Both the position numbers and the translations under genes were made by a program. DNA of 63,605 nt, taken from the NCBI GenBank assembly GCA_038202855.1, contig JBBREO010000001.1, positions 1 through 63,605 of the forward strand, given 5' to 3'. Every line of letters begins with the position of its first letter. The first letter of the stretch is position 1. Shown piece by piece: positions 1 to 63,605 of this stretch. The stretch is from Solirubrobacterales bacterium (GTDB lineage Bacteria > Actinomycetota > Thermoleophilia > Solirubrobacterales > Thermoleophilaceae). Under the pieces are notes generated by a model that worked only from the letters and a program-made list of their open reading frames with translations, made no database searches and was not told where the DNA came from.

Positions 1-1077
1 CACTTCTACCCGCCCGACCCGTCCAGCCAGATCGTCTGCTCGATCGGGGGCAACGTGGCCGAGAACTCCGGCGGCGCGCACTGCTTCAAGTACGGGTTCA
101 CCACCAACTACGTGACCGGCCTCGAGGTGGTCCTGGCCGACGGCGAGGTCGTGCAGCTCGGCGGCAAGGGCCTCGACCTGCCCGGATACGACCTCGTCGG
201 CGCCTTCGTCGGGTCCGAGGGAACGCTTGGCGTGTGCACCAAGGTCACGCTGCGCGTCGTGCCGACGCCGTTCGCCGTACGCACGCTCGTCGCCTTCTTC
301 GACTCCACCTCCGAGGCCGGCGAGGTGGTGTCCGAGATCGTGTCCGAGGGCATCGTGCCGGCCGCCATCGAGATGATGGACAACCTCTCGATACGCGCCG
401 CCGAGGGCGCCACGAACGCGGGCTACCCCCAAGACGCAGGCGCCGCACTGGTTGTCGAGCTCGACGGCTCCGAACACGAGTGCGAGGCACGCTTCGACAA
501 GATCGTGGCGCTGTGCGAGGACGGCGGCGCCTGGGACGTGCGCGTGGCCCAGGACGACGCGGAGCGGGCGCTCATCTGGAAGACCCGCAAGGCGGCGTTT
601 GCCGCGATGGGCCGGATCGCCCCCAACTACTACGTGCAGGACTCGGTCATACCGCGCACGCGGATGGCCGGCGTGCTGCGAAAGATCGAGGAGCTGGCCG
701 GCGAGTACGACCTCAAGGTGGCCAACGTCTTCCACGCCGGTGACGGCAACCTGCACCCGCTGGTGTGTTACGACGGCGCCGTGGAGGGCGAGCCCGAGCG
801 GGCCGAGGAGCTGGCTGGCAAGATCGTCAAGGCGTGCGTGGACGAGGGCGGCTCGATCACCGGCGAGCACGGCGTGGGCGTGGACAAGAAGCGCTACATG
901 CCTTCGATGTTCGAGGAGGACGACCTGGCTACGTTCCAGCGGCTGCGCTGCGCCTTCGACCCAGACGGCCTGGCCAACCCCGGCAAGCTGATGCCCACGC
1001 CGCGGCTATGCGGTGAGGTGCCGGGCCCGTACCGGCAGCATCCGCTCGAGGCCGCCGGCCTCGCGGAGCGCATGTGA
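1..1077 (+). CDS. glcD: Glycolate oxidase subunit GlcD (FAD-linked oxidase), 5'-truncated by the window edge
   Basis: Frame 1 is open from base 1 (HFYPPDPSSQIVCSIGGNVAENSGGAHCFKYG...). It has the FAD-oxidase C-terminal signature GSITGEHGVGVDK. It is followed by glcE and glcF. Confidence 0.85.
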   Translation, partial: HFYPPDPSSQIVCSIGGNVAENSGGAHCFKYGFTTNYVTGLEVVLADGEVVQLGGKGLDLPGYDLVGAFVGSEGTLGVCTKVTLRVVPTPFAVRTLVAFFDSTSEAGEVVSEIVSEGIVPAAIEMMDNLSIRAAEGATNAGYPQDAGAALVVELDGSEHECEARFDKIVALCEDGGAWDVRVAQDDAERALIWKTRKAAFAAMGRIAPNYYVQDSVIPRTRMAGVLRKIEELAGEYDLKVANVFHAGDGNLHPLVCYDGAVEGEPERAEELAGKIVKACVDEGGSITGEHGVGVDKKRYMPSMFEEDDLATFQRLRCAFDPDGLANPGKLMPTPRLCGEVPGPYRQHPLEAAGLAERM

Positions 1078-2204
1078 GCGTCTGCCCGGCCTCCGTGGAG
1101 GAGCTCGCCGCCGCAATCAAGGAGGCCTCGCGGGGTGGCCAGTCGGTCCGCTTCTCGGGCGGCCAAACCAAATGGGGCTGGGGCGCACCGGCCCCGGAGC
1201 CCGACCTCGAGCTCTCGACCCTCGCGCTGGACCAGATCGTCGAGCACAACGAGGGTGACCTGACGGCGGTGCTCGATGCCGGCGTGCCGCTGGCCGCGCT
1301 GGCCGACAGGGTTGGCGCCGCCGACCAGATGCTGGCCCTCGACCCGCCGTGGGGCGAGTCGGCTGCCGCCACGGTGGGCGGCGCCATCGCCACCGCCGAC
1401 AGTGGCCCCCTGCGCCACCGCTACGGGTCGGTTCGCGATCTCGTCCTGGGCATGACCGTCGTGCTGTCCGACGGCACGGTGTCGAAGTCGGGCGGCAAGG
1501 TGATCAAGAACGTGGCCGGGTACGACCTCGCGAAGCTGTTCGCCGGCTCCTATGGCAGCCTCGGGACGATCGTGCGAGTGGCCGTGAGGCTGCATCCGCT
1601 GGCGCCGGCCACCGCGACCGCCGTGGGCCACTCCGACGACCCGCTCTCACTGGCCGATGCCGCCTCCGCCCTCAGCCACGCCCAGCTCGAGCTGCAGAGC
1701 CTCGACGTGCGATGGGAGGATGGCCGCGGCACAGTGCTTGGGCGCTTCGGTGGCGTCACCGCCTCTGACCCCGCAGCCGAGGTGGCCGAGTTGCTCGAAC
1801 AACGTGGGCTCGAGACAGAAGTCGAAGCCGACGACACCCCTCTATGGGACGCCCAGCGCGCCGCACAGCGCTCGACCGACGGCATCGTGGTGCGCGTGTC
1901 CGGCGTCCAGGACCAGACCGGTGCCCTGCTCGCGTTCGCGCAGGAGCACGGCGCACGGGTGGTCGGCCGAGCTGCGCTCGGCCTCTCCTGGGTGACCCTG
2001 CCCGAGCCCGGCCTTCTCGAGGCCCTGCGCACCCTGCTCGCGCCGTCGCCCTGTGTCGTGCTCGACGCGCCCGCTGCGGTCCGCGACGACCTCGATGCGT
2101 GGGGACCGCTCGATCCGGGCAGCACCGCTCTGATGGAGCGCGTGCGCGAGCGATTCGACCCCACCAGAACGTGCGCGCCGGGCATCCTCGCGGGAGGCAT
2201 CTGA
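1074..2204 (+). CDS. glcE: Glycolate oxidase FAD-binding subunit GlcE
   Basis: 376 aa FAD-binding PCMH-type protein (VIKNVAGYDLAKLF motif). There are 4-nt ATGA overlaps with glcD upstream and glcF downstream. Confidence 0.8.
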   Translation: MSVCPASVEELAAAIKEASRGGQSVRFSGGQTKWGWGAPAPEPDLELSTLALDQIVEHNEGDLTAVLDAGVPLAALADRVGAADQMLALDPPWGESAAATVGGAIATADSGPLRHRYGSVRDLVLGMTVVLSDGTVSKSGGKVIKNVAGYDLAKLFAGSYGSLGTIVRVAVRLHPLAPATATAVGHSDDPLSLADAASALSHAQLELQSLDVRWEDGRGTVLGRFGGVTASDPAAEVAELLEQRGLETEVEADDTPLWDAQRAAQRSTDGIVVRVSGVQDQTGALLAFAQEHGARVVGRAALGLSWVTLPEPGLLEALRTLLAPSPCVVLDAPAAVRDDLDAWGPLDPGSTALMERVRERFDPTRTCAPGILAGGI

Positions 2205-3522
2205 TGGAGGCCGGCCCCGGGAAGGATCTGGCAGGGATGCCAGATCCTTCGAATCCAATCCAGATCGGCATCTGGGACGACGACAAGCCGCCCGAGACGA
2301 CGCTGATCGACGACTGCGTGCACTGCGGCTTCTGCCTGCCCACATGTCCGACCTACCAGCTCTGGGGCGAGGAGGCCGACTCTCCGCGCGGGCGGATCGT
2401 GCTCATGCGCGCCGGCCACGAGGAGGACACCGAGCTGTCGGCCCCGATGGTCAACCACTTCGACAACTGCCTGGGCTGCATGGCCTGCGTGACCGCCTGC
2501 CCGTCGGGAGTGCAGTACGACAAGCTGATCGAGGACACGCGCGCCCAGGTGGAGCGCAAGTGGGAGCGAACGGGCGCAGACAAGTGGACGCGCCGGGTGG
2601 TGTTCGCGCTCGCGCCCCACCCCGAACGGCTGAGGTGGCTGATGCCGCTGATGCGCTTCGGCCACGCCACGCGCCTGGACCGGCTGACCGCGCGACTGCC
2701 GCTGGGACGCCTGTCGGAGGTGGCCAAGCTGGCGCCCGATCCGCCGGTGCGAAAGCACCTGCCCGAGCACGTGCCCGCCGTCGGCGAGTCGCGCGGAACC
2801 GTGGCCGTGCTGCGCGGCTGCGTGCAGCGGGTGATGTTCTCGGGCGTGAACGCCGACACCGCCGCGGTGCTCGCCGCCGAGGGCTGGGACGTGGCCGCCC
2901 CCCACGACCCGCGCTGCTGCGGCGCCCTGCAGCTGCACTCGGGCGCCGGCACCGACGCAAGCGACAACGCGAAGACGACGATCGCGGCGCTGGAGGGCTA
3001 CGAGCGAATCGTGGCCAACGCCGCCGGCTGCGGCTCGGCCATGAAGGACTACGGCCACGTGATGCGCGACGATCCCGACTGGGCCGAGCGCGCCCAGGCC
3101 TTCGCCGACAAGGTCTGCGACGTGACCGAGATCCTGGCCGAGGGCGAGCCGCGCGCGCGGCGCCACCCGGTGGAGATGAAGGTGGCCTATCACGACGCCT
3201 GCCACCTGGCCCACGCACAGGGCGTGCGCCAGCCCCCGCGCGAGCTGCTGCGCGGCATACCCGGCGTGGAGATCATGGAGCCGGCCGACTGGGAGATCTG
3301 CTGCGGCTCGGCCGGGATCTACAACGTGGTCAAGCCCGACGCGGCGGCCGAGCTGGGGCGCATGAAGGCCCAGAACCTCTTGGACACGGGCGCCGAGGCC
3401 GTGGTGGCGGCCAACCCCGGCTGCGCGCTGCAGATAACCGCACACACCCGCGGGTTGGGCAAGGAGCTCCCGGTGATCCACCCGGTCGAGCTGCTGGCCC
3501 GCTCGCTGAGAGGAGCAGGCTG

Positions 3523-3523
<1 letters not shown>
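2204..3523 (+). CDS. glcF: Glycolate oxidase iron-sulfur subunit GlcF
   Basis: Two ferredoxin-type Cys clusters (CVHCGFCLPTCP and CLGCMACVTACP) plus CCG domains (CCGA, CCGSAG). I trimmed the track ORF 1844..3523 to the ATG at 2204, which overlaps the glcE stop. An alternative in-frame ATG lies at 2237. Confidence 0.85.
2221..2250. repeat. 30-bp perfect palindromic element (13-bp stem, GGGA loop) inside the glcF 5' coding region
   Basis: The sequence is GAAGGATCTGGCA-GGGA-TGCCAGATCCTTC. It shares the 12-mer GGCAGGGATGCC with the repeats at 15118..15187 and matches 23/30 positions of the element at 30801..30830. Confidence 0.85.
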
Positions 3524-5142
<1,619 letters not shown>

Positions 5143-5170
5143 TGGCGGCGCCTAAGCCGACGAGCTAGCC

Positions 5171-5773
5171 TCAGGCCGCGTCCTCGCGCCGCTCCTCGGC
5201 CTCGCGGATCTCGCGCATGGCCTGCTTGCGCTGCTCGCGGCTGCCGCGGTCGAGGATGAGGACGCCGTCGAGGTGGTCCAGCTCGTGCTGGATCACCCGC
5301 GCCTCGAGGCCGGAGGCCTCGACGGTGCGCCCCTCGCCGCGCTCGTCGCGGGCGCGCACGCGGACGTGCAGCGGACGCTCGATGTCCATCTGGACTCCCG
5401 GGAGCGACAGGCAGCCCTCCTCGAGCACGTCCTCCTCGTCGCTGTGCCACTCGATCTCCGGGTTGGCCAGGGCGATCACCGGCGCATCGGGCCCGACGCG
5501 ATAGACCAGCAGTCGCTGGGAGATTCCGAGCTGGGGGGCGGCCAGGCCGATGCCGAGCGCGTCGTTCATGAGCCCGGCCATCCGCGCGACCTGGCTGCGC
5601 AGGGCGTCGTCGAAGCGGTCCACCTGGGTGGCGCGGCTCTTGAGCACCGGGTCGCCCAGGCGACGGATGAACGACATGGCGGCAGCCCGACGGGCCTCGA
5701 CCTCGGGGTCGAGGCGCGGCTGTTCGGCGTCCTCCTCGGGCTTCTCCGCCACCTCGACGGGCTCGTCGGCCAT
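5171..5773 (-). CDS. def: Peptide deformylase
   Basis: It carries the motifs GIGLAAPQ, EGCLSLPG and QHELDHLDG. The ATG at 5773 gives a 32-aa acidic N-terminal extension, and an alternative ATG lies at 5677. A TACAAT hexamer ends 6 nt upstream of ATG 5773, so the transcript may be leaderless. Confidence 0.9.
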   Translation of the reverse strand: MADEPVEVAEKPEEDAEQPRLDPEVEARRAAAMSFIRRLGDPVLKSRATQVDRFDDALRSQVARMAGLMNDALGIGLAAPQLGISQRLLVYRVGPDAPVIALANPEIEWHSDEEDVLEEGCLSLPGVQMDIERPLHVRVRARDERGEGRTVEASGLEARVIQHELDHLDGVLILDRGSREQRKQAMREIREAEERREDAA

Positions 5774-5804
5774 GACTCGATTGTACGTGCGCCGGATCGG
5801 TGGC

Positions 5805-6764
5805 TCAGGCCAGCCTGGCCGCGGTCGGCGCGCGCTCGTCCGCCGGCTCCTCCTCGGGCTCTCGGAGCGCCTCGCCCGCCCTGACGGGAGCGGGGATGAG
5901 CGCAGCGCCGACCAGGATCAGCGCGAAGGCGGCGAGGCGCACGCCGACCTGGAGGGGATCGGCGCCCAGGCGGTCCCCGAACACCACCAGGCCCGCGACG
6001 ATGGCCGACAGGTTCGCGGCCACGGAGGTGACCGCGATCACGGCCACGCCGTCGCCGATCTGGAGGCTGCGGGCGGAGGCGAAGAAGGAGCCGACCGCCG
6101 CGAGCACGATCAGCGCGGTCCAGGGGCTGAGCAGACCCGCGGGGCCGCCCGAGACGTCACCCGAGAGGGCCTTCACCGCCACGTCGGAGATGCCGAAGCC
6201 CAGGCCGGCGGCGATCCCGAGCAGTACCCCGCGCTGACCCCGCAGGCGCTCGACCCGGTAGGAGCAGACGAGCAGCAGGCTGAGGACGACGGCCACGGCC
6301 TCGAAGGCGATGAGCTGTCCGTAGCTGTAGCCCGACCGCGCGCCTCCCCCACCCCCGCCTCCCGTGATCGTGAGCAGCGCGAGCGAGCCCGCCACCAGGG
6401 CGATCCCGGTCCACTGGCGCCGGCCCAGGGTGAAGCCGAAGAAGCGCTCGGCCAGCACGGCGAGGAAGACCAGGCCGCCGGCCAGAACGGCCTGGCCGAT
6501 GGAGATCGGGGTGAGGCTGAGGGCGGCCACGTGGAGGGCGAAGGCGATTCCCGCGACCCCCCACCCGATGCTGAACCACTTGGACCGAAACAGGTCGGCC
6601 GCGCTGTGCAGCGGCCGGTGCATGTCCACGTCGGGCGCCGCCACGGCGCCGCGGTGTTTGAACAAGAAGCTCAGGTTCGTGCCCAGGGCCGACAGCAGCG
6701 CGCAGACCAACCCGAGACCCACCGTCAGCGAGACATCACTCACAAGCCACTCGTTACCCGGCAC
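5805..6764 (-). CDS. Polytopic membrane protein (DMT/EamA-like fold suspected)
   Basis: 319 aa with about 9-10 hydrophobic helices and a poly-Gly stretch (TGGGGGGGAR). I recognised no catalytic motif. Confidence 0.6.
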   Translation of the reverse strand: MPGNEWLVSDVSLTVGLGLVCALLSALGTNLSFLFKHRGAVAAPDVDMHRPLHSAADLFRSKWFSIGWGVAGIAFALHVAALSLTPISIGQAVLAGGLVFLAVLAERFFGFTLGRRQWTGIALVAGSLALLTITGGGGGGGARSGYSYGQLIAFEAVAVVLSLLLVCSYRVERLRGQRGVLLGIAAGLGFGISDVAVKALSGDVSGGPAGLLSPWTALIVLAAVGSFFASARSLQIGDGVAVIAVTSVAANLSAIVAGLVVFGDRLGADPLQVGVRLAAFALILVGAALIPAPVRAGEALREPEEEPADERAPTAARLA

Positions 6765-6840
6765 GGCCGCGTATCACTCCCCTCCCCGCGCGAGCCCCAC
6801 TATGGTCGGGCGCCCGGCGACGGCGAGACAGAGGAGAGAC

Positions 6841-8502
6841 ATGGCGGCGATGAAGTGGTGGGGCTGGGGACACGAGGAGACCTCCTTCTCCCACGAGGAC
6901 AGGCCCGACCTGGCTCCCTTCATCGCGGACAGGCTCGGGCTGGACGTGACCACGCCGGGCACCGCAGCTCCCGTGCCGCTCGCCGAGCTGGACCTGGCCG
7001 AGCCCGTGCTGCCCTCCGCACTGCGCGACGCGCTGGAGGCCGCCGTAGGGGCCGAGCGGGTGTCCACGGATGCCCTGGACCGCGTCGTCCACGCCCGCGG
7101 CAAGAGCCTGCGCGACCTGGTGCGCCAGCGCCGCGGCGACTTTCCCCGCCTTCCCGACGTCGTCGCGCGCCCCAGCGCCGAGGCCGAGGTGGAGGCGATC
7201 GTGCGCGCCGCGCTCGAAGCCGACGCGGTTGTCATCCCCTTCGGGGGCGGGTCGAGCATCTCGGGCAGCATCGAGCCCCCCGCCACGGAAACGCGCCCGG
7301 TGATCTCGGTCGACCTCGCGCGGCTCGACCGGGTCCTCGAGGTCGACCGCACCTCCCGCCTGGCGCGGGTGCAGGCCGGGGTGTTCGGGCCCGAGCTGGA
7401 GCGCCAGCTCAACGCGCGTGGCTACACCTTCGGCCACTTCCCCGACTCGTTCACCCACTCCACGCTGGGCGGCTGGATCGCCACACGCTCCTCGGGCATG
7501 CAGTCCGACCGCTACGGCGACATCGCCGACCTGACGCGCGGCCTGCGGGTGGTCACGCCGACCGGCGTCCTGGCGGTGCGCCCGGTGCCCAGCACGTCGA
7601 CCGGGCCCAGCGTGCGTGAGATGGTGCTGGGCAGCGAAGGACGGCTGGGCATCATCACCGAGGCCACCGTGCACGTCAGCCGGATCCCGGCGAAGCGGAC
7701 GATCCTGGGGTACCTGTTTCCCACCTGGGGCGAGGGACTGGCCGCCATGCGCGACATCGCCGCCAGCGAGGCCGCGCCGTCGGTGACCCGCGTCTCCGAC
7801 GCCCCCGAGACCCAGTTCTCCTTCGCCACGGGCAAGCATCCGTCGCTGACCGACCGACTGAAGTCAGGCGCGCTGAAGTCCTACCTGCACCGCCGGCGCA
7901 AGTTCGACCTCGACTCGATGTGCCTGTCATTCGTCGGCTACGAGGGCGACGAGGCGAGCGTCGCGACGAACAAGAAGCTGGCGGAGCGGATCGTCAAGAG
8001 CCACGGCGGCCTGGGGATCGGCAGCAGCCCCGGCGAGCTCTACGACCAGAAGAAGTTCGACACCCCCTACATCCGCGACTTCCTGCTCGACCGCGGCGCG
8101 CTGGCCGACGTATCCGAGACCTCGGCGCCGTGGAGCGAGCTGTCGCGCGTCCACGCCGGGGTGACCGCCGCCGCACGCGGCGCCTTCGCGCAACTCGGCG
8201 TGCCGGGCTACCTGATGTGCCACCTGTCGCACTCCTACCACGCCGGCGCCTGCCTCTACTTCACGTTCGCGATCGTGCCGTCGGGCGACCGCGACGAGCT
8301 AGAGGAGTACGGCGTGGTCAAGTCGGCGATCCAGCAGGCGTTCATGGACTGCGGCGCCACCCTGTCGCATCACCACGCGGTCGGGACCGAGCACGCGCGG
8401 TGGCTGGAGCAGGACATATCCGCGCCGGGTGTGCGGATGCTGACGGCCCTCTTCGCGGGCACCGACCCTCACGGGAACCTGAACCCCGGCAAGATCGTCT
8501 AG
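6841..8502 (+). CDS. FAD-linked oxidase of the alkyl-dihydroxyacetonephosphate synthase (AGPS)-like family
   Basis: 553 aa. The N-terminal MKWWGWGHEE resembles the W-x-GWG start typical of AGPS-family proteins. It has an FAD-binding PCMH domain (VIPFGGGSSISG) and a C-terminal HHHAVG motif. I trimmed it from track ORF 6364..8502 to the ATG at 6841. Confidence 0.8.
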   Translation: MAAMKWWGWGHEETSFSHEDRPDLAPFIADRLGLDVTTPGTAAPVPLAELDLAEPVLPSALRDALEAAVGAERVSTDALDRVVHARGKSLRDLVRQRRGDFPRLPDVVARPSAEAEVEAIVRAALEADAVVIPFGGGSSISGSIEPPATETRPVISVDLARLDRVLEVDRTSRLARVQAGVFGPELERQLNARGYTFGHFPDSFTHSTLGGWIATRSSGMQSDRYGDIADLTRGLRVVTPTGVLAVRPVPSTSTGPSVREMVLGSEGRLGIITEATVHVSRIPAKRTILGYLFPTWGEGLAAMRDIAASEAAPSVTRVSDAPETQFSFATGKHPSLTDRLKSGALKSYLHRRRKFDLDSMCLSFVGYEGDEASVATNKKLAERIVKSHGGLGIGSSPGELYDQKKFDTPYIRDFLLDRGALADVSETSAPWSELSRVHAGVTAAARGAFAQLGVPGYLMCHLSHSYHAGACLYFTFAIVPSGDRDELEEYGVVKSAIQQAFMDCGATLSHHHAVGTEHARWLEQDISAPGVRMLTALFAGTDPHGNLNPGKIV

Positions 8503-8560
8503 ACGTAAGCGGAGTTGGTCTCCGCGAAACCGCCGGGGCCCGGCCGGGTAGTGAAGGGTT

Positions 8561-9304
8561 GTGGCCGACCCCGCCGACCTAGACCTCCCCTGGACCCGGT
8601 CGGTTCCGGCCGCCCGGCTGCGCGAGGCCCTGATCTGCGGCGTGCTCGGGCCGCTCATGGACCTCTACACGCGGCGGAGGGTCGTGGGTCGCGATCACCT
8701 CGAGACCCTCCCCGGGCCGGTGCTGTTCGTGGCCAATCACCACTCGCACATGGACACCCCGGCGATCCTGCGGGCGCTGCCCGGGCACTGGCGCAGGCGC
8801 ACGGCAGTGGCCGCTGCCGTGGACTACTTCTTCACCAGCCGGCGCAACGCGGTGTCGACCTCCCTGGCCTTCGGCACGGTGCCCATGGACCGCTCGGGCG
8901 GCGGCCTGGGCCCCGAGGCGACGGCCCACATCGATCGCCTGTTCGCCGGCGGCCACAGCCTGCTCATGTTCGCCGAGGGCACCCGCTCGCACGACGGGTC
9001 GGCTTCGCGGTTGCGCTCGGGTGCGGCCGTGCTGGCGGCCCAGCACGGGCTGCCGATCGTGCCGATCTACGTCGACGGCACCGGCGTCGCGATGCCGCGT
9101 GGCCACCACTGGATGGTCTTCAAGCGCGGCCGGCCGGGGCCCCGCCACCGGATCGAGATCCGCTTCGGCGAGCCGATCGCGCCCACCGAGGCCCAGGCTC
9201 GCGATGAGGTGATGGAGCGCATCCGGCTCTTTTTGACCGCGTGCGGAGCCGACCTCCAGCCCGCGCCCGAGCGCCGGCGCCAGCGCCAGCGCCAGACCGT
9301 CTGA
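8561..9304 (+). CDS. PlsC-family (lysophospholipid/glycerol-phosphate type) acyltransferase
   Basis: It has the HX4D block NHHSHMDTPA and the FAEGTRS block. The start is GTG. Confidence 0.8.
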   Translation: MADPADLDLPWTRSVPAARLREALICGVLGPLMDLYTRRRVVGRDHLETLPGPVLFVANHHSHMDTPAILRALPGHWRRRTAVAAAVDYFFTSRRNAVSTSLAFGTVPMDRSGGGLGPEATAHIDRLFAGGHSLLMFAEGTRSHDGSASRLRSGAAVLAAQHGLPIVPIYVDGTGVAMPRGHHWMVFKRGRPGPRHRIEIRFGEPIAPTEAQARDEVMERIRLFLTACGADLQPAPERRRQRQRQTV

Positions 9305-9305
9305 C

Positions 9306-10322
9306 ATGGGGCGCGTCTTCGTCACCGGCGGCAGTGGGTTCATCGGCGGCGCGCTGATCGACTCGCTGCGCGAGCGCGGCGACGAGGTGTGGGCGCTGGC
9401 CCGCTCGGACGCGGCGGCGCGGAAGGTGAGCGCGCGGGGCGCTCGGGTGGTGCGCGGCCACGTGCTGGAGGAGGACGTGCTGGCGACCGGGATGGGGGGC
9501 TGCGACCTGGCCTTCCACGTGGCGGGAATCAACTCACATTGCCCCGAGGATCCGGAGGCGATGCTGCGGGTGAACGTCGAGGGCGCCGCCGCGGCGGTGC
9601 GCGCGGCCGCCCACGTGGGCGTGCCCCGGCTGGTCTACACCTCGTCGGCCGCATCGGTGGGCGAGGCCGAGGGCACCGTCGGGCGCGAGGACTCGCCCCA
9701 CCGCGGCTCCTACCTGTCGGTATACGACCGCTCCAAGCACGAGGGCGAGCGGGCCGTGTTCGCGGCGGCCGAGGAGCTCGGGATCGAGGTCGTGGCCGTG
9801 AACCCGTCGTCGGTGCAGGGACCCGGGCGCTCGTCGGGCAACGGCAAGATCGCCATCGACTACCTCAACGGCAAGCTGCCGGTGTTCGTGGACACCCACC
9901 TGAGCCTGGTCGACATCGCCGACTGCGTTCGCGGGCACCTGCTCGCCGCCGAGCGCGGGCGGCCCGGTCGGCGCTACCTGCTCAACGGGGCCACGATCAC
10001 CTCGCAGGAGGCGCTGGACATCGTCTCCGGCCTGTCCGGGGTCCGCGAGCGGGTGCGGATCCTGCCCGCGCCGGTGGCTCGCAGCGCCGCCGCGGTGGTG
10101 GAGAGCGCGTACAAGGTGCGCGGGCGCACGCCGTCGCTGTGCCGGGCCCGGGTGCGCACGATCCTGCACGGCCATCGCTACGACGGCACGCTCGCCTGCC
10201 GCGAGCTCGGCCTGCGGTACACCTCCGTCGAGGACACCTTCGCCCGCGTGATCGACTGGGCCCAGGACGAGGGACTGGTCGCACGGCCGCCCGGGGGCGC
10301 GGGTGACCGACTGCCTGCTTAG
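9306..10322 (+). CDS. NAD(P)-dependent epimerase/dehydratase-family (extended SDR) reductase
   Basis: It has the Rossmann motif VTGGSGFIGG and the catalytic YDRSK (YxxxK). It starts 2 nt after the acyltransferase stop. Confidence 0.8.
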   Translation: MGRVFVTGGSGFIGGALIDSLRERGDEVWALARSDAAARKVSARGARVVRGHVLEEDVLATGMGGCDLAFHVAGINSHCPEDPEAMLRVNVEGAAAAVRAAAHVGVPRLVYTSSAASVGEAEGTVGREDSPHRGSYLSVYDRSKHEGERAVFAAAEELGIEVVAVNPSSVQGPGRSSGNGKIAIDYLNGKLPVFVDTHLSLVDIADCVRGHLLAAERGRPGRRYLLNGATITSQEALDIVSGLSGVRERVRILPAPVARSAAAVVESAYKVRGRTPSLCRARVRTILHGHRYDGTLACRELGLRYTSVEDTFARVIDWAQDEGLVARPPGGAGDRLPA

Positions 10323-10938
10323 AGCCTCCCAGACCCTCGCCACCCCCCACGGCCCGGCCCGGGTCCACATCCGCCCCGCCGCACGTGCACGCGGCACCCT
10401 GATGCTCGGGCACGGGGCCGGCGGCGGGGTCGCGGCGCCCGACCTGACCGCGGTGGCGGACGTGGCCGCTTCCGAGGGCTTCGCGGTCGCCCTGGTCGAG
10501 CAGCCCTACCGCGTGGCCGGGCGCCGCTCCCCCGCTCCCGCGCACCAGCTCGACGCCGCCTGGAGGGCGGTGGCCGAGCAGCTGCTCGCCGGCGAGCTCC
10601 GCGGGCTCCCGCTCGTAGCCGGTGGCCGATCCTCGGGCGCCCGGGTGGCGTGTCGCACCGCCGCTGCCACCGGGGCCGTGGGCGTGCTCTGCCTCGCCTT
10701 CCCGCTCCAGCCGCCCGCACGCAAGGCGGCCAAGGCTCCGGCGCCGAGCCGCCAGACCGAGCTCGACGAGGTGGCCGTCCCCACCCTGGTCGTGCAGGGC
10801 GCGCGCGACCGCTTCGGGGTGCCCGCGCCCGGCCCACGCCGGACCGTGGTCAGAGTGGCCGGCGATCACGGGCTCAAGAAGGACCTGGCGGCGGTCGCCG
10901 AGGCCGTCCGGGCCTGGCTTGCCGGCGTGGTTGCCTGA
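10303..10938 (+). CDS. Alpha/beta hydrolase family protein
   Basis: It has HGAGGG near the N-terminus, a nucleophile-elbow-like GGRSSGARV and a C-terminal GDHGL. It overlaps the SDR 3' end by 20 nt, and the start codon is uncertain. Confidence 0.65.
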   Translation: MTDCLLRASQTLATPHGPARVHIRPAARARGTLMLGHGAGGGVAAPDLTAVADVAASEGFAVALVEQPYRVAGRRSPAPAHQLDAAWRAVAEQLLAGELRGLPLVAGGRSSGARVACRTAAATGAVGVLCLAFPLQPPARKAAKAPAPSRQTELDEVAVPTLVVQGARDRFGVPAPGPRRTVVRVAGDHGLKKDLAAVAEAVRAWLAGVVA

Positions 10939-10950
10939 CTGATACCGCGG

Positions 10951-10976
10951 CCGGATGGGGCATCGTGCCCATCCGG
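10951..10976. terminator. Hairpin between the convergent hydrolase and priA genes (candidate bidirectional terminator)
   Basis: CCGGATGGGGCA-TCG-TGCCCATCCGG forms an 11-bp stem with one bulged G. It lies in the 40-nt gap between the two stop codons. Confidence 0.5.
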
Positions 10977-10978
10977 AA

Positions 10979-13150
10979 CTACTGGGGATCTACGTCCACG
11001 GCCACGGCCACGCCCTGCTTGGCCAGCTGGGGTGCCATCGCCTCCACCGCCTCGCGGACCGCCGCGATCCCCGACTCGCGCTCGGGCCCGCGGACCACCA
11101 GCTGGGCCCGGTCCTTGCCCTGACGCCGAAACAGCGCGACAGGCCCCAGCACGCTGGAGCCCGGCGGATGCAGGCGATCGGCCAGGGCCTGCGCGGCATC
11201 GTGCTCGGGCCCGGGCTCCGGAGACGAGCACACGACCCGGACCAGGTGCCCGTGGGGCGGGTAGCCAAGCGCCGCCCGGCGCCCGAGCTCGCCGCGCAGG
11301 AAGCCGACCGAGTCGTGGTGTGCGGCGTACTTCAGCGCCCGCGCGCCGGGATCCAGGGCCTGCACCACCACTCGCCCCTCCCGGCCGCCGCGGCCGCTGC
11401 GTCCTGCGAGCTGGGCCACCAGGGCGAACGTGCGCTCCTCGGCGCGAAAGTCGGGAAAGCGCAGCGTGGCGTCCGCGTCGAGCACCACGCCGAGGGTCAC
11501 GTCGGCGAAGTCGTGGCCCTTGGCCACCATCTGGGTGCCCACCAGCACCCCGGAGTCGGAGGCCTCGAAGCGCTCCAGGGTGGCGGCCACGCCCTCGCCG
11601 GCGACGGTGTCGGCGTCCAGGCGGAACACCGGCAGCGGCGCCACCAGCCGCTCCAGCTCGGCCCCGAGCTGCTCGGTGCCCATCCCGTGTCGCTTGACCG
11701 TGACCGACTGGCAGTCAGGGCAGGAGTCGGGAACGCGCTCGGAGTGGCCGCAGTGGTGGCAGGAGACCCGTCCGGCCCCGCGATGGAGGACCAGCGTCAC
11801 GTCGCACTCCGGGCACTCCCACACGCGCCCGCACTCGGCGCAGGTGAGGAAGTTCGACCAGCCGCGGCGGTTCAGGAGCACCATCGCCTTCTCCCCCCGC
11901 TCGGCCACGCCGGCCAGCGCCTCGGCCGTGCGCGGGTGCAGCGCGCCCCTCACCCCGGCCATTCCCACCAGCTCCACGGGCGGCAGCGGACTGCCGTCCA
12001 CGCGCTGGGAGAGCTCCAGGCGGCGGTAGCGCTCGGCGCTCTCGGGGCGGGGCGTGGCGCTGCCGGCCAGGAGCACGGCTCCGGCGGTGGCGGCGCGGCG
12101 CTCGGCCACGTGGCGGGCGTCGTAGCGGGGATCGCCGTCCTGCTTGTAGGAGCCGTCGTGCTCCTCGTCGACCACCAGCAGCCCGACGTCGGACAGCGGC
12201 GCGAACACGGCCGAGCGCGGGCCCACGCACACCTTGGCGGCGCCCGAGCGCAGGCGCGCCCACTCGTCGTAGCGCTCGCGCGCGGTCAGCTGGGAATGGA
12301 GGATGGCCACCGTGTCCCCGAAGCGGCGGACGAAGCGCCCAGCCGTCTGGGGCGTGAGGGCGATCTCGGGTACGAGCACGATCGCCGTCTTGCCGCGCTC
12401 CAGCGCCGCGGCCACGGCGCGCAGGTAGACCTCGGTCTTGCCGCTGCCCGTCACACCGTGCAGCAGCAGCCGGCGATCGCTCCGGGCCGGGGCGTCCATG
12501 GCTCCGACCACCTCTTCCAGCGCGGCCGCCTGCTCCCCGGTCAGGGCCCCGATCTCCGGACACGCCCCCACCACCGAGGTGCGGGGACGCTGGGGAGCCT
12601 GGTCGGCCCACTCCAGCGCGATCAGCCCACGCGCCTCGAGCCGGCGCGCCCCGGCGTGGTCGCAACCCGTGCCCGCGACCAGATCGCTTACCCGCGCGGG
12701 GGCCTCGGCGAGGGCGGCGAGCGCCGCCTGCTGGCGCGATCCGAGCCGCTCGGCCCCCTCCAGGGCCGCGCGCCCGGAGTCGGTGAGCGATGCGCGCAGC
12801 GAGCGCCGCGGCCCCGTGCGCCGGCCGCTGCCCGTTCCGGTGCCCGGCGGGAGCACCAGGGCGAGGCCGCGGGCCGGAGTGGACACGTACTCCCGGGCGA
12901 CCCACAGCCCCAGGTTCACCAAATCGGCCGGAACGTCGGCCTCGAGCGCCGACAGCGGCTCGGCCAGCTTCTCGGGCGCCACCTCACTCTCCTCGGCCAC
13001 CCCCACCACCACGCCGAGGATGCGCCGGTTGGCGAAGGGCACCATCAGCATCGAGCCCACCCCCACGCCGTCCAGGCCGGCCCCGAGCAGGTAGTCGAAC
13101 GGGCCGCGTAGCGCGCGGGCCGTGGTCAGGGGCTCGACCTTGGCGATCAC
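10979..13150 (-). CDS. priA: Primosomal protein N' (replication restart helicase PriA)
   Basis: It has Walker A GVTGSGKTEVY, a DEEHD box and the Cys-rich zinc region CAECGRVWECPECD...CHHCGH...CPDCQS. I trimmed it to the GTG at 13150 (VIAKVEPLT...). The 155 codons upstream in the track ORF are Arg/Pro/Ala noise. Confidence 0.9.
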   Translation of the reverse strand: MIAKVEPLTTARALRGPFDYLLGAGLDGVGVGSMLMVPFANRRILGVVVGVAEESEVAPEKLAEPLSALEADVPADLVNLGLWVAREYVSTPARGLALVLPPGTGTGSGRRTGPRRSLRASLTDSGRAALEGAERLGSRQQAALAALAEAPARVSDLVAGTGCDHAGARRLEARGLIALEWADQAPQRPRTSVVGACPEIGALTGEQAAALEEVVGAMDAPARSDRRLLLHGVTGSGKTEVYLRAVAAALERGKTAIVLVPEIALTPQTAGRFVRRFGDTVAILHSQLTARERYDEWARLRSGAAKVCVGPRSAVFAPLSDVGLLVVDEEHDGSYKQDGDPRYDARHVAERRAATAGAVLLAGSATPRPESAERYRRLELSQRVDGSPLPPVELVGMAGVRGALHPRTAEALAGVAERGEKAMVLLNRRGWSNFLTCAECGRVWECPECDVTLVLHRGAGRVSCHHCGHSERVPDSCPDCQSVTVKRHGMGTEQLGAELERLVAPLPVFRLDADTVAGEGVAATLERFEASDSGVLVGTQMVAKGHDFADVTLGVVLDADATLRFPDFRAEERTFALVAQLAGRSGRGGREGRVVVQALDPGARALKYAAHHDSVGFLRGELGRRAALGYPPHGHLVRVVCSSPEPGPEHDAAQALADRLHPPGSSVLGPVALFRRQGKDRAQLVVRGPERESGIAAVREAVEAMAPQLAKQGVAVAVDVDPQ

Positions 13151-13199
13151 AAGCCGGAATCTAGGTGGCGAAGCGGAAGGAGCGCCGGTCCGAGCCGGC

Positions 13200-13952
13200 T
13201 CAGGCCGGCGTCGCCAGGCAGGCGTAGTGCACGGTGAAGGCACGCTCGGCCAGTGCGGGCGAGGCAGTGAACAGCGACCAGCGCAGCCCCGCCTTCGCGG
13301 TCGCCTTGGCGCGCGCGGCCGGCGTGTCGGCGAAGAAGGCGTGTACGGCCAGGGGAAGCGGATCGGCCAGCTCGCCGGCCAGCGCCAGGCCGGCGGCCGC
13401 ACACAGCGCGTGCACGTCGGGGCGGCTGAAGCGGTGCAGATGCCCGATCGCCTCGCTGGCCCGCCGCGCCGAGGGCCGCGAGGCGCTGCGGTTGTCCTCC
13501 AGCGGCACCTCCACCACCACGGCGCGGGCCGCGCGCGCGGTCTCACGCAGCAGCGGCAGCGGGTCGCGGACGTGCTCGAGCACGTGGGAGAGCACGCCGA
13601 GGTCGAAGGCGCCATCGGCGACCGGCAGCGACAGCCCGTCGAAGCGCTCGACCGACGCCAGGTCCGGCCGCCCGCGAGCGATCTCCACCGCCCGGTCGGA
13701 GATCTCGAAGCCGTGGTGGATCTCCCCCACGCCCCGCTCGGCCAGCGTCTGGAGCAACACGCCGTCGCCGCAGCCCACCTCGATGACCGTCCGCGGGGGA
13801 GCCGGCAGCCGCGCGGCGAGGCGCTCGACGTGGGCGGCCTTGCCTTGGGCGCCGAGGGCGCGCCAGCGCCCGTAGAGCATGCCCTCCTCCTCCGGGGAGG
13901 AGTACTGGCCCTCGTAGACGTCGCGCAGCTCGGCCGAGCCCGGGGCCTCCAT
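13200..13952 (-). CDS. Class I SAM-dependent methyltransferase
   Basis: It has SAM motif I VIEVGCGDGVL and later LSHVLEHV. The start is set at ATG 13952, with 13976 as an alternative. Confidence 0.75.
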   Translation of the reverse strand: MEAPGSAELRDVYEGQYSSPEEEGMLYGRWRALGAQGKAAHVERLAARLPAPPRTVIEVGCGDGVLLQTLAERGVGEIHHGFEISDRAVEIARGRPDLASVERFDGLSLPVADGAFDLGVLSHVLEHVRDPLPLLRETARAARAVVVEVPLEDNRSASRPSARRASEAIGHLHRFSRPDVHALCAAAGLALAGELADPLPLAVHAFFADTPAARAKATAKAGLRWSLFTASPALAERAFTVHYACLATPA

Positions 13953-13974
13953 GGCCCGTAGGCTAGTCGCGTCC

Positions 13975-15108
13975 ATGGCCACAGACTTCGAAGCCGAGGG
14001 CCTCCTGGAAGGCCTCGACGACCAGGCCAAGGAGGCCCGCGTGCGCCTGCTCGAGCAGCTCGAGGGCGACGGCGTGGGGCTGGACGAGCTGCGCGGCGCC
14101 TCCGAGGAGGGGCGGCTGGCGCTGGTGCCGGTGGAGCGGATCCTGGTGGGCGACCAGGACCGGCACACGCTCGCGGAGGTAGCCGAGTGCAGCGGCGTGG
14201 AGGCCGAGTTGCTCGAGCGCTACTGGCGCGCGATCGGGCTCGCGGTGGCCGACCCGGACGACGCGATGTTCCTGGACGCCGACATCGAGGCCGCCCGGCG
14301 CGTGGGGCAGCTGCGCGAGGCCGGCATGGACGATGAGTCGATCATCGAGATCGCCCGCGTGATGAGCAGCGGGCTCAACCCCGTGGCGGTGACCATCGCG
14401 GGCGCGTTCGCCTCCAACTACCTGCGGGAGGGCGACGACGAGGAGCGCCTGGCGCTGCGAATGGCCGAAGCGTCACGCGAGCTGCTGCCGCTGCTTGGCC
14501 CGGCGCTGGAGCACGGCTTGATGGTCCAGCAGCGTGCCCTGGTGCGCCAGGCCTCGGCGCTGGGCTCCTCGCTGGAGGAAGGCCGGTTGCCCGACGCGCA
14601 GGAGGTGGCGATCTGCTTCGCCGACCTGGTCGGCTTCACGCGCATGGGCGAGGGCGTGGACGCCAGCCAGCTTGGCGCCGTGGCCGCCCGACTCGAGGAC
14701 CTGGCCCGCGACGTGGCCGAGCCGCCGGTGCGGCTGGTCAAGATGATCGGCGACGAGGTGATGCTCCAGTCCAACGACACCAAGGCGCTGCTCGAGGCCG
14801 CGCTCTCGCTGCTCGAGGTCGCCGAGGCGGCGGACGAGGAGGAGGACTTCCCCGCGCTGACCATCGGTCTGGCCCAGGGCGAGGCGATCCAGCGCGGCGG
14901 CGACTGGTTCGGGCGCCCCGTGAACCTGGCCAGCCGCGTGACCGATCGCGCCCGCCCCGACAGCATCCTGGTCACCGAGGAGGTCAAGGACGCCGCCGGC
15001 GAGGACGACTACCGCTACTCCTTCGCCGGCGACCGCAAGCTCAAGGGCGTGGAAGGGCCGGTGAAGCTGTTCCGCGCTCGCCGCGCTTCAGACGACGAGG
15101 CGGAATAG
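13975..15108 (+). CDS. Class III adenylate/guanylate cyclase with an approx. 200-aa N-terminal domain
   Basis: The C-terminal cyclase blocks are ICFADLVGFT, KMIGDEVM and GDWFGRPVNLASRV. The start is either ATG 13975 or ATG 13951, and the latter would overlap the divergent methyltransferase start. Confidence 0.8.
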   Translation: MATDFEAEGLLEGLDDQAKEARVRLLEQLEGDGVGLDELRGASEEGRLALVPVERILVGDQDRHTLAEVAECSGVEAELLERYWRAIGLAVADPDDAMFLDADIEAARRVGQLREAGMDDESIIEIARVMSSGLNPVAVTIAGAFASNYLREGDDEERLALRMAEASRELLPLLGPALEHGLMVQQRALVRQASALGSSLEEGRLPDAQEVAICFADLVGFTRMGEGVDASQLGAVAARLEDLARDVAEPPVRLVKMIGDEVMLQSNDTKALLEAALSLLEVAEAADEEEDFPALTIGLAQGEAIQRGGDWFGRPVNLASRVTDRARPDSILVTEEVKDAAGEDDYRYSFAGDRKLKGVEGPVKLFRARRASDDEAE

Positions 15109-15117
15109 CCGTTTACC

Positions 15118-15187
15118 GACCGGCAGGGATGCCGGTCTGGTCGAGGGCGTCAGACCGGCAGGGATGCCGGTCTGGTCGAGGGCGTCA
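15118..15187. repeat. Two tandem 35-bp copies, each containing an 8-bp-stem hairpin (candidate bidirectional terminator)
   Basis: The unit GACCGGCAGGGATGCCGGTCTGGTCGAGGGCGTCA occurs at 15118..15152 and 15153..15187, and the two copies are identical. The stem is GACCGGCA/TGCCGGTC with a GGGA loop. The second copy contains the metK stop codon (15185-15187). Confidence 0.85.
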
Positions 15188-16429
15188 GACCGCGGCGCCC
15201 TCGGCGAGGCCGGCGGCCTCGCGCAGGGCGTCGGCCTTGTCCGTGTTCTCCCAGGTGAAGTCCTCGTCCTCGCGGCCGAAGTGGCCGTAGGCGGCGGTCT
15301 TCTGGTAGATCGGCCGGTGCAGGTCGAGCTCCTTGCGGAACGAGCCCGGGCGTAGGTCGAAGTGCTCGGACACCAGCTCGGCGATGCGCACCCGCGAGAT
15401 CTTCTCCGTGCCGAACGTCTCCGCGGTCACCGACACCGGGTGCGCGACGCCGATGGCGTAGGCCACCTGCACCTCGCAGCGGTCGGCCAGGCCGGCGGCC
15501 ACCACGTTCTTGGCCACCCAGCGGGCGGCGTAGGCGGCCGACCGGTCGACCTTCGACGGGTCCTTGCCCGAGAAGGCGCCACCGCCGTGGCGGGCCGAGC
15601 CGCCGTAGGTGTCGACGATGATCTTGCGCCCGGTCAGGCCGCAGTCGCCCACGGGACCCCCGATCACGAACTTGCCGGTCGGGTTGACCAGGAAGTTGGC
15701 CGCGCTGAACAGCTCGCCCTCGTCGTAGAGCTCCTCGGGCAGCGTGGGCTTGACCACGTGCTCCCACAGGTCGTCGCGGATAGTGGTGGCCGAGTCGACG
15801 CCCTCCGCGTGCTGGGTGGAGATCAGGACCTTCTCGACCTTGACCGGCACGCCGTCGCGGTAGCGGACGGTGACCTGGGTCTTGCCGTCGGGTCGCAGGT
15901 AGTCCACGACCTTCTGGCGGCGGATCTCGGCCAGGCGGTGGGAGAGCTTGTGGGCCAGAGCGATCGGCAGCGGCATCAGCTCGGGCGTCTCGCGCGTGGC
16001 GTAGCCGAACATCATGCCCTGGTCGCCGGCGCCGGCGATGTCCAGATCGTCGTCGTCGCCGGGGTCCGTGCGGTGCTCGAAGGCCTCGTTCACGCCCTGG
16101 GCGATGTCGGGGGACTGCTCGTCCACCGCGGTGATCACGGCGCAGGCGTCGCAGTCGAAGCCGTAGGCGGCGTCGTCGTAGCCGATCTTGCGGATCGTCT
16201 CGCGCGCGATCTTGGGGATGTCCACGTAGGCCTTGGTGCTGATCTCACCAGAGACCACCACGAGTCCCGTGTTCACCAGGGTCTCGCAGGCCACCCGGCT
16301 CTCGGGGTCCTCGGCCAGCACGGCGTCGAGGACGCCGTCGGAGATCTGGTCGGCCATCTTGTCGGGGTGGCCCTCGGTGACCGACTCTGAGGTGAACAGG
16401 TACTCGTTGTCTTGAAGATCGTTAGCCAT
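15185..16429 (-). CDS. metK: S-adenosylmethionine synthetase
   Basis: 414 aa, with the motifs [24 protein letters not shown] and [16 protein letters not shown]. Confidence 0.97.
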
Positions 16430-16478
16430 GAAGGGCGGAAGGGTAATGGATACCGCCGGAGTCGGGAATCCCGGCCGA

Positions 16479-17795
16479 CTATCCCCCCTTGCGCTTGTCT
16501 GCGCTCACCCGGAAGTCGATCACCAGCGGTACCCCCTCCAGGCCGAAGCGCTCGCGCAGCCGGTTCTCGAGAAAGTAGGCGTAGTCGCGGGTGATCAGCG
16601 AGCGGTCGTTGATCTGGACCGCAAAGCGCGGCGGGGAGACCTCGAACTGGGCCATGTAGTACATCCGCAGGCGCTTGCCGCGGGTGGCGGGAGGCTGGCG
16701 CGTCCCCTGCAGATCGGACAGGAAGGAGTTGAGCTCGGGGGTGGAGATGCGCTCGGCGGCGCGGTCGGCGATCGTCAGGGCCTCGGCCACCAGCCGCCGT
16801 AGCCCACGACCCGACTGGGCCGACACGGCCATCAGCCGCGGGCGCTGGCGCAGCCGCTTGGTCACGCGGGCGCGGGCGTCCTCCAGGTCGGTGTCGGTGG
16901 CGTCCCACTTGTTCAGCGCAATCACCGTCGCGCAGTCGTTCTTCATCGCCATCTCGGCGATCTTGAAGTCCTCGGTGGTCACCCCCTCGGTGGCGTCGCA
17001 CAGCACGACCGCCACCTGGGCGCGCTCTGCCGCGCGCTCCGAGCGCAGCTGGGCGTAGTAGTCGACGGTGCCCGCGACCTTGGTACGCCGGCGCAGCCCG
17101 GCGGTGTCCACCAGCACCACCGGCCGGCCGTCCACGTCGATCAGGGTGTCCACCGAGTCGCGCGTGGTGCCGGCGAAGTCGGCCACCACCACCCGCTCCT
17201 CGCCCAGCAGCTTGTTGACTAGCGAGGACTTGCCCACGTTGGGACGCCCGATCACCGCCAGGCGCACCGCCGGGTCCTCCTCCACCTCCGCTGGCGCGTC
17301 GGCCAGCGCGCCCACCACCCGGTCGAGCAGGTCCCCCGTGCCCAGTCCGTGCACCGCGCTCACGGCCACCGGGTCGCCCAGGCCGAGCGAGTAGAACTCC
17401 GCTGCTCCGGGGGTCAGGCGCACGTCGTCGACCTTGTTGGCGGCCACCACCACCGGCACCTTCGACGCCCGCAGCTCGGCGGCCAGCTCGCTGTCCCCAG
17501 GTCGCAGGCCGGCCACCGCGTCGACCACGAACACCGCCGCCTCGGCCTCGGCCAGCGCCGCCCGGGCCTGGGCCTGGACGGACTTGGCCAGGTCGGTCTC
17601 CTCGTCCATGTCCACGCCGCCGGTGTCCACGAGCAGGAAGTCGCGCCCGTTCCAGTCGGCGGCGATCTCCTTGCGGTCGCGGGTCACCCCCGCGGTCTCG
17701 TGCACCACCGCCTCGCGGGTGCCCGACAGGCGGTTGACCAGCGTCGACTTGCCCACGTTGGGGTAGCCGACGACGGCTACCTTGGGAGGCGCCAC
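16479..17795 (-). CDS. der: Ribosome-associated GTPase Der (EngA)
   Basis: It has two G domains (GYPNVGKST and GRPNVGKSS) and a KH-like C-terminus. The start is GTG. Confidence 0.95.
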
Positions 17796-17796
17796 G

Positions 17797-18630
17797 TCAG
17801 CCCGAGCCGGTCAGCTGCGTGCTCAGGTCCCAGAGCCGTCGCCGGGCCTCGTGGTCGTAGGCCTGGGGATGGGCCTCGGCCTCGCGCTGGCGGTCGAAGA
17901 AGCGCCCCGTCACGTCCTCCAGCTCGGGGGAGGTGACCAGCCGCGTGGTGGCCTCCACACCGGCCTCGAGCGTGTCCACCGAGCGGCCCCTCTCGTCGAG
18001 CACGATCTTCGTGGGCATGTAAGTGGCCGGGTGCAGGCTGTTCACGGTCACGCCTTGGCCGTCCAGGCGCTCGGCCAGCTCCATGCTCCATGTGATCTGG
18101 GCCAGCTTGGACTGGCTGTAGGCGCGCCCGCCGTCGTAGTCCTCGAGCAGGTTCGGGTCGTCGAAGTCGATCGGCGCCTGGCCCAGCGAGGCGACGTTGA
18201 CGATCCGGGAGGGCGCCGACTCGATCAGCAGGTCGAGCAGCTCGTTCGTGAGCGCGAAGCCGGCCAGGTAGTTGACGGCCAAGCGCAGCTCGAGCCCGTC
18301 GCGGCTCTCCTCGCGCTCGGTGGAGTCGGGTCTGCCCGAGCCAATTCCGGCGTTGTTGACCAGGACGTGCAGCTCGGGCTCGTCGCGGCGCACCTGGGCG
18401 GCCAGCTCGCGCACCTCGGCCAGCGAGGACAGGTCGGCCCGGTAGGTGCGGACGCGGTCGGCGCCGGCCAGCATCTCCACGTCGGCCTCGGCAGCGGCCA
18501 GGCGGTCGGGGTCGCGGCCGTGCATGAGCACGGTGGCGCCCTCGACGGCCAGGCGCTCGGCCACGGCGCGGCCCAGGCCGTCGGTGGCGCCGGTGACCAG
18601 GACGGTGGTGTTCTCAGGCGGTCGAATCAC
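17797..18630 (-). CDS. Short-chain dehydrogenase/reductase
   Basis: It has [12 protein letters not shown] and YSQSK motifs. The GTG start overlaps the cmk stop (GTGA). Confidence 0.85.
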
Positions 18631-19238
18631 GTCCTCGATCCAACCAGCTCGACGATCCGGCCGACCACTTCCTCGACGGCCAGCCCACTGGTGTCCAGCT
18701 CCACGGCGTCGGGGGCGGCGAGCAGCGGCGAGTGCTCGCGCTCGGAGTCCTGGGCGTCGCGCAGCGCCTGGTCGCGCATCACGGTGTCCACGTCGGCGCC
18801 CAGCTCTGCGGCCCGGCGGCGGGCCCGCTCGGCGGGGTCGGCGTTCAGGAAGACCTTCAGCGCGGCGTCGGGGGCCACCACGGTGCCGATGTCGCGGCCT
18901 TCGGCCACCCAGTCGCCCTCGGACATCAGCTCGCGCTGCTTGCGCACCAGGGCCGCGCGGACCTTGGGGTTGGTCGCCACCCGCGAGGCCGCCTCGGACA
19001 CCTCCGGGGCACGGATGGCGTCGGTCACGTCCTCGCCGTCGACCTCGACGCGATCGCCCAGCTCGACCTGCAGTGCCTCGGCGGCGTCGGAGGCGGCGCC
19101 CCCATCGCGCAGGAGCTTGAGGCCCACGGCGCGGTACATCGCCCCGGAGTCCAGGTAGGTGAAGCCGAGCGCCTGGGCCACGGCCCGGGCCACGGTGCTC
19201 TTGCCCGCGCCGGCGGGCCCGTCTATGGCGACGACCAT
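18627..19238 (-). CDS. cmk: Cytidylate kinase
   Basis: The N-terminus reads MVVAIDGPAGAGKSTVARAVA...LDSGAMYR. I trimmed track ORF 18627..19946 to the ATG at 19238, just downstream of the preceding gene's stop at 19259. Confidence 0.9.
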   Translation of the reverse strand: MVVAIDGPAGAGKSTVARAVAQALGFTYLDSGAMYRAVGLKLLRDGGAASDAAEALQVELGDRVEVDGEDVTDAIRAPEVSEAASRVATNPKVRAALVRKQRELMSEGDWVAEGRDIGTVVAPDAALKVFLNADPAERARRRAAELGADVDTVMRDQALRDAQDSEREHSPLLAAPDAVELDTSGLAVEEVVGRIVELVGSRT

Positions 19239-19258
19239 GGCGGTGAGGCTACTGGCGG

Positions 19259-20167
19259 TCAGCGCGGCGCCCAGGCCGGGTTCGAGCCGTCGAAGCTCTC
19301 CCCCCCGCCCGACACGTCGTCCACCAGGGTGGCGACGGTCCTGCCGTCCTGTGCCCGCGCCACGGTCACGCCGGGGCGGTCGTAGGCGATCAGCTTGCCG
19401 TCCGGCGAGTACACCGGGCTCGTGCAGCGCGAGCAGCGCACGATCCGGCGGGCGTGGCCCCCGTCGGCGTCCGCCGTGTAGATGCCACCGCGGCGGGCGA
19501 AGACGATCGCCTTCGCGCTGGCCGAGAAGCCGGGGTCGCGCCCGCCGGCACGGGTGATCCGCTTCAGCCCGCGGCCGGTGGCGGAGATCGTGTAGAGGTT
19601 GCCGGCGCGCTCGAAGGCGATCCGGTTGCGCGAGCCCCAGTCGGGGTCCGCTCCGCTTTTCACCAGGCGCCGCGCCTTGCGGGTGGCCAGGTCGTAGACG
19701 TACAGGCTGGTGCGCCCGCCCCTGCGCCCGGCGAAGACCACCTTGCGCCCCGACGGGGCGAACGAGGGCTGCGAGTCGTCGGAGGTCACGGCCGGCAGGG
19801 CTCGGTAGCCCGCGCCCGTCGAGCCGATCAGGGCCAGCGCGCGGCCGCTGTCGAACACCAGCTCGCGCCCGTCCCTGCGCCACGACGGGGTGCGGAAGTC
19901 GATCGTGCAGTCGCCGCTGATCGTCTTGCCGCCGCTGAGCTGGCACTCGCGCAGGAAGCGATCGGCCCGGCCGTCGGGCTGGACGGTGGCCAGCGCCCGG
20001 TACGAGGTCTTGGATCCGTCGTCGCCTATCCCCCGGCTGTGCAGGTCATAGGCCACGCGGCCGTTTCCCCCCTTGAACGTGGCCTGGGCCACCGAGGCGG
20101 GCAGGCAGAGGACGGCGGCCAAGGCCAGGAGGATCGGAGCGCGGCGGGTCATCGAAGCGGATAACAA
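19259..20167 (-). CDS. Secreted TolB-like beta-propeller (PD40/WD40-like repeat) protein
   Basis: It has a signal peptide (APILLALAAVLCLPASVAQA) and repeated P-x-W/F-S-P-D/S-G-R..I.F blocks. Confidence 0.7.
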   Translation of the reverse strand: MLSASMTRRAPILLALAAVLCLPASVAQATFKGGNGRVAYDLHSRGIGDDGSKTSYRALATVQPDGRADRFLRECQLSGGKTISGDCTIDFRTPSWRRDGRELVFDSGRALALIGSTGAGYRALPAVTSDDSQPSFAPSGRKVVFAGRRGGRTSLYVYDLATRKARRLVKSGADPDWGSRNRIAFERAGNLYTISATGRGLKRITRAGGRDPGFSASAKAIVFARRGGIYTADADGGHARRIVRCSRCTSPVYSPDGKLIAYDRPGVTVARAQDGRTVATLVDDVSGGGESFDGSNPAWAPR

Positions 20168-20194
20168 CGCATGGAGGCGATCGGTGCGGCGCCC

Positions 20195-21496
20195 TCAGCT
20201 CAAGAGAGCGCGCAGGTCGTCCTCGAAGTCGGGATAGGAGACGGCGGCGGCCTCCATGCCCCGCACCTCGACGCCGTCTCGGGAGGCCAGCCCCGCCACG
20301 GCGCCGAGCATGGCCAGGCGGTGATCTCCCCCGGAATCCATCGTGCCCCCGCGCAGCGGCTCGCCCGTGCCCCGCACCACGAAGCCGTCGCCCACGTCCT
20401 CGATGTCGGCCCCGAGCGCCGTCAGGGCGCCGACCACCGCCGCGATCCGGTCGGACTCCTTGTGGCGCAGCTCGGCCGCCCCCCGGACCACCGTCTCACC
20501 GTCCGCGAAGGCGCCCAGCAGGGCGACCAGGGTCAGCTCGTCGATGGCCAGCGGCACCTCGTCGGGCGTGACCTCGGTGCCCTCCAGGGGCGCGTGGGCC
20601 ACGTCGAGGTCGCCGACCGGCTCGGCGTCGGCCTCGGTGTGCGGCGGCTCGAGGTCGCCCACGATCACCGCGCCCATGCGCCGGGCGATGCGGAAGAAGG
20701 CGGTGCGCGTCCAGTTGAGCCCGAGGCCGCCGATCAGCAGCCGCGAGTGGGGCACCAGGCAGGCCGCGGCAGCCAGGAAGGCGGCCGAGGAGGGGTCACC
20801 GGGCACGGTGATCGTGTCCAGCTCCAGCTCGTCGACCTGGCTCACGGTGGCGCGCAGGCCGTCGCGCTGGAAGGGCACGCGCGCGTTTCGCATCAGACGC
20901 TCGGTGTGGTCGCGGCTCATCGTCGCCTCGGTGATCGAGGTGCTGCCCGAGGCGAGCATGCCCGCGATCAGCACGCAGGACTTGACCTGGGCGCTGGGCA
21001 CGGGCAGCTCGTAGTCGATGCCGGTCAGGTCGCGACCCTGAACCACCAGCGGGGTGAAGCGCTCCTCGCGGGCGCTCACGGCGGCCCCCATCATCCGCAG
21101 CGGCTGGACCACGCGATCCACGGGCCGGCGGCGGATCGACTCGTCGCCGTCCAGGCTCCAGTTGCCACCGGTCTGCCCGGCCAGCCAGCCCGGCAGCAGC
21201 CGCAGCAGGGTGCCCGAGTTGCCCACGTCGATGTGGCCGCCGGTGGCCTCGAGCGCCGCGTGGAGGCCGACCCCGCGGATGGTCAGGTCGGCGCCGGACT
21301 CGTCGATGCCGGCGCCCAGGCTGAGCAGCGCGGCGAGGGTGGACAGGGTGTCGGCCGAGCGCAGGTAGTTGCGGATCGTCACGGGCTGGTCGGCCATCGC
21401 GCCGAACAGCGCCGCCCGGTGCGAGATCGACTTGTCCGGGGGCGCGAGGTACTCGCCCCGCAGCGCGCCCGAGGGCTCGAAGCGGACGCCGCTCAC
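20195..21496 (-). CDS. aroA: 3-phosphoshikimate 1-carboxyvinyltransferase (EPSP synthase)
   Basis: 433 aa with PPDKSISHRA, GNSGTLLRLL and the HRLAM region. The start is GTG at 21496. Confidence 0.95.
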   Translation of the reverse strand: MSGVRFEPSGALRGEYLAPPDKSISHRAALFGAMADQPVTIRNYLRSADTLSTLAALLSLGAGIDESGADLTIRGVGLHAALEATGGHIDVGNSGTLLRLLPGWLAGQTGGNWSLDGDESIRRRPVDRVVQPLRMMGAAVSAREERFTPLVVQGRDLTGIDYELPVPSAQVKSCVLIAGMLASGSTSITEATMSRDHTERLMRNARVPFQRDGLRATVSQVDELELDTITVPGDPSSAAFLAAAACLVPHSRLLIGGLGLNWTRTAFFRIARRMGAVIVGDLEPPHTEADAEPVGDLDVAHAPLEGTEVTPDEVPLAIDELTLVALLGAFADGETVVRGAAELRHKESDRIAAVVGALTALGADIEDVGDGFVVRGTGEPLRGGTMDSGGDHRLAMLGAVAGLASRDGVEVRGMEAAAVSYPDFEDDLRALLS

Positions 21497-21524
21497 GGAA
21501 GAACCTCGCTCACGGGAGAACCTC
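21491..21524 (-). repeat. Tandem 17-nt duplication of the aroA translation-initiation region
   Basis: The copies are GCTCACGGAAGAACCTC (21491..21507) and GCTCACGGGAGAACCTC (21508..21524), differing at 1 position. On the minus strand each copy reads GAGGTTCTyCCGTGAGC, which is an SD followed by GTG. Confidence 0.8.
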
Positions 21525-21556
21525 GCTGCGCACCCGGCCGAGCCGGCTGCTTGCGC

Positions 21557-22615
21557 TCACGACTCGGCCACGGCGAAGCCCAGGGCGCCGATCAACCCGC
21601 GCGCACGCTCGGCCTCCTCGTCCCCGGCGATCCACAGCGTGATCGCCCCCGAGCGCATGTCGGGCGCCGGCGCCAGCGCCAGATCGACGATGTTCACCCC
21701 GGCCTTGCCGAGCTCGAGCGCCACCTCGGCGACGATACCGGGCCGGTTGGGCACCGTTAGGCGCAACTCGTGAACCCTTCCCACGCGCGACTCGGCGGCC
21801 AGCAGGCGGGCGCGCTGGGCCGCCGCCTCGTCCTGCCAGGCGGCCAAGCCGGCGCGGTCGCCGGCGCGCAGATCGGCCCCCACGGCGCGCAGGCGCTCCC
21901 CTGCCGCGTCGATCTCGTCGGCCAGCGCCAGCCGGTTGGCCATGTAGATGTCGGTCCAGATCGAGGGGTTGGCCCCCGCCACCCGGGTGGCGTCGCGAAA
22001 GCTCGGCCCGATCCGGGGCGGCTCGCCCTCGGCGGCAACCTGGGCCACCAGCACGTTGGCCAGCACGTGGGGCAGGTGGCTCACCGCGGCAAGCAACCGG
22101 TCGTGGGCCGCGGCCTCGATGGCCACGGGACCGGCCCCGAGGCTCACTATCAGCCGGTGCAGGCGCTCGTAGAGCACGCCCGAGGAGCCGGGCGTGGGGG
22201 TCAGGTACCAGACGGCGCCCTGGAACAGGTCGGCGCGGGCGTGCTCCACGCCCGAGGTCTCCGCCCCGGCGATCGGGTGGCCGCCCACGAAGCGCTCGTC
22301 GGCCACCGAGTCGACCAGCCGCTCCTTCACCGACCCCACATCGGTGACCACGCAGTCGGCCGCCGCGGCTGCCAACGCGGCCACCACCTGTTCGGGCACG
22401 GCACCGACGGGTGCGCAGCAGAAGCAGGCCTGGGCGCCCTCCAGCGCCTCGTCCAGCGAGCCGGCGGCGTGGTCGATCGCCCCCAGCGCCCGCGCGGCCT
22501 CCAGCCGCTCGGGGCTGCGCCCGAAGCCCGTCACGGTCACGTCCTCGAGCTGCTCGCGGGCGGCCAGGCCGATCGAGCCGCCGATCAGCCCGACCCCGAG
22601 CACGGCGATCCTCAC
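21557..22615 (-). CDS. tyrA: Prephenate dehydrogenase with a C-terminal ACT domain
   Basis: It has an N-terminal Rossmann fold (VRIAVLGVGLIGGSIG), a HPIAG motif and an ACT-like tail (LRLTVPNRPGIVAEVALELG). I trimmed it to the GTG at 22615, which overlaps the upstream stop (GTGA). Confidence 0.85.
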   Translation of the reverse strand: MRIAVLGVGLIGGSIGLAAREQLEDVTVTGFGRSPERLEAARALGAIDHAAGSLDEALEGAQACFCCAPVGAVPEQVVAALAAAAADCVVTDVGSVKERLVDSVADERFVGGHPIAGAETSGVEHARADLFQGAVWYLTPTPGSSGVLYERLHRLIVSLGAGPVAIEAAAHDRLLAAVSHLPHVLANVLVAQVAAEGEPPRIGPSFRDATRVAGANPSIWTDIYMANRLALADEIDAAGERLRAVGADLRAGDRAGLAAWQDEAAAQRARLLAAESRVGRVHELRLTVPNRPGIVAEVALELGKAGVNIVDLALAPAPDMRSGAITLWIAGDEEAERARGLIGALGFAVAES

Positions 22616-23688
22616 GGGGAGTCGCGGCGTGCGCGCACGGCCGCGGCCAGGCCGTCGAGCACCTCGACCGTGGTGTCCCAGTCCATGCAGGCGTCGGTGA
22701 TCGACTGCCCGTAGGTGAGCGGGCCGCCGAGGTCCTGGCGCCCACCGACCAGGAAGGACTCGAGCATCGTGCCCACGACCGCGCGGCTGCCCGCCGAGAT
22801 CTGGCCGGCCACGTCGCCCGCCACCTCGCGCTGGCGGGCGGGGTCCTTGCCCGAGTTGTCGTGCGACGCGTCGATCACCACCCGTTCGGGCAGCCCGGCC
22901 GCCCGCAGCTGGGCCAGCGCGTCGCCCACCGGGCCCGAGCCGTAGTTCTGCAGGTTGCGTCCGCCGCGCAGGATGATGTGGCCGTCGGGGTTGCCCGTGG
23001 TGCGCAGGATGGCCGGGGTGCCGGTGCGATCGACGCCGGTGAAGGCGTGCGGCGCGGCGGCCGCGCGAACGGCGTCGACGGCCACCTGGACGTTGCCGTC
23101 CGTGCCGTTCTTGAAGCCGACCGGCATCGACAGCCCCGAGCCCAGCTGGCGATGGATCTGGCTCTCGGTCGTGCGCGCTCCGATGGCTCCCCACACCACC
23201 GTGTCGGAGATGTACTGCGGGATGATCGGGTCGAGGAACTCGCAGCCCACCGGCAGGCCCAGCTCGAGCACCTCGAGGAGCAGCGTGCGGGCCATCTTCA
23301 GACCCGTGTTCACGTCGCCGGAGTCGTCCAGGTGGGGGTCGTTGATCATCCCCTTCCACCCCGTCGTGGTGCGCGGCTTCTCGAAGTAGACCCGCATGGC
23401 CACGAGCAGATCCGATTCCAGCTCGGCCGCTCGCGCGGCCAGCCGGGCGGCGTAGTCGCGCGCGGCCTCCACATCGTGGACGCTGCAGGGGCCGACCACG
23501 ACGAGCAGGCGGTCGTCCTCGCGGTCGAGGATTCGCGTGACCCCCTCGCGGCCCCGGACCACCACCTCGGCATGGGCCGGGGTCAGCGGTAGCCGCGCCT
23601 GGAGGTCGGAGGGGCGATCGAGCGCCTCGATGCGCTCGATCCGCAGGTCACGGATCGCGCCCAGGTCGGTGGAGGGCGGCACGGTCAC
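22612..23688 (-). CDS. aroG: DAHP synthase, class I-alpha (AroF/G/H type)
   Basis: 358 aa with GPCSVHD, RVYFEKPRTTTGWKGMINDP, MPVGFKNGTDG and IDASHDNS blocks. The GTG at 23688 comes directly after the upstream stop. Confidence 0.9.
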   Translation of the reverse strand: MTVPPSTDLGAIRDLRIERIEALDRPSDLQARLPLTPAHAEVVVRGREGVTRILDREDDRLLVVVGPCSVHDVEAARDYAARLAARAAELESDLLVAMRVYFEKPRTTTGWKGMINDPHLDDSGDVNTGLKMARTLLLEVLELGLPVGCEFLDPIIPQYISDTVVWGAIGARTTESQIHRQLGSGLSMPVGFKNGTDGNVQVAVDAVRAAAAPHAFTGVDRTGTPAILRTTGNPDGHIILRGGRNLQNYGSGPVGDALAQLRAAGLPERVVIDASHDNSGKDPARQREVAGDVAGQISAGSRAVVGTMLESFLVGGRQDLGGPLTYGQSITDACMDWDTTVEVLDGLAAAVRARRDSP

Positions 23689-23689
23689 C

Positions 23690-24463
23690 TCAGGCCGCCG
23701 CCGCCACCGGCTCGCGTTCGGCCGCCGCCCGGGCCACCGCCTCGACCCTGCGCAGGTAGTCGGCGAACCCGGCCGTGGGCAGCTGCTGGGCGCCGTCGCA
23801 GATGGCGCTCTCCGGGTCGGGATGCACCTCCACGATGATGCCGTCCGCGCCCGCCGCAGCGGCGGCCATCGACATGGCCGGCACCAGCGACCGGTCACCC
23901 GCGGCGTGACTGGGATCGACGATCACCGGCAGGCCGGTGCGCTGCTTGAGCACGGGCACGGCCATCAGGTCGAGCGTGAAGCGGTAGCCGGTCTCGAAGG
24001 TGCGGATTCCGCGCTCGCACAGGATCACGTCCGTATTGCCCTCCTTGAGCACGTACTCGGCGGCCATCAGCAGCTCGTCGAGGGTGGCCGATATGCCGCG
24101 CTTGATCACCACGGGCAGCCCCGCTCGGCCGATCTCGGTGAGCAGTCCGTAGTTCTGCATGTTGCGCGCGCCCACCTGCACCACGTCGGCCACCGCGGCC
24201 ACCGCGTCGAGGTCGCGCACGTCGAGCAGCTCGGTGACGACGGGCAAGCCGGTCTCGGCCTTGGCCTCGGCGAGCAGGCGCAGGCCCTCCTCTCCCAGAC
24301 CCTGGAACGAGTAGGGCGAGGTGCGTGGCTTGTAGGCGCCGCCGCGCAGCATGGCGGCGCCGGCCGCCCTCACGGCCCGCGCGGTCTCGAGCAGCGTGTC
24401 GCGCGACTCGACGGTGCACGGCCCGGCGATGGTGGTGAAGCCGGTGGTTCTCAGTGATCCCAT
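23690..24463 (-). CDS. DAHP synthase, class I-beta (KDO8PS-like, core-only form)
   Basis: About 257 aa with [34 protein letters not shown] and VDPSHA blocks. It has no fused regulatory or chorismate mutase domain. I chose the ATG at 24463 because of the SD GAGGAAAG. The track start is TTG at 24475. Confidence 0.85.
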
Positions 24464-24567
24464 TGCTTTCCTCAAGCTAGACGTTGGCGATGCGGTGCTG
24501 CGGGGGTCGGCGCCCGGACGGGACTCGGATGTCGGTCGGCGGCAGGAGCGCTGCCGTGGCCGGACGC

Positions 24568-24663
24568 CTAGCTAAATCGCCAATACGCCGCGAAGGCACG
24601 CCAGGAGTCGCCGCGGAGGGCGCTCGTGCGAGGGGCGTGCGTGGTGCTGCGCGGCATCGGCAT
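24568..24663 (-). promoter_or_regulatory. Candidate attenuator leader peptide rich in Trp/Phe/Tyr codons
   Basis: The 31 codons read [31 protein letters not shown] followed by TAG. It ends 105 nt upstream of the first DAHP synthase start. The ORF is too short to appear in the track. Confidence 0.55.
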
Positions 24664-24731
24664 GACTTCTAGCACGGATCGGCGGTCGGGGCCAGCGCTT
24701 GAGCGGCGGCGCGGCGGGTACAGGGGCGTCC

Positions 24732-25598
24732 ATGATCGCCATGCTCGGCACGGGAACGATGGGCGCGCCGATGGCGCGCAACCTGAAGGCGGCGGGCCTG
24801 GACGTGCGCGTCTGGAACCGCACGCCGGAGAAGGCGCAACCGCTGGCCGACGACGGGATCGAGGTGGTCGGCTCGGCCGAGGAGGCGGTGCGCGGCGCCG
24901 ACATCGTGATCACGGTGCTCTCCGACGGCGACGCGGTGACCGAAGCGATGGAGGACGGCGGCGCCCTGGCCGCGATGGCCGACGACGCCCTCTGGGTGCA
25001 GATGTCCACCGTCGGCATCGCCGCCACCGAGGCGCTCGCCGCGCTGGCCGAGGAGCGCGCGGTGCCCTTCGTCGACGCCCCGGTGCTGGGCACCAAGGCC
25101 CCCGCCGAGCAGGGCAAGCTGCAGGTGCTGGCCTCCGGACCCGAGGACCAGCGAGAGCGCTGCGCGCCCGTGTTCGACGCCGTGGGCGCCTCCACCCGTT
25201 GGCTCGGCGAGGCCGGCGCCGGCACGCGCGCCAAGCTGGTGCTCAACTCCTGGCTGCTCTCCCTCACCGAGAGCGTGGCCGAGACCGTGGCCTTCGCCGA
25301 GGCCATCGACGTCGACCCGAAGATCTTCCTGGAGACCATCGAGGCCGGCCCGCTCGACTCGGCCTACGCCCAGACGAAGGGCGGGGCGATGCTCGAGCGC
25401 TCCTTCGACCCCTCCTTCTCCCTGTCGCTTGCGCGCAAGGACGCCGGCCTGGTGCTCGAGGCGGCCGAGCGCCACGACCAGGAGATGCCCCTGGTCGAGG
25501 TGACCGAGCGTCAGATGAGCCGCGCCGTCGGCGACGGCCACGGCGACGAGGACATGGCGGCCACCTACTGGGCCAGCGCGCCGGAGCGCCAGGGCTAG
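24732..25598 (+). CDS. NAD(P)-dependent oxidoreductase, 3-hydroxyisobutyrate/6-phosphogluconate dehydrogenase-like
   Basis: The N-terminus is MIAMLGTGTMGAPMARNL. The length and helical C-terminal domain are typical of the family. I trimmed it to the ATG at 24732. Confidence 0.85.
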   Translation: MIAMLGTGTMGAPMARNLKAAGLDVRVWNRTPEKAQPLADDGIEVVGSAEEAVRGADIVITVLSDGDAVTEAMEDGGALAAMADDALWVQMSTVGIAATEALAALAEERAVPFVDAPVLGTKAPAEQGKLQVLASGPEDQRERCAPVFDAVGASTRWLGEAGAGTRAKLVLNSWLLSLTESVAETVAFAEAIDVDPKIFLETIEAGPLDSAYAQTKGGAMLERSFDPSFSLSLARKDAGLVLEAAERHDQEMPLVEVTERQMSRAVGDGHGDEDMAATYWASAPERQG

Positions 25599-26674
25599 AG
25601 CAGCGCGTCCAGCGCCGTCAGGAAGGCGTCGTTCTCGGCGCGGGTGCCGTATGTCACCCGCAGCCTCCCCTCCTCGCCGAGCGCCGAGCCCGCCCGCACG
25701 ATCACGCCGCGCTCGGCCAGGCCGTCCACCACCGCGTGCTCGTCGCGGTCGCCCAGGGAGATCCACGAGAAGTTGGCCTGGCTCTCGGTGGACTCCAGCC
25801 CGCGCTCGGCCAGCTCGGTCTCCATGTGCACACGCTCGATCACCGTGGCCTCCACCCGGCGGGCGATCTCGTCGCCGTGGCGGAGCGCCTCGACGGCCGC
25901 GGCCTGGGCCAGGGTGTTCACCGAGAAGGGCTGACGCACGTGGTCGATCGCGCGCCGGAAGCGCTCGGGGCCCAGCGCGTAGCCCGCGCGCAGGCCACAC
26001 AGCCCGTAGATCTTGGAGAACGTGCGCAGCACGATCAGGTTGGAGTGGCGGCCGGCCAGCTCGACCGAGTCGGCCGGGTCCTGGAGCAGGTTGAACTCCA
26101 CGTAGGCCTCGTCGAGGATCACCGCCACGTGGTCTGGCACTCCGGCCACGAAGGCGGCGATTTCGTCCGGGGGCAGCGCGGTGGCCGTCGGGTTGTTGGG
26201 GTTGCAGACCAGCACGAGGCGGGTGGCGGCGGTGATCTCGCGGGCCATGGCGTCGAGGTCGTGGCGGCCCTCGGAGTCCAGCGGAACGCGGATCTCGGTG
26301 GCGCCCGACTGGGCGGCGAGCATCGGATAGACCGAGAAGGAGGGCCAGGCGTAGACCAGCTCGGCGCCCGGCTCGAGCAGGGCGTCGGCGGCGGCGAGCA
26401 GGATCTCGCAGGAGCCGTTGCCGACGGTCACGCGATCGGCGCCCACGCCCGTGCGGTCCGAGATCGCCTTGCGCAGCGCCGCCTTGTCGGGGTCGGGGTA
26501 GCGGTTGAGAGTCTCGAGCTGGCCCTGGATCGCTCCCACCACGGCGGCCGGGGGGCCGAACGGGCTCTCGTTGGAGGCCAGCTTGACCAGCTCACCGCCG
26601 TGCGCGTAGGAGCTCGCCTGGGGGTAGGCGGGAATGTCCTCCAGCCTGCGGTTGAACTCGATTCCCGGGCTCAC
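25595..26674 (-). CDS. hisC: Histidinol-phosphate/aromatic aminotransferase (class II PLP)
   Basis: It has KLASNESPFGPP, NPNNPT and the FSKIYGLCGLRAGY lysine block. The GTG at 26674 overlaps the aroH stop. Its context next to chorismate mutase suggests an aromatic role. Confidence 0.85.
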   Translation of the reverse strand: MSPGIEFNRRLEDIPAYPQASSYAHGGELVKLASNESPFGPPAAVVGAIQGQLETLNRYPDPDKAALRKAISDRTGVGADRVTVGNGSCEILLAAADALLEPGAELVYAWPSFSVYPMLAAQSGATEIRVPLDSEGRHDLDAMAREITAATRLVLVCNPNNPTATALPPDEIAAFVAGVPDHVAVILDEAYVEFNLLQDPADSVELAGRHSNLIVLRTFSKIYGLCGLRAGYALGPERFRRAIDHVRQPFSVNTLAQAAAVEALRHGDEIARRVEATVIERVHMETELAERGLESTESQANFSWISLGDRDEHAVVDGLAERGVIVRAGSALGEEGRLRVTYGTRAENDAFLTALDALL

Positions 26675-27036
26675 TGGGCCCCCTCCAGGTCGCGGCGCAG
26701 GGCCACGGCCTCGCGCAGATAGACGTGGCGGGCCGGCGTGTCCGGCTCGGCGTAGGCGTGCAGCATCATCCGGATCACCCGCGGCAGCGAGCCGGGCACG
26801 GGCATCTCGCGCGTGCACAGCAGCGGCACGGCGCTCAGCCCCATCCGGCGCGCGGCCACGGCGGGGAACTCGGCGTCCAGGTCGTCGGTGCAGGTGAAGA
26901 TGCAGGAGACCATGTCCTCGACGCGCAGGCCGTTTCGGTCGATCACCTCGCGCATGAGCTCGTCCGTCGCCTCCAGGATGGCGTCCGCCTCGTTCGCGGC
27001 GACCGTCGTCGCCCCTCTCAGTGCCCGCAGCCTCAC
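26671..27036 (-). CDS. aroH: Chorismate mutase, AroH (monofunctional) type
   Basis: 121 aa. It reads VRLRALRGATTV...SCIFTCTDDL...PLLCTREM, typical of AroH. The GTG at 27036 overlaps the rluB stop. Confidence 0.85.
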   Translation of the reverse strand: MRLRALRGATTVAANEADAILEATDELMREVIDRNGLRVEDMVSCIFTCTDDLDAEFPAVAARRMGLSAVPLLCTREMPVPGSLPRVIRMMLHAYAEPDTPARHVYLREAVALRRDLEGAQ

Positions 27037-27746
27037 GCGGCGGGATTGTTCCAGCCCGCCGCCGCGCGCAGGCGATCGACCTCTTCCTCGTCCAGCCGGC
27101 GCGACTCGCCCTCGGGCAGCCGGTCGAGGGTGAGGGGCCCGAAGGCCACGCGCTCCAGGGCGATCACGCGGTGGCCGACGGCCTCGATCATGCGCCGCAC
27201 CTGGCGCTTGCGCCCCTCGGAGATCACCACCTCCAGCGACCCGGGCTCGATCATCCGCACCCTGGCCGGGTAGGTCTTGCCGTCCTCCAACTCCACCCCG
27301 CCGCGCAGCCGGTCCAGCGCCGATGGGGAGACGTCGGCGGGCAAGACGATGGCGCGGTAGACCTTCTCCACGCCGTAGCGGGGATGGGTCAGGCGGTCGG
27401 CCAGCTCGCCGTCGTTGGTCAAGAGGATCAGGCCGGTGGTGTCCGCGTCCAGGCGCCCGACGGGGTAGAGGCGGCGTTGGGAGGCGACGTACTCGACCAC
27501 CGTGCGCCGCCCGTGGGTGTCCGCGGCGGTGGACACCACCCCCGCCGGCTTGTGCAGCGCGTGCACCTCGCGCGGCTCGGGCCCCACCGGCCGCCCGTCC
27601 ACCTCCACGCCGCTCGACTCGTCCACGTCGCGGGCCGGGTCGTCGATCGGCTGGCCGGCCACGCTCACCCGCCCCTCGGCGATCATCCGCTCCGAGGCGC
27701 GCCGTGAGGCGACGCCGGAGTGGGCCAGGAACTTGGCGAGGCGCAT
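27033..27746 (-). CDS. rluB: Pseudouridine synthase, RluB/RsuA family
   Basis: It has an S4 domain (MRLAKFLAHSGVASRR) and the catalytic GRLDADTTGL motif. Confidence 0.9.
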   Translation of the reverse strand: MRLAKFLAHSGVASRRASERMIAEGRVSVAGQPIDDPARDVDESSGVEVDGRPVGPEPREVHALHKPAGVVSTAADTHGRRTVVEYVASQRRLYPVGRLDADTTGLILLTNDGELADRLTHPRYGVEKVYRAIVLPADVSPSALDRLRGGVELEDGKTYPARVRMIEPGSLEVVISEGRKRQVRRMIEAVGHRVIALERVAFGPLTLDRLPEGESRRLDEEEVDRLRAAAGWNNPAA

Positions 27747-27773
27747 GGGCCAAGGCTGGCACAGCCGGGTCGG

Positions 27774-28037
27774 TCAGCCCGCGGCCGCGCCCCGAACCAC
27801 CGCGATCTGCTCCTCGCGCCGGCCCGGAGCCAGCAGGCCGGCTCGCTCCAGCTCCCCCGCGCGGGCCAGCACCAGCGGCCCCAGCGGCCCGGTGCGGCTG
27901 TCGACCACCTGTGCGTCCAAGCCCGCGGTCTCCATATCCGCGATCGTCTGCTCGATGTCGCAGAGAGACGACTGGACGATCAGCAGCGCGCCCCCGGGGG
28001 CGAGCCGCGCCGGGGCCGCGTCGATCCCGATGCCACG
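27774..28037 (-). pseudogene. C-terminal remnant of a HemK/small-domain type methyltransferase, with no N-terminal half present
   Basis: The last approx. 87 codons of track ORF 27774..29123 read RGIGIDAAPARLAPGGALLIVQSS...EEQIAVVRG, which looks like a methyltransferase C-terminus. Everything upstream is occupied by the well-supported plus-strand ybdK. Confidence 0.4.
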
Positions 28038-28049
28038 CGCGGGAAACCG

Positions 28050-29174
28050 ATGAGCGACGAGCAGCACGACGCCGACCGCCTGCGCACGGTCCTGGACCAG
28101 CCCGCCGCGCTCAGCGTGGGCCTCGAGGAGGAGGTGATGCTGCTCGACCGCGAGACGCTCGACCTCGCCCCGGTGGCCGCGCAGGTCCTGGCCCGCCTGG
28201 ACGGCGACGGGCGCTTCAAGCCCGAGCTGCCCGCCGCCCAGGTCGAGCTGATCACCCCGCCCAGCGAGGGCGTCGCGCAAGCCGGGCAGTCGCTGGCCGG
28301 GGCCCGCGCCGACCTGGAGGCGGCCGCTGCCGGGCTGGCGCTGCCCGCCGCGGCCGGGGTGCACCCGTTCACCCCGGCCGAAGGGGTGCTCAACCCCGAC
28401 GAGCGCTACCGCCACACGCGCGAGGAGTACGGCCCCGTGGCCCGCCGCCAGCTCGTCTTCGGACTTCACGTGCACGTCCGCGTCAACGGGGCCGAACGCG
28501 CCCTGGCCGTGTACAACGCGCTGCGCTCCTACCTCCCCGATCTGGCCGCCCTGGGAGCCAACGCGCCCTTCATCGCCGGGCGCGACTCCGGGATGGCCTC
28601 CGTGCGCCCCAAGATCTCCGAGTTGCTGCCCCGACAGGGGGTGCCGCCCGCCTTCGCCGACCTGGAGGAGTTGGTGGCCGCCCTCGAGTGGGGCGCGGCA
28701 GCGGGCGCGCTGCGCCACCGCGGGATGTGGTGGTGGGAGCTGCGGCTGCACCCGGAGTTCGGCACCGTGGAGGTGCGCGTGCCCGACCAGCAGACCACCG
28801 TGAATGACAGCGAGGCCGTCGCCGCGCTGACCCAATGCCTCGTGCGCCGGCTGGCCGATCGCCACGACGCGGGCCAGCCGCTGCCCGCGCATCCCACCTG
28901 GCGGATCGCCGAGAACCGCTGGTCGGCGGCCCGCCACGGCCTCGACGGGCAGATGGCCGACCTGGACAGCGGCGAGCCGCGCCCGACCCGCGAACGGCTG
29001 CGCGGGCTCGTCGACTCGCTCGCGCCCGAAGCCGACGCGCTGGACGCGCGTGCGGCCCTCGATCACGCGCGCGAGCTCGTGGAGCGAAACGGGGCCGAAC
29101 GCCAGCGCGAGGTGGCCGAGCACGGCGATCTGAGCGGCGTGGTACGGGACCTGGCCGAGCGATTCCGCGCCTGA
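28050..29174 (+). CDS. ybdK: Carboxylate-amine ligase, glutamate-cysteine ligase family 2 (YbdK type)
   Basis: 374 aa with an N-terminal LSVGLEEEVMLLD block, GVHPF, HVHV and WWELRLHPEFGTVEVRVPD. I trimmed it to the ATG at 28050. Confidence 0.85.
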   Translation: MSDEQHDADRLRTVLDQPAALSVGLEEEVMLLDRETLDLAPVAAQVLARLDGDGRFKPELPAAQVELITPPSEGVAQAGQSLAGARADLEAAAAGLALPAAAGVHPFTPAEGVLNPDERYRHTREEYGPVARRQLVFGLHVHVRVNGAERALAVYNALRSYLPDLAALGANAPFIAGRDSGMASVRPKISELLPRQGVPPAFADLEELVAALEWGAAAGALRHRGMWWWELRLHPEFGTVEVRVPDQQTTVNDSEAVAALTQCLVRRLADRHDAGQPLPAHPTWRIAENRWSAARHGLDGQMADLDSGEPRPTRERLRGLVDSLAPEADALDARAALDHARELVERNGAERQREVAEHGDLSGVVRDLAERFRA

Positions 29175-29220
29175 CCCGCCAGCGCGGATTAGAAGCGCTC
29201 GAACCGGGAATGAGCCAGCC

Positions 29221-30225
29221 GTGCCCCCCCTGCCCGCATCCCGGGGACCCCTCAGCGAGGGCCTACTGGAGGAGCTGCGGGAGCGCCCCCACGCGCTCTC
29301 GCTCGCCGTGTCCCCCAGCGCTGATCCGCTCGCCGACGAGGACGCGCAGCTGGCTCTGTACCTCTGCTATGAGCTGCACTACCGCGGGCTGGACGGAGTC
29401 GACGAGCGCTGGGAGTGGGAGCCGTCGCTGCTGGCGCTGCGCGCCCGGCTGGAGAACGAATTCGAGCGGGCCGTGCGCGAGGCGGCGCCGGTATCGCGAG
29501 GCTGCCCGCCGCCGTCGGAGTCGGACACCGCCCTGCGGGCGATCGCGGACGCCGACACCGGCCCTTCGCTCTCCCTCTTCCTCGCCCGCGAGGGCAGCGA
29601 CGAGCAGGTGCTCGAGTTCATGGTGCACCGGTCGGCGTACCAGCTCAAGGAGGCCGATCCACACACCTGGGCGCTGCCCCGCCTGAGTGGCCAGCCCAAG
29701 GCCGCGATGGTCGAGATCCAGGCCGACGAGTACGGCGGCGGTCGCTCCGACCGCATCCACGCGGAGCTGTACGCCCGGTCGCTGGAGGCCGTCGGCCTGA
29801 GCTCGGAGTACGGCTTCTACCTCGATCACATCCCCGCCCCGACCCTGGCCACGGTCAACCTGATGTCGATGTTCGGGCTGCACCGCCGCCTGCGGGGGGC
29901 GCTCGTGGGCCATCTGGCCCTGTTCGAGATGACCTCGTCGATTCCCAACCGCCGCTACGGCGACGCGCTGCGCCGGCTGGGGCGCACGGAGGCGACCGAG
30001 TTCTTCGACGAGCACGTGGAGGCCGACGCCGTGCACGAGAACATCGCGGCCGTCGACCTGGCCGGCGGCCTGATGCGCCAGGAGCCCACGCTGGGCCCCG
30101 ACGTGATGTTCGGGGCCGCGGCCCTCGGTGAGCTGGATCGGCGCTGGGCCGACCACCTGCTGGAGCGCTGGGCGGCGGGCGTGAGCTCGCTGCTCAGGCC
30201 GCTGCGCGAGCCCGCGACCGCCTAG
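29221..30225 (+). CDS. Iron-containing redox enzyme family protein (heme-oxygenase-like fold)
   Basis: 334 aa and all-helical. It has spaced acidic/His motifs (EFMVHRS, EIQADEYGGG, HAELY, LFEMTS, EHVEADAVHEN) as expected for the Haem_oxygenas_2 / HO-like di-iron family. The assignment is made from memory of that family. Confidence 0.7.
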   Translation: MPPLPASRGPLSEGLLEELRERPHALSLAVSPSADPLADEDAQLALYLCYELHYRGLDGVDERWEWEPSLLALRARLENEFERAVREAAPVSRGCPPPSESDTALRAIADADTGPSLSLFLAREGSDEQVLEFMVHRSAYQLKEADPHTWALPRLSGQPKAAMVEIQADEYGGGRSDRIHAELYARSLEAVGLSSEYGFYLDHIPAPTLATVNLMSMFGLHRRLRGALVGHLALFEMTSSIPNRRYGDALRRLGRTEATEFFDEHVEADAVHENIAAVDLAGGLMRQEPTLGPDVMFGAAALGELDRRWADHLLERWAAGVSSLLRPLREPATA

Positions 30226-30458
30226 ACGGGCCCCTCGCTGCCCCGGGCCTCGCGCCCGCTGGGCGCGCGGAAGTCGACCAGCTTGTGGCTGCCGTCGCAG
30301 AAGGGGCGCATGCGCGACTTGCCGCAGCGACAGAGGGCCACGACCTCGCGGCCGGCGTCGATCGCCTCTCCGTCCTGGTCCTCGATCCGGAAGGGACCGC
30401 GGACCAGCAGCGGGCCGTCGCGGTAGGGGGTGATCAGGGTCTCGTTCGGATCGGCCAT
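30222..30458 (-). CDS. CDGSH iron-sulfur domain protein
   Basis: 78 aa containing CRCGKSRMRPFCDGSH. It converges on the previous gene with a 4-nt overlap. Confidence 0.85.
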   Translation of the reverse strand: MADPNETLITPYRDGPLLVRGPFRIEDQDGEAIDAGREVVALCRCGKSRMRPFCDGSHKLVDFRAPSGREARGSEGPV

Positions 30459-30522
30459 TGTCGGCGCTTACCCGTCTGGGCGCGCTTCATCCGCGACGCG
30501 CGGCGCTGCGACACTTGGCGGC

Positions 30523-31557
30523 GTGGACCTCGCACTGCTCGACTCCGTGCTGGCCGACCTCGGCCAGCCTTCCTTCCGCGCCGCCCAGGTGTGGGAGTGG
30601 ACCGCCCGCGGGGTCGCCTCCTACGAGGAGATGACCAACCTGCCGGTCGCGCTGCGGGCCCAGCTCGCCGAGCGGGTGCCCTTGTCGTCGCTGACCGTCG
30701 AGCGCGAGGCGCTGGCCTCCGACGGCACGGAGAAGGCGCTGTTCCACACGGGTGACGGCCGGCCCCTGGAGGCCGTGCTGATGCGCTATCGAGGAGGTTC
30801 GAAGCATTCGGCATCCATGCCAAATCCTTCCCCCGGCCGGCGCTCGGTGTGCCTGTCCAGCCAGTCGGGCTGTCCGCTCACCTGCACCTTCTGCGCCACG
30901 GGCACGATGAAGTTCGGCCGCAACCTCACCCACTCCGAGATCCTCGATCAGGCGCTGCACTTCCGGCGCAAGGAGGGGATCGACCACTGCGTGTTCATGG
31001 GCATGGGCGAGCCGCTGCTCAACCTGGACAACGTGCTCGCGGCCTGCGAGCGGCTGCCCGACGTGGGCATCCACCCCTCCTCCACCACGATCTCGACGGT
31101 CGGCTGGCTTCCGGGCATCGAGCGGCTGACCGAGCGCGACGGGCCCACCATCCGCCTCGCCCTCTCCCTGCACGCCCCCGACGACGCGCTGCGCTCGGAG
31201 CTGATGCCGGTCAACGACCGCTATCCACTGGCCGACGTCCTGGCCGCCTGCCGGCGCTGGCACGAGGTGCGCCGGCGGCGGGTCTACATCGAGTATCTGA
31301 TGCTGGCCGGCGTGAACGACTCCTACGGGCAGGCGATCCAGCTGGCAAAGCTGCTCAGCCCGCACGAGGCCTTCAAGGTCAACCTGATCCCCTACAACCC
31401 CACTTCGTCGGGATTGTCCGGCTCCAGCCCGGAGGCCATCGCCGCCTTCCAGACCGCCCTGCACGACAGCGGCGTGCCAGCCACCGTGCGCCTGACGCGC
31501 GGACGTGACATCGACGCCGCCTGCGGTCAGCTGGCGGTGTCCACCGCCGCCGCCTGA
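30523..31557 (+). CDS. rlmN: 23S rRNA/tRNA adenine-C2 methyltransferase RlmN (radical SAM)
   Basis: It has FRAAQVWEW, the radical SAM cluster CPLTCTFCATG, GMGEPL and the C-terminal DIDAACGQL. I trimmed it to the GTG at 30523. Confidence 0.9.
   Translation: MDLALLDSVLADLGQPSFRAAQVWEWTARGVASYEEMTNLPVALRAQLAERVPLSSLTVEREALASDGTEKALFHTGDGRPLEAVLMRYRGGSKHSASMPNPSPGRRSVCLSSQSGCPLTCTFCATGTMKFGRNLTHSEILDQALHFRRKEGIDHCVFMGMGEPLLNLDNVLAACERLPDVGIHPSSTTISTVGWLPGIERLTERDGPTIRLALSLHAPDDALRSELMPVNDRYPLADVLAACRRWHEVRRRRVYIEYLMLAGVNDSYGQAIQLAKLLSPHEAFKVNLIPYNPTSSGLSGSSPEAIAAFQTALHDSGVPATVRLTRGRDIDAACGQLAVSTAAA
30801..30830. repeat. 30-bp imperfect palindromic element inserted in-frame in rlmN
   Basis: The sequence is GAAGCATTCGGCAT-CC-ATGCCAAATCCTTC, with 12 of 14 stem positions paired. 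It is locally AT-rich. It encodes part of an extra loop (GGSKHSASMPNPSPG) just before the radical SAM cysteines. Confidence 0.75.
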
Positions 31558-32453
31558 CCCGCGGCCACCGGCACCGGCCGGCGCTGCCAGGGCCAGCGCT
31601 CGTTGGCCGCCAGGTAGGAGCCGAGCAGGATCGCCACCAGTCCGGCGAGCGTGGCCAGCGTGAAGTCCTCGCCGAGCAGCGCCACTCCGTAGATCACGGC
31701 GAAGCCCGGAGCCACGTAGGCGACGAGTGTCGCCCGCGCGGGTCCGATGGTCACGATCAGGTCGTAGAAGAAGACGAACGCGATGCCGGTGCCGAACACA
31801 CCGAGCGCCAGCAGCGAGCCGACCGCCTGCAGGCTGGGTGTCGCCGTGGGCGGGTCGAGAGCGGCCAGCGGGGCGGACATCAGCGCGCTGGCGCCCATGG
31901 TGGCCGCCACGATCAGCAGTGGAGGCAGGCCGGGCGCCGCGCGGCGCAGGTAGTAGGCGCCGACCGCATACCCGACCGCGGCGGCGACCACCATCAGTCC
32001 GCCGGCCAGGGCGGCGGAGTCGCCGCCGGTGTCCAGGCCCAGCAGCAGCACCACGCCGGCGATGCCCAGCGCCACCCCGGCAAAGCCGAGGGCGTGCACG
32101 TCCTGGTCGCGACCGACGACGAGGCTCAGGAGGAAGGTGAACACCGGCGCCATCGCCACGAGGATCCCGGCCAGCGAGGAGTGGATGTGGTTCTCGCCGT
32201 AGGAGATGAGCATGAACGGGGCGGCCACCTGGACCAGCCCGAGCAGGAAGATCGGGCCGACCAGCGGCCGCAACTCGCCCGCCCGGCCCGTCCGGAGGGC
32301 CAGCGGCGTGAGCACCAGCGAGGCCAGCGCCGTCCGCACGAACACGATCATCGGCGGCGAGAACACGTCCTCCAGCGCCACCTTGATGAACAGGTAGGAG
32401 GCGCCCCAGAAGGCCGCCACGACGGCGAACTGCATCAGGCTCCGGCGGCTCAC
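31527..32453 (-). CDS. EamA/DMT-family transporter
   Basis: 308 aa with 10 predicted helices and two EamA-like halves. Its 3' end overlaps the rlmN 3' end by 31 nt (convergent). Confidence 0.8.
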   Translation of the reverse strand: MSRRSLMQFAVVAAFWGASYLFIKVALEDVFSPPMIVFVRTALASLVLTPLALRTGRAGELRPLVGPIFLLGLVQVAAPFMLISYGENHIHSSLAGILVAMAPVFTFLLSLVVGRDQDVHALGFAGVALGIAGVVLLLGLDTGGDSAALAGGLMVVAAAVGYAVGAYYLRRAAPGLPPLLIVAATMGASALMSAPLAALDPPTATPSLQAVGSLLALGVFGTGIAFVFFYDLIVTIGPARATLVAYVAPGFAVIYGVALLGEDFTLATLAGLVAILLGSYLAANERWPWQRRPVPVAAGQAAAVDTAS

Positions 32454-32525
32454 GCCGCCGAGGATGGCAGTGGGAGGGCCATCAGTTCAAATTACGGTTG
32501 TGAGGGGCTACGATCACTTCTGCTT

Positions 32526-33461
32526 ATGCTCGACGTGAAGCGGATGAAGGTGTTCAGGGAGGTCGCGGCCCGCGGATCGTTCTCGGCCGCGGCGGAGTCG
32601 CTGTCGTTCACGCAGTCCGCAGTCAGTCAACAGGTGGCGGCGCTGGAACGTGAGGTCGGCACCAAGCTTCTCGACCGCACGCCGCGCGGCGTGCGCCTGA
32701 CCGACTCCGGGCGGGCGCTGGTCTCACACGCCGACGCCATCCTCGCCCGCCTGGAGAGCGCCGAGGACGAGCTGGCCGAGCTCGCGGGAGTCCGCGGCGG
32801 ACGGCTGCGCCTGGCCTGCTTCCAGAGCGCGGGCGCCACGCTCGTCCCGCGCGCAGTGGCCGCCTTCCACGGCCGCCACCCCAAGGTGGAGCTGAGCATG
32901 GTCGACGCCGAGCCCGACGAGGCGCGCACCCTCCTGCGCTCGGGTGACATCGACCTGGCGCTGGTCTACGACTACGCCGCCGTCCCCGGCACGCTGGGCG
33001 AGGATCTCGAGCTCCAGCACCTGATCGACGACATCTACGACGCCGTGCTCCAGCGCGACCACCCGCTCGCCCGCAAGGCCGAGCTGCGGATGAAAGACCT
33101 GGGCTCAGAGCCCTGGATCGGCCCCACCGACCGCTCGGGTTGCCGGCTGATCGTCAACCGCGCCTGCCAGGACGCGGGCTATGAGGCCCGGATCGCCTTC
33201 GAGGCCGACGAGACGATGGCCGCCCAGGCGCTGGTGGCCGCCGGCATGGGCGTGACCATCTATCCGCGGCTGGCGCTCAGCCCGCTGCACCCCGGAGTGG
33301 TGGCCCGTCCGTTGGGGCCCGACGCGCCCGTGCGCCGCATATGGGCCGCCCGGCTCCAGGGCGGCTACCGGTCGCCGGCCTGCGAGGCGATGCTGCAGAT
33401 CCTGCACGACGTGGCCGAGGACTTCCGCCAGGGCGAGCCCGCGCTGGCCGCGGTTTCTTAG
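32526..33461 (+). CDS. LysR-family transcriptional regulator
   Basis: It has an N-terminal wHTH (MKVFREVAARGSFSAAAESLSFTQSAVSQQVAALE) and is divergent from the EamA transporter. I trimmed it to the ATG at 32526. Confidence 0.9.
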   Translation: MLDVKRMKVFREVAARGSFSAAAESLSFTQSAVSQQVAALEREVGTKLLDRTPRGVRLTDSGRALVSHADAILARLESAEDELAELAGVRGGRLRLACFQSAGATLVPRAVAAFHGRHPKVELSMVDAEPDEARTLLRSGDIDLALVYDYAAVPGTLGEDLELQHLIDDIYDAVLQRDHPLARKAELRMKDLGSEPWIGPTDRSGCRLIVNRACQDAGYEARIAFEADETMAAQALVAAGMGVTIYPRLALSPLHPGVVARPLGPDAPVRRIWAARLQGGYRSPACEAMLQILHDVAEDFRQGEPALAAVS

Positions 33462-33501
33462 ACACGTCAGCAAGCCTGCGACCGAGCAGACCAAGGACGC
33501 A

Positions 33502-33534
33502 GGGCCGAAGGCTTGGTGGGCCAAGCCGAGGCCC
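33502..33534. terminator. Hairpin between the convergent LysR and scpB genes
   Basis: GGGCC-GAA-GGCTTGG-TGGG-CCAAGCC-GA-GGCCC forms 7-bp and 5-bp stems. Confidence 0.5.
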
Positions 33535-33558
33535 GAGGACACAGGTATGCGACGGTCG

Positions 33559-34140
33559 TCAGGCTTGGTGGGGTTCGGCGCGGGCCTCGCCGGCCTTGAG
33601 CAGCCGCTCACGCAGGTCGCGCTCGTCCTCGGGCGTGGGATCGAAGCGCGAGACGTCGGGCAGCGCGTCGAGCGCTTCGAGCCCGAACAGCTTCTGAAAC
33701 AGCTCGGTGGTGCGGTAGAGCACCGCGCCGAAGCGCGAGCGGCCCGACTCCTCGACCAGACCCCGCTCCAGCAGCGTGGCGGTGGCCGACTCCGAGGCCA
33801 CGCCGCGGATGCGGGCGATCTCCGGGCGCGATACGGGCTGGAGGTAGCCCACGATCGCCAGGCACTCTGCCTGGGCCTGGGTGAGCGGCGGGGTGCGAGG
33901 GCGGGCCAGGAGGCGCCGGGCGGCCTTCTCGGCCACCGGATCCGTGGCCAGCGTGAACCCGCCGGCCACCTCGCGCAGGACCACTCCGCGGTAGCCGTCG
34001 GCGTAGTGCTCGCGCAGGCGCGCCAGCGCCTCGAGCACCTCGCCCTCCCCGGACTCCGTGGCGTCGGCCAGCCGCTCGAGCGACACGGGCTCCGGGGACA
34101 GGAACAGCAGCGCCTCGGTGATCCGGGCCAGCTCGTTCAC
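33559..34140 (-). CDS. scpB: Segregation and condensation protein B
   Basis: It has ITEALLFLSPEPVSLERLA and two wHTH repeats. The GTG start overlaps the scpA stop. Confidence 0.9.
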   Translation of the reverse strand: MNELARITEALLFLSPEPVSLERLADATESGEGEVLEALARLREHYADGYRGVVLREVAGGFTLATDPVAEKAARRLLARPRTPPLTQAQAECLAIVGYLQPVSRPEIARIRGVASESATATLLERGLVEESGRSRFGAVLYRTTELFQKLFGLEALDALPDVSRFDPTPEDERDLRERLLKAGEARAEPHQA

Positions 34141-34916
34141 GGAGAGCCTGGTCCGGTGCTCGCGCGGCCGGCGCCCGCGCTGCGCTCCTCCCCTGCGGGG
34201 GCCCTGACGGTGATCGGGCCGAAGGGCTCGCTCTGGTCCCAGCTGGCCTCGCCGGACTTGAACAGCTCCAGCAGGGCGAACAGGGTCACGGCCTCGGTCA
34301 TGCGGTCGGCGCCCTGGACGGCGTCGTCGAAGGAGAAGGACGCCTGCTTCCTCAACAGCGTGCGCACGTGGGCCAGGCGCTGCTCCAGCGACACGCGCGG
34401 GCGGGCGAGGTGGTGCAGGTCGATCTGGGGTGGCAAGCGCAGCAGCCCGCCCAGGGCCTCGGCGAGGCGGTCGGGCTCGTAGACGGCCTCGGCCACCTCC
34501 AGGGAGGCGCGGCGCAGGTGCGCGGGCAGCGGAGCGGAGCGATAGCGATAGCCCTGCTCGGCCGTCAGGCGCTCGCGCAGGAAAGCGGCCGCATCGCGGT
34601 AGCGGCGGTACTCGAGCATCCGGGCCAGGAGCTCATCGGCCGCCTCGGAGGGCTCGAGCTCCAGGCCGTCGGTCTCCTCGACGGGGAGCATCATGCGCGA
34701 CTTGAGCTCCAGCAGCGCGGCGATCAGCACCAGGAACTCGGTAGCCGCCTCGAGGTCGATCTCCCCCCTGTCCTGGAGGAAGTCCACGTAGGTCACGACC
34801 ACGTCGGCCAGCTCCACCTCGAGCAGATCGACCTCCTCGCGCAGCACGAGGGTGAGCAGCAGGTCGAAGGGACCCTGGAAGACCTCGAGGTCGAGGTCGA
34901 GCGAGGCGACGGACAT
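34137..34916 (-). CDS. scpA: Segregation and condensation protein A (kleisin)
   Basis: It has FQGPFDLLLTLV near the N-terminus. The C-terminal tail is extended by the repeat element at 34142..34193. Confidence 0.9.
   Translation of the reverse strand: MSVASLDLDLEVFQGPFDLLLTLVLREEVDLLEVELADVVVTYVDFLQDRGEIDLEAATEFLVLIAALLELKSRMMLPVEETDGLELEPSEAADELLARMLEYRRYRDAAAFLRERLTAEQGYRYRSAPLPAHLRRASLEVAEAVYEPDRLAEALGGLLRLPPQIDLHHLARPRVSLEQRLAHVRTLLRKQASFSFDDAVQGADRMTEAVTLFALLELFKSGEASWDQSEPFGPITVRAPAGEERSAGAGRASTGPGSP
34142..34193 (-). repeat. Family-1 palindrome-containing element, copy A (in the scpA 3' end, abutting the scpB start)
   Basis: The minus-strand sense reads GGGGAGGAGCGCAGC-GCGGGCGCCGGCCGC-GCGAGCACCGGACCAGGCTCTC. 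Its flanks are near-identical to copy B. Confidence 0.8.
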
Positions 34917-34981
34917 CGGCGTGAAGCCTAGGGGCAGGCTCGGAGGGCAGCACCGCCGGCCGGACCTGAGAGACTCGCGCC

Positions 34982-35842
34982 ATGGCGACCTATCCAGTGG
35001 CCGGCAAGGTCGCGCTCGTGACCGGCGCGGCGCGCGGCATCGGCTTGGCGACCGCGCACGAGCTCACCCGACGCGGTGCCCGCGTGGTGGTGGTCGACCT
35101 CGACCAGACCGCCGCCGAGGAGGCCGCCGAGCGTCTGGGAGCCGACGCGATGGGCATGAGCTGCGACGTGACCGACGCCGGCGCCCTTCGCGCCGCCGTG
35201 GCCGCGACCGTGGACCGCTACGGCCGGCTGGACGTGGTGGTGGCCAACGCGGGCATCGCCTCGCGGGCGGCCACGGTGAACGCCATGTCCGGCGAGGCGG
35301 CGAACCGCGTGCTGGACGTGAACCTGAACGGCGTCTACAACACGGTGGCGGCCGCCTTGCCGCAGATCGTCGCCAACCGCGGGCACGTGGTGGTCATCGC
35401 CTCGATCTACGCCTTCGCCAACGGCGTCGGCACCGCGCCGTACGCCATGGCCAAGGCCGGCGTGGAGCAGCTGGGCCGCGCGCTGCGGGTGGAGTTGGCC
35501 CAGCACGGGGCGGGCGCCAGCGTCGCCTACTTCGGCTTCATCGACACGGAGATGGTGCACCGCGGCATCGACCAGGACCCGGCCGCCGAGCGGCTGCACA
35601 AGGCCGTGCCGAAGGTCCTCCAGAAGCGGCTCGAGCCTTCCCAGGCGGGCAAGGGCATCGTGGACGGCATCGAGAAGCGCGCGCCGCGCATCATCCGCCC
35701 CCACCGCTGGGTCGCGTTCTCGCTGCTTCGCGGGCTGGTGAACCCGCTGCTGGACACGGCCATGGTCAAGGACGCGGACACCCAGGCCTTGGCCGCCGAG
35801 CTCGACAGGCGCGGCGACCAGGAGCAGCCGACCACGGCCTAG
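34982..35842 (+). CDS. Short-chain dehydrogenase/reductase
   Basis: It has the motifs TGAARGIG, NAGI and YAMAK. Confidence 0.85.
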   Translation: MATYPVAGKVALVTGAARGIGLATAHELTRRGARVVVVDLDQTAAEEAAERLGADAMGMSCDVTDAGALRAAVAATVDRYGRLDVVVANAGIASRAATVNAMSGEAANRVLDVNLNGVYNTVAAALPQIVANRGHVVVIASIYAFANGVGTAPYAMAKAGVEQLGRALRVELAQHGAGASVAYFGFIDTEMVHRGIDQDPAAERLHKAVPKVLQKRLEPSQAGKGIVDGIEKRAPRIIRPHRWVAFSLLRGLVNPLLDTAMVKDADTQALAAELDRRGDQEQPTTA

Positions 35843-35848
35843 CGGCCG

Positions 35849-36841
35849 CTAGGCGGGCTTGCCCACGCCCATCGCGGCGCGCACGTCGACCATCGTCGCC
35901 GCCGCCAGCTCGCGGGCCCGCTCGGCGCCCCGATCCAGGGCGGCCTCGAGCGCCTGCTCGTCGGGGCGCAGCTCGGCGTAGCGCTCGCGCACGGGGCGCA
36001 GGTAGGCCACCAGCGCCTCGGCCACGGCGCCCTTGAACGTGCCGTACTGCTGGCCCTCGAACTCGGCCTCGACTGCCTCGGGGCCGACGCCGCGGACCAC
36101 CGAGAGGATGTCGATCAGGTTTGTGATGCCCTCCTTGCCCGGGCCGCGGCGGACCTCGCCCCCGGAGTCGGTCACCGCGCTCTTCACCTTCTTGACGATC
36201 CGCTGCTCCTCGTCGTCGATGTAGATCAGGCCCTTCTCCTCCGAGCTCGTCGTGCTCATCTTCGACGTGGGGTCCTGCAGATCCATTATCCGAGCCCCGA
36301 CCGTGGGTATGCGGGGCTCGGGCACCACCAGCGTGCCCTCTCCGTAGGCCGCGTTGAAGCGGATGGCGATGTCGCGCATCAGCTCGACGTGCTGGCGCTG
36401 GTCGTCGCCCACCGGGACCTCGTGGGCGCGGTAGACGAGCACGTCGGCGGCCATCAGAACCGGGTAGAAGAACAGGCCGGCGGAGACCAGCTCCCGCTGG
36501 CGCGCCGACTTCTCCTTGAACTGGGTCATCCGGTTCAGGTCTCCGTGCGCGGTGACCGAGCTCAGCAGCCACGACAGCTCCGTGTGCTCGCGCACGTCGG
36601 ACTGGCGAAAGAGGACGCAGCGTTCGGGGTCCAGGCCGGCCGCCATCAGCATGGCGGCGGTGTCGTAGAGGTAGCGGCGCAGCTCCGCCGGCTCGTAGGG
36701 AACGGTCGTGGCGTGCAGGTCCACGATGCAGTAGATGGCGGGATCGCCGCGCTCCTGACCCTCCAGGTAGCCGCGCACGGCCCCGATGTAGTTGCCCAGG
36801 TGCTTGCGCCCGGTGGGCTGGATGCCGCTGAAGATGCGCAC
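35849..36841 (-). CDS. trpS: Tryptophan--tRNA ligase
   Basis: It has GIQPTGRKHLGNYIG (HIGH-type) and a KMSTT (KMSKS-type) loop. 330 aa. Confidence 0.95.
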   Translation of the reverse strand: MRIFSGIQPTGRKHLGNYIGAVRGYLEGQERGDPAIYCIVDLHATTVPYEPAELRRYLYDTAAMLMAAGLDPERCVLFRQSDVREHTELSWLLSSVTAHGDLNRMTQFKEKSARQRELVSAGLFFYPVLMAADVLVYRAHEVPVGDDQRQHVELMRDIAIRFNAAYGEGTLVVPEPRIPTVGARIMDLQDPTSKMSTTSSEEKGLIYIDDEEQRIVKKVKSAVTDSGGEVRRGPGKEGITNLIDILSVVRGVGPEAVEAEFEGQQYGTFKGAVAEALVAYLRPVRERYAELRPDEQALEAALDRGAERARELAAATMVDVRAAMGVGKPA

Positions 36842-36872
36842 GGCGGGGCAGTCTACGGGCGCCCGCTGCCCC

Positions 36873-37115
36873 CTACTCGATCAGCCCACCGCCATCACCC
36901 GACCCGAGCCCGAAGGCCAGCACCACGGCGCACGCGGCCAGCGCCACGATCGCCGCCCACCGTGCCGCCGGGTCGCCCGCGCGATGGGCGACGGCGATGC
37001 CCGCCGCGCCGAAGGCCAGGCCCACCACCGGAAGGGTGAGCAGCGCGAGGACGGCCGCGGCTACGAACGCCCAGGCCTGGAAGCGGTCCAGGCGCGCCTT
37101 GCGGTCGGGGCCCAC
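36873..37115 (-). CDS. Small two-helix membrane protein, hypothetical
   Basis: 80 aa with two hydrophobic segments. It fits the gap between gcvPB and trpS, and I recognised no motif. Confidence 0.4.
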   Translation of the reverse strand: MGPDRKARLDRFQAWAFVAAAVLALLTLPVVGLAFGAAGIAVAHRAGDPAARWAAIVALAACAVVLAFGLGSGDGGGLIE

Positions 37116-37121
37116 GGGGCG

Positions 37122-38750
37122 CTAGAGCGCGCCGGAGGTCTCGCCGTCGGCGTCGCCCGCCCGGTCGGCCTCGCCCGGATTGGGGTCCTCCGGAGTCCAG
37201 CGCACGACCGGGTGCTTGGCCGCGCCGGCCTCGTCGAGCCGCCGCACCGATGTGGTGTAGGGCGCGTTCTGGGCGATCGAGGGATCCTCGGCCGCCTCTT
37301 CGAGGATGGAGCGCACCACGTCGGCGAAGTGGTCCAGGCGCTCCTTGGGCTCGGTCTCGGTGGGCTCGATCATCAGCGCCTCGTCCACCAGGAGCGGGAA
37401 GTAGACCGTGGGCGGGTGCACCTCGTGGTCGAGCATCCGCTTGGCGATGTCCAGCGTCTTGATCCCCAGCTTGTCGCGCGCCCCCTTGCCCGAGAGCACG
37501 AACTCGTGCATGCACAGGCGGTCGAAGTCCACCGGCAGGTACTCCGCGATCCCCTCCTCGGCCAGCCGGGCCTTGAGGTAGTTGGCGTTCAGCACGGCGG
37601 TCTCGGACACCTCGCGCAGACCCTCCCCGCCCAGCGAGCAGATGTAGGCGTAGGAGCGCACGAACACGCCGAAGTTGCCCTGGAAGCCGCGCATCTTGCC
37701 GATCGACTTGGGCCGGTCGACGTCGAGCGTGAAGTGCGGTCCGTCGCCGTTGAGAGCCGGGTCCGGTGCTCGCCCGACCGACGATCGGGCTGCGCTCCTC
37801 CCAGCCGACTCCGACGAGCGCACGACCTGCGGCCGCGGCAGGAACGGCTCGATCCGGTCTGAGCAGGCGATCGGCCCAGCTCCCGGCCCGCCGCCGCCGT
37901 GGGGCTGGGTGAAGGTCTTGTGCAGGTTGTAGTGAACGATGTCGAAGCCCATGTCTCCGGGGCGGGAGATGCCCATCACGGCGTTCAGGTTCGCCCCGTC
38001 GTAGTACAGGGTGCCGCCCACCTCGTGCACGATCGAGGCGATCTCCTCGATGTTGCGGTCGAACAGCCCCAGCGTGTTGGGGTTGGTGAGCATCAGGCAC
38101 GCGACCTGGTCGTCGGCCTTGGCGCGCAGGTCGTCGATGTCCACGCCGCCGTGCTCGTCGGTGCCCACCTTCACGACCTCGTAGCCGGCCATCGTCACCG
38201 TTGCCGGGTTCGTGCCGTGAGCGGTGTCGGGCGTGAGCACCTTGGTGCGGTGCTCGCCGCGATCCTCGTGGTAGGCGCGGGTGAGCAGCAGCCCGGCCAG
38301 CTCGCCGTGCGACCCGGCGGAGGGCTGCAGCGACACGTGCGGTAGCCCGGCCACCTCGCCGAGGGCCCCCTGCAGGCGCCACATCAGCTCGAGCGCGCCC
38401 TGGGCCAGCTCGGGGTCCTGCAGCGGGTGCAGGCGGGCGTGGCCGGGCAGCGCGGCCACGCGCTCGTGCAGCTTGGGGTTGTGCTTCATCGTGCACGACC
38501 CGAGCGGGTAGAAGCCGGTGTCCAGGTCGAAGTTCTTCTTGGACAGGCCGTTGTAGTGGCGCACGATCTCGGGCTCGGCCACCTCGGGCAGCTCGGCCGG
38601 CTGCGAGCGCCGCGCCCAGTCGGGCAGCAGGTCGCCCACCGGCACCTCGGGAACGTCGAGTGCTGGACCCACGAACGCGCGCCGGCCCTCGCGCGAGCGC
38701 TCGTAGATGGTCACCGTCTGGTCGTCCGCGCGGGGGTCCAGGGCCGCCAT
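37122..38750 (-). CDS. gcvPB: Glycine dehydrogenase (decarboxylating) subunit 2
   Basis: It has YPLGSCTMKHNP, TPDTAHGTNPA and NLHKTF (PLP lysine). I trimmed it to the ATG at 38750, which overlaps the gcvPA stop. It carries the in-frame repeat insertion at 37752..37802. Confidence 0.95.
   Translation of the reverse strand: MAALDPRADDQTVTIYERSREGRRAFVGPALDVPEVPVGDLLPDWARRSQPAELPEVAEPEIVRHYNGLSKKNFDLDTGFYPLGSCTMKHNPKLHERVAALPGHARLHPLQDPELAQGALELMWRLQGALGEVAGLPHVSLQPSAGSHGELAGLLLTRAYHEDRGEHRTKVLTPDTAHGTNPATVTMAGYEVVKVGTDEHGGVDIDDLRAKADDQVACLMLTNPNTLGLFDRNIEEIASIVHEVGGTLYYDGANLNAVMGISRPGDMGFDIVHYNLHKTFTQPHGGGGPGAGPIACSDRIEPFLPRPQVVRSSESAGRSAARSSVGRAPDPALNGDGPHFTLDVDRPKSIGKMRGFQGNFGVFVRSYAYICSLGGEGLREVSETAVLNANYLKARLAEEGIAEYLPVDFDRLCMHEFVLSGKGARDKLGIKTLDIAKRMLDHEVHPPTVYFPLLVDEALMIEPTETEPKERLDHFADVVRSILEEAAEDPSIAQNAPYTTSVRRLDEAGAAKHPVVRWTPEDPNPGEADRAGDADGETSGAL
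37752..37802 (-). repeat. Family-1 palindrome-containing element, copy B (in-frame inside gcvPB)
   Basis: The minus-strand sense reads GGGAGGAGCGCAGC-CCGATCGTCGGTCGG-GCGAGCACCGGACCCGGCTCTC. Its 51 nt encode GRSAARSSVGRAPDPAL in a loop that I recall as roughly 20 residues shorter in other GcvPB proteins. Confidence 0.8.
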
Positions 38751-40096
38751 CAGACGCGCACCTCCTCGCGTGCGCCCGACACGACGGCGGCCAGGCGGTC
38801 TATGTCGGCGCGCGAGCGGCGCTCGGTGAGCGCGATCAGCAAGCCGTCCCCGTACTCGGGGTAGCTCTCGCCCAGCCGGTAGCCGGGATTGATGCCGGCG
38901 GCACGGGCGCGCTCGAACAGACCGTCGAGGTCGGGCACGCGCACGGCGAACTCGCGCACCACCGGCCCGGGGTTGATCGCCTCCAGGCCCAGCGCCTCGC
39001 GGGCGTAGTGGGTGCGCCGGAGCATCAGCTCGCCCAGCTCCACCAGGCCCTTGCGGCCGAGCCACGACAGGTAGACCACGCCGGCCAGGGCGTTCAGCGC
39101 CTGGGCCGTGCAGATGTTGTGCGTGGCCTTCTCGCGACGGATGTGCTGCTCGCGCGTCTGCAGGGTGAGCACGAAGCCGCGCTTGCCGTCCATGTCGCGG
39201 GTCTCGCCGGCGATCCGGCCCGGCATCTTTCGAATGAAGCGGTCAGAGGCGGCGAAGAAGCCAAAGGACGGCCCGCCGTAGTCGAGGCGATTGCCCAGCG
39301 ACTGGCCCTCGCCCACGACGATGTCGGCGCCCTGGCGGCCGGGGGCCTCGAGGATGCCCAGCGGCAGCGGGTCGGCGGCGACCACGAACAGCGCGCCGGT
39401 GGCCTTGGCGGCCTCGCCCAGGCGCTCGATCTCCTCGACCGTGCCCAGGAAGTTGGGCTGCTGCACGAAGACCGCGGCGGTGTCGTCGTCCACGAGGGCG
39501 GCAAGGGCCTCGAGGTCGGTGGCGCCGTCCTCGGTGAGCGACGCCTCCACGACGGTCATGCCGTAGCCGGCCGCGTGGGTGGCCAGCGCCTCGCGCGAGT
39601 GCGGGTGCAGCCCGCGGGAGGTGACCAGCTTGGAGCGCTTGGTCTCGAGCTTGGCCAGGTACCCGGCGGCGGCCACGGCGCTCGGGCCCTCGTACACCGA
39701 GGCGTTGGAAACCGGCAGGCCCGTGAGCTCGGAGATCGCCGTTTGGAACTCGAACATCACCTGCAGCCCGCCCTGCGAGATCTCGGGCTGGTACGGCGTG
39801 TACGGCGTGAGGAACTCCGACCGGCCCAGAATCGAGTCGATGATCGCCGGCACGTAGTGGTCGTACATCCCGGCGCCGAGGAACGTGGTCTCGGCGTCGG
39901 CGTGCACGTTGCGCGCCGCCAGTGAGGACAGGTGGTCGAACACCTCGGTCTCCGACATGCCCGCGGGGATGTCCAGCGGCCGGTCCAACCGCACGGCAGC
40001 CGGGATCTCGGCGAACAGCTCGTCCAGCGACCCGACGCCGATGGCGTCCAGCATCGCCTTGCGGTCGGCGTCGGTTGCGGAGGTGTAGGTGGACAT
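38750..40096 (-). CDS. gcvPA: Glycine dehydrogenase (decarboxylating) subunit 1
   Basis: 448 aa with FLGAGMYDHY and TPYQPEISQG blocks. Confidence 0.95.
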   Translation of the reverse strand: MSTYTSATDADRKAMLDAIGVGSLDELFAEIPAAVRLDRPLDIPAGMSETEVFDHLSSLAARNVHADAETTFLGAGMYDHYVPAIIDSILGRSEFLTPYTPYQPEISQGGLQVMFEFQTAISELTGLPVSNASVYEGPSAVAAAGYLAKLETKRSKLVTSRGLHPHSREALATHAAGYGMTVVEASLTEDGATDLEALAALVDDDTAAVFVQQPNFLGTVEEIERLGEAAKATGALFVVAADPLPLGILEAPGRQGADIVVGEGQSLGNRLDYGGPSFGFFAASDRFIRKMPGRIAGETRDMDGKRGFVLTLQTREQHIRREKATHNICTAQALNALAGVVYLSWLGRKGLVELGELMLRRTHYAREALGLEAINPGPVVREFAVRVPDLDGLFERARAAGINPGYRLGESYPEYGDGLLIALTERRSRADIDRLAAVVSGAREEVRV

Positions 40097-40140
40097 GGTT
40101 CGCTGGTTCGCTGGTGCGCTGGCTTGCTGGTTCTGGTTCT
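40097..40140. repeat. Tandem octamer/hexamer microsatellite filling the gcvH-gcvPA spacer
   Basis: The array reads GGTTCGCT GGTTCGCT GGTGCGCT GGCTTGCT GGTTCT GGTTCT. It runs from the gcvH stop codon to the base before the gcvPA ATG. Confidence 0.85.
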
Positions 40141-40525
40141 ACGACTGAAGCAGGTTCTTGTACGCGTCCACGTCGAGCAGGGATTCCACCTCGCTCGGGT
40201 CGCTCAGCTTCACCTTGACCAGCCAGCCGTCGCCGTAGGGGTCGTCGTTGATCGCGTCGGGCGACTCCGACAGCGCCTCGTTGATCTCGGTCACCTCGCC
40301 GGACAGGGGCGCGAACACGTCGGACACGGCCTTGACCGACTCGACCTCGGTGTAGGGCTGGTCCTTGGTCACCGTCGCGCCGACCTCGGGCGGGTCGTAG
40401 AAGACCACCTCGCCCAGCGCGTCCTGGGCATACCAAGTCACGCCGAAGACGGCCTCCTCACCCTCGATCCGGGCCCAGTCGTGCTCGGGGTGGTACTTCA
40501 GGTCATCGGGATAGCTCTCCGCCAC
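40139..40525 (-). CDS. gcvH: Glycine cleavage system H protein
   Basis: 128 aa with the lipoyl-lysine block VESVKAVSD. The GTG at 40525 is preceded by AGGAG. I trimmed it from track ORF 40139..40642. Confidence 0.95.
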   Translation of the reverse strand: MAESYPDDLKYHPEHDWARIEGEEAVFGVTWYAQDALGEVVFYDPPEVGATVTKDQPYTEVESVKAVSDVFAPLSGEVTEINEALSESPDAINDDPYGDGWLVKVKLSDPSEVESLLDVDAYKNLLQS

Positions 40526-40532
40526 TTCGCTC

Positions 40533-41669
40533 CTATTCCTTCGATGTTCTCGGTGCGGTGCTCGGCCGATCGACGATCGGCCTGTGCTCCTCCCGCTTAT
40601 AAAGGGGCTTGGCGCGCACCTCGGCGGCACGCGCCCTTCCACGTACGTCGACCTCGATCTTCGTGCCCGGCTCCGCGGACTCCTCGGGCACGTAGCCCAT
40701 CCCGATCCCGTAGCCCAGGCACGGCGACATGGTCCCGCTGGTCACCACGCCCTCCCCGGCGTCCGAGTGGATCGTGTTGCCCTGACGCGGTATTCCCGGG
40801 CCCGTGAAGGCGAACGGCACCAGCTTGCCGCCCGTGTCGACGCCACGCAGGGCGTCGGAGCCGATGAAGCCGGTGTCGAGCTTCACCGCCCAGCCCAACC
40901 CGGCCTCGAGCGGGTTGTGGTCGAGGGTGAGGTCGTTGCCGTAGAGGTGGAAGCACACTTCGGTGCGCAGCGTGTCGCGCGCCGCCAGTCCGGCGGGTAC
41001 CACGCCCTCGTCGAGCAGCGCGTCCCAGATCGCCGGCGCCGCGCTGGGGGGCATCAGCAGCTCCACGCCGTCCTCGCCGGTGTAGCCCGTTCCACAGGCC
41101 AGCACCTGCGAGCCGGCCACGCCCACCGTGGCGGTGCGCATCCGGGCCGGCAGCTCGCCGCGGGTCAGCCGGGCCACGATCTCGCGCGCCTCGGGACCCT
41201 GGACGGCCAGCATCGCGTACTTCTCGGCGGCGTCGGAGACGGTCACGTCGAAGTCACCGGCGTGACCGGCGAACCAGGCGTAGTCGCTCTCGTGGTTCGA
41301 CGCGTTGGTCACCGTCAGGAAGCGCTCCCGGTCTCCGAAGCGCAGCCGGTAGGTGAACAGGTCGTCGATCACGCCGCCGTCCTCGCGACAGAGCACGGAG
41401 TACTGCGCTCCGCCATCGGCCAGCGTGGTCAGGTCGTTGGACAACAGGTGCTGGAGGAAGGCCTCGGCATCGGGGCCCTCGGTCTCGATCTCGCCCATGT
41501 GGGAGACGTCGAAGACCCCGGCGCCCTGCCGGACGGCCAGGTGCTCCTGGCGCACGCCTTCGTACTGCACGGGCATCTCCCAGCCCGCGAAGGGGACGAG
41601 CTTGGCGCCGGCCGCCTCGTGGCGGCCATAGAGCGACGTACGCCGCAGGGTGTCCAGGGCTTCGGACAA
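40533..41669 (-). CDS. gcvT: Glycine cleavage system aminomethyltransferase T
   Basis: It has [10 protein letters not shown] and FDVSHMGE blocks. The start is uncertain because there is no ATG, and I chose TTG at 41669. The C-terminus is extended by the repeat element at 40546..40594. Confidence 0.85.
40546..40594 (-). repeat. Family-1 palindrome-containing element, copy C (in the gcvT 3' end, 20 nt upstream of the gcvH start)
   Basis: The minus-strand sense reads GGGAGGAGCACAG-GCCGATCGTCGATCGGC-CGAGCACCGCACCGAGAAC. The central palindrome resembles copy B. It is read in a different frame from copy B. Confidence 0.75.
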
Positions 41670-41746
41670 GGACGGGAGGTTACCGGCGGGATCGCGTTCG
41701 CCGTGCGTCCATCCCGCCCTGGCTCTGCAGTGCGCGCAGGTTTGGG

Positions 41747-42085
41747 CTAGGAGTCCGCGACAGCCGGCTCGTCGCCCTGAGCTCGGAGCGCCAGGGCGCT
41801 CAGGAAGGCGCCGGTGAGTGCCGCGACAGTGACCGCCACGCCCCCGTACGGCGAGACTTCCCGGCGGCGTGCGGCCCGCAGGCCGGCGACCGTGTCGAGG
41901 ACATCGCACCCGAGGCCGCCGCGGACCCAGCGCTGCTGGGCATCCCCGTCGCTGGTGAGCGTGCCCCATCCGAGGGCCGCGTCACGCGCGGCGAACAGCC
42001 GCCCCATGTACGGCAACTGCGGGTTGCCGTCGATGTCCAGGCCGAAGAGGCGGCACACCCGTCGCGGCGCGAGCCATGCCGACAC
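41747..42085 (-). CDS. Hypothetical small protein with a hydrophobic C-terminal segment
   Basis: 112 aa. The composition is plausible, and it occupies the gap between ftsZ and the gcv operon. I recognised no motif. Confidence 0.4.
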   Translation of the reverse strand: MSAWLAPRRVCRLFGLDIDGNPQLPYMGRLFAARDAALGWGTLTSDGDAQQRWVRGGLGCDVLDTVAGLRAARRREVSPYGGVAVTVAALTGAFLSALALRAQGDEPAVADS

Positions 42086-42126
42086 GCCGACCGCGATGCG
42101 CAGGCCGCCCAGGAGGCGGAGGGGCG

Positions 42127-43215
42127 TCAGTCCTTCAGGAACGATGGGATGTCGATCTCGTCGTCTGAGATCTCCAGCGAGGAGCGCTGGCGGTCGTCCA
42201 TCGAGACGTCGCGGCGGCGCGGCTCGCGCCGCCGGCCGGTCGAGTCCTCGGTGAACAGCGATCCGCCGCTGGCACCGTCGAAGCCTGTGGCGATCACCGT
42301 GACCCGGACGCCGTCGCCGATCCCCTCGTCCACCACGGCGCCGAAGATGATGTTCGAGTTCTGGTCGGCGGCCTGTTGGATGATCTCGGCCGCCTCGTTG
42401 ACCTCGAACAGGCCCAGGTCCTGGCCGCCGGTGATGTTCAGCAGGATGCCGGTGGCGCCCTCCACCGACTGCTCGAGCAGCGGGCTGGAGATGGCCGCCT
42501 TGGCCGCCTCGCCGGCGCGGTTCTCGCCGTTGGCCTCGCCGATGCCCATCAGGGCGGACCCGGCGTCGGCCATGATCGTGCGCACGTCTGCGAAGTCCAG
42601 GTTGATCAGCCCGGGGATCGTGATCAGGTCGGTGATGCCCTGGACGCCCTGGCGCAGCACGTTGTCGGCCTCGCGGAAGGCCTCGAGGATCGAGGTGCGC
42701 CGCTCCACGACCGCGAGAAGCTTCTCGTTGGGGATGACGATCAGGGTGTCCACCTGGTCGCGCAGGCGGTCGATGCCCTCGTCGGACTGACGCCGGCGCT
42801 GGGAGCCCTCGAAGTCGAACGGCCGGGTGACCACACCGACGGTCAGGGCGCCGATCTCCTGCTTGGACACCTCGGCGATCACGGGAGCCGCACCGGTGCC
42901 GGTGCCGCCGCCCTCGCCCGCGGTGACGAAGACCATGTCCGCGCCCTTGAGCGCCTCCTTGAGCTCGTCGCGGCTCTCGTTGGCCGCGCCGTAGCCCGTC
43001 TCGGGGTCAGCGCCCGCGCCCAGGCCCCGCGTGAGCTGGTCGCCGATCTGGAGCTTGATGTCGGCGTCGCACATCTGCAACGCCTGCGCATCGGTGTTCA
43101 CGGCGATGAACTCGACGCCCTTGAGGCCCGCGTCGACCATGCGGTTGACGGCGTTTGTGCCGCCTCCGCCAACGCCAACGACCTTTATGACCGCCAGGTA
43201 ACTGCCCGTGTCCAT
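42127..43215 (-). CDS. ftsZ: Cell division protein FtsZ
   Basis: It has the tubulin signature [18 protein letters not shown], and a C-terminal DIPSFLK peptide. Confidence 0.97.
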
Positions 43216-43424
43216 CTCAGTGAGTCCTCGCCTCGTGTGCTGGGGATACGTCCGGACGTCAAGCGATCATCGAGGGTTTTCGTCGACTACCGAAGACCGC
43301 TGCAATCCGGGACTGTAGGCGGCATCTCGCGCCGGTGTCAACATAGCGCGCAATGAATCCTGCATTCTAGACCTGTATCCGACATCGAGGGTTGGCCCAA
43401 CCATCGACTTCAGGTCGAAGGTTC

Positions 43425-44384
43425 TCATGGTTGCGTCTGGGAGGTCGGCGGCTGGGTCGCTGGGGCCGGACTTGCGGCCGGCGGCGACGCGGCCGATGGC
43501 GTCGTCGCCGGCGGGGTCACAGGCTGCGCGCCCTGCACCGGATCCTGGCTGGAACCCGCGGGGGCGACGGGCTGCATCGTCTGCACGGGCAGGCCGCCCG
43601 CGGCCGGGCGGCCGGGCAGCCGCACGTCTATGTAGTCCGCACCCGCGGCGTCGCGATCGGCGAGCACGCGGGTGACCGCGGCCCACTTCTCCCCGAGGCG
43701 GGTGGCGGGGCCGAACTCCAGCAGCGGTCCGTCGGTCACCTGCACGACCCAGCCCTTCCCTGGCCGGCGGGCGACGTTCTCGAGCTTCCCGGTCAGCGCG
43801 GCGGGCGCTCCGCCGGCCACGCGGACGGCGTCAAGCGTGCCGCTGGGGGTGAGCCGCTTGGCCGGTAGGGCACCGGCCTTGACCTTCACCTCGGGCAGCG
43901 ACCCCCGCAGCGGGAGGCCGGTGAGCACCGACCCGTCGCCGGCCACGGGTATCCGCCGCGCGCCCACCACGAGCATGGCCGCGGGCCGCTGCTCGGTCAC
44001 GAGGATCCGCATGCCGGACGGGAACTCGGTCTGCACGCGCACCGACCGGATCGTCGGGAAGCGGTCGGTGGCCGCACCGATGGCGCCGTGGTCCACGTGG
44101 AGGGTGGTCGAGTCGCGCGCAGCGTGCTCGAGCGCGGCGGTGGCGCGGGCGCCATCCCGACCGCCGCTCAGCCCCGTGACGGCCACCCGGTCGACCGCGA
44201 ACACCCCGAGGTCGCGCAGGACGAGCATGTAGGCCGCGAACAGGATTCCGGCCACCACCGCCAGGACGACCGCGCGCCGGCGCAGGTGGCGGGGCACGGC
44301 GAGCACCAGGTGGCCGGGCAGGCGCAGCGCGCGGGCCGGGGAGACGCCCCCGAGGCGGCGGACGGCGGCCAGGGCCGCGCTCAC
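43425..44384 (-). CDS. ftsQ: Cell division protein FtsQ/DivIB with a Pro/Thr/Ala-rich C-terminal tail
   Basis: It has a single TM segment, a POTRA-like region (FAVDRVAVTGL) and a PT-rich tail. The GTG at 44384 overlaps the murB stop. I trimmed it from track ORF 43425..45023. Confidence 0.8.
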   Translation of the reverse strand: MSAALAAVRRLGGVSPARALRLPGHLVLAVPRHLRRRAVVLAVVAGILFAAYMLVLRDLGVFAVDRVAVTGLSGGRDGARATAALEHAARDSTTLHVDHGAIGAATDRFPTIRSVRVQTEFPSGMRILVTEQRPAAMLVVGARRIPVAGDGSVLTGLPLRGSLPEVKVKAGALPAKRLTPSGTLDAVRVAGGAPAALTGKLENVARRPGKGWVVQVTDGPLLEFGPATRLGEKWAAVTRVLADRDAAGADYIDVRLPGRPAAGGLPVQTMQPVAPAGSSQDPVQGAQPVTPPATTPSAASPPAASPAPATQPPTSQTQP

Positions 44385-45289
44385 GCCTGGGCCTCGCCAG
44401 GGTCGACGTCGCCGAGCGTCTGCACCTCGGCCTCGAGCTCGATGCCGAAGCGCTCCTGCACCCGGCGACGGGCCTCGTTCATGAGGGCCACCACGTCGGC
44501 GGTGGTCGCCTCGCCGGCGTTCTCCACGAAGTTGGCGTGCACCAGGGACAGGCGCGCGCCGCCCACCTCCAGGCCTCGACAGCCCGCCTCGTCGAGCAGA
44601 ACGCCGGCGGTGCGGCCCTCGGCGCGGGGGTCGTCGGGGTTCTTGAACGTGCTGCCGAAGGTCTTGATGCCCGCGGGCTGGGCGGCGCGACGCTTTCCGC
44701 GCTTGTCGGCCAGGGTGGCCTTGACGGCGGCCGGGTCGGCGGGCTCGAGCAGGAAGGAGGCCCGCGCCACCACCTCGCGCGGGCCGAGGTTCGAGCGCCG
44801 GTAGGAGAAGGCGAAGTCCGCCGGGACGCGGCGGTCCGTGCCCGCCGGTGTGGCCACATCGGCCCACTCCAGGGCCCGCGACAGGTCGCCGCCGTAGGCG
44901 TTGGCGTTCATCTTCACGGCCCCGCCCACCGTCCCGGGGATGTTCACGCCGAACTCCAGGCCGGTCAGGCCCTCGCGGGCGGCGCGGGCGGAGACCGAGG
45001 GCAGCCGGGCGCCCCCGCCGCACAGCAGCCGGGGGCCGTCGCGCTCGGCCTGGGCGAGCGGACCGTCGAGCTTCATGGCGAGTCCGCGAAAGCCGGCATC
45101 AGCTACGAGCAGATTCGAGCCCGATCCGATCACTCCTACCTGCAGATCCTCCGACTCGGCCCAGCGCAGCAGCTCCACCAGGCGCTCCTCGCCGTCGGGC
45201 CGGGCGTAATAGTCAGCCGGACCGCCGGTGCGCACGGTGGTCAGCCGCGCGAGCGGGAAGTCCCGCTGGACGCCGTCGGGGATCGTCAC
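44381..45289 (-). CDS. murB: UDP-N-acetylenolpyruvoylglucosamine reductase
   Basis: It has an FAD-binding domain (GSGSNLLV) and a C-terminal MurB domain (AGSTFKNP-like GSTFKNP). Confidence 0.9.
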   Translation of the reverse strand: MTIPDGVQRDFPLARLTTVRTGGPADYYARPDGEERLVELLRWAESEDLQVGVIGSGSNLLVADAGFRGLAMKLDGPLAQAERDGPRLLCGGGARLPSVSARAAREGLTGLEFGVNIPGTVGGAVKMNANAYGGDLSRALEWADVATPAGTDRRVPADFAFSYRRSNLGPREVVARASFLLEPADPAAVKATLADKRGKRRAAQPAGIKTFGSTFKNPDDPRAEGRTAGVLLDEAGCRGLEVGGARLSLVHANFVENAGEATTADVVALMNEARRRVQERFGIELEAEVQTLGDVDPGEAQA

Positions 45290-46608
45290 GTGAGCTCCCG
45301 GGCCAGGCCGTCGACGTCCCCCGCCCCCAGGGTGAGCAGCACGTCACCGTCGCCGAGCTCGGCGCCTAGCCGCTCGGCGGCCTCCGCCAGCGTCGGGGTC
45401 CACATCACCCGGCGCCCGCCCGCGGCATCGGCTGCCGCCTGGGCCACGAGCAGGCCCGACACCCCGGGGAAGTCCTCGGGCCGCTCGCGGGCCGGGTAGA
45501 CGTCCACGACCACGACCACGTCGGCGACGGCCAGAGCGCGGCCAAAGCCGCGGGCCAGCTCCTTGGTCCGCGAGTAGAGGTGGGGCTGGAAGCAGGCGAC
45601 CAGGCGGTGTGCGCCCAGCGTGCGGGCCGCCTCCAGCGTGGCCCGCACCTCGGTTGGATGGTGGGCGTAGTCGTCGAACACCCGCGCGCCGGTCACGGTG
45701 TGGCCGTGCTCCTCGAAGCGCCGGCCGGTCCCCGTGTATCCCGCCAGGGCGGGCGCGGCCTCCTCGAGCGCCACGCCCGCCTCGCGGCAGGCGGCCAGGG
45801 CAGCGAGGGCGTTGGCCACGTTGTGGCGCCCCGGCACCGACAGCTCGACGTCGACCCCCTCCACGGAGAAGCGGGCACCCAGCGGCCGCAGCTCCACTTC
45901 CTCGGCGGTCAGGTCCTCGCCGTCGAACCCGTAGGTCAGCGCGGCGGCGATCTGGGCGCCGGGCCCGGCGATCCGCACCTGCGCCGGGGCCACGAACTCC
46001 TCGAACGCGGTGCGAAGCTCGCCCAGGGAGGCGTAGGTGTGGTGGTGGTCGAGCTCGACGTTGGTGACCACGGCCACGTCGCGCTCCAACTCGAGGAAGG
46101 AGCCGTCGGACTCGTCGGCCTCCACCACGATCCACTCCCCCTCCCCCCAGGCGGCGTTGGTGCCGCGCGAGCGCAGCTCGCCGCCGATCACGAACGCCGG
46201 CTCGCGGCCACACTCGCCCAGTGCGTGGGCGATCATCCCGCAGGTGGTGGTCTTGCCGTGGGTGCCGGCCACGGCGATCGATCGCTTGAGGCCCGACAGC
46301 TCGCCCAGCAGCCGTCCGCGATGCAGCACCGTCGCTCCGGCGTCGCGGGCGGCGGCCAGCTCCGGGTTGTCCTCGGGGATGGCGGTGGAGACGATTACCT
46401 CGGCGCCGGCGGGCAGGTTGGCGGCGTCGTGGCCGATCGCCGGCTCGATGCCGGCGGCCCGCAGGCGGGCCGTGTAGGAGGACTCGGCGCGGTCCGAGCC
46501 TGTGACCGTCGCGCCGAGCTGGGCGCACACCAGCGCCAGGCCGCTCATGCCTGCCCCGCCGATACCCACGAAGTGCAGGCGGCGATCGCTGAGGGGCCGA
46601 GCGCTCAT
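45286..46608 (-). CDS. murC: UDP-N-acetylmuramate--L-alanine ligase
   Basis: It has HFVGIGGAGMSGLA, the GTHGKTTT P-loop and the Mur ligase C-terminal domain. Confidence 0.95.
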   Translation of the reverse strand: MSARPLSDRRLHFVGIGGAGMSGLALVCAQLGATVTGSDRAESSYTARLRAAGIEPAIGHDAANLPAGAEVIVSTAIPEDNPELAAARDAGATVLHRGRLLGELSGLKRSIAVAGTHGKTTTCGMIAHALGECGREPAFVIGGELRSRGTNAAWGEGEWIVVEADESDGSFLELERDVAVVTNVELDHHHTYASLGELRTAFEEFVAPAQVRIAGPGAQIAAALTYGFDGEDLTAEEVELRPLGARFSVEGVDVELSVPGRHNVANALAALAACREAGVALEEAAPALAGYTGTGRRFEEHGHTVTGARVFDDYAHHPTEVRATLEAARTLGAHRLVACFQPHLYSRTKELARGFGRALAVADVVVVVDVYPARERPEDFPGVSGLLVAQAAADAAGGRRVMWTPTLAEAAERLGAELGDGDVLLTLGAGDVDGLARELT

Positions 46609-46681
46609 CCTGGGGGCAGATTACGGTCGCGGGGCGACGATGTGAGGGCGCACGCCGAGCTTTTCGCCATCATGGGCTGTT

Positions 46682-47845
46682 GTGGCCCGTATGCCTGCAC
46701 GTCTCACCCTGCTCCTGATCGCCCTGACGGCGACGGTCCTGCTTGCCCTGCCAGGGGTGGCACTGGCCGACAGCTTCGACCCAGATCCCGGCTCGATCCT
46801 CGCCCCAAGTGCCCCAAGCCCGCCGCCGTCGATCCCCAATCAGAGCCAGGAGGGCGACACCCTCGACGGGTACGAGGGAGCATGGGATTCGGGAACCATC
46901 CTCACCTACAAATGGCTCCGATGCGAGAGCGACAAGTCAACATGCGTCGCCACGGGCGACACAGACCTGAGCTACACGCTCGCGTCCGCAGATGTGGGCA
47001 AAATCGTGAAGCTCCGGGTGACGGGCACCAACGGCTTGGACTCCCGCCAAGCCGACTCGAACGAGATCGGCCCCATCGTCCAAGCCCCGGTCCCGCCATC
47101 GCCGCCCACCGCGCCTCCCTCGATCACGGGGACTGCGCAGGAGAACGAAGTGCTGACCGGCGACCGGGGCGCGTGGGACGCGACCGCCGTCTCCTTCACC
47201 TACGAGTGGTTCCGGTGTGACCTCGCCACCTGTGAGACCACCGGCGACACCGATCTGAGCCACACGCTCACCGCCGACGACGTGGGCAAGACCATCAAGC
47301 TGCGGGTGACCGGTCGGAGTGCCACAAACGGCACAACCGAAGCCGACTCGGACAGCTTCGGCCCCATCGCCCCAGCCCCTCCAGGCCCCACGCCGACACC
47401 GACTCCCGCGACCAGCCCGCCGGCAAGCACCGGACCGCCGGCCACGACGAGCCCGCCCCCCGCGAAACAGTCAAAGCCCGCTCCGACGCTCAAGCGGCTG
47501 TCGCCCTTCCCCCTGCTGGTGATCGGCGGCCGGGTGTCGGGCTCGGTGACCGTCTTCTCCAGCGTCAGCCTCAACCGGATGCCCCGCGGAGCCACCGTCC
47601 GGATCAGCTGCACCGGCCGCAGCTGCCCCTTCGCGCGGTCGGCCACCACCCTGCGCAAGGGCTCGAAGATGACGCTCGTGAGCCTGCAGCGCAGCCTGAG
47701 CGCCGGAACGGTGATCACCATCACCGTGCGCAAGGGCAAGACGCTTGGCAAGTACACGCGGCTGCGGATCCGTCGCGGCACCGCCCCCGCCCGGGTCGAC
47801 CGCTGCGTGCGTCCGGGCTCGTCGAAGCCGGTGGCCTGCAAGTGA
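46682..47845 (+). CDS. Secreted protein: signal peptide, two approx. 85-aa Ig-like repeats, a PT-rich linker and a conserved Cys-containing basic C-terminal domain
   Basis: The signal peptide is LLLIALTATVLLALPGVALA. The repeats carry G-x-W...Y-x-W-x-RC...C...TGDTDL-x-YTL...DVGK-x-I-KLRVTG (about 46820..47071 and 47090..47341). The C-terminal domain begins LSPFPLLVIGGR and ends DRCVRPGSSKPVAC. Many A/T-ending codons are visible. Confidence 0.75.
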   Translation: MARMPARLTLLLIALTATVLLALPGVALADSFDPDPGSILAPSAPSPPPSIPNQSQEGDTLDGYEGAWDSGTILTYKWLRCESDKSTCVATGDTDLSYTLASADVGKIVKLRVTGTNGLDSRQADSNEIGPIVQAPVPPSPPTAPPSITGTAQENEVLTGDRGAWDATAVSFTYEWFRCDLATCETTGDTDLSHTLTADDVGKTIKLRVTGRSATNGTTEADSDSFGPIAPAPPGPTPTPTPATSPPASTGPPATTSPPPAKQSKPAPTLKRLSPFPLLVIGGRVSGSVTVFSSVSLNRMPRGATVRISCTGRSCPFARSATTLRKGSKMTLVSLQRSLSAGTVITITVRKGKTLGKYTRLRIRRGTAPARVDRCVRPGSSKPVACK

Positions 47846-48615
47846 AGGCGCGACGCCGGTCCTTCGTCGCGGTCGCCGGGATGGCCCTCTTGGCCGCGTT
47901 CGGCGCCTCCGACGCCCGCGCCGCGGGCGAGCCGGTCAACCGCCAGCCGCCCACGCTCAGCCAGTCCGGGACGACGCTGTCGACCACCGACGGCACCTGG
48001 GTGGGCGTCACGCGGCCCTTCTCCTACTCGTGGTTTCGCTGCGCCGACGCCAGCGTGGACAGCTGCCTGCAGGTGCCGGGACAGACCTCCAACACGTACG
48101 CCATCACCGGCCTGGACGCCGGCAACCGGATCCGCTCGCGGGTGACCGGCTCCAACCCCTTCGGCTCGACCAGCGCCTTCTCCGCCCCCACCGCCGCCTT
48201 CCCGGTCGCCGCGCCGGGTCCCGTACGCCCCACGGATCCAAGCACCCCCAGGGCGCCCGCCTCGCTTCCGCGCCTGTCGCCCTTCCCAGTGGTGGTGATC
48301 ACCGGCCGCACCCGCGGCGCGCACACGCGCATCACCGGGCTGCTGGTTCGCGGCCCGGCGGGGGCCAAGGTCGCCACGACTTGCAAGCTCCGCTGCCACG
48401 TGCGCGCACGGTCGACCACGATCGGCTCCACGCGGCGGGTGCGCCTGCACCGCGCCGAGCGGCTCTACCGCGCCGGGGCCGTGCTGGAGTTGCGCGTGAC
48501 CGGCCGCGGCCGGGTGGGCAAGTACACCCGGCTTCGCATCCGGGACGGGCTGGCGCCGGCGCGGATGGACCGCTGCCTGCGACCGGGCTCGACCGCGCCC
48601 GTGCGCTGCTCCTAG
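47842..48615 (+). CDS. Secreted paralogue: signal peptide, one Ig-like repeat, a Pro-rich linker and the same C-terminal domain
   Basis: The GTG start overlaps the previous stop (GTGA). It shares the motifs YSWFRC, LSPFPVVVITGR, GKYTRLRIR and DRCLRPGSTAPVRC with the preceding gene. Confidence 0.75.
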   Translation: MKARRRSFVAVAGMALLAAFGASDARAAGEPVNRQPPTLSQSGTTLSTTDGTWVGVTRPFSYSWFRCADASVDSCLQVPGQTSNTYAITGLDAGNRIRSRVTGSNPFGSTSAFSAPTAAFPVAAPGPVRPTDPSTPRAPASLPRLSPFPVVVITGRTRGAHTRITGLLVRGPAGAKVATTCKLRCHVRARSTTIGSTRRVRLHRAERLYRAGAVLELRVTGRGRVGKYTRLRIRDGLAPARMDRCLRPGSTAPVRCS

Positions 48616-49688
48616 CGCTCCGCCGCCAGCTCCAGTAGCTCGTCGGCCACCCGACGGGCCGCGTCCGGGCGCGCCGCGTCGGCCGCCGCACGGCCCATGG
48701 CCGCCATGCGATCGGGGGCGCCCAGCAGGGCCGCCACCTCGCGGGCCAGCCGGGGACCGTCGAGCTCGGCGTCGAGCACCACCACGGCCGCGCCGGCCCG
48801 CTCCATGTGGCGCGCGTTGAGCGTCTGGTGGTCGGCGCTGGCGTGCGGGTAGGGCACGAGGATCGACGGCAGCCCCGCTGCGGCCACCTCCAGGACCGAT
48901 CCCCCCGAGCGGGCCACCACCAGGTCGGCCGCGGCCAGCGCATCGGCAAACGGATCGATGTAATCGTGCAGGTGGTAGTGGGGCGGCGAGCCGAGCGCGG
49001 CCAGGCGCGCGGCCAGCTCCGCGTGGTCGCGGCGCCCGCTCGCGTGCAGCACGACGAACGGCGCATCCGCCCCGAATGCCTCGACCGCCGCGTCGTTGAC
49101 CCGCCTGGCGCCCAGCGATCCGCCGAACACCAGCACGCAGCGCTCCTCGGCGCCGATCCCGAACCGCTCGCGGGCGCCGGCCCGATCGGCGTGACCGGTC
49201 ACCGCGGGACTGGGCCGACCGATGACCTCGTAGCGCTCCCCCCCTCGTCCCTCGATCGGGAAGGCGAGGAAGACCCGTCGAGCGAAGCGCGCCAGCAGCC
49301 GGTTGGTGATGCCCAGGTGGCTGTCGGCCTCGGTGGCGACCACCGGAAGTCCCAGCGACCGGGCCGCGACCCCCACCGGGGCCGCCACGTAGCCGCCCCC
49401 GCCCATCACCGCGTCGGCGCCCAGCTCGCGCAGCAGCCGGCGCGCGCGTACGGTCGCGGTGGCGGCCAGCCCCACCGCGCGGGCGGCGCGCAGGGGGTTG
49501 CGGCGGTCGATGCCCGCCACGCGCAGCTCGTGGAACGGGTAGCCCGCGGCGGGGACCAGCTCGGCCTCGGCCCGCTCGCCGCCCGCGAACTCGACTCGGG
49601 CGCCGCTAGCCCGCAGCTCGGCCGCGACGGCCAGTGCCGGCACCACGTGCCCGGCCGTCCCGCCGGCCGCGATCACGATCGTCGGCAC
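48612..49688 (-). CDS. murG: UDP-GlcNAc:lipid I GlcNAc transferase
   Basis: It has an N-terminal AAGGTAGHVVPALAV motif and a GT28 C-terminal domain. The start is GTG. Confidence 0.92.
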   Translation of the reverse strand: MPTIVIAAGGTAGHVVPALAVAAELRASGARVEFAGGERAEAELVPAAGYPFHELRVAGIDRRNPLRAARAVGLAATATVRARRLLRELGADAVMGGGGYVAAPVGVAARSLGLPVVATEADSHLGITNRLLARFARRVFLAFPIEGRGGERYEVIGRPSPAVTGHADRAGARERFGIGAEERCVLVFGGSLGARRVNDAAVEAFGADAPFVVLHASGRRDHAELAARLAALGSPPHYHLHDYIDPFADALAAADLVVARSGGSVLEVAAAGLPSILVPYPHASADHQTLNARHMERAGAAVVVLDAELDGPRLAREVAALLGAPDRMAAMGRAAADAARPDAARRVADELLELAAER

Positions 49689-50880
49689 GCGCGCCTCCCT
49701 CCACCGACTGCAGCCGCGGCTTGCGCTGGGCGATCCCGCCCGTGGCGGCCACGTTGAGCAACAGCCCCATCCCCGCGAGCAGCACGATCAGGTTGGTGGA
49801 GCCGTAGGAGATGAACGGCAAAGGCACCCCGGTGAGCGGGGCCATGCCCAGCACTGCGAAGAAGTTGAGCGTGGCCTGGCACAGGATGAGCGAGGTGATT
49901 CCGGTGGCCAGCAGCTTGGAGTAGCGATCGCGCGCGGCCTTGGCGGCGCGCAGGCCGGCGTAGCCGATCATGCCGTAGAGAACCGCCACGCCGGTCATGC
50001 CCACCACGCCCAGCTCCTCGCCGATGATCGCCAGGATCATGTCCGTGTGAGCCTCGGGCAGGTAGAAGATCTTCTGCACCGACTCCCCCAGGCCCACGCC
50101 GAACAGGCCGCCCGAGCCGATCGCCGTGAGCGCCTGGACGGCCTGGAAGCCGGTGTCCCCCGCGTCCTTGAAGGGGTGGATGAACGCCGTCAGGCGCGCC
50201 ATCCGGTAGGGCTCGACCACGGCCAGCAGCCCGGCGATCGCGGCCAGCGAGCCGGCCAGCACGCCCAGGTGGCGCATCGGCGTGCCGGCGGCCACCAGCA
50301 GCGCGCCCATGGAGAAGCAGATGACCATCGCCGTGCCCATGTCCGGTTGCTTGAGAAGCAGCACGCAGGCCGCGCCCACCACGAGCAGCAGCGGCTTGCA
50401 CAGCGTGCCCATCGCCTTCACCGACTCCGGCCGATCGGCCAGCAGGTGCGCTGCGTAGAGCACCATCGACACCTTCAACAGCTCGGAGGGCTGGAACTGC
50501 AGCGGCCCGGCCCCCAGCCAGCGCGTCGCGCCGTTCACGGTCACGCCGATGCCGGGCAGCATCACCGCCACCGTCAGGACGAACGAGGCGCCGAGCAGCA
50601 TCGGCGTGGCCCGGCGCACGACGGCCAGGCCGTGGCGCGAGAGGTAGTGCAGGGCGAGCAGGCCGATCAGGCCCAGGAAGACGTAGCGCTTGAGGAACGC
50701 GGCCGGGTCGCCTCCCGCCCCCTGCAGCAGCGACTCCGCCGAGCTTGACGAATAGACCATCACCGCCCCCACCGCCAGCGTGCACAGCGTCGCGGTGTAG
50801 AGAATCGAGTACTCGATCGGGCGCTTTGGCCGCGGCCCGCCGCTGCCGAACCGAAATGACGAGCGACTCGGCGGCGGCAT
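49606..50880 (-). CDS. ftsW: Peptidoglycan glycosyltransferase FtsW (SEDS family)
   Basis: It has ten TM helices and the motifs KPLLLV, QPDMGT and LPFISYGSTN. Its Arg/Gly-rich tail overlaps the murG 5' end by 83 nt. Confidence 0.92.
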   Translation of the reverse strand: MPPPSRSSFRFGSGGPRPKRPIEYSILYTATLCTLAVGAVMVYSSSSAESLLQGAGGDPAAFLKRYVFLGLIGLLALHYLSRHGLAVVRRATPMLLGASFVLTVAVMLPGIGVTVNGATRWLGAGPLQFQPSELLKVSMVLYAAHLLADRPESVKAMGTLCKPLLLVVGAACVLLLKQPDMGTAMVICFSMGALLVAAGTPMRHLGVLAGSLAAIAGLLAVVEPYRMARLTAFIHPFKDAGDTGFQAVQALTAIGSGGLFGVGLGESVQKIFYLPEAHTDMILAIIGEELGVVGMTGVAVLYGMIGYAGLRAAKAARDRYSKLLATGITSLILCQATLNFFAVLGMAPLTGVPLPFISYGSTNLIVLLAGMGLLLNVAATGGIAQRKPRLQSVEGGARADDRDRGRRDGRARGAGTGRRGRAAG

Positions 50881-50910
50881 CAGGGGCTCTTTCGACGCCC
50901 CGGGCGCGAA

Positions 50911-52209
50911 TCATCCAAGGTCCGCCACGAGCTCCCCGAAGCGTCGCCCGCGGTGCTCGTAGTCCTGGAAGGCGTCGAAGCTGGCGCAGGCCGGCGAGAG
51001 GAGCACCACCTCCCCGGAGACGGCGGCGGCGGCGGCCAGCGCGACCGCGTGATCCAGCGTCTCGGCCCGCACCAGCGGAACTGTCGCGTCCAGGTCGGAC
51101 GCCAGCTGGTCGGCGGCCGGGCCGATCAGGTAGGCCGCGCGACAGCGCTCGGCCACGGCGGGGCGAAGCGCCCGGAAGTCACCCCCCTTCAGGCTGCCGC
51201 CTAGGATCACGTGGACGCCGTCGGGGAAGGCCTCGATGCCCCGCAGCGCCGACGCCGGGTTGGTGGCCTTCGAGTCGTTCACGTACAGCACCCCGGCACG
51301 GGTGGCCACCTCCTCGAGGCGGTGGGGCACGCCCGCGAAGGTGGACAGGCCCTCGACCACCGCCGCGGCGGGCAGCTCGAGGCTGAGCGCCACCGCGGCC
51401 GCGCCCAGCGCGTTGTCCACGTTGTGGGCGCCGCGCAGGCTCAGGTCGGCCACCGCCATCAGCGGCTCCCCGCGCCAGCGCAGGGCGCCGTCGCGCGCGT
51501 CCATGTCCGCGCCCGTAGGCCCGAATGTGATCCGCCGGGCGTGGCCGGGGAGGTCGAACTCCGGTGGGGCCACCGCGACGGCCTCGGCGTCCTGGTTCGC
51601 GAATGCGCGCAGCTTCGCCTCGGTGTAGGCCTCCAGCGTGCCGTGGCGGTCGAGGTGGTCCTCTTCCACGTTGAGCAGCAGCGCGGCCTCGGGGGCAAAG
51701 GAGGATGTGTCCTCGAGCTGGAAGGACGACGCCTCGCAGATCACGGTGGCGCCCGGCTGGACGACGTCGACCAGCGCCGCCACCGGCCGGCCGACGTTCC
51801 CGGCCACCTCCGCCCGTCGCCCCGCCGCCCGCCAGATCGCGCCCAGCAGCTCGACCGTGGTTGTCTTGCCGTTGGTGCCGGTCACGGCCACGAACGGGTT
51901 GAGGGGCAGGCAGCGCCAGGCCAGCTCGAGCTCGCCGGTGACCTCCAGGCCCCGCCGCACCGCCTCCTCGATCACCGGCGCGCTCCAGGGCACGCCGGGG
52001 CTCTTGACCACGGTGGCCACCCGGTCGAGCAGGTCGACCCCGTCGGATCCGGCGTGCACCTCGAAGGGCGGGTCGTCCAGCTCGGGCGCCCCCAGGTCGA
52101 CTCCGATCACCTCCCCGTGGGTGGCCAGCATCTCCGCCGCGGCGAGCCCCGACCGCGCCAGCCCTACGACCAGGTAGGGACCGGGCGGAAGTGGCGGGCG
52201 GTCAGGCAA
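50911..52209 (-). CDS. murD: UDP-N-acetylmuramoylalanine--D-glutamate ligase
   Basis: It has GLARSG, the GTNGKTTT P-loop and NDSKATN. Confidence 0.92.
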   Translation of the reverse strand: MPDRPPLPPGPYLVVGLARSGLAAAEMLATHGEVIGVDLGAPELDDPPFEVHAGSDGVDLLDRVATVVKSPGVPWSAPVIEEAVRRGLEVTGELELAWRCLPLNPFVAVTGTNGKTTTVELLGAIWRAAGRRAEVAGNVGRPVAALVDVVQPGATVICEASSFQLEDTSSFAPEAALLLNVEEDHLDRHGTLEAYTEAKLRAFANQDAEAVAVAPPEFDLPGHARRITFGPTGADMDARDGALRWRGEPLMAVADLSLRGAHNVDNALGAAAVALSLELPAAAVVEGLSTFAGVPHRLEEVATRAGVLYVNDSKATNPASALRGIEAFPDGVHVILGGSLKGGDFRALRPAVAERCRAAYLIGPAADQLASDLDATVPLVRAETLDHAVALAAAAAVSGEVVLLSPACASFDAFQDYEHRGRRFGELVADLG

Positions 52210-53176
52210 TGGACTGCTGATACAGGGTGAAGCCGATCGCCGAGCAGATCGCGGCGACGATCCAGAAGCGCAGGATGATCTTGGTCTCCGACCAGGCCAT
52301 CATCTCGAAGTGGTGGTGGATCGGGGCCATCAGGAACACCCGCCGCCGGAAGCGCTGGAAGGCGAACACCTGGATCAGAACGGACAGCGCCTCGATCACG
52401 AAGATGCCGCCGATCAGCAGGAGCAGCACCTCGGTCTTGGTCATCACGGCCAGGCCGGCGATGGCGCCGCCCAGGCCCAGGGAGCCCGTGTCGCCCATGA
52501 ACACCGAGGCGGGGAACGAGTTGAACCACAAGAAGCCCACGCACGCCCCGACGAGGCACGCGCACAGCAGCGCGAGGTCTGTCTGGCCGGGCCCGGCGGT
52601 GATGAAGGTCATGGCCGTGAAGGCCAGCAGCACGATCGCGCAGCAGCCGGCGGCCAGGCCGTCCAGGCCGTCGGTGAGGTTCACCCCGTTGGTGGCGCCC
52701 ATCAGCACCAGCAGGATCAGCACGGGGTAGAAGTAGCCCAGGTCCACCGAGGCGTCGACCACCCGTAGCCGCAGCGTGTCGGACAGCCCGACGTAGCGCG
52801 TGGCCACCAGCCATAGCGCGATCGCGATCAGCGCCTGCGCGGCCAGCTTGGTCCGCCCCGACACCCCCAGCGAGCGCTTCTTGCGCACCTTGGCCAGATC
52901 GTCGGCCAGGCCCAGGCCGGCGGTGGCGAGAGCTGTGCCGAACACGGCCAGGCTCACCGCCCGGTAGTCGGTGAGGATCAGGAAGGGCACCGACACGGCG
53001 ACGAAGATCACGATGCCGCCCATCGTCGGCGTGCCCGCCTTCTCGTGGTGTCCCTCGGGGCCCTCCTCGCGGATGTGCTGGCCGAACTCCTGCGCGCGCA
53101 GCCAGGAGATGAACTCCGGGCCGAGGAACATGCAGATGAGCAGGGAGGCCACGCCCCCGATCAGGATCTCGCCCAC
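52202..53176 (-). CDS. mraY: Phospho-N-acetylmuramoyl-pentapeptide transferase
   Basis: It has KAGTPTMGG, NLTDGLDGLA, MGDTGSL and the APIHHHFE region. I trimmed it to the GTG at 53176, which shares one base with the murF TAG. Confidence 0.95.
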   Translation of the reverse strand: MGEILIGGVASLLICMFLGPEFISWLRAQEFGQHIREEGPEGHHEKAGTPTMGGIVIFVAVSVPFLILTDYRAVSLAVFGTALATAGLGLADDLAKVRKKRSLGVSGRTKLAAQALIAIALWLVATRYVGLSDTLRLRVVDASVDLGYFYPVLILLVLMGATNGVNLTDGLDGLAAGCCAIVLLAFTAMTFITAGPGQTDLALLCACLVGACVGFLWFNSFPASVFMGDTGSLGLGGAIAGLAVMTKTEVLLLLIGGIFVIEALSVLIQVFAFQRFRRRVFLMAPIHHHFEMMAWSETKIILRFWIVAAICSAIGFTLYQQSIA

Positions 53177-54498
53177 TACGCCAGCACCCTCTCGAGCCCC
53201 ACCGAGCGCGAGCCCTTGATCAGCACGCGATCGCCCGGCAGCGCCACCTCGGACAGCAGCGCGCCCGCCTCCTCGGGCTCGGCCGTCGAGTAGGACTCGC
53301 CGTCGAAGGCGTCGGCGTACGCGGTGGCGGGCTCGCCCACGGTGATCAGGACGTCGATGCCAAGCTCCGCGACCTCGCGGCCGATCTCGCGGTGGAAGCG
53401 CTGCGAGTCGGGGCCCAGCTCCGCCATCGTGCCGAGCACCGCCACGCGCCGGTCGGCGGGCGTCTCGGCGAGGTGCATGAGAGCCGCCCGCATCGACATC
53501 GGGTTGGCGTTGTAGCAGTCGTTGACGACCGTCACCCCGCCGCCGAGCTCCACCACCTCGCCGCGCATGGCCGAGAAGGCGGGTTCCACGCGCCCACCGG
53601 GGGTCACCCCGGCGGCCTGCGCGGCGGCCACGGCGGCGAGCGTGTTGAGCAGGTTGTGCGGCTCGGAGTAGACGAGCTCGAGGGTCACGAGCTCGCCGCG
53701 GGCGTCGATCTCGGCGCGGCCGGAGCCGTCGATCGAGCGCAGGCTCACCTGGCCGCCGGGACCGAAGGTGATCGTGTCCAGGTCGGCGCGCAGGTGCGAG
53801 TCCAGCAGCGACTCCGCGGCGGGCACCACGCACGCAGCGCCCGGAGCCAGGTCGCGCACGAGCTCGGCCTTGGCCGCGGCAACCCGCTCGACCGTGCCCA
53901 GCAGCTCGAGGTGAACGGGGCCCACGTTCACGATCACGCCCACGTCGGGCTCGGCGATGGCGGTCAGCTCGGCGATCTGGCCCTCGCCGCGCATCGCCAT
54001 CTCGAGCACGAGCACCTCCGTCGCCGGGGGTGCCGCGAGGATCGTGAGCGGCAGCCCGATCTCCGTGTTCAGGTTCTCGAGGTTGAAGTGGGTCCGCCGG
54101 TGGGGCGCAAGCAGCGCGGCGAGGATGTCCTTGGTCGAGGTCTTGCCCGTCGAGCCGGTGACCCCGATCACGGTGGCTCCGAGCTCGTGGCGCCAGGCGC
54201 GGGCGAGCGCCTGGAGAGCGGCCAGCGGATCCTCGGCGGCGAGGACCATGCCCCCGTCGGCGGCGGCGCGCTCGGCGTGCTCGGGCGCCACCAGCACCCC
54301 CCAGGCGCCGGCGTCGAGGGCGTCGGAGGCGAAGCGCCCGCCGTCCACCCGATCGCCCCGCAACCCCACGAACAGGTCGCCGGCGCCGGCGAGGCGGGTG
54401 TCGATCTCGGCCTTCCGCGGCCCCGCGGTCGAGGGCTCACCGGTCACGATAGTCGCGCCCGCCGCGCGCGCGACCCATTCCGCGTCTCGCTCCCTCAC
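53176..54498 (-). CDS. murF: UDP-MurNAc-tripeptide--D-alanyl-D-alanine ligase
   Basis: It has the GVTGSTGKTSTK P-loop and DCYNANP. I trimmed it to the GTG at 54498, which overlaps the murE stop. Confidence 0.9.
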   Translation of the reverse strand: MRERDAEWVARAAGATIVTGEPSTAGPRKAEIDTRLAGAGDLFVGLRGDRVDGGRFASDALDAGAWGVLVAPEHAERAAADGGMVLAAEDPLAALQALARAWRHELGATVIGVTGSTGKTSTKDILAALLAPHRRTHFNLENLNTEIGLPLTILAAPPATEVLVLEMAMRGEGQIAELTAIAEPDVGVIVNVGPVHLELLGTVERVAAAKAELVRDLAPGAACVVPAAESLLDSHLRADLDTITFGPGGQVSLRSIDGSGRAEIDARGELVTLELVYSEPHNLLNTLAAVAAAQAAGVTPGGRVEPAFSAMRGEVVELGGGVTVVNDCYNANPMSMRAALMHLAETPADRRVAVLGTMAELGPDSQRFHREIGREVAELGIDVLITVGEPATAYADAFDGESYSTAEPEEAGALLSEVALPGDRVLIKGSRSVGLERVLA

Positions 54499-55910
54499 GC
54501 GCGCGCCCTCAGCGCCTCGCGCGCCACCTGCACGTCGTCGAAGGGCTCCTTGCGACCGCCCTCGAACTCCTGGCCCTGCTCGTGCCCCTTGCCGGCGATC
54601 ACCACCACGTCGCCCGCCTGCGCCGACTGCACGGCCAGGGCGATCGCCCGCCGCCGATCCACCTCGCGGTGGGCGTCCGGGCCCGCCCCCTCCATCACCT
54701 GGTCGACGATGGCGTCGGGGTCCTCGGAGCGCGGGTTGTCGGAGGTCACGATCAGGCGGTCGGCGTTCTGGGCGGCGGCCCGGCCCATCAGCGGTCGCTT
54801 GGCCCGGTCGCGGTCGCCGCCGGCGCCGAAGACCACGTGGACGGCGCCCCGACACACCTCGCGGGCGGCCCGTAGCACGTTCTCCAGCGAGTCGGGTGTG
54901 TGCGCGTAGTCGACCAGCACGCCGAAGGGCTGGCCCTCCTCGACCGGCTCGAAGCGACCCGGCACGCGCCCGGCTGCGGCCAGCGCCGCGACGGCCACCG
55001 AGGCCTCGACCCCAATCAGCCGGGCGGCGGCGAAGGCGGCCAGGGCATTGGACACGTTGAACAGCCCGGGCAGGCGGGTGGTGAGCGCCAGTGGTCCGTC
55101 CGGGGTGTCGGCGGTGAACGCGGCGCCGGTCACGTCGAAGGAGACGTCGCGGGCGCGGAAGTCCCCGCCGTCGAGGCCGAAGGTCGTGGCATCGCCCAGC
55201 TCGGCGGCCAGGCGCCGGCCGTAGGCATCGTCGGCGTTGACCACCGCCGGACCGGGACGGTCGAACAGGCGCCGCTTGGCCAGGAAGTAGGCCTCCATGT
55301 CCGGGTGGAAGTCGAGGTGGTCCTGGGTCAGGTTGGTGAACACCTTTACCGCGAAGTCGGTCCCTTCCGCGCGGCCCAACTCGAGCGCGTGGGAGGACAC
55401 CTCCATCGCACAGGCCCGATCACCGGCTGCGAGCATCCGGACGAACGTGGCCTGCAGATCGATCGCCTCGGCCGTGGTGCGCACGGCCTCCTCCTCCACC
55501 CCCCCCACGACCTGCTTGACCGTGCCCAGCAGGCCGGTCTGCAGCCCGGCGCGCTCGAGCACCTCGCGCAGGAGGAAGGCGGTCGTGGTCTTGCCGTTGG
55601 TGCCGGTGATCCCGGCCACCCGCAGCTCGGCCGTTGGGTGGCCGTAGAAGCGGGCGGCGGCGGGGCCCATGGCCGCGCGGACGTCGTCGAGCACCACCTC
55701 GGGCACGCCGAGTCCCAGCGGGCGCTGGCACACGAGCGCCGCGGCGCCGCGCGCGACGGCATCGGGGGCGAAGTCGTGGCCGTCGCTGGTGAACCCGGGC
55801 ACGCAGAAGAAGAGCGTCCCCTCGGAGACGCTCCTGCTCGAGTACGCCAGCCCCGTGACCTCGACCTCGGGGGCCCCATTCCCCATCAGGTCGCGAAGGG
55901 TCATGGTCAC
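54495..55910 (-). CDS. murE: UDP-MurNAc-L-Ala-D-Glu--2,6-diaminopimelate ligase
   Basis: It has the GITGTNGKTTT P-loop, DYAHTPDS and the DNPR motif. The start is GTG 55910 or ATG 55904. Confidence 0.93.
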   Translation of the reverse strand: MTMTLRDLMGNGAPEVEVTGLAYSSRSVSEGTLFFCVPGFTSDGHDFAPDAVARGAAALVCQRPLGLGVPEVVLDDVRAAMGPAAARFYGHPTAELRVAGITGTNGKTTTAFLLREVLERAGLQTGLLGTVKQVVGGVEEEAVRTTAEAIDLQATFVRMLAAGDRACAMEVSSHALELGRAEGTDFAVKVFTNLTQDHLDFHPDMEAYFLAKRRLFDRPGPAVVNADDAYGRRLAAELGDATTFGLDGGDFRARDVSFDVTGAAFTADTPDGPLALTTRLPGLFNVSNALAAFAAARLIGVEASVAVAALAAAGRVPGRFEPVEEGQPFGVLVDYAHTPDSLENVLRAAREVCRGAVHVVFGAGGDRDRAKRPLMGRAAAQNADRLIVTSDNPRSEDPDAIVDQVMEGAGPDAHREVDRRRAIALAVQSAQAGDVVVIAGKGHEQGQEFEGGRKEPFDDVQVAREALRARA

Positions 55911-55996
55911 CCGAAGGATGCCATAGACGGAATCGGCATCCCTGCCGATCCGTACACGGCGGCGCTCCGCCGACCGGCCACGGTCACGGGCCGTTC

Positions 55997-56024
55997 ACGG
56001 GATAGCCATGGATGGCTATCCCGT
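55997..56024. terminator. Perfect 13-bp-stem palindrome spanning the ftsI stop codon
   Basis: The sequence is ACGGGATAGCCAT-GG-ATGGCTATCCCGT. The ftsI TAG (56016-56018) lies in the right arm. The element is AT-rich relative to its surroundings. Confidence 0.6.
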
Positions 56025-57665
56025 CGGGGGTATCCGCATGTACGGCAGCGCGAAGGAGACGATCTTCTCGAACGCGGGCGCGGCCACCTCGCCGCCGTAG
56101 TAGCCGCCCTGGGGCTCGTCGACCATCACGGCGATCATCAGCCGCGGGTGCCGGGCGGGGGCGAAGCCGATGAAGGAGGAGAAGAACTTGAAGGTTGAGT
56201 AGCCGCCGGTCTTGGGGTCCGGCTTCTGGGCGGTGCCCGTCTTGCCGGCGAGCTCGTAGCCGGGCACCGACGCCTCCTGCGCCGTGCCGCCGGCGGCCAG
56301 CACTCCCTCCAGCATCTTGGCCACCTGCCCCGCCGTGGAGGGCGACACGATCCGACGCCCCGGGTCGCGCTGGCCCGCCAGCACGTGCGGGCGGTGCATG
56401 ACGCCGCCGTTGGCCAGCGCGGAGTAGGCCGCCGCCATCTGCACGGGGGTGACGGCCAGGCCCTGGCCGATAGGCAGGTTCCCCAGCGAGGAGCCCGAGT
56501 AGGCCTTCGGGGCGGGCACGATGCCGCCGCCCTCACCCGGGAGGCCGATGCCGGTGCTGTGGCCGAAGCCGAACCGGCGCACCCACTTGTCGAAGCGGTC
56601 CTTGCCGAGCTTCTGCCCGATCGTCACCGCTCCGACGTTGGAGGACTCGGCCAGGATCTGGGCGGTGGTGAGCGTCACGGGGCCGCGGGCGTGGGCCTCG
56701 CCGATGGTGCGGTCGGCAACCTGGATCTGGGAAGGCAGGTTGAACTGGGTGTTGGGCGTGATCAGCTTCTCCTGGAGCGCCCCGGCCACGGTGAAGGCCT
56801 TGAAGGTGGACCCCGGCTCGAAGGCCGAGGACACCGACCGGTTCTCCAGCGCGTCCTTGGGGGCGGCGCTCAGGTCGTTGGGGTCGACCCGCGGCCAGTT
56901 GGCCATGGCCAACAGCTCGCCGTTGCGCGGGTCCATCACCAGGGCGGTCGCCCCGCGCGGGCTGTGCGCGCGCGCCACGTCGCCCAGCACGGCCTCCACG
57001 CGCTCCTGCAGGGCGGCGTCGATCGTGAGCTTGAGGTCCTCGCCCGGCGCGGCGCGCTTGGTGTCGGCCAAGCTGACCGTCTCGCCGGTGGCGTCCTTGA
57101 CCAGCCTGCGCTTGCCGTCGGTGCCGTGCAGCTCGGACTCGTACTCCTGCTCGATTCCCGACAGGCCGTTGTTGTCGGTGCCCGTCGCGCCGATCAGCTG
57201 ACCGGCCAGGGCGCCCTGCGGGTAGGTGCGCTTGGGCTCGGAGACGGTGCCGATGCCCTCGATGCGCATGCGCGCCACCTTGTCCCCCAGCGTCGGGTCC
57301 ATCTTGCGGCGCAGGTACACGAAGCCGGTCTTCTTGTTCGCCAGCAGAGGCAGCAGCTGGGCCGGGTCGCGACCCAGCAGGGGCGCCAGGCGGGCGGCCA
57401 CGCGGTTGGGGTCCTTGAGCAGGAAGGGGTTGGCGTAGACGGTGGTGGCCTCCTCTGAGACCGCCAGCTCGACCCCCTTGCGGTCGGTGATCGTGCCCCG
57501 GTTGGCGGGCACGGTGAGGTCCTCGACCTGCTGGGTGGCGGCCCGGCTCTGGAGCGAGCCGGCTCTCACGGTGCCCAGCCAGGTGGCGCGCAGCGTCGCG
57601 GCGCACAACAGGAGGAGAAAGAAGGCGAAGAGCAGGCCGATCCGGCGGTCGACGAGCTGCTTCAC
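56016..57665 (-). CDS. ftsI: Penicillin-binding protein transpeptidase (FtsI-type class B PBP)
   Basis: It has an N-terminal TM segment, a PBP dimer domain, and the active-site STFK, SSN and KTGT motifs. Confidence 0.92.
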   Translation of the reverse strand: MKQLVDRRIGLLFAFFLLLLCAATLRATWLGTVRAGSLQSRAATQQVEDLTVPANRGTITDRKGVELAVSEEATTVYANPFLLKDPNRVAARLAPLLGRDPAQLLPLLANKKTGFVYLRRKMDPTLGDKVARMRIEGIGTVSEPKRTYPQGALAGQLIGATGTDNNGLSGIEQEYESELHGTDGKRRLVKDATGETVSLADTKRAAPGEDLKLTIDAALQERVEAVLGDVARAHSPRGATALVMDPRNGELLAMANWPRVDPNDLSAAPKDALENRSVSSAFEPGSTFKAFTVAGALQEKLITPNTQFNLPSQIQVADRTIGEAHARGPVTLTTAQILAESSNVGAVTIGQKLGKDRFDKWVRRFGFGHSTGIGLPGEGGGIVPAPKAYSGSSLGNLPIGQGLAVTPVQMAAAYSALANGGVMHRPHVLAGQRDPGRRIVSPSTAGQVAKMLEGVLAAGGTAQEASVPGYELAGKTGTAQKPDPKTGGYSTFKFFSSFIGFAPARHPRLMIAVMVDEPQGGYYGGEVAAPAFEKIVSFALPYMRIPPTG

Positions 57666-57668
57666 GCG

Positions 57669-58325
57669 CTAGCGGACCACCTGCTGGCCCGCCGGCGCGG
57701 CCGCGGCGCCGGGTGGGGTAGTCGTCGGCGCCGGGGTGGCGGCCGGAGCCTGCGGGGGCGTCGCAGCCTGGGGTGTGGTGGCCGTGGGAGCGGGCTGGGC
57801 GGCGACGGGCGCGGTCTGCGGCGTGGTGGTCGGCGCGCTCACCTGCGGGCTGGCTCCCTGACCGACCGGGGGTGTCGCCTCGGGGGTGGCGGTCGACGGG
57901 CCGGCCTGGAGGCGCTTCAAGGCGCCGGCGGCGTCGGCGCGGCCGTGGGTCTTGAGGTAGCGGACCTCGCCCGGGGCGGGCAGCACGAGGCCGCTCTGGG
58001 CGGCCACCTTCTGGATCCGCTCGCTCGAGCCCAGCCGGGCGAGGTCGCCGCGCAGACGGGCGTTCTGGCGCTTGACCGTCTCCGACTTCTCGGCGGTGAC
58101 CGCGATGTCGCGGTTCATCCGCAGCAGGTCGACGTTGAAGAACACGATCCCCACGAGCAGCAGGAACACCAGGCCGATCCAGAGCCGCCCGGACAGCAGC
58201 CGGTCGAGCAGGATCGCGCCCCGGGGGCGCACGGGGGCACGGGCGGGCGCGGTCCGCCGGCGGGGCGGTGCGACGGGACGGGCGGGCCTCGCGGGCGCGT
58301 GGCGACGGAGGGGAGCGGCCGACAT
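57669..58325 (-). CDS. ftsL: FtsL/DivIC-type septation protein with a long Pro/Thr/Ala-rich C-terminal tail
   Basis: It has a single TM segment (LWIGLVFLLLVGIVFF) followed by a coiled-coil and occupies the canonical position between rsmH and ftsI. The ATG at 58325 overlaps the rsmH stop. Confidence 0.7.
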   Translation of the reverse strand: MSAAPLRRHAPARPARPVAPPRRRTAPARAPVRPRGAILLDRLLSGRLWIGLVFLLLVGIVFFNVDLLRMNRDIAVTAEKSETVKRQNARLRGDLARLGSSERIQKVAAQSGLVLPAPGEVRYLKTHGRADAAGALKRLQAGPSTATPEATPPVGQGASPQVSAPTTTPQTAPVAAQPAPTATTPQAATPPQAPAATPAPTTTPPGAAAAPAGQQVVR

Positions 58326-59278
58326 CAGGCCTGGCCCCCGGCGATGCGGCGGGCGGCGCGCAGGCGGGCGGAGCTGGCGCGCGGGTTGTCGCCCACCTCG
58401 CCCGGACTCGGGACGACGCCGCCGCGCGGGATCAGCTCCGCCTCCGGCGTGCGCCCGCAGGCGCACACGGGCAGGTCGGGCGGGCAGATGCACCCGAGCG
58501 CACGGTCGGCCAGGAAGCGCTTCACGCGTCGGTCCTCGAGCGAGTGGAAGGAGATGGCGGCAAGGCGACCGTCCTTGGCGAGCAGCGACCAGGCCTCGGG
58601 CAGGGCCCGCTCCAGGTCGCCGAGCTCATCATTCACGAGGATCCGGATGGCCTGGAATACGCGCTTTGCAGGGGAACTCCCTCCGAAGCGGCGCCGCACG
58701 GCGGCGGGCAGCGCCGCCTCGACGGCGGCAACGAGCTCGCCGGTGGTCTCGATCGGGGCGCGCTGGCGGCGCCGCGCGATCTCCCGCGCGATGATGCGCG
58801 CGTTGCGCTCCTCGCCGTAGGTCGAGAGCACCTTGGCCAGCTGGCGCTCCTCCATGGTGTTGACCACCTCGCGCGCGTCCAGCTCCTGTCCGGGGTCCAT
58901 GCGCATGTCCAGCGGCGCGTCGAAGGAGTAGGAGAAGCCGCGCTCGCGGGCGTCGATCTGCATCGAGGAGACGCCGAGGTCGAAGTAGACGAGGTCGCCG
59001 CGAAAGCCTTCCTCCTCCAGAAGCGCAAGGGCGTCCGCGTAGTCCATGCGCAGGAAGCGGGTCTCGCAGGAGACCTCGGCGGCCATCTCCTCGAAGCGCT
59101 CCTCGGCGGCGGGGTCGCGATCGATGCACACCAGCGTGCCGGTGGGTCCGATCCGGTCGGCCATCAGTCGCGCGTGGCCGCCAGCGCCGAAGGTGCAGTC
59201 GACCACGTTGTCTCCGTCACCCGGCTGGGTCAGGTCGATCAGCTCGCCGGCGAGGACGGGTACGTGGGAGCGCGTCAT
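58325..59278 (-). CDS. rsmH: 16S rRNA (cytosine1402-N4)-methyltransferase
   Basis: It has HVPVL, DCTFGAGGH, DLGVSS and SFHSLEDR. I chose the ATG at 59278, 1 nt after the mraZ stop. Confidence 0.93.
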   Translation of the reverse strand: MTRSHVPVLAGELIDLTQPGDGDNVVDCTFGAGGHARLMADRIGPTGTLVCIDRDPAAEERFEEMAAEVSCETRFLRMDYADALALLEEEGFRGDLVYFDLGVSSMQIDARERGFSYSFDAPLDMRMDPGQELDAREVVNTMEERQLAKVLSTYGEERNARIIAREIARRRQRAPIETTGELVAAVEAALPAAVRRRFGGSSPAKRVFQAIRILVNDELGDLERALPEAWSLLAKDGRLAAISFHSLEDRRVKRFLADRALGCICPPDLPVCACGRTPEAELIPRGGVVPSPGEVGDNPRASSARLRAARRIAGGQA

Positions 59279-59279
59279 G

Positions 59280-59714
59280 TCAAGAAGGATCGCCAAGGGA
59301 GTCCGTCACCTCCCCCATCACCTGGTCGAGCAGGGCCTGCTGGTCGGTCCAGCCTTGGCTGGACCAAAGCTCGAGGTGGTCGTCCACGCCGGTGACCACG
59401 ACCTCCTTCTCGATACCCGCGTGCGCGAGCAGCGGGGAGGGCAGGACCACGCGGCCGGCGGAGTCCAGCTCCATCTCGAACGAGTTGCCCTGGAAGTAGC
59501 GCTGGATCTGCTTGAACTGCGAGCCGAGCGGGTTCTTGCCCTCGAGCGCGGCCTTGACGCGCGCCTCGTGCGCGGAGGGCGCGGAGACCGTGATGCAGGC
59601 GTCGGTGTCCTTGGAGAGGACGAGGCCGTCGGCGAAGGCGGCGCGGAACTTCGAGGGAATGCTCAAACGGTGCTTCGCGTCGAGCGAATGTTCGTAGTGG
59701 CCTCTGAATGCCAT
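59280..59714 (-). CDS. mraZ: Transcriptional regulator MraZ
   Basis: 144 aa with two SpoVT/AbrB-like halves, each carrying the DxxxR motif (LDAKHRLSIP and LDSAGRVVLP). I trimmed it to the ATG at 59714. Confidence 0.93.
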   Translation of the reverse strand: MAFRGHYEHSLDAKHRLSIPSKFRAAFADGLVLSKDTDACITVSAPSAHEARVKAALEGKNPLGSQFKQIQRYFQGNSFEMELDSAGRVVLPSPLLAHAGIEKEVVVTGVDDHLELWSSQGWTDQQALLDQVMGEVTDSLGDPS

Positions 59715-59743
59715 AAGGCAGGTGTCCCGCGGGGTGCTGACTC

Positions 59744-59786
59744 GGACCGGAGTGGCGGAGTGGGAGGAGCCCCGCCACTCCGGTCC
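59744..59786 (-). promoter_or_regulatory. 15-bp perfect-stem hairpin in the predicted mraZ 5' leader
   Basis: The plus strand reads GGACCGGAGTGGCGG-AGTGGGAGGAGCC-CCGCCACTCCGGTCC. In the mRNA sense the 13-nt loop contains CUCCUCCC. Confidence 0.6.
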
Positions 59787-59801
59787 TCGTGAGCTGGCGC
59801 C

Positions 59802-59843
59802 ACAGTACCCCACCTGCTCCCACCCTGCAACACATCACCCCAC
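59802..59843 (-). promoter_or_regulatory. Candidate dcw promoter (-35 TTGCAG, 17-nt spacer, -10 TACTGT) overlapped by four 10-bp-phased GTGGG-type direct repeats (candidate MraZ operator)
   Basis: The minus strand reads GTGGGG-tgat-GTGTTG-cagg-GTGGGA-gcag-GTGGGG-TACTGT. The repeats are at 59838-43, 59828-33, 59818-23 and 59808-13. The -35 is at 59825-30 and the -10 at 59802-07. Confidence 0.5.
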
Positions 59844-60025
59844 TTCTCTGCGCGGAGTGGCCGGATGGTGGACGCGCAAGGGCCGAAAAGTCGTCTCTCA
59901 GCAGGGAAAACAGCGGGTGGGAGGCGGTGGCTTTGGGACGCGGCAGGCCTGGGCCGCACCGTGCATCGCCCGGCGGTGGGCGATCGCTTGCAGCGAGGCC
60001 GCTCGGAATGCAAGGGATCTTGCGC

Positions 60026-60868
60026 CTACACCCCCGAGATCCCTCCCGAGTCGAGCATCGCCGCGGCCAGCGCCGCCGCCACCAGCAACAGGACGGAGGG
60101 CACGAGCAGGAGGGCCACCACCAGCTGGATCTTCGGACCGGCCTTGGCGGCGTCCTCGGCCACGCGCCGGCGCAGGGCCAGGCGGGCGTCGCGCGCCTGC
60201 GCCGCGAGCGTGTCGGCCAGCGGGGCGCCGTGGCGCCGGGCCCGCTCCAACGCGGCGCACAGCGCGGTGACCTCGGCTTGGGGCAAGCGCTCGGACATCT
60301 CTTTGAGGGCGGCGGCCAGGGGCACGCCGAGCGCCACCTCGCGTCCCACCGCGCTCCACTCCGCCGCGAGCGGCCCGTTGGCGCTGGCCCCCACCTCGGC
60401 CAGCGCGGTCGCGAGCGAGGAACCGGCCGCCACCGACACGCGCAGGAGGTCGAGCAGGGCGGGCAGCTCTCGCCGGACTCGCCGCGCCCGCTGTGCGGCG
60501 CGGCGCGCCAGCCAGGCATCGGGGGCCATGAACCCCGCGGCCGGCCCGGCCAGCACGATCAGCACGCCCAGCCGCCCCGGCGCCAGCGCGCCGAGCATGG
60601 CCCCCACCACCCCGCCGGCCAGCGCGCAGGCGAGCTTGGCGGCCAGCAGCTCGCGCGCCTCCATCCCGGCCGGGCGCCCGGCCGCGGCGATCCGCCGCTC
60701 CAGCTCTCGCGGCGCATGCCGCCCCCCAGCGGCGCGCGCCCCCAGCGCCGCCAGGAGCCGCAGCGCCCGCGGAGCTGGGGCGCGTCGGACCCGGCCGGGG
60801 GGAGCGAAGGCCCCCAGGCCGGCCACGGCCAGCGCGGCGGCGGCAAAAGCCAGCGCAGCGGCGATCAC
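60026..60868 (-). CDS. tadC: Tad/type II secretion F-family membrane protein (TadC-like)
   Basis: It has a T2SSF-type helical domain flanked by TM segments. The GTG start overlaps the tadB stop. I trimmed it from track ORF 60026..61876. Confidence 0.75.
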   Translation of the reverse strand: MIAAALAFAAAALAVAGLGAFAPPGRVRRAPAPRALRLLAALGARAAGGRHAPRELERRIAAAGRPAGMEARELLAAKLACALAGGVVGAMLGALAPGRLGVLIVLAGPAAGFMAPDAWLARRAAQRARRVRRELPALLDLLRVSVAAGSSLATALAEVGASANGPLAAEWSAVGREVALGVPLAAALKEMSERLPQAEVTALCAALERARRHGAPLADTLAAQARDARLALRRRVAEDAAKAGPKIQLVVALLLVPSVLLLVAAALAAAMLDSGGISGV

Positions 60869-61731
60869 CACCGCACCCGGCCCAGCCGGCGAATGGCCAC
60901 CGCTGCCACGATCTGGAGCACCAGCGCGATCCCCACCAGCCAGGCCGTCAGGAACGAGCTCCACAGCCCGACCAGGAAGCCCGGTCGGGCCAGCTCGGTG
61001 AGCAGCGCGCCGCCGAGCGGCATCAGGACCACGATCACCCCCGTGAAGCGGGCCTGCGCCGTCGCGCTCTTGACCTCGTCCTCCAGCCGCGCCTGGTCGC
61101 CGAACGCCTCCGCGCATTCGCGCAGGAGCAGCGCCAGATCGCCACCCGCCCGTCGTTGGACCAGGCAGGCCGCCACCAGCGCGTCCACCCTGCTCGAGCG
61201 CACACGCGCGCGCATCGACTCCAGGGCGTCGTCGGTGCGTGCTCCCGCCGCCAGCTCGGCCGCTACCCGGCCCAGCTCGTGGCCAGCCGGTCCCGTGAGA
61301 CCCTCGGCGGCCTCGGCCACCGCCGCCCGCAGCGAGTGACCGCCGCTGAGCGCGCCCGCCAACGCGATCGCCACTCTCGCGGCCCCGGCGTCGACCGCGC
61401 GCCGATACCGGTCGCGCCTCGCGCGAAGCAGCCGGCCTGCCGACCACGGCCCACCCGCTCCCAGGAGCGCGGCGGCCAGGGGGCCGGCCACCAGCAGACC
61501 GGTGGCGAAGGCCAGCACGCCGCCCGCCCACAGCAGCCGCCGGCGCTCCCGAGCGCCCGGGTCGCGCCCCTCGCGGCCGGCGGCCAGCACCGACTCGGCC
61601 ACGGCGGTCGCCTCTCGGAGGAGCCGGGGAAGGCGGCGGCGGACGGCGGCGGCGAGCAGTGCTCCGCCGTCCGCCGCCGCGACCGCGCCGAGCGCGGCGC
61701 CCGCGAAGGCGATCGCGCCCGCCTCCCTCAC
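60865..61731 (-). CDS. tadB: Tad/type II secretion F-family membrane protein (TadB-like)
   Basis: It has the T2SSF domain architecture. The GTG at 61731 overlaps the cpaF stop. I trimmed it from track ORF 60865..62994. Confidence 0.75.
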   Translation of the reverse strand: MREAGAIAFAGAALGAVAAADGGALLAAAVRRRLPRLLREATAVAESVLAAGREGRDPGARERRRLLWAGGVLAFATGLLVAGPLAAALLGAGGPWSAGRLLRARRDRYRRAVDAGAARVAIALAGALSGGHSLRAAVAEAAEGLTGPAGHELGRVAAELAAGARTDDALESMRARVRSSRVDALVAACLVQRRAGGDLALLLRECAEAFGDQARLEDEVKSATAQARFTGVIVVLMPLGGALLTELARPGFLVGLWSSFLTAWLVGIALVLQIVAAVAIRRLGRVRW

Positions 61732-62933
61732 CTGACCACCTCGGGGCGCGGCCGCGCGACCCCCGGCGGGGACGACCCGGCCCGCATCCCCAGGAGCCGG
61801 CGCGCCAGCGACCCGTCCGTGGCTGTGGCGACCTCCTCCCCCCGCAGCAGCTCGCGCGTGGCGGCCCCGCCGGCAACGCGCGTGACCTCGCAGATCGACA
61901 CGACCCGGCGCAAGCCGTCGGGCCGGCGGGTCTGGTGCACCACGAGGTCCAGCGCGCCCGCCACCTGCTCCCGTACGGCCGCGTGGGGCAACCCCACGCC
62001 GGCCATCAGCGCCAAGGTCTCCAGACGCCGCAGCGCATCCTCGGGCGAGTTGGCGTGAACCGTGCTCAGCGAGCCGTCGTGACCGGTGTTCAGGGCCTGG
62101 AGCAGGTCTAGCGCCTCCGGGCCGCGCACCTCCCCGACCACGATCCGGTCGGGGCGCATGCGCAACGCGTTGACCACCAGCCGGCGGATGGTCACCTCTC
62201 CCCTCCCCTCCAGGTTCGGCGGCCGCGACTCCAGCCGCACCACATGGTCCTGGCGCAGCGACAGCTCGGCCGCGTCCTCGATCGTCACCACCCGCTCGCC
62301 CGCGGGGATCGCCCCCGACAGCGCGTTCAGCGTCGTGGTCTTGCCCGACCCCGTCCCGCCGCTGACCAATATCGACGCCCGGCCCGCCACGGCCAGCGCC
62401 AGCAGCTCGGCCGCTGAGGTGGGCAGCGTGGCGTTGCCCACCAGGTCGCGCAGGGAGAAGCCCTCGCGGCGAAAGCGACGGATGGTCAGGCAGGGACCGA
62501 CCAGGGACAGCGGCGGCACCACGACGTTGACCCGCGAGCCGTCCGCCAGCCGGGCGTCGCACATCGGCGAGGCCTCGTCCACGCGCCGGCCCAGCGGCGC
62601 GAGGATGCGCTCGATCGCGTGGGTGAGGTCGCTCTCCGAGTCGAAGCGCACGGGAGTCGGCTCGACCTTGCCCGCGCGCTCCACGTACACGTGGTCGGGG
62701 CCGTTGACCATCACCTCGTCCACGAGCGGGTCCGCGAGCAGCGGCTCGAGCGGACCCAGGCCGCCGGCCAGGCGCAGCACACGTTCGCACAGCCCCTCGC
62801 GCTCGAAGTCCGGCAGCGCCGGCGCCTCGGAGTCCACGAGCGCGCGCACCTGGCCGCCCACGTCGCCCGCGGCCCCGCCCGAGCGCGCCCGCTCGATCAG
62901 CCGCCCCCGCAGGGCCTCGGCCAGATCGTCCAT
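61728..62933 (-). CDS. cpaF: Tad pilus/secretion ATPase CpaF (TadA family)
   Basis: It has Walker A SGGTGSGKTTTLNAL, an Asp box, Walker B RIVVGEVRG and a His box (TGHDGSLSTVHAN). The start is ATG 62933 or GTG 62942. Confidence 0.9.
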   Translation of the reverse strand: MDDLAEALRGRLIERARSGGAAGDVGGQVRALVDSEAPALPDFEREGLCERVLRLAGGLGPLEPLLADPLVDEVMVNGPDHVYVERAGKVEPTPVRFDSESDLTHAIERILAPLGRRVDEASPMCDARLADGSRVNVVVPPLSLVGPCLTIRRFRREGFSLRDLVGNATLPTSAAELLALAVAGRASILVSGGTGSGKTTTLNALSGAIPAGERVVTIEDAAELSLRQDHVVRLESRPPNLEGRGEVTIRRLVVNALRMRPDRIVVGEVRGPEALDLLQALNTGHDGSLSTVHANSPEDALRRLETLALMAGVGLPHAAVREQVAGALDLVVHQTRRPDGLRRVVSICEVTRVAGGAATRELLRGEEVATATDGSLARRLLGMRAGSSPPGVARPRPEVVR

Positions 62934-62996
62934 CGGGTCCACGTCCCGTGAAGTCCCGACGCGGCCGCTTCTCGCCCCCCCTGCCAACCTGCACAC

Positions 62997-63605
62997 GTGC
63001 GCCGCCTGTTCCTGCTCGTCTCGGCCACCGTGCTGGTGGACACGATGTTCTTCGCGGCGATCACGCCGCTGCTGCCCACCTACCGCGACGAGCTCGGGCT
63101 CTCCAAGACGGCCGCCGGGGTGCTCAGCGGGGCCTACCCCGCCGGGACGCTGCTCGCATCGCTGCCCGCGGGCTGGCTGGCCGGGAGGGTCGGGCCCAAG
63201 GCGACCACGGCGACCGGCCTCGTCCTGATCGCCGCGACCAGCCTCGTCTTCGGCCACGCCCATGGCATCGAGCTGCTCGACGCGGCGCGCTTCGTCCAGG
63301 GGGCCGGCGGGGCGTGCGCATGGGCCGGCGGACTGGCCTGGCTGATCGGCGCGACGCCCCCCGCGCGCCGTGGCCAGACGATCGGCGCGGCGCTGGGGGC
63401 GGCGCTGTTCGGCGTGCTGCTGGGACCGGTGATCGGCGGCGCGGCCACGGCCACGAGCCCGGAGCTGGTGTTCTCGCTGGTGGCCGTCGCGGCCCTGGCG
63501 CTGCTGGCCTGGGCCGCGACAAACCCCGGCTTCGCGCCGCCACGCCACAGCTCGTGGGGGCACCAGGGCAGGGCGATGTGGACACCGTCGATGCGGATAG
63601 CGGTA
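62997..63605 (+). CDS. MFS-type transporter, 3'-truncated by the window edge (not in the supplied ORF track)
   Basis: From the GTG at 62997 the frame stays open to the end of the window: VRRLFLLVSATVLVDTMFFAAITPLLPTYRDELGLSKTAAGVLSGAYPAGTLLASLPAGWLAGRVGPK... It shows successive TM helices and an MFS-like G-x-L-x-x-R-x-G-P/R-K loop. It is divergent from cpaF. Confidence 0.7.
   Translation, partial: MRRLFLLVSATVLVDTMFFAAITPLLPTYRDELGLSKTAAGVLSGAYPAGTLLASLPAGWLAGRVGPKATTATGLVLIAATSLVFGHAHGIELLDAARFVQGAGGACAWAGGLAWLIGATPPARRGQTIGAALGAALFGVLLGPVIGGAATATSPELVFSLVAVAALALLAWAATNPGFAPPRHSSWGHQGRAMWTPSMRIAV

Follow-up and report, generated by a model that had tools for sequence, protein, structure and literature searches.

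An opposite-strand pair of predicted secreted Ig-repeat proteins occupies the murG–murC junction of the dcw cluster in a group of Thermoleophilaceae/Solirubrobacterales

Few bacterial gene arrangements are as strongly conserved as the dcw cluster. Lineage-specific accessory genes embedded in it are known from Bacillus, where the cluster carries sporulation and ylx genes. The locus described here likewise holds extra, non-universal genes in a conserved slot, but these lie on the opposite strand and encode predicted secreted Ig-repeat proteins. Gram-positive bacteria also possess non-covalent C-terminal wall anchors, including the GW modules of Listeria, SLH domains, the basic wall-binding regions of Lactobacillus S-layer proteins and CWB2. 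The C-terminal domain (CTD) shared by the two inserted genes resembles these modules in being modular, C-terminal, strongly basic, sometimes tandem and attached to variable Ig-like passengers on predicted Sec-exported proteins. It shows neither sequence similarity nor close structural similarity to them, as the GW module is SH3-like and the SLH domain helical, whereas the CTD is modelled as a β-sandwich with four Cys. Where dcw clusters have become fragmented, 'ftsW, murG' and 'murC, ddl, ftsQ, ftsA, ftsZ' are retained as separate blocks (PMC9395523). The same seam between the two sub-clusters is broken here, in a cluster that is physically contiguous but appears to be split transcriptionally by a new leaderless-type putative murC promoter. 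Nothing relevant emerged from literature searches on the dcw clusters or surface proteins of Thermoleophilia.

In the window, the whole 63,605-nt stretch of Solirubrobacterales DNA analyzed here, Pfam matches of the ORFs gave the gene order rsmH-ftsL-ftsI-murE-murF-mraY-murD-ftsW-murG-murC-murB-ftsQ-ftsZ, all on the minus strand. This agrees with the otherwise canonical cluster described in the initial annotation, with murG and murC held apart by a 2.0-kb opposite-strand insert in place of their canonical direct adjacency. Re-checking the ORFs reproduced the coordinates and all three junctions of the two inserted genes, termed A and B (Table 1). murC and gene A diverge across a gap of 73 nt, the GTG start of gene B overlaps the TGA stop of gene A (aaGTGAagg), and the gene B stop TAG (48613–48615) overlaps the murG stop CTA (48612–48614; cTAg). 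That the pair occupies the natural murG|murC seam of the cluster is strongly supported by comparison. No terminator-like structure was detected at the convergent gene B/murG junction (folding z = +0.4). A scan for E. coli-type promoters and terminators, a model uninformative for a 73% GC actinobacterium, returned nothing, and neither Rfam (at the gathering threshold across the entire window and with permissive settings within the insert) nor tRNA scans yielded anything relevant.

Table 1 Coordinates of the inserted genes, their predicted domains, the putative promoter elements and the flanking dcw genes in the window.
Feature	Position	Strand	Description
murC	45286..46608	-	Opens the downstream dcw unit murC-murB-ftsQ-ftsZ; ORF, homologs carry Mur_ligase Pfam domains and the annotation UDP-N-acetylmuramate--L-alanine ligase
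TAATCT, TANNNT -10-like hexamer	46618..46623	-	9 nt upstream of murC ATG; proposed promoter, leaderless or near-leaderless murC transcript
TTTCGCCATCAT, conserved element	46662..46673	+	8 nt upstream of gene A GTG; proposed as the -10 element from which genes A and B are transcribed
Gene A	46682..47845	+	387 aa; signal peptide followed by two A9-type Ig-like repeats, a Pro/Thr linker and the basic CTD
Gene A Sec-type signal peptide	46682..46768	+	aa 1-29, predicted cleavage after A-L-A; helix 7-20 in model
Gene A Ig-like repeat 1	46814..47086	+	aa ~45-135; lowest GC3 (0.80); PF23197 IG_AIR9 match; β-sandwich in model
Gene A Ig-like repeat 2	47087..47365	+	aa ~136-228; in this lineage, apparent copy of the type-1 repeat
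Gene A Pro/Thr/Ser-rich disordered linker	47366..47476	+	aa ~229-265; pLDDT 54-67
Gene A CTD	47477..47842	+	aa 266-387; basic β-sandwich, four Cys; AF2 pLDDT 93.8, pTM 0.85; pI 12.0, net +22
Gene B	47842..48615	+	257 aa; signal peptide followed by a single Ig-like repeat, a short linker and the CTD
Gene B CTD	48256..48612	+	aa 139-257; 126 bits vs CTD HMM; pI 12.0, net +22
murG	48612..49688	-	Last gene of the upstream dcw unit; ORF

We regard both genes as real, because they carry a coding GC3 signature, show dN/dS values relative to the L030 orthologs of 0.64 (A) and 0.32 (B; 0.17 for both murC and murG) and yield confident structural models. The two proteins are paralogous (38% identity, E = 2e-35) with the domain layout proposed for them, and the motifs listed at the outset fall on columns that are invariant in the family alignments. 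The proposed secretion by signal peptides is also borne out at the level of prediction: A and B both exhibit a positive N-region, a hydrophobic core and an AxA site, and among 49 family members a hydrophobic amino-terminal segment was found in 41 and an AxA site in 46. A lipobox ([LVI][ASTVI][GAS]C) is absent from A and B, a lipobox-like string occurring in only 3 of the 49 members, and thus not conserved. Likewise, the Tat motif S/T-R-R-x-F-L-K is not conserved, since the RRRSFV of gene B is lacking in its L030 and L031 orthologs and RRxFL-like strings are present in 5/49 members. None of the 49 has a hydrophobic C-terminal segment or LPXTG as expected for a sortase substrate, with one internal chance LAVTG. 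Together, the comparison strongly supports A and B as Sec-exported, non-lipidated proteins with a beads-on-a-string architecture, in which one or two rapidly evolving A9-type Ig-like β-sandwiches are joined through a flexible Pro/Thr linker to the conserved, highly cationic CTD.

The gene A repeats match the AIR9 A9-type Ig-like repeat (PF23197 IG_AIR9) in two stretches, with a score of 32.5 bits above the Pfam gathering cut-off of 27.5 bits (E = 8e-8). The single repeat of gene B gave no direct PF23197 match and was recognized via its similarity to repeats 1 and 2 of gene A (E = 4e-12 and 5e-11, respectively). For the full-length gene A model (pLDDT 87.9), Foldseek returned tandem FN3 arrays only, such as titin and contactins (E = 1e-7), structural matches that are generic and carry no functional information. 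The two repeats of gene A are ~52–53% identical to each other (E = 3e-26) but only 27–31% in the closest orthologs, and repeat 2 of the window matches repeat 1 of the orthologs better than their repeat 2, suggesting that repeat 2 has been replaced by a type-1 copy in this lineage.

The CTD comprises ~115 aa with the motif PFP...C-x4-C-P...GKYTR...P-x-R-x-D-x-C...C, including four invariant Cys, and has a pI of 12 and a net charge of +22 to +32 in all orthologs examined. The gene B CTD resembles other gene B CTDs more than it does those of gene A. Searches with HMMs and structures, which assigned the A9-type repeat in gene A, left the CTD without a match: no Pfam or NCBIfam family was hit at E ≤ 1, a sequence-profile search of the PDB gave chance matches only (E ≥ 0.2), and Foldseek with the CTD model returned nothing at E ≤ 1e-3, the best match being a generic FN3 domain (E = 0.02, TM 0.3–0.4). 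Comparison with SLH, LysM, GW/SH3b, CW_binding, PG_binding, SPOR, PASTA and the T9SS CTD yielded neither a family-HMM nor a close structural match, and we propose that the CTD represents a previously undescribed domain family. This family amounts to 4,878 protein clusters at E ≤ 1e-3, and all 21 matches in species-representative genomes fell in Thermoleophilia-type metagenome-assembled genomes (MAGs). The only partner modules of the CTD are Ig-like repeats (Ig/PKD/TIG arrays). In 315 of the 317 members examined, no more than 10 aa separate the end of the domain from the protein C-terminus; six members contain two to three tandem copies. Comparison thus strongly supports the CTD as a modular end-piece that this lineage employs in thousands of its Ig/PKD/TIG-repeat proteins. 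Further CTD genes occur at non-dcw sites (L016, L017, L019, L020, L022, L024, L026), where the neighborhoods examined showed no recurrent partner gene; in L020, a sortase gene is situated immediately upstream of the CTD gene.

Wall binding by the CTD is suggested by its charge, its terminal position, its modularity and the occasional tandem copies, although the strictly terminal position is also compatible with a sorting signal. The CTD could accordingly be read as a sorting or secretion signal for a dedicated export or attachment machine, comparable to the T9SS CTD or sortase signals, and not as a wall-binding module. The T9SS CTD of Bacteroidota is likewise a ~100-aa β-sandwich that forms the very C-terminal end of diverse PKD/Ig-repeat proteins, the very strong conservation of PFP, GKYTR and DRC would suit a specific protein partner, and the sortase neighbor in L020 points in the same direction. 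However, the proteins already carry N-terminal Sec signals, no NCBIfam or Pfam sorting domain is matched, and neither LPXTG nor a hydrophobic tail is present. No associated machinery was found near the CTD genes examined, and tandem copies are what one expects of binding modules, whereas a cleaved signal would not usually be duplicated. The host, in contrast to the Bacteroidota, is an actinobacterium, and thus a monoderm. We therefore consider a sorting signal improbable.

Comparing the murG–murC junction across genomes, all of them MAGs, revealed one to three CTD genes in the same orientation in ~20 independent Thermoleophilaceae/Solirubrobacterales genomes, at loci with the CTD genes on the opposite strand between murC and murG (L001, L002, L004–L015, L018, L023, L025, L030, L031), whereas five loci retain the canonical 4-nt murG–murC overlap (L027, L028, L029, L032, L033). 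The MurC proteins of the insert-bearing genomes are 70–86% identical to that of the window. The five insert-less genomes were monophyletic in 174/200 bootstraps, and a single gain or a single loss would suffice to explain the distribution. The insert-bearing clade was monophyletic in only 101/200 bootstraps, with a very distant outgroup. Vertical inheritance of the pair as a clade-specific addition to the dcw cluster, within a group of Thermoleophilaceae/Solirubrobacterales, is strongly supported. The pair is present across the whole clade, yet comes without an annotated function, as every named homolog is labeled 'hypothetical'. Since sister genomes manage without it at the murG–murC site, it does not appear to be a core division component. 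An opposite-strand gene following ftsZ in L027, L029 and L033 was considered as a relocated family member and rejected, giving no match to the CTD HMM.

The initial annotation had taken the lower GC content of the 5′ part of the insert as a hint at separate ancestry. The region 46620–47400 is indeed GC-poorer than the window (0.671 vs. a mean of 0.729), falling in the lowest 2% of 700-nt windows, but the decrease is limited to the repeats of gene A, is partly due to amino-acid composition (low GC1) and is weaker in orthologs, with N-terminal GC3 values of 0.86–0.91. GC3 is 0.80 and 0.87 for repeats 1 and 2, respectively, and 0.86 for the whole gene A frame, as compared to 0.92–0.95 for gene B, the CTD of gene A and the neighboring genes. 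These values for gene A and the low-GC region are what would recommend the pair as a foreign island recently acquired by horizontal transfer. Such an origin is already contradicted by the identical position and orientation in ~20 genomes, with the insert-less genomes forming one clade and one event explaining the distribution. Gene B and both CTDs show native GC3 (0.94–0.96), and the lower GC coincides with the repeat replacement specific to this lineage and with the rapid evolution of gene A. Neither an integrase, nor a tRNA, nor flanking terminal inverted or direct repeats were detected at the insert, the repeat search finding only repeats derived from paralogy. The clade-wide vertical distribution is not that of a mobile element or genomic island, and we give a recent foreign acquisition hardly any credence.

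Upstream of murC, exactly one TANNNT hexamer within 60 nt was observed in all 16 insert-bearing loci tested, 6–9 nt from the start codon, against none in the five insert-less loci and a background frequency of 0.0002 per position. The element is accompanied by neither a Shine-Dalgarno sequence nor a −35 consensus, and its spacing allows a leader of 0–3 nt. A leaderless actinobacterial promoter would be expected to carry a TANNNT −10 hexamer ending ~6–7 nt before a TSS located at the start codon itself. The geometry of the murC element agrees with the mapped leaderless, −10-driven promoters of actinobacteria, as in the M. tuberculosis TSS map (PMC3898074), where a TANNNT hexamer likewise closely precedes the start codon. 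Those promoters are TSS-mapped, whereas the murC element is recognized by its conservation across 16 loci. From its strict association with the insert we infer that murC has gained its own, probably leaderless, putative promoter in insert-bearing genomes, and hence that the cluster probably runs as two units, rsmH...murG and murC-murB-ftsQ-ftsZ, in support of the earlier suggestion that the insert splits dcw transcription.

On the opposite strand, the element TTTCG[CG]CATCAT, followed by 7–11 nt and the start codon, precedes gene A in the window and in L030, L006, L007, L008, L031, L005 and L009. Another subclade carries TACCCT in its place, with or without an AAGGAGG leader. The element is a candidate −10 region of a gene A/B promoter, although its CATCAT hexamer differs from the canonical TANNNT, which speaks against this assignment. 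The divergent control region between murC and gene A is compact, spanning 50–110 nt. In a subset of the loci (L004, L010, L011, L014), the murG–murC slot also accommodates genes for a transmembrane Ser/Thr kinase and a small membrane protein, in keeping with an envelope theme.

The dN of gene A is ~5 times that of murC, and gene A orthologs share 43% identity where MurC shares 85%, whereas gene B is 74% identical to its L030 ortholog. This fast rate is more suggestive of a surface protein exposed to the environment than of a division factor. Alternatively, the pair might consist of ordinary fast-evolving surface proteins without relation to wall synthesis or division, which landed once at the murG|murC seam and kept their position only because the dcw cluster is intolerant of rearrangement and the murC-ftsZ unit depends on the promoter beside the insert. 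The rate of gene A, the variable copy number (1 to 3), the CTD proteins at unrelated sites, the sister genomes lacking the pair at this junction and the putative murC promoter directly adjoining the insert are all in line with this explanation. It fits less well with the retention of the pair down to ~70% MurC identity under purifying selection, which is most evident for gene B, and with the recruitment of a transmembrane Ser/Thr kinase to the slot in one subclade, suggestive of a functional neighborhood. As it concerns function only, this explanation is compatible with all of the anatomy described above; we consider it possible, though doubtful.

Overall, we favor the reading that A and B are clade-specific, vertically inherited surface proteins retained at the envelope and encoded divergently from murC-murB-ftsQ-ftsZ, to which we assign a probability of roughly 0.55. 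Here, the CTD would hold A and B non-covalently on the cell envelope via an anionic wall component, with the variable Ig repeats displayed outward, and the control region common to murC would link the expression of the pair to wall synthesis and division. Because the insert now adjoins the putative promoter of essential genes, entrenchment may account for some of the positional conservation. A more far-reaching version of envelope retention would make the CTD a new Thermoleophilia-specific module binding peptidoglycan or an anionic polymer, and A and B an envelope or septum component that is co-expressed with murC-murB-ftsQ-ftsZ from a bidirectional leaderless promoter region and cooperates with the kinase in the subclade. 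We put this forward tentatively and regard it as unlikely in its full extent.

Given the high conservation of the dcw cluster, a stable opposite-strand insertion that places its essential murC-ftsZ half on a new putative promoter provides a natural experiment in how far the cluster tolerates change and how such change becomes entrenched. Through the pair, a large and so far unannotated domain family (~4,900 clusters) also comes to light, which caps Ig/PKD/TIG surface proteins in Thermoleophilia, abundant and poorly cultured soil actinobacteria with a virtually unexplored cell surface. Should the CTD prove to be a wall anchor, it would offer a handle for annotating the surface proteome of the Thermoleophilia as well as for display or labeling tools.

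Gene A and gene B, the two plus-strand genes between murG and murC, were read in the window with the coordinates and junctions that the initial annotation had assigned to them. At their junction (aaGTGAagg) the TGA stop of gene A is overlapped by the GTG start of gene B, and the stop codons of gene B (TAG, 48613-48615) and murG (CTA, 48612-48614) likewise overlap. A divergent gap of 73 nt separates murC from gene A. [quoted passage not shown] The ORF at the ftsL position lacks a Pfam match and lies far above the typical FtsL length, and its start may be over-called. The murB gene is located within the cluster, flanked by murC and ftsQ, and ddl and ftsA are absent between murC and ftsZ in the window and all related loci. 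Directly after ftsZ, a co-directional block of glycine-cleavage genes, gcvT-gcvH-gcvP, is found here and at every related locus, a linkage kept group-wide with or without the insert.

Comparison of the two proteins established the paralogy proposed for them (38% identity, E = 2e-35), with the ~90-aa repeat present in two copies in gene A (rep1 and rep2; 52-53% mutual identity) and one in gene B. Both genes carry a coding GC3 signature on their strand (0.86 for gene A, 0.95 for gene B) and belong to a conserved protein family, with purifying selection on both; long ORFs antisense to the insert were rejected as common high-GC artefacts. A Sec-type signal peptide was recognised at both N-termini, consistent with an N-terminal hydrophobic segment in 41 and an AxA cleavage site in 46 of 49 family members. 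None of the 49 has a hydrophobic C-terminal tail, and neither a conserved lipobox nor a conserved LPXTG was found across them; an RR-x-F string in gene B was not conserved in its orthologs.

In Pfam, the repeats of gene A score above threshold for the AIR9 A9 Ig-like domain. In the full-length AlphaFold model of gene A (pLDDT 87.9), the signal peptide forms a helix, followed by two beta-sandwiches, a Pro/Thr linker that is disordered and a third beta-sandwich; model and family alignment together reproduce the domain layout initially described, ending in a basic, Cys-bearing C-terminal domain (CTD). Foldseek matched the complete model with tandem FN3/Ig arrays such as those of titin and contactins, a generic likeness. 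The CTD is confidently all-beta (pLDDT 93.8, pTM 0.85), strongly basic in all orthologs examined (pI 12.0, net charge +22 to +32) and retains invariant PFP, G, C-x(3-4)-C-P, GKY-R, P-x-R-x-D-x-C and a terminal C. Searches gave no relative for the CTD in Pfam or NCBIfam at E <= 1 or among PDB sequences, and nothing significant by Foldseek (best E = 0.02, TM 0.3-0.4, a generic FN3 match). Genes A and B are genuine and encode secreted Ig-repeat paralogs whose basic C-terminal domain is new.

At E <= 1e-3, a CTD profile search against 1.84 billion cluster representatives returned 4,878 clusters, of which 617 reached E <= 1e-30; the proteins are 124-2,107 aa long. The domain lies within 10 aa of the C-terminus in 315 of 317 members examined, six of which carry two or three copies in tandem. 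Ten large members scanned showed Big_13, PKD, TIG, I-set or A9 repeats N-terminal of the CTD and no enzyme domains. Source names read solely 'hypothetical' or 'PKD repeat protein', and the taxa named are Thermoleophilaceae and Actinomycetota only. All 21 matches in 185,579 species-representative genomes, obtained with narrow patterns that cannot show absence elsewhere, were MAGs labelled Thermoleophilaceae, Solirubrobacterales, Solirubrobacteraceae, or merely Actinomycetes or Actinomycetota. Outside the dcw cluster, genes that combine the CTD with different N-terminal modules were found in comparison loci L016, L017, L019, L020, L022, L024 and L026. Their neighbours vary and include genes for a GT4 glycosyltransferase and a DegT-type aminotransferase. 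A sortase neighbour is a single case, in L020, where its gene immediately precedes that of a PKD-CTD protein without LPXTG.

Coordinates of features in the window and comparison loci, with amino-acid identity and dN/dS computed between the window and L030
Feature	Locus	Position	Strand	Length	Identity	dN/dS
gene A	window	46682-47845	+	387 aa	43% (repeats 41%, CTD 59%)	0.64
gene B	window	47842-48615	+	257 aa	74%	0.32
murC	window	45286-46608	-		85%	0.17
murG	window	48612-49688	-		85%	0.17
TAATCT (TANNNT) upstream of murC	window	46618-46623	-
CTD of gene A	window	aa 266-387
CTD of gene B	window	aa 139-257
rep2 of gene A	window	47087-47365
murB	window	44381-45289	-
gcvT-gcvH-gcvP	window	40533-41969	-
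ORF at ftsL position	window	57669-58493	-	274 aa
Small membrane protein	L010	~7480-7797
Small membrane protein	L014	~7130-7461
Ser/Thr kinase	L010	7842-9380	+
Ser/Thr kinase	L014	7458-9305	+
Third gene	L004	11244-12203	+
Sortase	L020	2933-3739	+
PKD-CTD gene	L020	3820-4806	+
Post-ftsZ gene	L027	10593-11615	-
Post-ftsZ gene	L029	10583-11635	-
Post-ftsZ gene	L033	10557-11579	-

In three long contigs, the murC-murG interval contains one, two or three opposite-strand homologs of gene A (~40% identity). When MurC, MurG and the CTD HMM were located in all comparison loci, opposite-strand CTD genes fell at this junction in L001, L002, L004-L015, L018, L023 and L025. The same pair is present in the closest relatives, L030 and L031 (MurC identity 85% and 81%), the former repeating both 4-nt overlaps. 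In five genomes, L027, L028, L029, L032 and L033 (MurC identity 68-75%), murG and murC overlap by 4 nt with nothing between. In trees of flanking dcw proteins with an E. coli outgroup, these five form one clade (174/200 bootstraps), so that a single event would explain the distribution; the insert-bearing genomes are monophyletic in 101/200. Gain is more parsimonious than loss under this weak rooting, because overlapping murG-murC is the general state. No mobile-element features were found at the insert and, as judged from these sequences, it is conserved at its position across the clade and vertically inherited.

In one subclade (L010, L014) the insert extends further: the two CTD genes are followed by genes for a small membrane protein (MTAR...PFF[DE]) and for a transmembrane Ser/Thr protein kinase, whose Pkinase match reaches E = 1e-14 in L014 and is weaker in L010. 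The extracellular domain of the kinase, without a Pfam match, also occurs in the third gene of L004. In three of the five insert-less loci, ftsZ is directly followed by a different gene, again on the opposite strand; its secreted product of 340-350 aa has a C-terminal region that is basic and contains Cys, and it matches neither Pfam nor the CTD HMM.

The suggestion that the insert splits dcw into two units is supported by a candidate -10 element at murC. A single TANNNT hexamer lies within 60 nt upstream of murC, always 6-9 nt from its start codon, in 16/16 insert-bearing loci and in 0/5 insert-less loci, against a background of 0.0002 per position in the window. TANNNT predominates among the -10 motifs of M. 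tuberculosis, where its centre is 7-12 bp upstream of mapped starts and leaderless transcripts are common (PMC3898074). The conserved promoter-like element at murC would free this gene from the upstream genes, and murC-murB-ftsQ-ftsZ would form a separate, leaderless or nearly leaderless transcription unit. The murG/murC boundary is a known seam, as fragmented dcw clusters keep 'ftsW, murG' apart from the next block, 'murC, ddl, ftsQ, ftsA, ftsZ' (PMC9395523). Upstream of gene A, the window's subclade conserves TTTCG[CG]CATCAT, 7-11 nt and then the start codon, and the other subclade TACCCT, in some cases followed by an AAGGAGG-containing leader. The conservation of the upstream hexamer and its spacing in orthologs favours a putative leaderless start at GTG 46682 over ATG 46691, the start of the database call (P0001, 384 aa). 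Where gene B and murG converge there is no space for a terminator, and folding shows nothing unusual; the 3' ends would probably overlap.

The reduced GC content noted initially is real but modest and local: positions 46620-47400 (GC 0.671) fall among the lowest 2% of 700-nt windows, with GC3 of 0.80 in rep1 and 0.87 in rep2 versus 0.92-0.95 in neighbour genes, the CTD and gene B, and orthologs follow a similar, weaker trend. The dip overlaps the fastest-evolving part of the locus. In this lineage, rep2 was replaced by a copy of the rep1 type: it resembles rep1 of the orthologs more closely than their rep2, and the 53% identity between the repeats, compared with 27-31% in the closest orthologs, indicates a recent internal duplication or conversion. 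Rapid, remodelling evolution of an exposed domain accounts for the composition more readily than an origin in foreign DNA would.

The charge, terminal position, modularity and tandem copies of the CTD, together with its Ig-repeat passengers, suggest that it would bind an anionic wall component and so retain these proteins on the envelope. Divergent transcription from a short common control region may couple the gene pair with the murC-ftsZ unit. The position may be kept partly by entrenchment, since this essential unit would now rely on a promoter adjoining the insert. It is possible that A and B take part in division itself; in one subclade the slot also holds the membrane protein and kinase. 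That sister genomes lack the pair at the junction, and that gene A evolves rapidly, argues instead for a surface function facing the environment.

In the literature searched we found nothing linking the dcw cluster with Thermoleophilia, and no description of the CTD in the domain libraries searched. Each kind of feature is already known: dcw clusters with accessory genes, surface proteins whose Ig repeats are followed by an anchor-like C-terminal module, and actinobacterial promoters of the leaderless type. The new pieces are a large domain family without annotation and a dcw cluster split by opposite-strand genes in a stably inherited arrangement.
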